Source of the DNA: an uncultured Leptospirales bacterium
Lineage (GTDB): Bacteria; Spirochaetota; UBA4802; UBA5550
Direction of reading: 5' to 3'
DNA: 29,540 bases
NCBI GenBank assembly: GCA_964396355.1
Contig: CAYNFB010000011.1
Coordinates: forward strand, 1 to 29,540
The notes under the pieces: model-generated
What the model was told of the DNA's origin: nothing
The model's database searches: none
The model's input: the letters and a program-made list of their open reading frames with translations, nothing else
Shown here: positions 1-29,540 of the stretch, piece by piece
How positions within the stretch are numbered: the stretch's first letter is position 1
Layout: each line of letters opens with the position of its first letter
Program-made: the position numbers and the translations under genes

Positions 1-28
1 CTATGTGATATAGACAATGCAGTCACCT

Positions 29-74
29 CTATACTTAATATATACATTACTGTTAAGGTATATATTAAGTATAG
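29..74. repeat. Perfect 17-bp inverted repeat with 12-nt spacer
   Basis: CTATACTTAATATATAC (29-45) is the exact reverse complement of GTATATATTAAGTATAG (58-74). Confidence 0.9.
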
Positions 75-99
75 TCAAGAAGAAAAGTTCAAGGGGGTG

Positions 100-366
100 C
101 TATTCTGAACCGGATGCCCTGAATTTAGCGGGAGTGGTGCCTGTGAGTTTCTGGAACCAGTCGTAAAATGCAGATGTGGAATTAAATCCCACAGCGTATG
201 ATATGGAGGTGATGTTTCTGTCCGGCTCCTCGAGAAGAGCCTGTCTGGCTGCATTGATTCTGTAGATATTGATATATGTGTTGAAATTCTGGTTCATATT
301 CTGGTTCAGGACCTGGGAAAGCTGGTATGAGGCAATGCTGAGCTCGTCGGCGAGTTTCTGCAGTGT
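100..366 (-). pseudogene. Isolated AraC-family DNA-binding domain (N-terminally truncated remnant)
   Basis: The frame is open upstream of the ATG at 297 back to a TGA at 367-369. It reads TLQKLADELSIASYQLSQVLNQNMNQNFNTYINIYRINAA...SISYAVGFNSTSAFYDWFQKLTGTTPAKFR, which covers both AraC HTH motifs. No sensor domain or good start lies upstream. Confidence 0.75.
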
Positions 367-502
367 TCATTTCAGGTTAATTAAAAAATGACTATTCAAA
401 AAAACTGTCACTTTTTAAACTGTGAATGAAAAAAATGAAATTCAAAGAATTCAGTCTGAGTCATGAAGATAAATTCAGACTTTTCTTAATAGGTTCTCCC
501 CG

Positions 503-1294
503 ATGAAATACAAAATTTCCGCAATGGTTTTAGCCATTATCTTTTTTTCCTCTCCCATGGTTTACCCGGAATTTGTTTTTCTCAATGACGGCACCTTTGT
601 CGAAGGAAAAGTCATTGAAAAGAACAGCAGGTATATGATTGTCCGGGACAAAAAAAACAGGGAATGGAAACTGAAGCAGAAGGATGTGAGCATGATTCTC
701 AAATCTGATAAGCTTCGGAAACACCGAAATCAGAGAGTTGACCGGTCTTCCGGCAGTACGCAGGATCCATCTTCTGATAGATTTATCACTGAAATCAGCT
801 TCTGTGCATTTATCCCTTCGGGAAGGTTTGCTGAAATATCTGAATCCGGATATGGTGCGGCTGTCGACTTTACCGCTGAAAATCTTGTTTTTGGTATATT
901 CGATGCAGGCATAAGCGGCGGCCTGTTCTTTTCCGGGGGCAGGGATCTTACGGAATCAAAAAGTCAGGACTATGACAGCTTTATGTTTGCTCCCCTTATG
1001 CTTTCTCTTCTCTACAGTGCAGATCTTACCGGAAATTTTTCGTTAATACCTGCATTGTCTTTAGGAGGCGCCTGGTATGATGTAAAGTATACCGATCACA
1101 CCAGCGGGCCTCTTGACAGCTCAGACAGACATGAAAAATTTTTCGGGCCCGCAGCAAAGGCTGGCCTTCTCTGCAGGTACAGAATTTCCGGTAATGTAAG
1201 CCTCACCGGCGGATGCGGGTACACTGCAGTTAAAGAAGAGAGCGGTATGATCGGCTGCGTTGTTCTGAGCGCAGGCGCAGGACTGATTTTCTGA
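503..1294 (+). CDS. Secreted protein: small N-terminal domain (resembles Leptospira LA_0442/LA_0875-type) plus probable outer-membrane beta-barrel
   Basis: Signal peptide; motif FLNDGTFVEGKVI; amphipathic Gly/aromatic strands in the C-terminal half; ends in Phe (AGAGLIF). Confidence 0.65.
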   Translation: MKYKISAMVLAIIFFSSPMVYPEFVFLNDGTFVEGKVIEKNSRYMIVRDKKNREWKLKQKDVSMILKSDKLRKHRNQRVDRSSGSTQDPSSDRFITEISFCAFIPSGRFAEISESGYGAAVDFTAENLVFGIFDAGISGGLFFSGGRDLTESKSQDYDSFMFAPLMLSLLYSADLTGNFSLIPALSLGGAWYDVKYTDHTSGPLDSSDRHEKFFGPAAKAGLLCRYRISGNVSLTGGCGYTAVKEESGMIGCVVLSAGAGLIF

Positions 1295-1303
1295 GGTTTG
1301 AAA

Positions 1304-1753
1304 ATGAAGAAAGGATTATTGATTATTATACTTTTATTGGCGGCGATGAGTTCATGCTACGACGGTCTCAACGGCATTTATGATGAGGGCCGGGTTTATT
1401 GTATCGGCGACACCGGTCCTGCAGGCGGTATTATCGCTTTGGTAAATGAAGATTATGAGAGTGACGGCTGGCTTTATCTGGAGGCCGCACCGGCAGATGA
1501 GGTGAATGCTGACTGGTCATCAGCTGAGGCTCTGTGCAGTTCTAAAAGCCTGGGCGGCTATGACGACTGGATGCTCCCATCATTGCATAATCTCATGTAC
1601 TCGAATATACCATCGAGCTTTCTTAATTCTGATTACTGGAGTTCTACAGAGGGTGATGCCGGCAATGCCTGGATGCTTAACTTCGGCTCCGGCATTTCGG
1701 GAGAGAGCGGTAAAACCAGCGGCAGGGAAGTGCGGGCAGTAAGGAAATTTTAA
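1304..1753 (+). CDS. Lipoprotein with DUF1566 (Lcl C-terminal) domain
   Basis: Lipobox-like AMSS-C; motifs GDTGPAGG, GGYDDWMLPS, YWSSTE, VRAVRKF. ATG 1304 is preferred because GAGG lies 7 nt upstream (the track uses TTG 1298). Confidence 0.8.
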   Translation: MKKGLLIIILLLAAMSSCYDGLNGIYDEGRVYCIGDTGPAGGIIALVNEDYESDGWLYLEAAPADEVNADWSSAEALCSSKSLGGYDDWMLPSLHNLMYSNIPSSFLNSDYWSSTEGDAGNAWMLNFGSGISGESGKTSGREVRAVRKF

Positions 1754-1812
1754 AAAAAGGGGACGTTTCTTTATATGAACTTTAAATCAGCATATGGCAG
1801 GCCGGGAAAGAT

Positions 1813-2313
1813 ATGAATCAGAACAGCGGCCTCAAACTCTACGAAAAATTTCTGATCCAGGTCGACGCCTTTGAACAGAAAGTCCTGACCCGCTACGGAG
1901 AACATATAGCGTGCAGAAAGGGCTGTTCCCGGTGCTGCATACTCCAGTCTGTTTTTCCCGTTGAAGCCTATATAATAAGTGAATATTTGAAATCTGCCGA
2001 AAGAAGTGAATTGTCTAATTCTGCAGGAGGGGAAAGCTGTCCCTTCCTGGATGATGATGTCTGCACCGTTTATCCGGTGCGGCCTGTAATATGCAGAACT
2101 CACGGCTATCCTATACTCACTGAGGGGGGAGTCGATTTCTGTCCGGATAATTTTTCTGATCTTGATTCAATAGATTCGGAGTATATTCTCAGCCTGGATA
2201 ATCTCAACAAATCACTTGCAGGTATAAATATGTTATTTTTGAAAGAATGCAGCGATACATTCTTTCAAAAAGAGAGAGTACTTCTCTCTGAAATTCCAGG
2301 GCGAGTGACCTGA
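1813..2313 (+). CDS. YkgJ-family cysteine cluster (Zn/Fe-chelating) protein
   Basis: CRKGCSRCC ... CPFL...CTVYPVRPVICR pattern. Confidence 0.85.
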   Translation: MNQNSGLKLYEKFLIQVDAFEQKVLTRYGEHIACRKGCSRCCILQSVFPVEAYIISEYLKSAERSELSNSAGGESCPFLDDDVCTVYPVRPVICRTHGYPILTEGGVDFCPDNFSDLDSIDSEYILSLDNLNKSLAGINMLFLKECSDTFFQKERVLLSEIPGRVT

Positions 2314-2321
2314 TTATATAA

Positions 2322-3002
2322 TCAGTAGAGGGTTATAAAATTTCTTATGACTCCGGCAGTTTTTTCACCCTGGTCGGGATCGATTTTCTTCATCAGCATA
2401 TAACTGGTAAGCTTTTCGTCCTTCTTTTTTAGAAATGAGAATACTGCATCCGCCTCATCGGGGCCGTACTCGGGATGGAACTGTACTCCGAAAACCGGAA
2501 GATCCTTATATTGAAATGCCTGTGTGGTGCATCTTCCCGATGTGGCGATTGTGTTGAAATCCTCAGAAAGTTCTGTTACGCAGTCGTAGTGTGAGACCAT
2601 GAATGTGTCAGTCTCCAGATTTGAAAACAGCGGGATGTCTTCAGTTTTAATCCAGGCCCATCCGAATTCCGGAACTATTGCTCTTGAAACACAGTCTGCA
2701 CCGTTTAATGTACGTGCAAGAATCTGGTGGCCGAAACATATTCCAAGAACCGGCTTCCCTGCTTTTATAGAATTTTCTATTGCATTACCAATTTTATCCA
2801 TCCATGGATAGTCGTCATTAACGGATATATCCGATCCTGATATTATAATGTGAGATGCATCTTCTATCTCAATTTCACTTACAGAATCCGCCATCCTTAT
2901 TGACCGGGTTTTTCCTCCGTCACGGGGAATTATGGACTGCATTCTTCTGTTAAAGGCTTCTGCCAGTCCGTTGTCGATGAAACAGTTTAATATTAGTATC
3001 AT
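2322..3002 (-). CDS. Class I glutamine amidotransferase (GMP-synthase-like, stand-alone)
   Basis: GICFGHQ nucleophile elbow and QFHPE His-Glu. Start is uncertain: ATG 3002 (MILILNC) or 3050. Confidence 0.85.
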   Translation of the reverse strand: MILILNCFIDNGLAEAFNRRMQSIIPRDGGKTRSIRMADSVSEIEIEDASHIIISGSDISVNDDYPWMDKIGNAIENSIKAGKPVLGICFGHQILARTLNGADCVSRAIVPEFGWAWIKTEDIPLFSNLETDTFMVSHYDCVTELSEDFNTIATSGRCTTQAFQYKDLPVFGVQFHPEYGPDEADAVFSFLKKKDEKLTSYMLMKKIDPDQGEKTAGVIRNFITLY

Positions 3003-3120
3003 GTGCGTGCCTGCCTGTTTTTTAAGTCTGTCGCCATTATGGATTACCATACCTGCAGGTCAAGAGGATATGAACATTTTATTTATAATGATTTTGTTTT
3101 TACATAGCTGTATTATTGTT

Positions 3121-4056
3121 TTAAAATCTATGCCTGGCAATTATTTCTTCAGTTTTTATGGTGCTGTCCTTCTTCCTGTCGATCTGGCTGAGATAGACTC
3201 CCAATATTACAAAGGCTGATGCGGCGTACTGTATGTGGTTCATCTTCTCATTAAGAAGGAGCCAGCCCCAGAATACTGCAAATACCGGAAGCAGGTTGGT
3301 GAATGCAGCTCCCTTGCTTACGGCGATTTTGCTGATTCCGTAGTTAAACAGTCCGTAGGCGCCCAGAGAGATAAATATTCCCATATATAAAATGGTAAGA
3401 ACAGGAAGTAACTCAAAGGTTTGAGGCATGCCGAATCCCGGATGATCGATGAACAGTCCGGGTAAGAAAAAGAGTGTACCGGTGAAAGACTGAACAGCTG
3501 TGAGGAAGAATGGGTTGTATCTTTCACTGAGCTTTTTTAATACTATGGTATAGCCGGTTGCAAATATCATTGCAATGAATTCAAGAGAGTTTCCAAATAC
3601 AGGATTGGGTGCTGATTCCGATACATCGCTGTAAAGACTCAGAACCGAGGCTCCTGCCGCTGCGATGAGGAAGCCTGCAACAGTTTTGTATGAAACTCTT
3701 TCACCAAGCATGAAAAATGCAGTAAGCCCCACGAGCAGAGGGAGCATTGATGTTATCATGCCGGCCTGTGACGATGTTGTATAGTTCAGAGCCCAGGCTT
3801 CAAACACGAAGTAGAGGCAGGGCTCGAAGAGTGCCATGAGAATGAGATATTTAATATCCTCTTTGCGGAAGACATTTTTCGGATTTAATTTTTTTATGAA
3901 GAAAAGAAAGACTATCGATGCTACAAAGAGCCTCCCGAAAATTACGAATACCGGGGGATATACTTCAAAAGTTGATTTCAGGGCTACAAAAGATGTGGAC
4001 CAGAGAATCATTGCTCCAAGGAGAGCCGCGGTTGCCTTGTAGGACTGTGTGTTCAT
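3121..4056 (-). CDS. DMT/EamA-family transporter
   Basis: About 10 hydrophobic segments; LWSTSFV, ALNYTTSSQAG, LGERV, LLNEK motifs. Confidence 0.9.
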   Translation of the reverse strand: MNTQSYKATAALLGAMILWSTSFVALKSTFEVYPPVFVIFGRLFVASIVFLFFIKKLNPKNVFRKEDIKYLILMALFEPCLYFVFEAWALNYTTSSQAGMITSMLPLLVGLTAFFMLGERVSYKTVAGFLIAAAGASVLSLYSDVSESAPNPVFGNSLEFIAMIFATGYTIVLKKLSERYNPFFLTAVQSFTGTLFFLPGLFIDHPGFGMPQTFELLPVLTILYMGIFISLGAYGLFNYGISKIAVSKGAAFTNLLPVFAVFWGWLLLNEKMNHIQYAASAFVILGVYLSQIDRKKDSTIKTEEIIARHRF

Positions 4057-4304
4057 TTTATTCCTGCCTTATGCTTCCTGATTATTTTTACCCGGTTCTG
4101 TTGGCAAGGTCTTTTTTTACAGTCCGGGATTTTATGATAATAGGGGTTTCTTTCATAAAAATTGAATAGTTTAGAGTTTCTGTGTATATTGTTGATGAGT
4201 GATGCATTCCCTGTCTCTAAATGGGATTAAAAAAATATTGACATTTTAATTTTCGAAAGGATCATATCTGAATATTTAATAAAGTCTGCTGACAGGAGTA
4301 TGCA

Positions 4305-5267
4305 ATGATAAGCTATAAGGATCTTGGACTCGTTAATACACGTGAATTGTTTAAGAAGGCAGTAAGCGGAGGCTACGCCATTCCTGCCTATAATTTTAAT
4401 AATATGGAGCAGCTTCAGGCAATAGTTCAGGCCTGTGTTGAGACTAAATCTCCTGTAATTCTTCAGGTATCCGCAGGGGCCCGTAAGTATGCAAATCAGA
4501 CTCTGCTGAGATACATGGCAGAAGGTGCTGTCCAGTATGCCGGAGAGCTGGGATATGATATTCCCATTGTGCTGCATCTTGACCACGGTGATTCTTTCGA
4601 GCTCTGCAAAGAGTGTATTGAAATGGGATTCTCATCTGTAATGATAGATGGTTCGCATCATACCTATGAGAAGAATATTGAAGAGACGAAAAAGGTCGTT
4701 GAATATGCTCATAAATACGATGTGACAGTGGAAGGCGAACTTGGAGTTCTTGCGGGAGTGGAGGATGATGTGAAGGCCGAAGAACACGTGTTCACTCAGC
4801 CTGAAGAGGTGGAGGATTTCGTAAACCGGACAGGAGTTGACAGCCTGGCAATTGCAATTGGAACCTCTCATGGAGCCTATAAGTTCAAACCCGGCACTGA
4901 CCCTAAGATACGTCTGGATATCCTCGCTGAAATAGAGAAGCGTATCCCCGGATTCCCGATTGTTCTTCACGGATCTTCATCTGTGCCCAGGGAACTGGTT
5001 GAGATAATAAATTCAAACGGCGGAAAGCTTGATGATGCAATAGGAATACCTGAGGAGCAGCTCAGGCTTGCCTCAAAATCTGCTGTATGCAAGATCAACA
5101 TCGACTCCGACGGCAGACTGGCAATGACTGCGGCAGTGAGAAAGGTTCTCAATGAAAAACCCGGAGAATTTGATCCGAGGAAATATCTCGGGCCTGCAAG
5201 GGATTCTCTGAAGGAGCTGTATATGCATAAGAACAATGATGTTGTCGGGTCATCGGGCAAAGCCTAA
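4305..5267 (+). CDS. fba: Class II fructose-1,6-bisphosphate aldolase
   Basis: AYNFNNMEQ, LHLDHG, SVMIDGS, VEGELG, AIGTSHGAYK, VLHGSS, KINIDSD; AGGAG RBS at 4294-4298. Confidence 0.97.
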   Translation: MISYKDLGLVNTRELFKKAVSGGYAIPAYNFNNMEQLQAIVQACVETKSPVILQVSAGARKYANQTLLRYMAEGAVQYAGELGYDIPIVLHLDHGDSFELCKECIEMGFSSVMIDGSHHTYEKNIEETKKVVEYAHKYDVTVEGELGVLAGVEDDVKAEEHVFTQPEEVEDFVNRTGVDSLAIAIGTSHGAYKFKPGTDPKIRLDILAEIEKRIPGFPIVLHGSSSVPRELVEIINSNGGKLDDAIGIPEEQLRLASKSAVCKINIDSDGRLAMTAAVRKVLNEKPGEFDPRKYLGPARDSLKELYMHKNNDVVGSSGKA

Positions 5268-5288
5268 TTTTCTGCAGGAGGAGATGTG

Positions 5289-5732
5289 ATGAAGAAAATA
5301 ATTCTGGCAGCACTGATCTTTATGGTATCTGCTGCAAACATTACGGGCAGCCCGCTTAAGCTTGAGGCCATTGGTTCTTCCAATGCATCTAATTTATATC
5401 TGTGTTATCTGTCAATAGGAGTCATTGCTGACTCCTATGTAAAACAGGTATATGATAATAAGAAGTCGATGACCTTTGTTAATTCAATTACAGCTCAGGC
5501 CAAAGTGCAGAAGGATTATCTGCAGAAACTCCTCGATGCTAAAGATATACCCGATAATGATCTTGCAGTCGTGGAGAAAATGATTGACTGTTATGGTCTC
5601 CTCATCGATGAAGGGAATTACTTTGTTGACTATATGAAGACAGGGAATAAGAATTCCCTCAGCAGCTATGACGGCAAAAGAAAGCAGGCATGGGCGCTGA
5701 TTGGTGAAATAATGGGGTTCCCCCAAAAATGA
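5289..5732 (+). CDS. Secreted hypothetical protein (predicted helical)
   Basis: AGGAGG RBS, signal peptide MKKIILAALIFMVSAA, same strand and closely spaced after fba. Confidence 0.75.
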   Translation: MKKIILAALIFMVSAANITGSPLKLEAIGSSNASNLYLCYLSIGVIADSYVKQVYDNKKSMTFVNSITAQAKVQKDYLQKLLDAKDIPDNDLAVVEKMIDCYGLLIDEGNYFVDYMKTGNKNSLSSYDGKRKQAWALIGEIMGFPQK

Positions 5733-5747
5733 GGAATTATCAGGACA

Positions 5748-6407
5748 ATGTTTGATATCAGAGAATATTATAATTTCGGAGGAGGAAGTTTCCAGAGCAT
5801 GGATCATGAAATTCTGGAGATTGATGACAACGTAGTTTCGGATATTGAACATCTTCTCGTCAGGAAGGTAGGCAGCCTTTACCTCAGTGACAGATATAAG
5901 ACCAGAGAGAGCATGATTGAAATAATCTATCCTTCTCTGGGATACGGCGGAACAAGGAATTTGATGCTCTCTCCCGACAGGATCAGATTTTTCCTTTCTT
6001 TTTATCCCTATAAAAATGATCTGAAGAGAATAAACAAAATTGTCATCAGGCCCCGATATGTCGAGGCAGGAAATGTCGAATTGTCGGCGCTCTATATTAA
6101 AAAGAAGAGAGTTCTGGTTATCTATTTATCTCATCCTTTTTCCAGTGAGATGAGCAGCAGTGATGACGGAAGATTCGTTTCGGTGAGTCTTGAAAATCTC
6201 ATGGATGATAAAATAATTGAGCATTCTATTGACAGAAGCGGAGGCAAAATAAACAGAATGCCCTCACTGTGGAATATAATCTCCGTGATAGATCCCGACG
6301 GGGAAGGGGAGATGGACAAGTTTCTTGTAAAACGTGCAGAAATGGATCAAAAGATATATGCTTCACTCAATGATATCTCCTACTTCTATTACAGACACGG
6401 TTATTGA
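5748..6407 (+). CDS. Hypothetical protein
   Basis: 219 aa ORF with AGGA RBS, tightly packed between neighbours; no family recognised. Confidence 0.7.
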   Translation: MFDIREYYNFGGGSFQSMDHEILEIDDNVVSDIEHLLVRKVGSLYLSDRYKTRESMIEIIYPSLGYGGTRNLMLSPDRIRFFLSFYPYKNDLKRINKIVIRPRYVEAGNVELSALYIKKKRVLVIYLSHPFSSEMSSSDDGRFVSVSLENLMDDKIIEHSIDRSGGKINRMPSLWNIISVIDPDGEGEMDKFLVKRAEMDQKIYASLNDISYFYYRHGY

Positions 6408-6410
6408 TAT

Positions 6411-7199
6411 ATGGTAAACTACCATAATCATACTGCTCTCTGCGGACATTCAAGGGGTGAGATGTCTGAATACGGAGAGAAGGCTATTGAGAAGGGAATT
6501 GGCGAGTTCGGGTTCTCCGACCATGCGGCCATGCCCGATGATATCAGACAGGGTGTCTCTATGGGCTCCTCGGAAATGGAAGGATATGTGGAGAGCGTCA
6601 TGAAGTGCAGGGAAGACTTCGCCGGCCGAATTGATATAAAGGTCGGATTTGAAGTGGACTTTCCTCCATTTAATACATTCGATATTGCCTATTTCACCGA
6701 TCCGCGAATTGATTTTATAATCGGTTCCTGTCACTTTCTTGGCGACTGGCCCTTTGATCATCCCGATTATATTGAGCGATTTGATGAGAAGGACATAAAC
6801 GAGATATACAGGGACTACTACAGTCTGATAGAAATTATGGTGGAATCGCGAAATTATGATATTATCGGCCACTTCGATCTTCTCAAGAAGTTCGGTCACT
6901 ATCCCACTGACAATATGGACAAGGTGATTATCAGAATCTGTAAAAAGATGGCTGCATTTGGAATTGTCGCAGAGATTAATACTGCCGGGCTTCAGAAACC
7001 CGTTGGTGAAATCTACCCGGGAGATCACATTATCGATCTGTTCTTTCAGGAAAATGTTCCCGTCACTCTGGGGTCGGACTCTCATTCTCCCGACGATGTG
7101 GGCTACGGTTATTCTACGGCTATTGCAAAGCTGAAAAGTGCCGGTTACAGAAAAGTTTCAGGCTTCGAAAAGAGAGTGAGACACGAAGTATTTCTCTAG
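6411..7199 (+). CDS. hisK: PHP-family histidinol-phosphatase (HisJ/HisK type)
   Basis: NYHNHT..CGH, FSDHA, GFEVD, GSCH, GHFDL, EINTAG, GSDSH metal-binding motifs. Confidence 0.85.
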   Translation: MVNYHNHTALCGHSRGEMSEYGEKAIEKGIGEFGFSDHAAMPDDIRQGVSMGSSEMEGYVESVMKCREDFAGRIDIKVGFEVDFPPFNTFDIAYFTDPRIDFIIGSCHFLGDWPFDHPDYIERFDEKDINEIYRDYYSLIEIMVESRNYDIIGHFDLLKKFGHYPTDNMDKVIIRICKKMAAFGIVAEINTAGLQKPVGEIYPGDHIIDLFFQENVPVTLGSDSHSPDDVGYGYSTAIAKLKSAGYRKVSGFEKRVRHEVFL

Positions 7200-7258
7200 T
7201 CGCTGCTCCCCCCTCTGCTTTTTATTTTAATCCCATATAAAAAAATAGAAACTTTTGC

Positions 7259-7264
7259 TTGACA
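7259..7264 (+). promoter_or_regulatory. Sigma70-type -35 hexamer upstream of rrf2
   Basis: Exact TTGACA; no clean -10 at 17 bp spacing. Confidence 0.45.
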
Positions 7265-7284
7265 GAAACTTCACATTTTAATTA

Positions 7285-7299
7285 CTACTAAATTAGTAG
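7285..7299. promoter_or_regulatory. IscR type-1-like palindromic operator
   Basis: CTACTA-AAT-TAGTAG, which contains the ACTRWWWYAGT core of IscR type-1 sites, 21 nt before the rrf2 start. Confidence 0.65.
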
Positions 7300-7320
7300 A
7301 GTATAAAATGGAGTTATAAA

Positions 7321-7746
7321 ATGAGGCTTTCAACCAGATCAAGATACGGCATGCGTCTTATGGTCGTCCTTGCTTCGAAAGAGGGAGGAGGGCCGGTATT
7401 CCTGAAGGAAATTGCAGGTTCTGAAGGGATCTCGGAAAAGTATCTCGGTCAGATAATTATTCCGCTCAAGGCCAGGGGGTTGCTTCTTGCATTTCGCGGC
7501 GCCAGAGGCGGTTATACACTGAGCAGGTCTGCAGATTTGATCACTCTTCGTGAAATAGTCGAGACTCTCGAGGGAGATCTGAAACTCGTTAACTGTGCAG
7601 ATGAGCCCTCCTCGTGTACAAGAAATGAGTTCTGCAGTGCAAGAGGAATATGGAATGATATGAGCACTGTTCTTACTGATTTTCTTGAAAGTCATACTCT
7701 TGCTGATCTTCTGGGTGATAAAGAATGCAGCAGGAAGAGAGCCTGA
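7321..7746 (+). CDS. Rrf2-family transcriptional regulator (IscR-like, three Cys)
   Basis: STRSRYG, ISEKYLGQI, RGARGGYTL; C-x6-C-x5-C (NCADEPSSCTRNEFC). Confidence 0.9.
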   Translation: MRLSTRSRYGMRLMVVLASKEGGGPVFLKEIAGSEGISEKYLGQIIIPLKARGLLLAFRGARGGYTLSRSADLITLREIVETLEGDLKLVNCADEPSSCTRNEFCSARGIWNDMSTVLTDFLESHTLADLLGDKECSRKRA

Positions 7747-7763
7747 ATAAGGGGAATTTATTT

Positions 7764-8504
7764 ATGAAGAATTTTGTTAAAAGTGAAGAAAAAGATTTTA
7801 TTGTCGGGACCGGCCTTTCCGGATTTACTCTCGGGGTTACAGGAAGAGAGATAAACCATACTGATTATGCTCTGCCGGGGAAAGAGGTCAGAGCCTCAGA
7901 CAAGGCTTTGATTTCCCGTGTGACGGGACTGGAAAGTAAAAATATTGTCATGCTTGATCAGGTTCACGGAGACAGAATAATCGAAATGACTGATCTGCCG
8001 GACCGGGATCTTCCTTCAGCAGGAGAGGCAGACGGATTTATTACTAATACCAAAGGTCTGGCTCTTGTTATAAGGACCGCGGATTGTGTTCCGGTATTTA
8101 TATATGACAGCAGAAATCAGGTTGTCGGTGCGGTTCATTCCGGGTGGAAGGGAACTAATCTGAATATAACCGGCCGGTGCATAGAGTTGATGAAAAATAA
8201 GTACGGCTCTCAGGGAGAGGATCTTAAGATCTTCATACTTCCCTCAATCGGTCCGGATATGTATGAGGTGAATGAGGATGTGGCGCGTTTTTTCCCGGGT
8301 GAGAGAATAGACCGGGATGGAAAAATATTCGTAGATCTCTGGGCCAATATTGAAAAATCCTGCAGGGCCGAGGGGGTGCCTCAGGCGGGGATATACAATC
8401 CCCGTATATGCAGCAGAACCAGTCATGATGATTTCTTCTCTCACAGATTCGGTGATGCAGGGAGAAATTTAAACTATGCATTCATGGCTGACCATAAGAT
8501 TTAG
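7764..8504 (+). CDS. pgeF: YfiH/PgeF (laccase-domain, purine nucleoside phosphorylase) family protein
   Basis: QVHG, ADGFIT, TADCVPV, HSGWKG, PSIGP..YEV, FFSHR; RBS GGGG before ATG 7764. Confidence 0.9.
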   Translation: MKNFVKSEEKDFIVGTGLSGFTLGVTGREINHTDYALPGKEVRASDKALISRVTGLESKNIVMLDQVHGDRIIEMTDLPDRDLPSAGEADGFITNTKGLALVIRTADCVPVFIYDSRNQVVGAVHSGWKGTNLNITGRCIELMKNKYGSQGEDLKIFILPSIGPDMYEVNEDVARFFPGERIDRDGKIFVDLWANIEKSCRAEGVPQAGIYNPRICSRTSHDDFFSHRFGDAGRNLNYAFMADHKI

Positions 8505-8590
8505 AGGTTGCTTTTTTAAGAATATTAACTGATTATATTATATGTATCAGGCATTTTATAGAAGAAAAGAAAATATTGCGGGGTATTACA

Positions 8591-9424
8591 ATGTGGGAAT
8601 ATACAGATAAAGTAAAGGATTTATATACAGACCCGGTCAATGTGGGGAAGATGGAAGATGCAGACGGTGTGGGTCACGTGGGCAGCGTTGTCTGCGGTGA
8701 TGCACTGACTTTGTACATCAAGGTCAGGGACGGTGTAATAGTTGATTCAACCTTCGAAACATTCGGATGCGGAAGCGCAATCGCCTCATCATCTGCCCTT
8801 ACCGAAATGGTAAAGGGCAAAACTATTGAGGAGGCCGAGAAGATAACAAATCAGGATATAGTGGAGTATCTCGGCGGACTGCCCGAGCAGAAAATTCACT
8901 GTTCTGTAATGGGCTCCGAGGCTCTTGAAAACGCCATTGCAAACTACAGGGGAGAGGAGCCGGCAGTTGAGGATGAGCCGGAAGGTGAAATGATCTGTCA
9001 CTGCAAAAGTATTACCGATGTTGATCTGAAAAAGGCTATTAAAGATAAGGGTATTGTGAATATAGAGGACTTAATCGCAGAAACCGGTGCAGGAAGCGTC
9101 TGCGGAAGCTGTATACCCCGGATGGAGGACATCCTCGATGAGGAGAAGTGGAAGCCTCAGGAGCCTGCTGAGGAATTTGAAAGAGGCATGACAAACATCC
9201 AGAAGATCAGAAAAATTGAGGATCTCATAAACAGTAAGATAAGACCGGCCCTTAAGCGCGATGGAGGGGATGTGGAGCTTGTCGATGTAGTGGATGATCT
9301 GGTCGTGGTTAAACTTCATGGTGCATGTTCAACATGCGTATCGGCCAATGATACTCTTCAGCATTTCGTTCAGGAGGAACTGCGCGCGGCAGTTTCAGAC
9401 AAGATTATAGTGAAGCATATATAG
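8591..9424 (+). CDS. nifU: Three-domain Fe-S scaffold NifU (IscU + BFD [2Fe-2S] + Nfu)
   Basis: VCGDAL, TFGCGSAIAS, KIHCS; CHC...CGSC; GACSTC. ATG 8591 is preferred to TTG 8576. Confidence 0.93.
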   Translation: MWEYTDKVKDLYTDPVNVGKMEDADGVGHVGSVVCGDALTLYIKVRDGVIVDSTFETFGCGSAIASSSALTEMVKGKTIEEAEKITNQDIVEYLGGLPEQKIHCSVMGSEALENAIANYRGEEPAVEDEPEGEMICHCKSITDVDLKKAIKDKGIVNIEDLIAETGAGSVCGSCIPRMEDILDEEKWKPQEPAEEFERGMTNIQKIRKIEDLINSKIRPALKRDGGDVELVDVVDDLVVVKLHGACSTCVSANDTLQHFVQEELRAAVSDKIIVKHI

Positions 9425-9434
9425 GGGAAGTCTA

Positions 9435-10628
9435 ATGGAAAAACAGATATATCTTGATAATAATGCCACAACAATGGTGTCGCCTGAAGTACTCGAGGCT
9501 ATGCTTCCCTTCTATAAAGATAAGTACGGCAATGCATCCAGCATGCACTTCTTCGGCGGACGCGTTGCCCGAGATATCGATGTAGCCAGACAGCATGTTG
9601 CGGATCTTATCGGAGCAGACCACGATTATGAAATTACATTTACAGGAAGTGCAACAGAGAGTGATAATCTCGCTATAAGAGGAATTACTTCATATTTTAA
9701 GGATAAGAAACACGTTGTTACATCTACAGTCGAACATCCGGCGGTTCTCAGTCTTTGCAGGCAGCTGGAAAAGGAAGGTTTCAGAGTTACCTATGTGCCA
9801 GTGGATTCCAACGGTGTTGTAGATCTTGAAATTCTTAAGGAATCTGTTAATGACGAAACCGCACTGGTTTCCATAATGCATGCGAACAATGAAACAGGCG
9901 TCATTATGCCTGTTGAGGAAATAGGCCGATTCTGCCGCGACAGGGGAGTTATATTTCATGTCGACGGAGTTCAGGCCGCAGGGAAGATACCTGTTTATGT
10001 AAACAGTATTAATTGTGATTTCTATTCAATCTCGGCTCATAAATTTCACGGTCCCAAGGGAATGGGCGCTCTCTACGTGCGTAGAGGTTCCCGTATGAGG
10101 CCCATGATTTTCGGCGGCCATCAGGAAAAGGGAAGACGGCCGGGAACTGAAAATGTTCCGGGTATTGCCGGAATGGGAAAGGCTGCAGAGCTTGCAATGC
10201 TTCACCTTAAGGATATGGACGGAGTCGCCAACCTGAGAGACAGGCTTCAGGAGAACATCCTGTCCACGGTGGGAACATCATCTGTCAATGGAGGAGACGT
10301 TCTGCGTACTCCAAATACTGCAAATATATCATTTGAATTTATTGAGGGTGAGTCCATACTTCTGTATCTTGATCAGAAGGGCGTTTTTGTCTCAACCGGT
10401 TCGGCATGTTCAACAGGGTCTCTTGAGCCCTCTCATGTTTTACGGGCAATGAATACTCCATTTTCAAAAATTCACGGTTCCATAAGGTTCAGTCTAAGCA
10501 GGTATACAACTGCAGAAGAAATCGATTATACGCTGAAAGTAATACCTGGTGTCATCGAGACACTTCTTAACATCTCTCCGTTCTGGGATAATGAAACAAA
10601 AGTCGGAAAGATAATGCATCAGTCATAG
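9435..10628 (+). CDS. nifS: Cysteine desulfurase NifS
   Basis: YLDNNATT, SAHKFHGPKG (PLP Lys), GSACST...SHVL; directly follows nifU. Confidence 0.95.
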   Translation: MEKQIYLDNNATTMVSPEVLEAMLPFYKDKYGNASSMHFFGGRVARDIDVARQHVADLIGADHDYEITFTGSATESDNLAIRGITSYFKDKKHVVTSTVEHPAVLSLCRQLEKEGFRVTYVPVDSNGVVDLEILKESVNDETALVSIMHANNETGVIMPVEEIGRFCRDRGVIFHVDGVQAAGKIPVYVNSINCDFYSISAHKFHGPKGMGALYVRRGSRMRPMIFGGHQEKGRRPGTENVPGIAGMGKAAELAMLHLKDMDGVANLRDRLQENILSTVGTSSVNGGDVLRTPNTANISFEFIEGESILLYLDQKGVFVSTGSACSTGSLEPSHVLRAMNTPFSKIHGSIRFSLSRYTTAEEIDYTLKVIPGVIETLLNISPFWDNETKVGKIMHQS

Positions 10629-10673
10629 GCGCAAACTCTCCCACGCAGGCGCTAATTGCCTGGTTCGGAAAAT

Positions 10674-10707
10674 CCGCAATCTGTGTCGTATACAGAACAG
10701 ATTGCGG
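10674..10707. terminator. Hairpin between convergent nifS and the 10735 gene
   Basis: CCGCAATCTGT / ACAGATTGCGG perfect 11-bp stem, 12-nt loop; no clear U-tract. Confidence 0.55.
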
Positions 10708-10734
10708 GACAATCCCTCAGGGGCAACCCTGAAT

Positions 10735-11091
10735 TTATTCCTGAGGGGGATCGACCGGTTCTTCGTCTACTGAGCCGCCCAGATTCTTTATTTTTTCCTT
10801 TCTGCTGCGGCAGTCCTCTTCTATTTTCACAATTTTATCCATGAGATTCTTCATGCTGCTGTCTGCATAAACGTCCTTCTTATCCTTGTAGAGATCGTGG
10901 GTAATCTCCCCAAGATCGGCCAGGAGATCCTGAAGATTTCTTCTCTCAAGGAATAGATCTTTCTTTAACTGCACAAAAGATACGCCGTCCTTTCCCTTCT
11001 CTGCTGCTGTCTCGGCGCCCTCTTTTATTCCGTCAACAGCCATGTTTATACCCTTGAGTACTATATCTTTCACCTCTGTCCAGTATGCCAT
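10735..11091 (-). CDS. Hypothetical coiled-coil protein
   Basis: 118 aa ORF with GGAGG RBS; charged heptad-like sequence. Confidence 0.75.
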   Translation of the reverse strand: MAYWTEVKDIVLKGINMAVDGIKEGAETAAEKGKDGVSFVQLKKDLFLERRNLQDLLADLGEITHDLYKDKKDVYADSSMKNLMDKIVKIEEDCRSRKEKIKNLGGSVDEEPVDPPQE

Positions 11092-11136
11092 TCTTGGCCT
11101 CCATTATCATGTATTAAGTCTATAATATATTGTAAT

Positions 11137-13707
11137 TTGAAAAAAACAAGAAAAAACAATCTGCCCGTGCGTGCAGCTTTATTTATTGACTCAGAAGATG
11201 ACCTCTTCTTAAGTGATATTTCTGAAATTTTCAATATAGATGGTGCAATGGACGAAAGAAAAGTAAGATCCATTCTGGGAGACCGGTGTTATCATGAATC
11301 GCTTAACCTCCTTCAGATGGGACATGTTAAAAAAATGGACATCAGGCCTGATCTCGTGAAAGGCGAGGTATCGGGAGACTATGTGGATTTGTTCAATGTG
11401 GATATAGAGCTGAACAGTTCCGGAATACCGACCGGGCTGCTCTGTTCCTGCAGCGGATCGGGGATATGTGTTCACATGGGCGCTGTGCTCATAAACTACA
11501 TAAAAAAAAAGGGCGTTCCATCGGTTTCCCCTCCTGCAAAGAAAGAGATAAAGAAAAGTCATGGCAACAGGCTTCCCGGTAGAGGTAATTTTAATATAGT
11601 AGAAAAAAAAGGACTGCCTCTGGTGGAGGTGGATGCCAGGGGAGACGTGAGCAGTCTGAGAATTTTCTTCGACTACGATGATAAGAGGATCGCCGGTGAT
11701 AATCCCGAGGAGCTGATTTATTCCGGAACAAAGGAGACTGGCAGGAGAGCCAACTCTGCGCTGAAGCGGGATATGGTCTTTGAGAGAGAGACCATAACTC
11801 AGCTGTCTGAGCTGTTTGCCCGGGACATTTGTGATTCTCAAAGCGGGAGGAGAATAAATTTTATCCTGAATCTTGATCTTCGCAATTTACTGAAGCGCTA
11901 CGGTGATGAACTGAAGAAATCAGGAATCTCCGTAAAGATAAAGGGCAGCAGTATAAAAATTGAACATTTCGGAGGCAGTCTCTCAATTTCTTCGGCCAGG
12001 AGAGAAAACTGGTTTGATATTACAGTCCGCTGCGATGCAGGTCAGGGCAGGGTTCTGGATATCTCTGATGATGGACGTCTCCTCGACAGGGGACTTGTCA
12101 ACACTCCAGGGGGGCTTGTTCTGCTTGATGAAGAGGATGCTGTACTGATGAGGCATCTTGCGGCCAGCGGCATGGAAGGCGGGAGTCTGACCGCATCCCG
12201 TTATGATCTTAATCTGCTGAATGATCTTGAACATCAAGGTGCGGGAATAAAGGGCTTTGGTGATTTCCTGAGAATTTCTGAGAAGCTAAATCTCCCCGGG
12301 GAATTTGACTCTCCTCCATCGTCTCTTTTCAATGGGACTCTCCGGGGCTATCAGCAGGAGGGGTACCGGTGGCTGAATTTTCTCCGTGAGAACGAACTGA
12401 GCGGATGCCTGGCCGATGATATGGGTCTTGGAAAGACTGTTCAGGTGATTGCCCTTCTTGCGGAACTTAAGAAGAGGAAACTTCCAGGGCCATGCCTGAT
12501 TGTTCTTCCTGTTGTCACCCTGTCAAACTGGGAGAGGGAACTTGAAAAATTTGCTCCTTCACTGAAAGTTATCAGACACGGAGGAAAGGGCAGAGATTTT
12601 AAACCGGCAGACTGCAGTGATGTTGACGTAGTTCTTGTAAGTTATCAGAAACTGAGAAATGATATACTGATTTTTGGAGCCGTGAAATTTTTCTATATAA
12701 TACTCGATGAGGCTCAGAATATAAAGAATCCGCTGTCAAAAACATTCCGGGCTCTGAAACGGCTCAGGTCGGTTCACAGACTTGCTCTTACCGGCACACC
12801 GGTTGAGAACAGTCTTTCCGATCTGTGGGCAGTCATGGATTTTCTTAATCCGGGACTGCTGGGGGATCTTTCTAAATTCAAAGACCGCTTTAATCCCGAT
12901 TACAGCGAATCGGTGAAAAAACTTTCTCTCATGGTCAGCCCCTTTATTCTCAGAAGAAAGAAGGAGGACGTTCTCCCTGAGCTGCCTCCGCTTGAAGAGT
13001 CTGTGCTCTATGTAGAGATGGGCCAAAAACAGAGAGATGTTTATGATTCATATCTTCAGCGGGTGCGGGAATCTCTTGAGACGGCAATGAAGGAAAAGGG
13101 AAACGGCAGAGCCTCCATGGATGTGCTGTCTGCTCTTCTCAGGCTGAGGCAGATCTGCCTGTTTCCTGAACTTGCCGATGAAAAATTTTCAGGAAGCGGT
13201 TCCTGTAAGCTGAAAACGCTCAATCTGATGCTCGATCAGATTCTGCCTGAGGGCCACAGAGTTCTGATTTTTTCTCAGTTCGTTCAGTCTCTGAATCTGA
13301 TAAAGTTATCTTTAGAAGAGAGGAAGATAAATTACGCTTATATCAACGGCTCAACAAAGGACCGCGGGGCGGAGATCGACCGGTTTCAGAATCAGAAGGA
13401 TGTGAAGGTCTTTCTTCTAAGCCTGAAGGCGGGCGGCGTGGGAGTAAATCTCACCGGTGCGGATTACGTATTCCTCTTCGATCCATGGTGGAATCCTGCT
13501 GTCGAGTCCCAGGCGATAGACCGGAGCCACCGCATGGGACAGGAGGAGAAGGTCGTTGCTTACAGAATGATTGTCCGCGATTCTGTGGAGGAAAAGGTGG
13601 TGAAGCTGCAGAACCGCAAACGTCATATGGCAGAGTATATCCTCTCATCCTCATCCTCAGTGCTTAAGTCCCTCTCCGATGATGAGGTAATGGAGCTCTT
13701 CAGGTAA
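11137..13707 (+). CDS. SWIM zinc finger + SNF2-family helicase/ATPase
   Basis: CSC...CVH SWIM; LADDMGLGKT, ILDEAQ, LTGTPVEN, LRRKK, LIFSQF, SLKAGGVGVNL, WWNPAVESQAIDRSHRMGQ. The true start may be ATG 11248. Confidence 0.93.
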   Translation: MKKTRKNNLPVRAALFIDSEDDLFLSDISEIFNIDGAMDERKVRSILGDRCYHESLNLLQMGHVKKMDIRPDLVKGEVSGDYVDLFNVDIELNSSGIPTGLLCSCSGSGICVHMGAVLINYIKKKGVPSVSPPAKKEIKKSHGNRLPGRGNFNIVEKKGLPLVEVDARGDVSSLRIFFDYDDKRIAGDNPEELIYSGTKETGRRANSALKRDMVFERETITQLSELFARDICDSQSGRRINFILNLDLRNLLKRYGDELKKSGISVKIKGSSIKIEHFGGSLSISSARRENWFDITVRCDAGQGRVLDISDDGRLLDRGLVNTPGGLVLLDEEDAVLMRHLAASGMEGGSLTASRYDLNLLNDLEHQGAGIKGFGDFLRISEKLNLPGEFDSPPSSLFNGTLRGYQQEGYRWLNFLRENELSGCLADDMGLGKTVQVIALLAELKKRKLPGPCLIVLPVVTLSNWERELEKFAPSLKVIRHGGKGRDFKPADCSDVDVVLVSYQKLRNDILIFGAVKFFYIILDEAQNIKNPLSKTFRALKRLRSVHRLALTGTPVENSLSDLWAVMDFLNPGLLGDLSKFKDRFNPDYSESVKKLSLMVSPFILRRKKEDVLPELPPLEESVLYVEMGQKQRDVYDSYLQRVRESLETAMKEKGNGRASMDVLSALLRLRQICLFPELADEKFSGSGSCKLKTLNLMLDQILPEGHRVLIFSQFVQSLNLIKLSLEERKINYAYINGSTKDRGAEIDRFQNQKDVKVFLLSLKAGGVGVNLTGADYVFLFDPWWNPAVESQAIDRSHRMGQEEKVVAYRMIVRDSVEEKVVKLQNRKRHMAEYILSSSSSVLKSLSDDEVMELFR

Positions 13708-14115
13708 TTTGTTGACATTTTGTTCCAGGTGATGCATATTGCGGGGGATGACCTGAATTGAAAGATAATAGAAGTATTGAAAATAATCTCTTATTCTATC
13801 TTTTCCCCGGTTCATACCTGCGATGCTCTTAGGAGTCTCAACTTCTGTGAACAAGATGCTGCTCGTTAATCTCATTTTCTTTGCTCTGGCCGGGTTTCTC
13901 TACTGCGCTGCAGTTGCCGCCTTTCCTATCATGTGTATATAATGCACAGGTGCAGATGATTTATCTGTTATGATAATAATATCGAGGTGTTAAAAATGCT
14001 GAAAAATTGCAGATCAGCAGCTTTTTTTTAAGTAAAAAGCTTGTAATTTATTTTAATTTATTCTATTGGATATCAGCTCAAATCAATGGAGCATTTTTTA
14101 TTAAGGATGGTTTTT

Positions 14116-14352
14116 ATGAAAAAAATCATTGTTCTTCTCATATCAATTTTATCTGTTGCAGTTCTTTTGACAGCTGCTGAAACATCAGGTAAAAAAGCGG
14201 TTAAATCACAATCCCTCAAAGCTTGTAAAATTGAATTAAGAAAATGCGTTAAAGAAGCCAAAAAAAGCCCTAAAGGTGAAAGAAAGGCTAAAGTCGCTGA
14301 ATGCAGGAAAACTTTTATAGACTGCCGTACTGAGTGTAAAAAAACAAAATAG
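14116..14352 (+). CDS. Small secreted Lys/Cys-rich cationic protein
   Basis: AAGGA RBS; signal peptide MKKIIVLLISILSVAVLLTA; mature part has 16 Lys, 4 Arg and 5 Cys. Confidence 0.7.
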   Translation: MKKIIVLLISILSVAVLLTAAETSGKKAVKSQSLKACKIELRKCVKEAKKSPKGERKAKVAECRKTFIDCRTECKKTK

Positions 14353-14392
14353 TTAAAAAAATAATTTTAGTGTATTAGTTTTTATTTTGCGT

Positions 14393-14431
14393 GAGGGACT
14401 GTCTGAAAAATTAATCAGATAGGACAGTCTC
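14393..14431. repeat. Imperfect inverted repeat (terminator or IS-end/REP-like scar)
   Basis: GAGGGACTGTCTGAAAAA...TCAGATAGGACAGTCTC; GACTGTC/GACAGTC arms. Confidence 0.5.
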
Positions 14432-14726
14432 TTCCGTTGTTAGAATATAAAGGTTTTACAGACCTGTAAATGGACAATGTAGTAATACCTCTTATTCTGT
14501 AAATTAATTTTAACTGTCTCACCTTGTATCTCTGATAATAATTCTAATACTGTCTTCAGAAAATATATAACTACAACTACTTATAAAGAGAGATTAATAT
14601 TTAATGCGGCAGAGCTGCCATTAGGATATACCTTGCTATAAATAGCTTACAGGCTATGCTTAATTGGTGTTGACTTTTTGCCATTTTTGATTTTTCATGA
14701 TGAAAAAGTTTTACCGGGGGGATAAT

Positions 14727-15770
14727 ATGAATTCAATATACTCAAGTATCAGGATGGGTTTTCCTGCAACCGAATCCGGAGTTGAAATATCTATTCTTAA
14801 AAAACTCTTTACGGAGAGTGATGCGGAATTTTTTCTGAATCTCTCCCCTAAACTTGAATTTGCCGATGATATAGCTTCAAGATTAAATCTTTCCGTCGAA
14901 GAGGTTGAAACCAGACTGGAAGATATGACCGGCAAAGGGCTGATATTCAGACAGGAATCGGGCGGTAATCACAGATACGGCGCTATTCCTTTTATGCACG
15001 GCCTTGCTGAATTTCAGGTAAGAAAAATCGATGAAGAGCTGTCCTTCCTCCTTCAGCAGTATTTTGAAGAAGCTTATAATAAGAATATTTCGGATAACGC
15101 AGATCTTTTTCTTCGGGTGATCCCTGTGCAGAAATATGTCGATATTGAACATCACGTAGCCTCATATGATGATGCCTCTGCCATACTGGACAATGCAGAT
15201 ATTATAGCCGTGACTGACTGTCTGTGCAGAACACAGAAGAATATTATGGGTGTAGGATGTTCAAGGCCCCTTGAGACCTGTTTTATGTTCGGTTCCATGG
15301 CTCAGTATTATATAGATAATAATCTGGGCAGAAAGGTAGGAAAGGAAGAGGCCCGGAAAATTGTAGCAGAGGCTCAGAAGGCCGGGCTCGTCACTCAGCC
15401 GGGTACCTCTCAGAATCCTGCGGGAATGTGCAACTGCTGCGGAGACTGCTGTGCTGTTCTTGGCGCCATTAAGAAATATCCCAATCCCGGAGAGATCGTC
15501 TTCTCCAACCACTTTGCTTTAATTGAAAAGGAGAACTGCATCGGCTGCGGCGCGTGTATCGATATCTGTCCCATGGAAGCAATTGAAATGGACAGCGATG
15601 AAAAGGCTGAAGTTAATCTTAAGAGGTGTATCGGCTGCGGTCTCTGCTTTACTGCATGTGACTTTGATGCTGTAAAACTCAATGAAAAAACAGATAAGGA
15701 AAAAAAAGAAGTCCCTGCAAACAGCAGAGATCAAATGATGCAGATGGCTAAGAAACGCGGTATCATATAA
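14727..15770 (+). CDS. Fe-S protein: N-terminal winged-helix-like region, Cys-rich centre, C-terminal 2x[4Fe-4S] ferredoxin
   Basis: CLCR, GC..PLETC, CNCCGDCC, then CIGCGACIDICP and CIGCGLCFTAC; GGGGGG RBS before ATG 14727. Confidence 0.85.
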   Translation: MNSIYSSIRMGFPATESGVEISILKKLFTESDAEFFLNLSPKLEFADDIASRLNLSVEEVETRLEDMTGKGLIFRQESGGNHRYGAIPFMHGLAEFQVRKIDEELSFLLQQYFEEAYNKNISDNADLFLRVIPVQKYVDIEHHVASYDDASAILDNADIIAVTDCLCRTQKNIMGVGCSRPLETCFMFGSMAQYYIDNNLGRKVGKEEARKIVAEAQKAGLVTQPGTSQNPAGMCNCCGDCCAVLGAIKKYPNPGEIVFSNHFALIEKENCIGCGACIDICPMEAIEMDSDEKAEVNLKRCIGCGLCFTACDFDAVKLNEKTDKEKKEVPANSRDQMMQMAKKRGII

Positions 15771-15787
15771 ACTTTATACTGCAGAGG

Positions 15788-16234
15788 GTGAAAGAACTGT
15801 ACTACGGGGCAATGACACAGGAACAGAGAGATCAGATGCTTAAGTCTGAGCTTGATGATGACATGGTTCTTCTTATATAAAAATATTCTTTAAGGTCTGA
15901 TTCCTCTAACTACTGGGTGTCAGACAGAGAGAATACAATTCCCCACAGGATTTTTAAACAGAGCTATCTTAAGAAGAATGATCTTATGTCTGCTCTCTTT
16001 CGTATTCACGGGCTCTGCTTTGCCAAGGTGAACTATTTCAGGAATAATCGTGAAAAATATCGGCCCTATGTATATGATCTTGAGAACGGATTTCGGGAAA
16101 CAGAGTGGTGGGATGCTGAATTTTTAAAACACATGGACAGCGGTCTTTGTCTGGACTTCAGACAGCTCAATGGAATTACAGAGATTGAGAAGTTTTATAT
16201 TTTCTGTGCTCATCTTGAAAGTCTGGAAAAGTAA
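15788..16234 (+). pseudogene. Hypothetical gene interrupted by one in-frame TAA
   Basis: GTG 15788 is in frame with the 15917..16234 ORF; the only stop between them is TAA 15878-15880. Confidence 0.55.
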
Positions 16235-16279
16235 ATGCCGATGAACGTGTGTTTGCAGATTTATGTATGAGATTGTTTT

Positions 16280-16309
16280 TTCCCTTCCCCTTTTTTTCAG
16301 GGAAGGGAA
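16280..16309. terminator. Hairpin between convergent genes
   Basis: TTCCCTTCCC / GGGAAGGGAA 10-bp stem; no downstream U-tract on either strand. Confidence 0.4.
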
Positions 16310-16339
16310 TGAATACGGTATACCGGATTCAGTAAATCT

Positions 16340-17161
16340 TTACTTCCAGGTTACTTTCGATTCTCTTAAGGGCATTCTGTGGTATTTAAATTTGGGGTAT
16401 CCAGTCAGCATAGTTCCCTGGAGGGAATGTCCCTTCGGCAGATTCAGGTGATCCTTCAGCGGCTGCCACATCATTGCCGCCCATGTGAGAAATCCTCCCC
16501 AGCAGCAGCCAAGGCCGAATGAGGGTGCTGCCATCTCGAAGTGAGACAGTGCAATAGTCCCGGCCTGTGCAGCATTGGGATTCTTCTTGTCTCCGTGTGC
16601 TATTATAACTGCGTGACAGGAATGGGTTATAACATCGATATTGAATTCCCAGGCCTTGATTATCATGTCAAAGTGCCATTCTGCCGCCATCTCGGGCGAA
16701 TTCTTCTGCATATCTTTCATCCAGTCCACTACCATGACTGCCATTTCCTTAATTTTTTCTCTCCCTTCTATGACTGTCCACTCAACGGGTCTTGAATTGT
16801 GACCCGACGGGGCGCATGATGCTGTATCAATAATCTGTTCAATTACAGCTTTTTCAACCGGTAGGTCTTTGAATTTCCTCACAGATCTTCTTGCTTTCAT
16901 GTAGCCTGTGATTTTTTCCGGTCCTGGATTGTAATCTTCGGAGATATCTATGCATTTATCTGCACTCATTGTCTTCAGGCTGAAAGCCCCTTCAGGGCAT
17001 ACTGATACGCAGTGTCCGCAGTCTATGCAGAGTTTTTCCGCATATGAGGCCGGTTCAGGAATTTTTGAATCCTTTTTCATTATAATTATCTGCATAGGGC
17101 ATTCTGCCATGCATATTTTACAGCTGGTGCATTTATTCTGGTCAATCGTAAATAGAGACAT
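16340..17161 (-). CDS. Nitroreductase-family protein with N-terminal 2x[4Fe-4S] ferredoxin domain
   Basis: CTSCKICMAECP, CIDCGHCVSVCP; RRSVRKF, APSGHN.RP, GLGCCWGG; GAGG RBS. Confidence 0.93.
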   Translation of the reverse strand: MSLFTIDQNKCTSCKICMAECPMQIIIMKKDSKIPEPASYAEKLCIDCGHCVSVCPEGAFSLKTMSADKCIDISEDYNPGPEKITGYMKARRSVRKFKDLPVEKAVIEQIIDTASCAPSGHNSRPVEWTVIEGREKIKEMAVMVVDWMKDMQKNSPEMAAEWHFDMIIKAWEFNIDVITHSCHAVIIAHGDKKNPNAAQAGTIALSHFEMAAPSFGLGCCWGGFLTWAAMMWQPLKDHLNLPKGHSLQGTMLTGYPKFKYHRMPLRESKVTWK

Positions 17162-17453
17162 GTCAAACCTCTTCTTTCTATATTAGTTCAATTCCATTTT
17201 TCCCGGAGTGTGTGATAAAAGCAATAATATTATTGAAAATCGCCACCGGCCTGCTCAGCAGCAGATTTAATATAGCCGAAAGTGATTTCATCGTTTATAA
17301 TGACGGGATTGTCTGATTACTGCTGGAGATTCGGTGGTGAAATTGTCTAGCATTGTGAAGAAACCGACTTATCTGTCGGTTATTTGCATCGGTGCAGTTC
17401 AGATATTACAATAAAGTAAAAAAATATTTTACGTAATTTTAACAATTGATTAA

Positions 17454-17482
17454 TTGTCTTTAAAATTAAATATATGTTTAAT
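17454..17482 (+). promoter_or_regulatory. Candidate sigma70 promoter of the paaK-ior operon
   Basis: TTGTCT (17454-17459), 17 bp, TTTAAT (17477-17482). The AT-rich context lowers significance. Confidence 0.4.
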
Positions 17483-17538
17483 ATTTAAAGACTCAGAGAC
17501 TTAATGTAAAATATTGTACAGATGATTGCGAGGGATGA

Positions 17539-18852
17539 ATGTTTAATAAAGAAATAGAATCAATGCCTGAAATAAAAATGAAAGAGCTTCAGCTTGAGAG
17601 ACTTAAGTGGTCAATTTCTCACGCCTACAACAATGTTGCACTTTATCGAAAAAAATTCGACCATGCGGGATTTCATCCTGACCAGTTCAGGTCTCTCGAT
17701 GATATGAGGCGTGTTCCTTTCCTGACCAAACAGGATATGAGAGACAGTTATCCATTTGGACTCTTCGCTGTTCCTTTAAACAAGGTAGTGAGGGTTCACT
17801 CATCTTCAGGGACGACAGGAAATGCTACAGTAGTAGGATATACTAAGAATGATACAGAGGTTTTTGCCGAGGTTGTGGCAAGGAGTCTTGCCTCATACGG
17901 TCTTGATGAAAATGATATAATACAGAATGCCTACGGATACGGACTGTTCACCTGTGGCCTTGGACTGCACGACGGAGTGGAAAAACGCTGCGCCATGACC
18001 GTGCCAATCTCAGGAGGCAATACTCCCCGGCAGCTTATGCTTATCAAGGATTTTGGAACGACCGCACTCTGTTCAACTCCTTCATATGCGCTTAATATTG
18101 CAGACTTTATCGAAAAGAACATGCCTGATTATGATATTAAATCAACGAAGCTCCGGGTCGGCGTATTCGGTGCAGAGCCCTGGACCGAGGAGATGAGACT
18201 TGAAATTGAAAAAAGACTGGGGATAGATGCATACGATATCTACGGTCTCAGCGAGGTAATCGGACCCGGCGTGTCGGCCGAGTGTTCCGAGAAAAACGGA
18301 CTTCACGTATTCGAGGATCACTTTTACGTAGAGATAATAGATCCTGAAACAGGAGAGATTCTGCCTGAAGGCGAAGAAGGAGAGATCGTATATACATCTC
18401 TTACCAAGGAGGCCTTTCCCGGAATCAGATACAGATCAAAGGATATAACAAGGCTCTATCATGACGGATGTAAATGCGGCAGGACTCTGGTAAAAATGGA
18501 CAAGGTTACCGGAAGATCCGATGACATGCTGATTATAAGGGGTGTCAATGTCTTCCCGAGTCAGATAGAGTCGCTTCTCATGCAGACTAAGGGGATAGAG
18601 CCTCATTATCAGATCATTGTTGACAGAAAAGGTTCTATGGATGATATTGAGGTGATGGTTGAGGTCAATGAGACGGTTTTCTCAGATGAGATAAAGATAC
18701 TCAACGGACTGTCGAAAAATATAAGCGACCGCTTTAAGAGCACACTGGGAATATCTGCAAAGATAACTCTCGTTGAGCCTCAGACTATTCCCCGGAGTGA
18801 GGGTAAGGCGGTACGTGTTGTGGACAGAAGAAAAAATCAGGGGGATAAATAA
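17539..18852 (+). CDS. paaK: Phenylacetate-CoA ligase
   Basis: HSSSGTTG P-loop, [64 protein letters not shown]. Confidence 0.93.
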
Positions 18853-18853
18853 T

Positions 18854-19291
18854 ATGAATGTAACTCAGCTTTCCGCCTTTGTGTCGAATAAGCCCGGTCA
18901 TCTTCAGAAAGTGCTTAAGGTTCTGGCCGATCAGGACATTAACATAATAACTCTGACCATTGCAGAGACTTCAGATTTCGGTATCCTGAGGATGATTGTA
19001 AATGATCCCGAAAAGGGACTGGCGGCTCTCAAGGAAAATCATATCACATGTTCAACAACGGATGTTCTTGCTCTTGAAATCAGCGATACTCCCGGATCGC
19101 TGTTTAAGGCGCTGGATGCATTTGCCGATATGAATCTGAATATTGAGTATATGTACGCCTTTACAGAGAAGCGGCATGGAAAGGCCGTTATGATTTTCAG
19201 ATTTGAAGATATTGAAGAAGCCAAAACCGCTCTTGACGGTAAGGGCTATAATATTGTTAGAAAGATAGATATAATCGGAGATAATAAATGA
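18854..19291 (+). CDS. Tandem ACT-domain protein
   Basis: QLSAFVSNKPG...INI, DFGILRMIV, DTPGSL...NIEYMYAF; typical paaK neighbour. Confidence 0.9.
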   Translation: MNVTQLSAFVSNKPGHLQKVLKVLADQDINIITLTIAETSDFGILRMIVNDPEKGLAALKENHITCSTTDVLALEISDTPGSLFKALDAFADMNLNIEYMYAFTEKRHGKAVMIFRFEDIEEAKTALDGKGYNIVRKIDIIGDNK

Positions 19292-20844
19292 CAAAGAAAG
19301 TGATGTTGGGAAATGAGGCAATCGCAAGAGGAGCCTGGGAAGCCGGATGCACTGTTGCAGCAGGATATCCGGGGACTCCAAGTACGGAGATTCTGGAGAC
19401 AATTGCCAGAGACTACCGCGAAATCAAGTCGCAGTGGTCGCCTAATGAGAAGGTTGCCCTGGAAGTTGCGGCAGGAGCATCCATTGCCGGAGCAAGATCT
19501 CTTGCAACTATGAAACACGTGGGCCTCAATGTAGCCGCAGATCCTCTCTTTACATTTTCATATACCGGAGTAAACGGTGGGTTTGTCATTATAAATGCAG
19601 ATGATCCCGGAGCCTGGAGTTCCCAGAACGAACAGGATAACAGACATCTGGCAAGGGCCGCCAAGGTTCCCATGCTTGATGCATCGAGCCCCGAGGAGGC
19701 CAAAGAGTTCACCAGACGCGCATTTGAAATCTCCGAGCAGTTTGACCGGCCGGTCATCGTGAGAATTACAACCAGAATTGCTCATTCTCAGGGATTGGTT
19801 GAGCAGGGTGAACGGGAGAATGTTCCACTAAAGGAATTTATCAGGGATCCTAAAAAATATGTAATGATACCCGCCCATGCAAGGCCTAAACATAAATTTA
19901 TTGAAGAGCAGCAGGTGAAGCTTACTGAATTTTCCTGTAATGCAGGTTTCAACAGAATTGAAATGGGGAATAAGAAGCGCGGAATTATAACAAATTCAGT
20001 GGCATATCAGCACGTAAAGGAAAAATGCCCCGATGATTCAGTTCTAAAAATCGGAATGGTATGGCCCATGCCTGATGATCTTATCCGGGAATTTGCATCA
20101 CAGGTGGAGGAACTCTATGTTGTTGAAGAACTTGATCCTTTCATCGAAGACTATGTGAAAGCAATGGGCTATAAGGTTACCGGTAAGGACATTATCCCTA
20201 TGTGCGGAGAGCTGACTCCTGAAATCATAGACATGGCTCTGAACGGAAAATCTCCTGAAAGGGCACTGCCTGATTACGATACAGAGCTTCCGTCAAGACC
20301 TCCGGGACTCTGCAAGGGATGCCCTCACTCCTTCGTCTTCAATGTTTTGAAGAAACTTGATCTGACAGTTAACGGTGATATAGGCTGCTATACTCTTGGG
20401 GTTCTTCCTCCCTATTCCGCCATGCATACTCAGGGATGTATGGGTGCGAGTATAGGAATGCATCTGGGTTTTGAAAAAGCCAGAGGTGAGGAAATGGCTG
20501 CCAATTCGGTTGCCGTTATAGGAGACTCAACATTTGTCCATTCAGGAATAACTCCGCTTATTGATATGGTCTACAACAAGGGTACCGGAACTGTGCTGAT
20601 TCTAGATAACAGGGTAACTGCAATGACGGGCCAGCAGGACAATCCGGCTACCGGAGTTACACTGATGGGAGAGGAGACTCATGAGCTGAATCTTGCTCTT
20701 CTCTGCGAATCTGTGGGAGTTAGACGTGTTGTTACAGTTGACCCTAAGAATACAGAGGAGTTTGAAAGGATTGTGAAGGAGGAGGTTGCAGCCAGAGAAC
20801 CTTCAGTTATAATATCAAAAAGAAAGTGCATACTGAAAAAGTGA
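19288..20844 (+). CDS. iorA: Indolepyruvate:ferredoxin oxidoreductase alpha subunit (short form, no C-terminal ferredoxin domain)
   Basis: GNEAIARG, GYPGTPSTE, MKHVGLNVAAD, CKGCPH, GDIGCY, GDSTFVHSG TPP motif. Confidence 0.93.
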   Translation: MTKKVMLGNEAIARGAWEAGCTVAAGYPGTPSTEILETIARDYREIKSQWSPNEKVALEVAAGASIAGARSLATMKHVGLNVAADPLFTFSYTGVNGGFVIINADDPGAWSSQNEQDNRHLARAAKVPMLDASSPEEAKEFTRRAFEISEQFDRPVIVRITTRIAHSQGLVEQGERENVPLKEFIRDPKKYVMIPAHARPKHKFIEEQQVKLTEFSCNAGFNRIEMGNKKRGIITNSVAYQHVKEKCPDDSVLKIGMVWPMPDDLIREFASQVEELYVVEELDPFIEDYVKAMGYKVTGKDIIPMCGELTPEIIDMALNGKSPERALPDYDTELPSRPPGLCKGCPHSFVFNVLKKLDLTVNGDIGCYTLGVLPPYSAMHTQGCMGASIGMHLGFEKARGEEMAANSVAVIGDSTFVHSGITPLIDMVYNKGTGTVLILDNRVTAMTGQQDNPATGVTLMGEETHELNLALLCESVGVRRVVTVDPKNTEEFERIVKEEVAAREPSVIISKRKCILKK

Positions 20845-20852
20845 GGGGCAAA

Positions 20853-21422
20853 ATGAAGAATGTAATATTTTCCGGAGTGGGCGGTCAGGGAGTCATCCTG
20901 GCCAGCAAGGTGCTCATGGAAGTGGCAATGATAGAGGGCTTTGATGTTAAGGAATCGGAAGTTCACGGTATGGCCCAGAGGGGCGGAAGTGTGGAGTGTA
21001 ATGTGCGATTCGGTGAAAAGGTCTATTCTCCTCTCATCCCGAAGGGAGAAGCGGATTTTGTTGTGAGTTTTGAATTTCTTGAATCAATGAGAAAAATTGA
21101 ATATCTCTCAAAAGATGCATTTCTTATCGTAAACAAAGAGCAGATAAATCCTACACCTGTAGAGATGGGTGTCATGGAGTACCCCCCGGACATTGAAGAG
21201 TGGCTCAAGAAAAATTTTGTAAACACTGTGATTGTGGATACAAAGGAGGCTCTCAAAGAGGCGGGCACGAAGAAGGCGCTGAATATAGTGATGCTCGGAT
21301 GTCTTTCTAAATATCTGGATTTCCATGTTAATGTATGGGAGGACACGATAAAGTCTCTGGTAAAGGAAAAATTTATAGAGCAGAATATAAAGGCATTTCA
21401 TCTGGGAAGAGAACTCGTGTAA
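20853..21422 (+). CDS. iorB: Indolepyruvate:ferredoxin oxidoreductase beta subunit
   Basis: GVGGQGVILAS, SEVHGMAQRGGSV, NIVMLG, NIKAFHLG. Confidence 0.93.
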   Translation: MKNVIFSGVGGQGVILASKVLMEVAMIEGFDVKESEVHGMAQRGGSVECNVRFGEKVYSPLIPKGEADFVVSFEFLESMRKIEYLSKDAFLIVNKEQINPTPVEMGVMEYPPDIEEWLKKNFVNTVIVDTKEALKEAGTKKALNIVMLGCLSKYLDFHVNVWEDTIKSLVKEKFIEQNIKAFHLGRELV

Positions 21423-21445
21423 TATTTAATATGAAAAGAACTTCG

Positions 21446-21482
21446 AAAGGGGGAGGCGGGCACTGGCCTGTCTCCCCTTTTT
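21446..21482 (+). terminator. Rho-independent terminator after iorB
   Basis: GGGGGAGGCGGGC-ACTG-GCCTGTCTCCCC stem (with G:U pairs) followed by a T-run. Confidence 0.85.
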
Positions 21483-21506
21483 ATTATATCTGAGAGAGGT
21501 ATTTTG

Positions 21507-22613
21507 ATGGACGAAAAAATCTCTGAGCTGAAGGACGATAAACTCTATAATCGAATTAAACTCAGGCTCACCGCTGCAGATCTCCTTAAAGATATTCTGC
21601 TTATTTCAATACTGGCATTTTCCGGAATTTCTAATTATGCAGCTGATCTTGCAAGTCTATGGAATAATCAGTATCTGGACTTCTTAACATTTATCATGCT
21701 TCTTGGTGTGGTGTTTTCTTCTATTGGCATTCCGCTGGACTACTATGGATCCTACGTGGTGGAACACAGATTCGGCCTGTCCAATCAGAGCTTTCTCAGG
21801 TGGGTGGGAGAGAAGGGCAAGTCCACACTGGTAGGATTTGTAATAATGCTTCCTCTTTCTCTTCTGTTCTACTTTTTCCTTAAGAGCGCAGGTGAACTCT
21901 GGTGGCTTTACTTTTCTATTGTTCTATTCACTTTCTCTGTACTTCTTGCGAAAATTGCTCCGGTTATTATAATGCCTCTCTTCTATACTTTTACTGAAAT
22001 CGAAGAGGGGGAGGTGAAGGAGCGCATCAGGGCAGTTACAGACAATGCAGGCATCGGGATTAAGGGCATTTTTAAGTTTGATATGAGCAAAAATACAAAA
22101 AAGGCAAATGCCGGTTTTACGGGACTGGGCAGCAGCAAGAGAATAATTCTGAGCGACACACTGCTTGATGATTTTACTCCCGGTGAGATCGCCATTGTCT
22201 TTGCCCATGAGGCAGGGCATTACAATAAGAAGCATATTCTGAAGAATCTTGTACTCAGTACAGTTATTATATTCCTTACCTTTTATCTCTGCTCGCTTTT
22301 CTACTCTGCGTCAATATCCTCTATGGGGTTTACCGAAATATATGATCTGGGCGCACTGCCTGTTCTTCTCTTCTACCTTACAGTGTCCGGCCTTGTGATG
22401 ATGCCACTTACTAATTACATCTCAAGGAGGTACGAGGTTGAGGCCGATACCAGCGCACTCGAACTTACCGGGGACAGGGAAAGCTTTATCTCGGCAATGG
22501 AAAAACTTGCAGATATAAATCTTGCCGACAGAGATCCTTCCCCAATCGTTGAATTTTTCCTCTACAGCCATCCTTCTATAAAGAAGAGAATTGAGTTTGC
22601 CGGTAAATTCTGA
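21507..22613 (+). CDS. M48 (Ste24-like) membrane zinc metallopeptidase
   Basis: NAGFTGLG, HEAGH, EVEAD, YSHP; multiple TM segments. Confidence 0.92.
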   Translation: MDEKISELKDDKLYNRIKLRLTAADLLKDILLISILAFSGISNYAADLASLWNNQYLDFLTFIMLLGVVFSSIGIPLDYYGSYVVEHRFGLSNQSFLRWVGEKGKSTLVGFVIMLPLSLLFYFFLKSAGELWWLYFSIVLFTFSVLLAKIAPVIIMPLFYTFTEIEEGEVKERIRAVTDNAGIGIKGIFKFDMSKNTKKANAGFTGLGSSKRIILSDTLLDDFTPGEIAIVFAHEAGHYNKKHILKNLVLSTVIIFLTFYLCSLFYSASISSMGFTEIYDLGALPVLLFYLTVSGLVMMPLTNYISRRYEVEADTSALELTGDRESFISAMEKLADINLADRDPSPIVEFFLYSHPSIKKRIEFAGKF

Positions 22614-23578
22614 TGAGAGAAAGCAAAGATTATTCGGCCGTTTTTCTTGATATAATATTTGCTTTCACCTATGCACTCATCCCGTTTATCATCCGGGCTG
22701 CAGGAGATTCCGCTTTTCTCTCTCCTCTTGTTCATCTGCGGGCGGGAGCGGCAAATCTCTTTGTCTATCCTCTCACGTGTATGGTTATGATACATCTGGT
22801 GTCATCAGACAGGCAGAGGCAGGACGGAGTGAATTTTCTGGGTACTATATTGTGGAAGTGGTATTCCTGGCCCATGGGCATACTCTTCTGGATATGTCTT
22901 TTCTTCCACAGCGTGTGGATGATAATGAGCTTCGGATGGGGGGAGATGATTTACGGCCCGGAGATCTATTCTCATGCCACAGCCTTCGACAGCGCAGTTA
23001 TGATCGCAGGAGGTGTTTTCTTCTTCCTCTTTTCTATTTATCTTACAGTATCGCTCAGTGGTTTTAAAATTAATAAAATAGGTAATTTTATAAGTGAGTG
23101 GCTTCCTTCAAAGGGGGAAGCCCTGTCGATGGTTGTACTGAAGTGTTCAGTGCTGATTTTTATTGGGCCTGTCTTCCTGCTTGTTGAAGCAGCCATACTG
23201 CTGGTTATTCCGGCTTATCTCTTCTGTATAATGTGGGTATATTTTTTCAGCAGATCAGGTGAGCAGAATAAAAAGCTCCATCTGCCTTTTAAAGAGCTTC
23301 CATTTCCTGCGCCTGCAGGCAGGATTATTCTATATATATACGCATTTCTCATGGCATTTTTCTTTGATGCAGGAGTTGCGCACATGGTCGGCATAAGCCG
23401 GGAGCCCGGCGGTTATATGCCCTTCTGGCTTGCAGCTCTCTTTGCTCTTGGACTCTTCTATATTCCCTACAGAACATTCTTTAATCTCGGCAGCGGCAGA
23501 AACAAACTATCATGGATTACATTTTTTACAGGTATTGCTATAGTTTTCATAGAGACTTTAAACAGGTTTCAGCACTGA
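22613..23578 (+). CDS. Hypothetical polytopic membrane protein
   Basis: 321 aa, about 8 hydrophobic segments; start overlaps the M48 stop (TGATG). Confidence 0.75.
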   Translation: MRESKDYSAVFLDIIFAFTYALIPFIIRAAGDSAFLSPLVHLRAGAANLFVYPLTCMVMIHLVSSDRQRQDGVNFLGTILWKWYSWPMGILFWICLFFHSVWMIMSFGWGEMIYGPEIYSHATAFDSAVMIAGGVFFFLFSIYLTVSLSGFKINKIGNFISEWLPSKGEALSMVVLKCSVLIFIGPVFLLVEAAILLVIPAYLFCIMWVYFFSRSGEQNKKLHLPFKELPFPAPAGRIILYIYAFLMAFFFDAGVAHMVGISREPGGYMPFWLAALFALGLFYIPYRTFFNLGSGRNKLSWITFFTGIAIVFIETLNRFQH

Positions 23579-23587
23579 ATTATTTGA

Positions 23588-23627
23588 ATAATAAGGACAA
23601 GGGGCTTCAGCCCCTTGTCCTTATTAT
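23588..23627. terminator. Bidirectional terminator between convergent genes
   Basis: Perfect 18-bp stem ATAATAAGGACAAGGGGC-TTCA-GCCCCTTGTCCTTATTAT. Confidence 0.85.
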
Positions 23628-23629
23628 CT

Positions 23630-26251
23630 TCAGTCTTTCTTGTTTTTTATTTCTTTATACCACTCAGAGTGATGTTTTTTTGCCCACTTTTCGCTGACCA
23701 TTCCGTCTACCATGGTTCTCCATGTGCCGGGATTCGCAAGAGTTCCAAGATACGCATGTCCCAGAATCGTAGCAAGAAAAAATACCGAACCGAGTCCGTG
23801 AATAGTCGATATCAGACAGGTAAGAGTGAGAGGCAGTGATGATTTAAAGATCATCAGTATACCGGTTACACCCATTACTGCCGTGAGAATCAGTATCCAC
23901 CAGAATGCATATTTCTGACCTGCATTGAGTCTTCCGGCGGGAGCCTCGACATTATCGTCTCTGGTCAGGTATCCGCCCTGGACCTCCATCCACTGCTTAT
24001 CATAATCCTGGAATTTTGCATCTTTCACCCAGAGCTTGTAACTGTAGATGCTTGCTGCAATAAAGATCAATCCATAGACTATATGCCAGTTTACTGCAGA
24101 CTGCTGATTGTCAAAGAAGAAGCCCAGCATTGCGGCATTATTGTAGAAGAAGATTCCTCCGGTAAATGCCAGCCCAATGAATGTAATCATCCTTGCAAAG
24201 TGAGTCCATCTTTCTGCGATGGTGAATCTCTCTATGGTGGCCGGCTCAAGAAGCAGATCGGCGCCCTTTGGCCCCCTTCCTGTATAGTGAATCATCAGGA
24301 AGAATCCTATCACAATGAGAAATATGCTGGCGTATGGAGTGACTATCGCCTGATGAAACATGTTCACGTAGAAGGAGAACGGGTTGCAGCCAATCAGTCT
24401 TCCGTTTCTTGTGAACTCAGGGACACCCTCTTCATTCCATAGTCTTGTAAGAGTGTAGTTGCGAAATACCTGCCCGTCTAGCCCGTGACAGTCCAGACAT
24501 CCGTCGGCTCCAAGAGCTTCGCTGGCTGGAGCTACATTGTGATTTATGTTGAAGGCCTCGGCCCTGCCCACCCACGTTGTATCATCTTCACCGATTAGCT
24601 CATCACTCTCATTGAGATGATAGAGTTTTCCAAAGAAATGCATCTGAGGATCAACCTTTGTAAACCTTTTGTTGTCCTTCAGTGTTTTCTTCAGTGTAGA
24701 GAGAAAGAGCTTAATCTCTTCTTTCTTATACAGTTTCGGCTTTCCTGCAAAGGGCCCTTTCTTATATGGCTGTTTTGTTATTTTGCCCTTCACCATATTG
24801 TAGGCCTTCTTAATCTCCTTCATGAAGAGAGGGTAGTATATGCCGTCGCCGTTTCTGTTTGAATATATCAGACCTGCCGGAAATGAATTTACCGGTTCAA
24901 TTTTATGCGTCTTGTGGTTCCTCGCATATCTCGGGATCCATTCATTATAGGCCGGAATCGGAAGCAGTTTTGATTTAATTTTCTCTTCCAGCGTGGTGTT
25001 AGCCTGGTTCTTAAATTTTCCGAAGTTAATCATGTCACCGGAAGTTACATCAAATGTTGATCCTCCGTTAGCATTAAGGCGTGGGATGTGACATGTTTCA
25101 CAAGTCAGTTTTTCAAGGTGATTGGGCCGTATAGTCTTGTGTTTAGGCCTGGTCGCGCCCATTACTCCTTTCTCGTGACATTGTTTACACGTGAGCATCC
25201 CTTTTCCGTCCAGATCATCCCGTACGGTGCTTACGTTTTCATTTCCCTTGGCAAAGTTATGCTCCTTGTCAATTGAGGGATGGCAGTGAACGCATTCCAG
25301 TCCGCCCATGTTGTGAATATCGTGATTCTTCGGATCATTCCAGGAGAAGCCTCTCTTCTTTCTGTCAGAGAAAGCATGACAGAAAGTACAGTTTCTTGAT
25401 GAGGGGGGGTAGTCCAGATTAACTGCAAGTTTTCCGTCCTCATTGAAGAGACGTTTATTATAGGTTACAGCAGGAGTTACTCCCGACAGGACCTTGCTTT
25501 TTTTGCCATTCTTGTCGGTAATCTTAGCAACAGTACCGCGTACAATTCCGATTCCCGATGCCTGAATTGCCGCCCATTTGAAATTCCATAACTTCAGCTG
25601 TTTGTTTCTTTCCTTAAAATTATAGCCGTCAATATGACATATGAAACAGTCGGCCTCTACAACACCGGACTTGTCCCAGTGGCTCTTGAAGTAATCACCG
25701 TCCAGTGATTTCCTGAGTGAAGGATTTGCCTTTAATGTTTTATCGAACCTCTTTCCGTCTCTGTCAAATTCCAGTCCTCCGCCTCCGGGGTGGCATCCTC
25801 CGCAGCCCGGATTCCCGATCTTATTCAACGATCCTGCCTGTACAAACTGGAAAACAGTTATGTCAATTTCATCCGCTGTCTTATTCTTTTTTTTCGCCAA
25901 CTGGCGAAAGGAAGGGGGTCACATCTTCCCCATCATACCGTCAGACAGCACCCAGGGTTTGTCCTTGCTGAACGTATCGCTTATTTTATCCCAACCCTGC
26001 TGGAAGTGGTAGCCTTTCGTGATTTCATCATAGTTATGGCAGCCCTTAGCTCCGCAGGTTTTTCTTGTGCTCATGACTTTTCCTGCATTCAGTCCGGATA
26101 TCGGATTGATTATTTCTCCTGTTTCAGTCCTGAGATGAAAGGGGGGGCATTCCCTGAATTTAATCTGTGCACTCAGATCAGAAAAATAAAACACTCCGGC
26201 AATAATAAATGTAATAGAAGCCGATAGCTTCAAATACGACGGCTTTCTCAT
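23630..26251 (-). CDS. Putative selenocysteine-containing octaheme cytochrome c fused to FdnI-like cytochrome b (873 aa with UGA read-through)
   Basis: ORFs 25919..26251 and 23630..25900 are in frame and joined by TGA + PPSFRQ. AGGAGG RBS and signal peptide occur only on the first part. One CX4CH and seven CXXCH; C-terminal His-bearing TM helices (RWTHF, NWHIV, GRLNAGQK, TIHG, GHAY). Confidence 0.85.
25884..25918 (-). promoter_or_regulatory. Candidate bacterial SECIS element
   Basis: UGA-CCCCCUUCC-UUUCGCC-AGUU-GGCGAAA: 7-bp perfect stem, loop starts 16 nt after UGA, G at the second loop position. Confidence 0.75.
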
Positions 26252-26725
26252 GCAAATACCTCCTTTTATCAGAAATGAATTTTATCTATATGTGGTCTTT
26301 TAAAAATATTAAATCCGGAGGTAGTATTCAAAAAATATTCATCTGATTAGTTTTTTGTTATTATTATTTTGAATAAAAAAACGTAACAACTTAGCTGTTC
26401 AGCATAAGAATTTGTCAGGATTGCTCTGCTTTTATGATTAGAGATGTTGTTTTTTTATTACTTACTGACAAAGAAATAAAAAAGTTAGTCAAAACGAATT
26501 GTATTGTGAAGAGGTAGTTCCTTTCATACAATTGGATACGGCCACCGTAAGAAAATCAATACTTGAATGCTGTGTATTAAAAATGAGTTTGGCGGTTGAT
26601 TGTAATTTTGGTAATTTTATTGCTACAGACCTGAATTCAAGGCGGGTTCTTTATGACGAAGTATTTGTCTTTGTTTTTCACTCGGCCTGTTCGGCGGGGG
26701 TGAGGAGCAATATATTTTAATTCTT

Positions 26726-26752
26726 CAGCTCCGGTCCTGCCTGCCGGAGCTG
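26726..26752. terminator. GC-rich hairpin downstream of lepA
   Basis: CAGCTCCGG / CCGGAGCTG 9-bp stem, 21 nt past the lepA stop; no U-tract on the lepA strand. Confidence 0.5.
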
Positions 26753-26773
26753 TGTTGCAGTTTGATCTGAATA

Positions 26774-28570
26774 TCAGTCAATCTTCAGGATGGTGAGGAA
26801 AGCCTCCTGAGGCACCTCTACTGATCCGATCATCTTCATTCTCTTCTTTCCTGCCTTCTGCTTCTCCAGAAGTTTCCGCTTTCTTGAGATATCCCCGCCG
26901 TAGCATTTGGCGGTAACATCCTTTCTCATGGCAGAGATCGTCTCCCTCGCAATGATTGTAGCGCCGATTGCAGCCTGTATGGGAACCTTGAATTGATGTT
27001 TAGGGATAATGTCCTTGAGTTTTGAGATTATGTCCTTGCCTCTGTGTCTGGCCTTATCCTTATGGACAATGAAAGACAGAGCATCAACAGATTCGGAATT
27101 TACCAGAATATCAACTTTTACCATATCAGCAGGCCTGAAATCCAGCATGTCATAGTCAAAAGACGCATATCCTCTTGATATTGACTTGAGCTTGTCGTAG
27201 AAGTTGAAGACAATTTCCGCAAGAGGTATCTCGTAGGTGAGCTGCACTCTCGTGGTATTTATATATTCCATATTCTTGTGAATCCCCCTGCATTCGGTTA
27301 CCAGCTGCATTATATTTCCAACGTAATCCGTTGGTGTCACAATTGCAGCAGTGACGAAGGGTTCTTCAATTTTCTCAATCATTCCCGGATCAGGCATGTT
27401 TACCGGGTTATCAATGGTCAGCTCCTTTCCGTTCTGGAGAAGCAGCTTATACTGAACGCTCGGTGCCGTGGTAACCAGTGCTATGTCAAATTCTCTCTCC
27501 AGCCTTTCCTGAACAATCTCCATGTGCAGCAGCCCCAGATATCCGCATCTGAATCCGAATCCCAGAGCATAGGAATTGTCCGGCTCAAACAGCAGGGATG
27601 CATCATTGAGCTGAAGTTTAAAAAGCGCTTCTCTCAGATCCTCATATTCGTCGCTGAACATGGGGTAGAGACCCGAGAAGACCATGGACTTCACATCCTT
27701 GAATCCGTCAAGAGGCTCATCTGTGGGATTGTCGGCAAGTGTGACCGTCTCTCCTATCTTTGTGTCTCTTACACTCTTGATGCCTGCGACGATGTATCCT
27801 ACTTCACCGGGTTCCAGACTCTTTTTTTTCTCAAGAGTCATTCTGAAAATACCCACGTCTAATACTGTGAATTCCTTCCCTGTGGAACAGAGCTTTATTA
27901 CATCATCCTTCTTTACCGAACCGTCGAATACCCTTACTTTGATTACAGCACCCATGTACTGGTCGTAGAATGAGTCGAAAATGAGCGCCTTCAGCGGTTT
28001 ATTCTTTTCTCCCTTTGGGGGAGGTATGAAGTCTACAATTTTCTCAAGGAGTTCATCTATTCCTATTCCCTGTTTCGCCGAAGTAAGAATAGCCTCTTCC
28101 GGATCGAGTCCAAGTGTGGTTTCAATCTGTTTTTTTGTCATTTCTATGTCAGCGCTGGGCATATCTATCTTGTTTATTACAGGGAGAATTGCCAGATCAT
28201 TTTCCATCGCCAGGTAGAGATTGGCAATTGTCTGGGCCTCAACTCCCTGAGAGGCGTCTGTAATGAGAATAACTCCATCGCATGAAGTGAGGGCTCTGGA
28301 GACTTCGTATGTGAAGTCTACGTGTCCCGGAGTATCAATGAGATTGAATACGTAGTCCTTTCCCGAGCTGGCTTTGTAATTGAGGGTAATAGCATTGGAC
28401 TTAATTGTGATGCCCCTCTCACGTTCAATATCCATGGTGTCGAGCAGCTGATTCTTCATATCCCTGTCGCTGACCAGGCTGCATTTCTGTATGATCCTGT
28501 CTGCCAGGGTTGATTTGCCGTGGTCGATGTGGGCAATGATTGAAAAATTTCTAATGTGAGATAGATCCAT
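26774..28570 (-). CDS. lepA: Elongation factor 4 (LepA)
   Basis: [66 protein letters not shown]. Confidence 0.98.
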
Positions 28571-28709
28571 TTTGTACCTGTTGTTTGATTTTAATAATAT
28601 ACCAATATATAAGTAGGAAGTATTTTATTCTATTCAATTGGCAAGTGTTTTTTCTCCTTAAAAGAGGATAGGGGCCGGGCTTAATATTTACCTTCCGGCT
28701 CATTTTATG

Positions 28710-29540
28710 TTACCTGTTTTTAAACACTCTTATGATAATAAAAGACAGTATTATATTTAATAATAATACTGCTCCTAAGACGAGCCATGATATGAATAGC
28801 AGATATACTCTTCCTGCCATGTAATTCCACCCTATCTGGTGATCCAGAAAGTAGTCAGTTAAGCCCGGGAAGGTCAGCACCAAAGTGAATAGTGCTGCAG
28901 TCTCGATGAGTGAGAACAGTATAACCGCACCGCTGATCCTGATGAGGTATTTTCCGTAAAGAGCCCTTCTCCTGGATAGAATAAATATTATCCAGCCTGA
29001 TAAAAGGAAGATTATAAACCCGATTAAGCCTGCTGTCAGCCCGGATTTTAATATTGCAGCTCCGGCAGGTTTGTAGAGTGAAATGGATATATTTGAAGAG
29101 GGCAGTCCCTGCCACTTTGCCGTGAGGGAACTGCCTGAATCTTTAAATTCCCCGGGGTGCACGGCAATTTTCCATCCTTCAGGGTAGCGTAATTCTGCAG
29201 TGAGTTTTCCGAATTTGTTCCAGGTTCGGGCAGGTGCGAGAATGTATGAAAGCTGCCATACTTTTGATTCTGTTCCGGTGATTTTGCTGTTGGAATATGC
29301 CGTAGGTTTTGCTCTGTACTGCACTTCAAGCTTATGGTCTCCACGGGCCATCTGTATTGTAAAACCTGTTTGTATCGGTTTACCTGCTCTGCGGGGAATG
29401 TCTTTATTCTCTCTATTGCTTATTGTGTAATAGGGGATATCGATATTATCTTTAAATCCGGGAGTTGATATTGGTGGAGTCCAGGATTCAGGAATTTTTG
29501 AGTATACCCGATGTCCCTTTATTTTCTTTCCATTGAATTT
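28710..29540 (-). CDS. Hypothetical protein with C-terminal multi-TM anchor (5' end outside the window)
   Basis: The frame stays open from ATG 29351 to the window end (KFNGKKIKGH...TIQMARGDH); three hydrophobic segments at the C-terminus. Confidence 0.75.
   Translation of the reverse strand, partial: KFNGKKIKGHRVYSKIPESWTPPISTPGFKDNIDIPYYTISNRENKDIPRRAGKPIQTGFTIQMARGDHKLEVQYRAKPTAYSNSKITGTESKVWQLSYILAPARTWNKFGKLTAELRYPEGWKIAVHPGEFKDSGSSLTAKWQGLPSSNISISLYKPAGAAILKSGLTAGLIGFIIFLLSGWIIFILSRRRALYGKYLIRISGAVILFSLIETAALFTLVLTFPGLTDYFLDHQIGWNYMAGRVYLLFISWLVLGAVLLLNIILSFIIIRVFKNR

Follow-up and report, generated by a model that had tools for sequence, protein, structure and literature searches.

A conserved in-frame UGA and adjacent hairpin indicate a probable selenoprotein joining an octahaem cytochrome c to a cytochrome b in an uncultured Leptospirales bacterium

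Introduction

To our knowledge, selenocysteine (Sec) residues in known proteins are almost always catalytic. Bacterial SECIS elements share a short G+C-rich stem soon after the UGA codon and a conserved G and U in the loop. Among multihaem cytochromes c, MccSep/ExtKL of Geobacter sulfurreducens (GSU2937-2936; NF040886) is a selenoenzyme that acts as a polysulfide reductase, and it provides the experimental precedent for Sec beside a Cys-ligated haem (PMC13510729). The catalytic haem of OTR sits in the N-terminal module of the protein (bioRxiv 10.1101/2022.02.24.481543), and one GenBank-annotated Sec-containing member of the OTR family, WP_331457571.1, has been listed (PMC13188914). A different kind of multihaem protein is CbcL (G. 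sulfurreducens GSU0274), an inner-membrane menaquinol oxidase in which a dihaem cytochrome b is combined with a nine-haem cytochrome c (bioRxiv 10.1101/2022.08.31.506072). A search of the literature for Sec-containing fusions of multihaem cytochromes with cytochrome b returned only MccSep and a 2026 review of selenoproteomes.

Here we analyse a 29,540-nucleotide stretch of DNA from an uncultured Leptospirales bacterium, hereafter the window. The minus strand from 26251 to 23630 very probably holds one selenoprotein gene, as judged from its sequence and that of its relatives, in which an internal UGA is decoded as Sec. We describe the gene, its relatives and the hairpin behind the UGA, weigh other accounts of the locus, and propose a role for the protein.

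Gene structure and annotation

Positions 26251 to 23630 of the minus strand form a single frame with one internal TGA at 25921-25919. The features of the gene model are:

26259..26265, minus strand: Shine-Dalgarno sequence AAGGAGG, 7 nt upstream of the ATG at 26251, read from the sequence
23630..26251, minus strand: complete read-through gene, 873 codons plus the terminal TGA at 23632-23630
25919..25921, minus strand: codon 111, the in-frame UGA, proposed to encode Sec
23599..23615, minus strand: terminator-like hairpin just past the real stop, between convergent genes, from a consensus scan only

The scan for promoters and terminators gave counts near the chance level. Around the UGA the minus strand reads GGT ATG ATG GGG AAG ATG TGA CCC CCT TCC TTT CGC CAG TTG GCG AAA. 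The initial annotation had claimed that a 110-aa ORF (25919..26251) and a 756-aa ORF (23630..25900) share this frame with only the TGA between them, that the TTG opening the second ORF lacks a Shine-Dalgarno sequence, and that TGA is a normal stop elsewhere in the window. All three claims hold. Nothing comparable to AAGGAGG lies ahead of the TTG at 25900, that motif preceding instead the ATG at 26251, and TGA is the ordinary stop for 11 of the 24 window genes, including iorA, rrf2, M48 and lepA. Other gene joins across an in-frame TGA were sought throughout the window, and the remaining cases were adjacent genes sharing a frame by chance or spurious antisense ORFs. Full-length relatives with a sense codon at the UGA position are colinear with the read-through gene.

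It had also been anticipated that standard annotation would split such a gene, and this is what has happened. The gene caller of the source metagenome divided it in two, and the closest database homologues, RefSeq entries included, begin right after the UGA. These truncated homologues carry the names 'formate dehydrogenase subunit gamma' or 'cytochrome b/b6 domain protein', the front part being left as a small 'hypothetical protein'. A conserved gene of many anaerobic lineages is systematically mis-annotated. With the corrected model the product regains its first haem and its signal peptide, and its predicted location and function change.

Protein architecture and haem sites

The full product comprises, in order, a signal peptide, an octahaem cytochrome c domain, a linker transmembrane helix and an FdnI-like dihaem cytochrome b:

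26168..26251, minus strand: Sec-type signal peptide, residues 1-28 (MRKPSYLKLSASITFIIAGVFYFSDLSA, followed by Q), read from the sequence, with the cleavage site inferred
24332..26167, minus strand: periplasmic octahaem cytochrome c domain, approximately residues 29-640, from a motif scan and weak profile matches
26147..26149, minus strand: codon for Cys35, in a column that is Cys or His in all relatives
26036..26056, minus strand: haem motif 1, CGAKGCH (CX4CH), where most relatives have CXXCH
23639..24235, minus strand: FdnI/HydC-type dihaem cytochrome b domain, residues 673-871, from profile matches above cut-off

Hydrophobic N-termini equivalent to the signal peptide are present in all complete relatives. 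Haem motifs start at residues 66, 150, 202, 288, 320, 355, 384 and 585. The downstream ORF had been credited with seven CXXCH motifs and no signal peptide, and on both points this is correct. The haem count itself needed refinement: since the upstream 110-aa part has a haem motif of its own, the CX4CH, the joined protein has eight haem sites. Read through, the gene would give a product of approximately 97 kDa plus haems, whereas two separate products would measure approximately 12 and 85 kDa.

The cytochrome b domain was recognised by TIGR01583 (132.7 bits, cut-off 115.85) and PF01292 (E = 1.6e-22, 80.6 bits, cut-off 30.1), and the linker helix lies N-terminal to it at approximately residues 636-657. 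FdnI was the only match in a single-sequence search of the PDB (1KQF_C, E = 2e-19), with His opposite His at four alignment positions that we take to be the FdnI haem ligands; these ligands were reportedly described by Jormakka et al. in 2002.

The octahaem domain gave weak matches to Pfam and NCBIfam multihaem profiles. When the PDB was searched with a family profile, the only matches were weak ones to NrfA, covering haems 5-6, and none reached the Sec column. The structure model that we compared is that of a Cys-type homologue, P0015, and not of the window protein. OTR (1SP3) was the only significant Foldseek match to this model (E = 9.8e-8, probability 1.0), at a TM-score of 0.31/0.44, 14% identity and an rmsd of 10 A. 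Judged by this model, the haem domain appears to be distantly OTR-like, a distant relationship and not membership of the OTR family. The domain has approximately 9 kDa of peptide per haem; high peptide-to-haem ratios, in a range that includes this value, have been associated with catalytic cytochromes (PMC7096707).

Six invariant non-motif His residues, H633 (89%) and the residue at column 35 make eight candidate distal ligands for the eight haems. When columns 35 and 111 were cross-tabulated in the genomic set, column 35 was Cys in 44 and His in seven of the 51 scorable Sec-type sequences, and the combination of His35 with Tyr at column 111 occurred 19 times. Among the metagenome matches the ratio of Cys to His at column 35 was 65:7. 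This pattern makes Cys35 a candidate distal haem ligand or a candidate partner of the Sec.

Conservation of the UGA codon

The proposal that this UGA encodes Sec predicts that homologues have UGA or Cys at the same column, and alignment of the relatives bears this out. The same codon is TGA in 50 of the 80 related loci, from genomes of at least seven phyla, so that with the window 51 sequences have TGA at codon -7 relative to the peptide LAKK. One further locus, L080, has its TGA at codon -9, two codons upstream of the usual position. At the conserved codon the stop is always TGA and never TAA or TAG in the window and the 80 genomic loci. The carriers belong to Leptospirales, many orders of Desulfobacterota, Eisenbacteria, Delongbacteria, Chloroflexota, Deferribacteres and Abyssobacteria. 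Genomes with the TGA form include those of Desulfoluna limicola ASN36 (NZ_AP024488.1), Fundidesulfovibrio agrisoli SG106 and Desulfoprunum benzoelyticum DSM 28570, a Delongbacteria chromosome (OY760505.1) and the Leptospirales MAGs CAZHNW01 and CAZVFJ01. The tryptic peptide across the UGA would be M-U-P-P-S-F-R in the window protein and F-U-P-P-S-F-R in most Desulfobacterota. When metagenome contigs were matched to the TGA-hairpin signature, 76 of the 78 proved to hold the same gene in the same frame. Strict conservation of the UGA and the adjacent hairpin across more than 120 related genes makes it almost certain that this codon encodes Sec.

Twenty-nine relatives have a sense codon in place of the TGA, and each encodes one continuous protein. 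Seven of these have Cys at column 111 (codons TGT and TGC). The expectation of UGA or Cys was therefore borne out for both residues, but Cys is not the main alternative: Tyr is the commonest non-Sec residue (19 loci), and Ser, Thr and Ile are also found. As Tyr is the main alternative, column 111 is not a classic strict Sec/Cys pair. Some lineages thus do without Sec at residue 111, and the chemistry at this position may not be that of a classic redox Sec. No relative has Trp at this column, so the possibility raised earlier, that a TGG codon had been miscalled, is not supported. The Cys-type locus L076 (TGT) is sister to the Sec-type locus L067, and the hairpin sequence is still present in L076 as a fossil of the Sec-type element. 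On both sides of the TGA, synonymous differences are saturated (pS 0.8-1.0) and nonsynonymous differences are few (pN 0.07-0.2); strong purifying selection acts on both halves of the protein.

The SECIS-like hairpin

Just 3' of the UGA lies the following element:

25892..25909, minus strand: SECIS-like hairpin, stem UUUCGCC/GGCGAAA, loop AGUU, from the predicted fold and comparative data

It is 18 nt long and starts 9 nt after the UGA, with seven base pairs and a 4-nt loop. The loop begins 16 nt past the UGA and has G at its second position, all as first described. The hairpin overlaps the codons for F-R-Q-L-A-K and itself supplies the in-frame TTG (25900-25898), the false start that gene callers pick. 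Its folding energy is unremarkable alone (z = -1.2 against shuffled sequences), and its significance comes from the comparative data. A TGA followed after nine nucleotides by the element occurs once in the window, where none is expected by chance, and the window had no match in an Rfam scan at gathering thresholds, so that no curated RNA family covers the hairpin.

The element T[T/A]T CG[C/T] CAG TTG GCG AA[A/G] is fixed in 50 of the 51 TGA-bearing genes. Counted over its synonymous sites, the element is fixed in 50 of the 51 sequences with TGA and in one of the 29 without. In these same TGA genes the neighbouring codons for Pro, Ser, Asn, Asp and Ile are unconstrained and their synonymous sites are saturated, whereas the 29 genes with Tyr, Cys or another residue instead of TGA keep the same FRQLAK peptide with free choice of codons. 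Fisher tests of codon use in TGA against non-TGA genes gave p = 4e-10 for Phe, 9e-8 for Arg, 0.0016 for Gln, 1.6e-13 for Leu and 5.8e-14 for Ala. The loop G and U are invariant in TGA genes, although CAA and CUG would be synonymous, and 12 of the 15 stem changes seen preserve pairing by wobble (AAG ten times, AGA and CGT once each). Compensatory double changes are lacking because the element is invariant. Codon choice of this kind indicates that the hairpin nucleotides are under selection beyond what the peptide requires. With the conserved TGA and the Cys counterparts, this selection supports the initial annotation in reading the UGA as Sec.

Genomic context

No sel genes were found by NCBIfam among the 26 window ORFs. 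The product of lepA shows weak similarity to selB in the GTPase domain only, as expected. ARAGORN gave no match on the window, neither sel genes nor a tRNA-Sec were found in the 29.5-kb window and the fetched flanks, and no tRNA-Sec was found in the 51 Sec-type genomic loci or the 78 metagenome loci. These negative results count against Sec decoding. All-against-all BLAST of the flanking ORFs revealed no strongly conserved operon. Only three neighbours recur: a sigma-54-type regulator and a histidine kinase (approximately 12 loci each, named from sequence) and a DsrE-family gene, which lies directly downstream in 10 Sec-type loci. The neighbourhood is thus weakly conserved, and the window gene stands alone.

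Alternative explanations

The model chosen by gene callers and RefSeq is that of two real genes, a 110-residue exported monohaem peptide that ends at the UGA and a 756-residue protein that restarts at the TTG 18 nt downstream. This codon can legitimately begin translation and is kept in all TGA-bearing loci, but it is fixed because it forms part of the hairpin loop and stem. The downstream part cannot work alone, because it lacks both a Shine-Dalgarno sequence and a signal peptide, yet has seven c-haem motifs in need of export. The 29 relatives that run through as one continuous protein, with a sense codon at the UGA position, likewise oppose this model, as does the exclusive use of TGA, where a simple terminator could be any stop codon; we reject it as highly improbable. 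A pseudogene or sequencing error (a single contig in which a codon had mutated to nonsense, or TGG or TGY had been miscalled) might be suspected in a window that comes from the short-read metagenome assembly ERZ23495372 and where one base change would give back Cys or Trp. The comparative data contradict this, since 50 further genomic loci, as well as 76 metagenome contigs from unrelated samples, have the same TGA at this codon, Trp is absent from the relatives, both halves are under strong purifying selection and the hairpin nucleotides are maintained by selection only where TGA is present. Such an error is hardly credible and is also rejected. Finally, the UGA might be read through without the Sec system, either by near-cognate insertion of Trp or Cys or through a lineage-specific change of the code, with the hairpin as a stimulator of read-through. 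The shortness of the hairpin and its lack of compensatory covariation would suit that account. It sits poorly, however, with the 11 of 24 window genes that end normally at TGA, with carriers that span many phyla using the standard code, with a hairpin of the form expected for SelB binding (a short G+C-rich stem close behind the UGA, and invariant loop G and U), and with interchange between TGA and the Cys codons TGT and TGC, the usual signature of Sec. We reject it as very unlikely.

Even with Sec inserted, the protein could be a CbcL-like quinol oxidase devoted to electron transfer, in which Sec or residue 35 tunes the haem potential as a ligand. Its architecture is that of CbcL, a menaquinol oxidase made of a dihaem b and a multihaem c part; no conserved partner or substrate-related operon surrounds the window gene, and column 111 tolerates Tyr, Cys, Ser, Thr and Ile. 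On the other side, known Sec residues are nearly all catalytic, the only structural relative is an enzyme, OTR, and a DsrE-family gene lies downstream in 10 loci. A value of about 9 kDa per haem is moreover associated with catalytic cytochromes (PMC7096707), and the Sec of MccSep is a catalytic example from a multihaem protein (PMC13510729). A purely electron-transferring role is unlikely in our estimation.

Proposed mechanism and function

For the selenoprotein reading that we prefer, translation would start at the ATG at 26251 behind a strong Shine-Dalgarno sequence. The hairpin at 25909-25892, with its AGUU loop 9 nt past the UGA, would recruit SelB with Sec-tRNA(Sec), Sec would be inserted as residue 111 at the UGA (25921-25919), and translation would run on to the real stop at 23632-23630. 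The signal peptide is predicted to export the haem domain of approximately 610 residues to the periplasm, where eight c-type haems would be attached, and the linker helix with the four-helix FdnI-like domain would serve as a membrane anchor that binds two b-type haems. Electrons would then pass from menaquinol to the b haems, on to the c haems and to an N-terminal catalytic site. There Sec111 may attack a chalcogen substrate (polysulfide, tetrathionate or selenite, for example) as the nucleophile, probably working beside a haem that has residue 35 as its distal ligand, in an arrangement that would resemble the MccSep site of Sec and a His/Cys-ligated haem.

As Sec is a marker of catalytic sites, these proteins probably serve as terminal reductases and not as wires. 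As to its specific function, we tentatively suggest a menaquinol-oxidising periplasmic reductase with Sec at the active site. It is also conceivable, as a more detailed and still speculative proposal, that the family is an unrecognised and widespread single-polypeptide menaquinol:chalcogen reductase, in which Sec and a Cys-ligated c-haem in an OTR-like domain cleave S-S or Se-O bonds. If this were true, the active site would have an origin separate from that of MccSep, and the enzyme, wired straight to the quinone pool by its fused cytochrome b, would supply a missing module of sulfur or selenium respiration in Desulfobacterota, Chloroflexota, Spirochaetota and other anaerobes. Since MccSep respires sulfur with Sec beside a Cys-ligated haem, a parallel role is testable here. 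Cultured carriers include Desulfoluna limicola, Fundidesulfovibrio species, Desulfoprunum benzoelyticum and Desulfonema ishimotonii, and the series of Sec, Cys and Tyr at column 111 offers a natural set of variants for probing what selenium contributes.

Comparison with known systems

The hairpin resembles bacterial SECIS elements such as that of E. coli fdhF and the SelB-bound hairpin of Moorella in being short, within the coding sequence and just 3' of the UGA, and in its G+C-rich upper stem and invariant G-U in the apical loop. It differs from them in its very small size (7 bp and a 4-nt loop) and in having no bulged U, and its role as a SelB site is a prediction.

The C-terminal 200 residues align end to end with FdnI, the cytochrome b556 gamma subunit of E. 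coli formate dehydrogenase-N (1KQF chain C). The window gene nonetheless has no FdnG or FdnH partner nearby, and its domain is joined to the cytochrome c domain by an extra transmembrane helix, so that the name 'formate dehydrogenase subunit gamma' is misleading. By description, the architecture is shared with CbcL: both are single polypeptides in which a periplasmic multihaem cytochrome c is combined with an FdnI/HydC-type dihaem cytochrome b, and neither has an FeS, flavin or molybdopterin partner. With nine haems and no reported Sec, CbcL differs from the window protein with its eight haems and proposed Sec, and it is regarded as an electron-transfer module and not as an enzyme.

OTR of Shewanella oneidensis (PDB 1SP3; TIGR04315) has eight c-haems, as does the window protein, and the proposed Sec lies in the same N-terminal module that holds the catalytic haem of OTR. 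The TIGR04315 profile matches only weakly over haems 3-7 (41.9 bits against a cut-off of 375). OTR is also soluble and lacks cytochrome b.

MccSep/ExtKL is a proven multihaem selenoenzyme family of which the window protein is not a member; an NCBIfam scan at E <= 0.01 gave no match to NF040886 in the read-through protein. The window protein has eight haems and MccSep five CXXCH motifs. Sec111 would lie near the N-terminus between haem motifs 1 and 2, whereas the Sec of MccSep is in a C-terminal Ig-like domain. The window protein is fused to a membrane cytochrome b and appears to have an OTR-like fold, and MccSep is a soluble tetramer. The two are nevertheless alike in many respects. Both are periplasmic multihaem cytochromes c with one Sec, here proposed, encoded by an in-frame UGA that is followed by a SECIS-like hairpin, and both were first annotated as two genes. 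In each, Pro follows the Sec, which sits in a Gly-containing loop, and the Cys-type members of each family are nested within the Sec-type members. Haem ligation by a conserved non-motif Cys is proven for MccSep and could occur here too. The family described here would be the fourth multihaem cytochrome family among known selenoproteins and the first that is fused to a quinol-oxidising cytochrome b.

Gene structure and translation signals

The gene occupies the minus strand of the window from 26251 to 23630 and reads ...GMMGKM-TGA-CCC CCT TCC TTT CGC CAG TTG GCG AAA... across the junction of two open reading frames. As the initial annotation had stated, the two share a frame and are separated solely by one TGA, at 25921-25919 (minus strand).

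25919..26251, minus strand: upstream ORF of 110 aa, in the same frame as the 756-aa ORF
23630..25900, minus strand: downstream ORF of 756 aa, in the same frame as the 110-aa ORF
7-nt spacer upstream of ATG 26251, minus strand: strong Shine-Dalgarno sequence, AAGGAGG
25909-25892, minus strand: predicted local fold, hairpin UUUCGCC-AGUU-GGCGAAA

A typical signal peptide opens the upstream part, which also contains a CX4CH haem motif. The downstream ORF was described at the outset as lacking both a Shine-Dalgarno sequence and a signal peptide yet carrying seven CXXCH motifs, and all of this is seen in the sequence; inspection found no Shine-Dalgarno before the TTG at 25900 (minus strand). The TTG used as a start by gene callers lies within the SECIS, so pipelines consistently yield a plausible-looking downstream ORF. 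The gene is called in exactly this split form on the source metagenome scaffold (ENA ERZ23495372), and the closest database homologues start after the UGA, as expected if standard annotation splits the gene.

The joined product of 873 residues comprises a signal peptide, an octahaem cytochrome c domain of ~610 residues, a linker transmembrane helix and a C-terminal cytochrome b of the FdnI/HydC type (TIGR01583, 132.7 bits against a cut-off of 115.85; PF01292, E = 1.6e-22). Over its entire length the cytochrome b domain aligns with FdnI of E. coli (1KQF_C, E = 2e-19), with His opposite His at four positions, which we take to be the FdnI haem ligands.

Conservation of the in-frame UGA

By protein search, every one of the closest homologues (52-64% identity) covers only ~70% of the query and has an N-terminus of the form L/MAKKKN, directly after the UGA column; full-length homologues were found only among more distant ones. 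Some of these partial proteins are RefSeq entries under the name cytochrome b/b6 domain-containing protein; others go by formate dehydrogenase subunit gamma. We retrieved 80 related genomic loci (L001-L080) and read each in frame upstream of the match. A stop occurs exactly seven codons upstream of the conserved LAKK (codon -7) in the window and 50 of the 80 loci, and it is TGA every time, in the shared context GMxGK[F/M/H/Q/L/W]-U-PPSFRQLAKK. Upstream of it, the same frame encodes a conserved N-terminal domain with signal peptide, haem motif 1 and GYHFQQGW. Another 29 loci carry a sense codon at the column, for Tyr in 19, Cys in 7 and Ser, Thr or Ile in the rest, so that the search for UGA or Cys among homologues returned both. 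In L080 (Candidatus Abyssobacteria QZKI01000001.1, ~locus position 3974) the TGA is shifted upstream by two codons, GGRW-U-TPAPIFRQLAKK, and the hairpin sequence is unchanged, indicating that UGA-to-hairpin spacing tolerates 6 extra nucleotides.

The closest relatives of the window, Leptospirales MAGs with 75% and 66% identity, carry the TGA, as do members of many Desulfobacterota orders, including the cultured Fundidesulfovibrio agrisoli, Desulfoluna limicola and Desulfoprunum benzoelyticum, and Eisenbacteria, Delongbacteria, Chloroflexota, Deferribacteres and Abyssobacteria.

The window (26036-26056, minus strand) and ten loci (L001, L002, L004, L022, L027, L028, L046, L054, L065, L080) have the CX4CH form of haem motif 1 (CG-AKG-CH), and the others have CXXCH; the two-residue insertion was gained or lost several times. 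The proteins of L027 (Acidobacteriota MAG JBKICO010000152.1) and L028 (Fundidesulfovibrio agrisoli SG106) are near-identical although the loci are labelled as different phyla, with the same N-terminus and both 826 aa, likely through a mis-binned MAG contig, or else a very recent transfer. Downstream frame disruptions shorten the read-through genes of L061, L066, L069 and L073 (long-read MAGs labelled "MFD", plus one other) to 385-647 aa, and the C-terminus of P0005 is garbled; assembly indels, not biology, are the probable cause.

The SECIS-like element

The hairpin 3' of the UGA, with its loop starting 16 nt past the UGA and a G at loop position 2, was confirmed in the sequence and by fold prediction; its thermodynamics alone are unremarkable (z = -1.2). 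Since the FRQLAK peptide is kept with or without the TGA, the choice among synonymous codons reports on selection at the RNA level alone.

Hairpin-compatible codons in genes with and without TGA (Fisher p = 0.0016 to 6e-14)
Phe: TTT 48/48 with TGA; 5/18 without
Arg: CGC or CGT 51/51; 14/27
Gln: CAG 51/51; 23/29
Leu: TTG 51/51; 7/28
Ala: GCG 51/51; 7/29

Within the TGA group, codon usage at the neighbouring Pro, Ser, Asn, Asp and Ile positions varies freely, so the fixation is not due to recent common ancestry. Stem changes mostly leave the helix paired by wobble (10 loci with AAG, one each with AGA and CGT), the sole pair-breaking one being TAT, which affects one outer pair in 3 loci. The loop G and U are invariant, though synonymous CAA and CUG are possible. 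In bacterial SECIS elements SelB recognises the loop G-U sequence-specifically, and the invariance fits such recognition. The base 3' of the UGA is C in 49/51.

Only L076 (JAHJTV010000101.1) has the element without TGA: codon -7 (~locus position 3980) is TGT (Cys), followed by TAT CGC CAG TTG GCG AAA. As its sister L067 is Sec-type (TGA at the column), L076 has the appearance of a gene in which Cys recently replaced Sec and the SECIS persists as a fossil. The signature TGA-N9-TTTCGCCAGTTGGCGAA occurs once in the window (0 expected by chance) and matches 78 metagenome contigs exactly, 76 of them in the same gene and frame.

Decoding of the UGA

In comparisons of the window with six relatives, synonymous differences have reached saturation (pS 0.8-1.0) and non-synonymous ones amount to 0.07-0.2 on either side of the UGA, which indicates that both halves are translated in this frame. 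The conserved TGA, the hairpin codons and this selection on both sides exclude a sequencing error or a pseudogene. Comparative and selection data are likewise strong evidence against a pair of distinct genes, the form in which the locus is annotated, and against genome-wide recoding; TGA, as noted initially, is a normal stop elsewhere in the window, ending 11 of its 24 genes (e.g. iorA, rrf2, M48, lepA and the cytochrome gene itself). No sel genes or tRNA-Sec were found in the 29,540-nt window or the fetched flanks of relatives.

TGA conservation, hairpin codon fixation and selection on both halves thus support the initial reading, in which the UGA at 25921-25919 would be decoded as Sec by the standard bacterial mechanism. 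In a distance tree, Sec-type genes lie on several deep branches and the forms with Tyr, Cys or Ser together constitute a single derived clade, a topology that fits possible single-nucleotide steps TGA -> TGY -> TAY. The family is apparently an undescribed, systematically mis-annotated selenoprotein family.

Genomic context

In Desulfobacterota, an apparent sigma-54-type response regulator with a PAS domain adjoins the gene, and an apparent histidine kinase also recurs beside it (~12 loci each; both named by sequence only).

L009:250-1632, minus strand, and L013:644-1807, plus strand: example neighbouring regulator/kinase loci
L069:6313-6675, plus strand: DsrE/DsrF-family protein of 120 aa (PF02635, E = 3e-19), ~160 nt downstream of the cytochrome gene
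19288-20844, plus strand, window: iorA, covering IOR_alpha model positions 2-534 of 595
7321-10628, plus strand, window: rrf2, pgeF, nifU, nifS cluster, an ordinary Fe-S assembly locus

The iorA gene scores just below the IOR_alpha cut-off (646.7 against 650.9 bits), overlaps iorB by 19 nt and seemingly lacks the usual C-terminal segment. The rrf2-pgeF-nifU-nifS cluster contains no selenium-specific genes, and its nifS has weak similarity to the selenocysteine lyase SclA. Between genes for an SNF2-family helicase and a 4Fe-4S-domain protein, ~1 kb (13708-14696) has no ORF of at least 100 aa on either strand.

Proposed function

We propose that the FdnI-like domain would oxidise menaquinol and pass the electrons to two b haems, from which the chain of c haems would carry them to a catalytic site of the N-terminal module; Sec111 (the proposed selenocysteine, codon 111) would sit there, between haem motifs 1 and 2. 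OTR has its catalytic haem within the N-terminal module (bioRxiv 10.1101/2022.02.24.481543), and the ~9 kDa per haem of the haem domain is in the range linked to catalytic cytochromes (PMC7096707). Eight candidate distal ligands are available for eight haems: six invariant non-motif His, H633 and column 35 (Cys35 in the window protein). Cys occupies column 35 in 44 of the 51 Sec-type genomic sequences that can be scored; in metagenome matches Cys and His stand there in a ratio of 65:7, and every Tyr-type sequence has His. A DsrE/DsrF-family gene, absent from the window, lies directly 3' of the cytochrome gene on the same strand in 10 Sec-type loci and hints at sulfur transfer. By analogy with the Geobacter selenoenzyme MccSep, this suggests a Sec and His/Cys-haem site that may act on a sulfur or selenium compound. 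Counting against this suggestion are His35 in seven Sec-type proteins and the Tyr, Ser, Thr and Ile tolerated at the Sec column in other lineages.

Comparison with known families

Multihaem selenoproteins as such are already known. MccSep (ExtKL, GSU2937-2936), a soluble five-haem enzyme earlier annotated as two genes, reduces polysulfide via U325 next to a Cys239-ligated haem (2026; PMC13510729). A 2026 review lists three cytochrome-type families: ExtKL (NF040886), the GSU2204-family CXXCH protein (NF041027) and the GenBank-annotated TIGR04315 octahaem cytochrome (PMC13188914). The window protein belongs to none of them, as an NCBIfam scan gave no match to NF040886 or NF041027 and only 41.9 bits against TIGR04315 (cut-off 375). 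The literature searched, with incomplete coverage that leaves absence unproven, held no description of a Sec-containing octahaem/cytochrome b fusion.

A confident AlphaFold2 model of P0015, a Cys-type homologue modelled in place of the window protein (pLDDT 84, pTM 0.82), has a single significant PDB match, Shewanella OTR (1SP3; E = 9.8e-8, TM 0.31/0.44), and a PDB search with the family profile gave no more than weak similarity to NrfA, over haems 5-6. This places the haem domain on a distant branch of the NrfA/HAO/OTR superfamily. Its fusion to cytochrome b parallels that in Geobacter CbcL, a menaquinol oxidase with dihaem b and nine-haem c domains (bioRxiv 10.1101/2022.08.31.506072).

Follow-up and report, generated by a model that had tools for sequence, protein, structure and literature searches.

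A multiheme cytochrome c-cytochrome b fusion with a probable selenocysteine from an uncultured Leptospirales bacterium

Here, we describe a gene from an uncultured Leptospirales bacterium that encodes, in a single chain, a signal peptide, a periplasmic domain with eight heme-c motifs and a C-terminal cytochrome b of the FdnI type, and whose codon 111 is an in-frame TGA that is very probably decoded as selenocysteine (Sec) under the direction of a downstream hairpin. The gene lies in a 29.5-kb window, by which we mean the whole stretch of DNA analyzed, here an entire contig. An initial annotation had already recognized this single-chain layout, and every element that it listed is present. A scan of species genomes found relatives in 277 of them, and the Sec type makes up about half of the 80 best loci. 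Together, these genes point to a widespread, unrecognized selenoprotein family; databases cut its genes at the UGA and mislabel them.

Taken as a whole, the data are best explained by a self-contained menaquinone-linked enzyme that acts on a periplasmic sulfur or selenium compound, an explanation that we hold about as strongly as we doubt it and in which the substrate and the role of Sec are the conjectural parts. Such a protein would join two recent themes in anaerobic respiration, namely bc fusions that connect quinone to the periplasm and catalysis by heme and selenocysteine, the latter known from MccSep (2026).

A gene broken at an in-frame TGA

The gene runs on the minus strand from an ATG start at 26251-26249 to a TGA stop at 23632-23630 (Table 1). 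As first described, it stands alone, with its own ribosome-binding site, a strong terminator and an AT-rich upstream region (25% GC in the 250 nt upstream of the gene vs 43.5% across the window). The terminator hairpin is common to a convergent gene that ends at 23578. Neither the window nor the related loci contain neighboring genes for the catalytic subunit FdnG or the FeS subunit FdnH, and no partner gene is universal in the neighborhoods of 82 related genes. A spirochaete-like host had also been suspected, in agreement with a LepA that is 82-85% identical to those of Spirochaetota/Leptospirales metagenome-assembled genomes (MAGs) and with the closest homologues of the gene itself, which are likewise found in Leptospirales MAGs. 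An exact-match lookup placed the window protein on no other contig.

Table 1. Features of the fusion gene and its immediate surroundings (window coordinates).
Feature	Coordinates	Strand	Basis
Ribosome-binding site AAGGAGG	26259..26265	(-)	7 nt 5' of ATG; sequence read
Read-through gene	23630..26251	(-)	873 codons plus stop; homologues with Tyr/Cys at codon 111 align full-length
Sec-pathway signal peptide, aa 1-28, MRKPSYLKLSASITFIIAGVFYFSDLSA/Q (...DLSA/QIK)	26168..26251	(-)	sequence
Periplasmic octaheme c domain, aa 29-636	24344..26167	(-)	motifs, weak multiheme family matches, P0089 model
UGA codon 111, very probably read as selenocysteine	25919..25921	(-)	TGA at the aligned codon in 47/82 related genes
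SECIS-like hairpin UUUCGCC-AGUU-GGCGAAA	25892..25909	(-)	comparative, TGA loci
Linker membrane helix, about aa 637-656, ...IFLIVIGFFLMIHY	24284..24343	(-)	hydropathy; helix 586-621 in P0089 model
FdnI-type di-heme cytochrome b, aa 673-871, four membrane helices	23639..24235	(-)	HMM, Foldseek, alignment
Intrinsic terminator hairpin	23587..23628	(-)	19 bp, -34 kcal/mol, U-rich tail after

Gene callers and public annotation break the gene at the internal TGA. The 756-aa ORF called from a TTG at 25900 is an artefact, because the callers stop at TGA, and the homologue entries P0001-P0082 start just past this codon. Family members are publicly named "formate dehydrogenase subunit gamma" or "cytochrome b/b6 domain protein". 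The first of these names is misleading because FdnG and FdnH are missing and a fused octaheme domain with an extra helix is present instead. Homologues without the TGA, with Tyr or Cys at codon 111, are full-length and align end to end with the read-through protein.

Codon 111 and its hairpin

Codon 111 (25921-25919) lies in the context DGMMGKM-U-PPSFRQLAKK. In the 82 related genes, the aligned codon is TGA (47 genes), Tyr (TAC or TAT, 26 genes), Cys (TGT, 8 genes) or Ser (one gene). Genes of the TGA form span at least six phyla, with hosts that include Leptospirales, Thermodesulfobacteriota, Chloroflexota, Ammonifex, Eisenbacteria and Delongbacteria, and the reading frame is kept on both sides of the TGA, including the N-terminal heme-1 module. 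Downstream of the TGA lie seven heme-c motifs with no signal peptide of their own; the sole export signal for all eight motifs is the signal peptide encoded upstream.

Every TGA locus also carries a SECIS-like hairpin, which starts 9 nt 3' of the UGA with a 7-bp stem and whose AGUU apical loop begins 16 nt from that codon. At one locus (L049), a compensatory change replaces a U-A pair by C-G. The hairpin overlaps the codons for R116-Q117-L118-A119, which read CGC-CAG-TTG-GCG in 40 of 40 TGA genes; Tyr/Cys genes keep the four residues, but their codons are mixed. Synonymous positions of the hairpin are thereby frozen in TGA genes only, and of 86 conserved degenerate columns, just two, L118 and A119, use a single codon. 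Folded as a single sequence, the region is not significant by itself (z = -1.18), so that the support for the hairpin is comparative. In Rfam, neither the gathering threshold nor a looser limit of E<=10 brought up a SECIS family, and a tRNA search of the window found none, nor was a sel gene seen there. An AIRS-domain gene beside the Fundidesulfovibrio copy was considered as a SelD candidate and rejected, being ThiL.

The octaheme domain and its membrane module

All eight heme motifs match those first listed: C66GAKGCH (aa 66-72), C150GGCH (150-154), C202FICH (202-206), C288TFCH (288-292), C320VHCH (320-324), C355KQCH (355-359), C384ETCH (384-388) and C585LDCH (585-589). The CX4CH form of motif 1 is a minority variant, present in 10 of 43 Sec-type relatives, the others having CX2CH. 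The domain comprises about 76 residues per heme and contains a beta-rich insert between hemes 7 and 8. For structural comparison, an AlphaFold2 model of the Cys-type homologue P0089 (pLDDT 82.7) stands in for the window protein. Candidate distal ligands are the invariant His residues H82, H313, H331, H371, H378 and H571, i.e., only six invariant non-motif His for eight hemes. Further residues are specific to the Sec-type clade, namely C35, M106, H508, H538 and several extra Lys. Position 35 is Cys in 38, His in 4 and Ala in 1 of 43 Sec-type genes. We rejected C35 as a lipoprotein Cys because most Sec-type sequences have no lipobox before it.

Profile searches gave weak multiheme family matches over aa 198-399. 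Foldseek against the PDB returned FdnI as its sole match, with none for the heme domain, and PDB sequence searches, both with a profile and with the single sequence, returned only FdnI and weak local NrfA matches. By neither route did the heme domain find an enzyme relative.

The linker membrane helix ends in HYTGRGPK, as the initial annotation had it, and crosses from the periplasmic to the cytoplasmic side. It leads to a four-helix, His-ligated domain whose proposed likeness to FdnI is confirmed by profile searches above both family cutoffs, with 132.7 bits for NCBIfam TIGR01583 (cutoff 115.85) and 80.6 bits for Pfam Ni_hydr_CYTB PF01292 (cutoff 30.1; E=1.6e-22). Foldseek matched 1kqf_C at E=1e-9 with a TM-score of 0.81 on the target. 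A residue-by-residue alignment with E. coli FdnI equates the heme-b ligands H684/H723/H818/H832 with H18/H57/H155/H169, and the quinone-site motif N776-A-G-Q-K780 with N110AGQK; the four His and the motif are invariant in the family.

Genomic context of the relatives

Hosts of the Sec-type form include Fundidesulfovibrio, Desulfoluna, Ammonifex thiophilus, Desulfobacca and Syntrophobacterales; sulfate reducers and syntrophs account for many of the hosts. At 11 Sec-type loci, a DsrE-like gene with a CxxC/CxxU motif is found in the same orientation at a distance of 4-630 nt, preceding the cytochrome gene in some genomes and following it in others. These 11 are among 47 Sec loci, all in Thermodesulfobacteriota, and the gene is absent from the window. 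The encoded protein has no signal peptide and is therefore cytoplasmic. No cytochrome partner is conserved near Sec-type loci. An HmcB-like FeS protein is encoded beside the Fundidesulfovibrio copy. In Zixibacteria and Ignavibacteria, a beta-barrel gene and a gene for a 970-aa multiheme-cytochrome b protein adjoin the locus, and such neighbors beside some Tyr/Cys-type loci point to plain electron transfer.

Comparison with known cytochromes

The initial annotation had supposed that the cytochrome b fusion might be undescribed. Fusions of a multiheme c part to an FdnI-like b part are, however, a described class: CbcL/MtrH/MtoC proteins combine an N-terminal multiheme c part with a HydC/FdnI-like di-heme b part, and are found in 15 phyla with 3-23 hemes and 416-1034 aa (PMC6295460). 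By its one-chain architecture, the window protein falls within the definition of this class. Like proteins of the CbcL (GSU0274) class, which is widespread and variable in heme number, it possesses a signal peptide, a periplasmic multiheme c domain and a C-terminal di-heme b domain, and is linked to the quinone pool. Compared with published descriptions of CbcL, which packs nine bis-His hemes into ~250 residues (28 per heme vs about 76 here) and has six membrane helices, the window protein is set apart by eight hemes in ~610 residues, the beta-rich insert and five helices. We found no literature report of Sec in the CbcL/MtrH/MtoC class, nor is a selenocysteine c-b fusion among the families of a 2026 selenoprotein catalogue. 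It is the selenocysteine in a multiheme c-FdnI-like b fusion that appears to be the undescribed part.

A precedent for the chemistry is MccSep/ExtKL (GSU2937-2936), a multiheme selenocysteine polysulfide reductase in which Sec lies beside a heme and which reduces polysulfide and selenite (PMC13510729). Both proteins are periplasmic multiheme cytochromes c with one Sec whose codon is an in-frame UGA followed by a short hairpin, both have Pro directly after the Sec as well as Cys-type relatives, and both come from anaerobic sulfur-cycling hosts in which the gene is split in annotation. MccSep, a soluble tetramer, has five hemes and holds Sec325 near the C-terminus, in a D-G-U-P loop of an Ig-like domain, and its electron donor is unknown; the window protein, in contrast, has eight hemes, Sec111 near the N-terminus and a fused quinone-reactive cytochrome b. 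The heme-ligating Cys239 of MccSep is strictly conserved, whereas C35 is variable (38 of 43), which counts against a MccSep-like Cys partner. Whether the two are homologous had been left undecided; a search of the window protein with the MccSep/ExtKL profile NF040886 gave no match at E<=1, and together with the different architecture this speaks against homology.

A resemblance to octaheme tetrathionate reductase (OTR) and MmcA had been noted from heme spacing. The motifs behind it, CxxCH-x-GGG and D-CxxCH, are indeed present, and OTR likewise has eight heme motifs. Membership in either family is not borne out, with 41.9 bits for OTR TIGR04315 (cutoff 375, local match only, aa 200-399) and 41.8 bits for MmcA TIGR04314 (cutoff 250), about a tenth of the cutoffs. 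The local match of this type is weak but significant (E about 6e-11) and covers hemes 3-7 (aa 198-399), and heme spacing outside this core differs. None of ten shorter distant relatives reached the OTR cutoff as a true OTR.

The C-terminal domain is a genuine member of the family of FdnI, the gamma subunit (cytochrome b556) of E. coli formate dehydrogenase-N (1KQF chain C), and the fold matches. Where FdnI works with FdnG and FdnH, electrons of the window protein would arrive through its covalently attached octaheme domain and one additional membrane helix on the N-terminal side. PhsC, the cytochrome b of thiosulfate reductase (NF011582), belongs to the same Ni_hydr_CYTB superfamily and matches weakly (E=0.009). 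Its partners are the molybdopterin/FeS subunits PhsA and PhsB rather than a heme-c domain, so the likeness holds at the superfamily level only.

Proposed function and alternative explanations

Sequence and comparison indicate that the Sec pathway exports the N-terminal ~610 residues, where the eight c-type hemes are attached, and that the short hairpin very probably recodes UGA 111 as selenocysteine. The membrane helix then leads into the four-helix cytochrome b, which keeps all four heme-b His ligands and the FdnI menaquinone-site motif on the cytoplasmic side. We propose that electrons move between the pool of menaquinone and the hemes of the periplasmic domain, which would make the protein a quinone-coupled oxidoreductase in one polypeptide that needs no partner subunit. 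In the Sec-type clade, to which the window protein belongs, selenocysteine would form the catalytic site beside one heme, and C35, M106, H508, H538 and the extra lysines may contribute to it. The likeliest reaction would be menaquinol-driven reduction of polysulfide/S0, thiosulfate, tetrathionate or selenite. PhsC is a model of membrane-potential-driven quinol oxidation toward a low-potential sulfur acceptor, and by analogy the membrane potential would help drive reduction here. Tyr-type relatives have probably lost the Sec chemistry and act as plain electron-transfer modules. Tyr, the commonest residue 111 in the Tyr/Cys branch, is incapable of serving as a chalcogen nucleophile, so Sec chemistry does not define the entire family.

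Several features of sequence and model suggest an enzyme-like character, namely the roughly 76 residues per heme, the beta-rich insert, the shortfall of invariant His (six for eight hemes) and the Sec-specific H508, H538 and Lys. The DsrE-like neighbors at 11 Sec loci, the sulfur-cycling hosts and the precedent of MccSep are consistent with a link to sulfur or selenium. Against the reading as an enzyme stand the cytoplasmic location and limited distribution of the DsrE-like protein, the variability of C35, and the failure of Foldseek and the PDB sequence searches to turn up an enzyme related to the heme domain.

The protein might instead serve only for electron transfer, as a CbcL/MtoC-type module, which is possible, though we rather doubt it. 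It would then oxidize menaquinol or reduce menaquinone and exchange electrons with soluble periplasmic cytochromes or an outer-membrane conduit, without any small-molecule substrate, and residue 111, a potential anionic O, S or Se donor, would be an axial ligand or a near neighbor of one heme and give it a very low potential. CbcL/MtoC/MtrH quinol oxidases and quinone reductases typically have this architecture, and the exchange of Tyr, Cys and Sec at position 111 suits a ligand or tuning role better than that of a nucleophile. Counting the six invariant His, residue 35 (His/Cys) and residue 111 would also give eight ligands for eight hemes, and both the beta-barrel and 970-aa multiheme-cytochrome b genes of the Zixibacteria/Ignavibacteria loci and the HmcB-like protein next to the Fundidesulfovibrio copy agree with such a role. 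However, Sec is costly and almost always catalytic in known selenoproteins, and we know of no report of a natural Sec-ligated heme. The large periplasmic domain with its insert is unlike the compact nine-heme CbcL, the His and Lys specific to the Sec type suggest an anion-binding pocket, and the lack of a conserved cytochrome partner near Sec-type loci also argues against a mere conduit.

Electron flow in the direction of FdnI is improbable. A periplasmic donor such as sulfide, polysulfide, thiosulfate or reduced cytochrome c3 would be oxidized at the Sec/heme site, and its electrons would be handed via the two b hemes to menaquinone on the cytoplasmic side, in a redox loop that conserves energy. 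FdnI, the best-matching characterized relative, runs this way and its quinone site is kept here, and sulfate reducers and syntrophs need a route from periplasmic cytochromes to menaquinone (cf. the Qrc complex). The CbcL/MtoC class holds quinone reductases as well as quinol oxidases (PMC6295460), and the authors of the MccSep study liken its chemistry to the reverse of thiosulfate oxidation by TsdA/SoxAX (PMC13510729). Against this direction, the sequence itself carries no signal for it, MccSep, the only characterized Sec-heme enzyme, is a reductase, and PhsC and CbcL show the same b-domain family also working as quinol oxidizers.

It is scarcely credible that the TGA is a true stop or disabling mutation, yielding two products or a pseudogene, or a standard amino acid in this host: the split in gene calls and public annotation, the missing Rfam SECIS match and the Sec machinery not seen in the 29.5-kb window would fit a stop, but the same TGA with its frame intact in 47 genes across phyla, the hairpin fixed at synonymous sites in TGA genes only and a downstream part with seven heme-c motifs and no export signal do not, and we rejected an alternative genetic code since TGA closes 10 of 24 long ORFs in the window and is therefore an ordinary stop there.

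In its most specific form, the reading as a self-contained enzyme makes the Sec-type protein a one-polypeptide chain in which a menaquinol-oxidizing cytochrome b is wired to a heme-Sec site for the reduction of polysulfide/S0 or some other compound of sulfur or selenium; or else residue 111 would be a natural selenolate axial ligand of a c-type heme, evolutionarily exchangeable with thiolate or tyrosinate. We offer this pair of options tentatively and would not be surprised to see it fail. If the first option is true, heme-Sec catalysis would have evolved a second time, independently of MccSep, and here for the first time with a built-in electron supply. With a Sec-heme domain and a quinone module in one protein, it provides a testable model for how the membrane might feed such chemistry. 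Tests are feasible in the cultured carriers Fundidesulfovibrio agrisoli, F. soli, Desulfoluna limicola ASN36 and Ammonifex thiophilus SR. Because residue 111 occurs naturally as Sec, Cys or Tyr, the relatives form a ready variant set for probing its role, and one genome (L080) holds a Sec/Cys paralogue pair, its Cys member being among the eight TGT genes.

Architecture of the read-through gene

Read through its single in-frame TGA, the cytochrome gene specifies one long chain whose features are collected in the table. The initial annotation had listed a signal peptide, a transmembrane helix and an FdnI-like domain; all were found, and the eight heme-c motifs match its list exactly. The 250 nt upstream of the gene have a GC content of 25%, compared with a window mean of 43.5%. 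The C-terminal domain matches Pfam Ni_hydr_CYTB (E=1.6e-22) and, at 132.7 bits, exceeds the curated cutoff of 115.85 for NCBIfam TIGR01583 (formate dehydrogenase gamma). A residue-by-residue alignment with E. coli FdnI (PDB 1KQF chain C) shows that the heme-b ligands are kept, H18, H57, H155 and H169 corresponding to H684, H723, H818 and H832, and that N110-A-G-Q113-K of the cytoplasmic-side menaquinone site corresponds to N776AGQK. These four histidines and NAGQK are invariant across the family.

Structural context was taken from an AlphaFold2 model of the full-length Cys-type homologue P0089, not of the window protein (pLDDT 82.7, pTM 0.75, five membrane helices). By Foldseek, the C-terminal part of this model resembles 1KQF chain C (E=1e-9; TM-score relative to the target, 0.81). 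The modelled topology is coherent: a heme-c domain predicted to be periplasmic, one helix to the cytoplasm, then four FdnI helices. Hemes 7 and 8 are separated in the model by a beta-rich insert.

Features of the cytochrome gene, its surroundings and related loci (L handles denote related genomic loci; other nucleotide positions are those of the window)
Feature	Position	Strand	Details
Octaheme-Sec-cytochrome b gene	26251 to 23630	minus	873 codons, one in-frame TGA read through
Ribosome-binding site AAGGAGG	7 nt 5' of ATG	minus	good site
Signal peptide, Sec-type	aa 1-28		
Heme-c attachment motifs (n=8)	aa 66, 150, 202, 288, 320, 355, 384, 585		
Heme motif 1	26036-26056, aa 66-72		CX4CH (CGAKGCH)
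In-frame TGA	codon 111, 25921-25919	minus	
Hydrophobic helix			C-terminal end HYTGRGPK
Terminator hairpin	directly 3' of stop		19 bp, -34 kcal/mol
Flanking ORF	22613-23578	plus	321 aa, many hydrophobic segments; convergent with cytochrome gene, terminator in common
ORF beyond lepA	28710-29351	minus	213 aa
Phenylacetate-CoA-ligase-like AMP-binding enzyme, then 2-oxoacid:ferredoxin oxidoreductase	17539-21422	plus	oxidoreductase: fused alpha/beta 518 aa, gamma 198 aa
DsrE-like Sec forms	L017:9593-9955, L025:4535-4897, L032:12515-12890		CKA-TGA then hairpin
DsrE-like Cys forms	L004:8121-8483, L019:9487-9846		
Paralogues on one MAG contig	L080, 1754 and 6413 regions		about 4.6 kb apart
Genes upstream of Sec-type gene, Fundidesulfovibrio soli	L081:6717-9943	same as cytochrome gene	HmcB/HybA-like four-cluster FeS protein (331 aa); 141-aa protein without family match
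Multiheme c-cytochrome b fusion 5' of Cys/Tyr-type gene	L039:2331-5249 (also L071, L069)		about 970-1000 aa, a different protein

Comparative evidence for selenocysteine at codon 111

A search of a large protein collection with the window protein returned 605 relatives. The nearest, about 80, run to 700-760 residues and start immediately past the TGA position; relatives further off, at about 850 residues, span the full query. Among 36 full-length relatives, the codon-111 column holds Tyr (19), Cys (15), Ser (1) and Arg (1). Scanning one genome per species identified 277 genomes with a relative, from which 80 loci were retained. In the 82 genes read directly from DNA, window gene included, codon 111 is TGA in 47, TAC or TAT (Tyr) in 26, TGT (Cys) in 8 and Ser in 1. 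All 47 TGA genes have an open frame 5' of the TGA through the conserved signal peptide and heme-1 module. Their hosts comprise Leptospirales MAGs, many Thermodesulfobacteriota (among them Desulfobacca, Syntrophobacterales, Fundidesulfovibrio and Desulfoluna limicola), Chloroflexota, Ammonifex thiophilus, Eisenbacteria and Delongbacteria. Since TGA ends 10 of 24 long ORFs in the window, the host uses the standard code. Seven heme-c motifs fall in the polypeptide 3' of the TGA, which lacks an export signal of its own and could therefore mature only within the read-through product.

TGA genes have in common the sequence CCN CCN UCN UUU CGC CAG UUG GCG AAR directly 3' of the UGA, with a hairpin, UUUCGCC-AGUU-GGCGAAA, starting 9 nt after it. 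Tyr and Cys genes also encode the R-Q-L-A-K-K peptide, yet their synonymous codons vary: Arg appears as CGC 14, CGT 5, CGG 4, CGA 3 and AGG 1 times, Leu CTC 11, CTG 5 and TTG 4 times besides others, and Ala GCC 21 and GCG 3 times. In TGA genes the same four codons read CGC-CAG-TTG-GCG in 40 of 40. The 47 Sec-type genes have 86 conserved columns in which the residue is four- or six-fold degenerate, with a mean major-codon share of 0.62; the sole single-codon columns, L118 and A119, both lie inside the hairpin, as does R116, which is CGC in 46 of 47. The Ammonifex gene has one stem pair altered on both sides, from U-A to C-G. No Rfam model matches the hairpin region of the window, which is unremarkable when folded as a single sequence. 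We regard the codon usage of the hairpin relative to Tyr/Cys genes as the decisive control for the putative Sec reading. The comparative case is strong, and codon 111 of the window gene is very probably a genuine Sec codon, as initially proposed.

On the L080 contig, one paralogue carries TGA (GKF-U-LFSYRQ) and the other Cys (GSF-C-TVPYRQ), and each has Cys at the equivalent of position 35. Of 43 Sec-type relatives, 10 have heme motif 1 as CX4CH and the others as CX2CH, the form in all Tyr/Cys-type relatives; the two-residue insertion arose in several lineages.

Relationship to known cytochromes

The heme-c domain spreads eight hemes over about 610 residues and has no relative in the PDB by sequence or fold search. 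Within aa 198-399, all multiheme family matches fall below threshold: OTR TIGR04315 (41.9 bits, cutoff 375), MmcA TIGR04314 (41.8 bits, cutoff 250) and MtrC domain II/IV (28 bits, cutoff 30). With aa 112-636 as query, a full HMMER scan yielded 625 clusters (50% identity) at E<=1e-3 and 80 at E<=1e-30; the more distant clusters have only a heme 2-7 or 3-7 core in common, and ten shorter distant relatives include no true OTR. The OTR- or MmcA-like grouping suggested in the initial annotation thus finds no support in these scores, nor does its possible ExtKL homology: the NCBIfam ExtKL model does not match the window protein, and the architecture differs. MccSep/ExtKL, shown in 2026 to reduce polysulfide and selenite, is a soluble five-heme tetramer with Sec325 on an Ig-like domain beside a Cys-ligated heme (PMC13510729). 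It is an analogue of the window protein rather than a relative.

The cytochrome b fusion, put forward as the possible novelty, belongs to a class already described. In CbcL of Geobacter sulfurreducens, nine hemes sit in a periplasmic domain linked to a HydC/FdnI-like di-heme b domain, and a 2018 survey found CbcL/MtrH/MtoC homologues with 3-23 hemes and 416-1034 residues in 15 phyla (PMC6295460). The window protein has this multiheme c plus HydC/FdnI-like b design in common with them; CbcL proper, however, packs nine hemes into about 250 residues and has six helices where the window family has five, and Sec sets the window protein apart. A 2026 review counts ExtKL, the GSU2204 family and an OTR-family protein as cytochrome-type selenoproteins and includes nothing like a Sec octaheme-cytochrome b fusion; literature on selenocysteine with CbcL, or on octaheme, cytochrome b and quinol, likewise yielded no description of one. 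This leaves a new, Sec-bearing form within an established class of bc-type respiratory cytochromes. Public records cut the gene at the UGA and name it "formate dehydrogenase subunit gamma" or "cytochrome b/b6 domain-containing protein"; Sec-type protein deposits (P0002-P0082, e.g., P0077 from Fundidesulfovibrio soli and P0044) span 700-760 aa from an internal start just past the UGA, the N-terminal 100-130-aa piece being called separately or absent. The Sec-type bc cytochrome is widespread, misannotated and experimentally tractable.

Enzyme or electron-transfer module

The comparisons show a gene that combines, in a single polypeptide, an octaheme domain destined for export, a Sec codon accompanied by its insertion signal, and an FdnI-type quinone module that is intact. 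The periplasmic hemes would exchange electrons with menaquinone, and the Sec of Sec-type members may form a catalytic site beside a heme. Our preferred reading is a reductase that draws on menaquinol and acts on a sulfur or selenium compound. Four points speak for this: the only characterised heme-Sec enzyme performs such chemistry, the gene is found in anaerobes of the sulfur cycle, additional histidines and basic residues mark the Sec-type clade, and a DsrE-like thiol/selenol protein recurs in the neighbourhood. In PhsC, a subunit of the FdnI superfamily, membrane potential drives the oxidation of quinol by sulfur acceptors of low potential.

The chief alternative is that the protein only transfers electrons, and that the residue at position 111, be it Tyr, Cys or Sec, serves to ligate or tune one of the hemes. 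This alternative draws on this alternation, on the electron-transfer surroundings of some Tyr/Cys loci and on ligand count: six non-motif histidines are invariant (H82, H313, H331, H371, H378 and H571), and with the two clade-variable positions, 35 and 111, they equal the eight hemes. Position 35 is Cys in 38 of 43 Sec-type genes (His in 4, Ala in 1), His in all Tyr-type and His in 7 of 8 Cys-type genes; position 111 is Sec, Tyr or Cys in the respective types. Met106 is invariant where position 111 is Sec or Cys (51/51), and 23 of 25 Tyr-type genes have Phe or Leu there. Conserved residues particular to Sec-type genes are Q85, H508, H538 and several lysines. As the Tyr/Cys/Ser genes form one derived clade nested among Sec-type lineages in a neighbour-joining tree, Sec at position 111 looks ancestral, and Tyr a later replacement that arrived with other changes. 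The sequence would fit either direction of electron flow, and an enzyme as well as a wire.

Host and gene neighbourhood

The spirochaete-like host proposed initially is borne out: LepA is 82-85% identical to that of Spirochaetota/Leptospirales MAGs, the three closest homologues of the cytochrome gene all lie in Leptospirales MAGs, and we assign the window to an uncultured Spirochaetota. The gene also stands alone as stated, between LepA on one side and an unassigned membrane protein and M48 peptidase on the other, and no partner is conserved among the 82 genes. Neither the 321-aa nor the 213-aa ORF matched a Pfam or NCBIfam family. The genes at 17539-21422 would fit an anaerobic spirochaete living by fermentation or by degrading amino acids.

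In 11 Sec-type loci, all from Thermodesulfobacteriota, a 120-aa DsrE-like protein (PF02635) is encoded on the same strand 4-630 nt from the cytochrome gene, 5' in some genomes and 3' in others. It has no signal peptide and carries a CKAC motif, for which three genomes have CKA-U (TGA); selenoproteins of the DsrE-like kind have been described before. A sigma-54/PAS regulator lies close by in nine loci. In Fundidesulfovibrio, an HmcB-like FeS protein is encoded just 5' of the Sec-type gene; in L081 a divergently transcribed sigma-54/PAS activator adjoins the FeS and 141-aa genes, and L028 and L037 are arranged likewise. Some Zixibacteria/Ignavibacteria Tyr/Cys-type loci adjoin a beta-barrel gene and a second multiheme-cytochrome b fusion gene, a group that looks like an extracellular electron-transfer cluster. 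In L039, L071 and L069, a predicted beta-barrel of about 580 aa and a small ORF of 135-150 aa precede the fusion gene.
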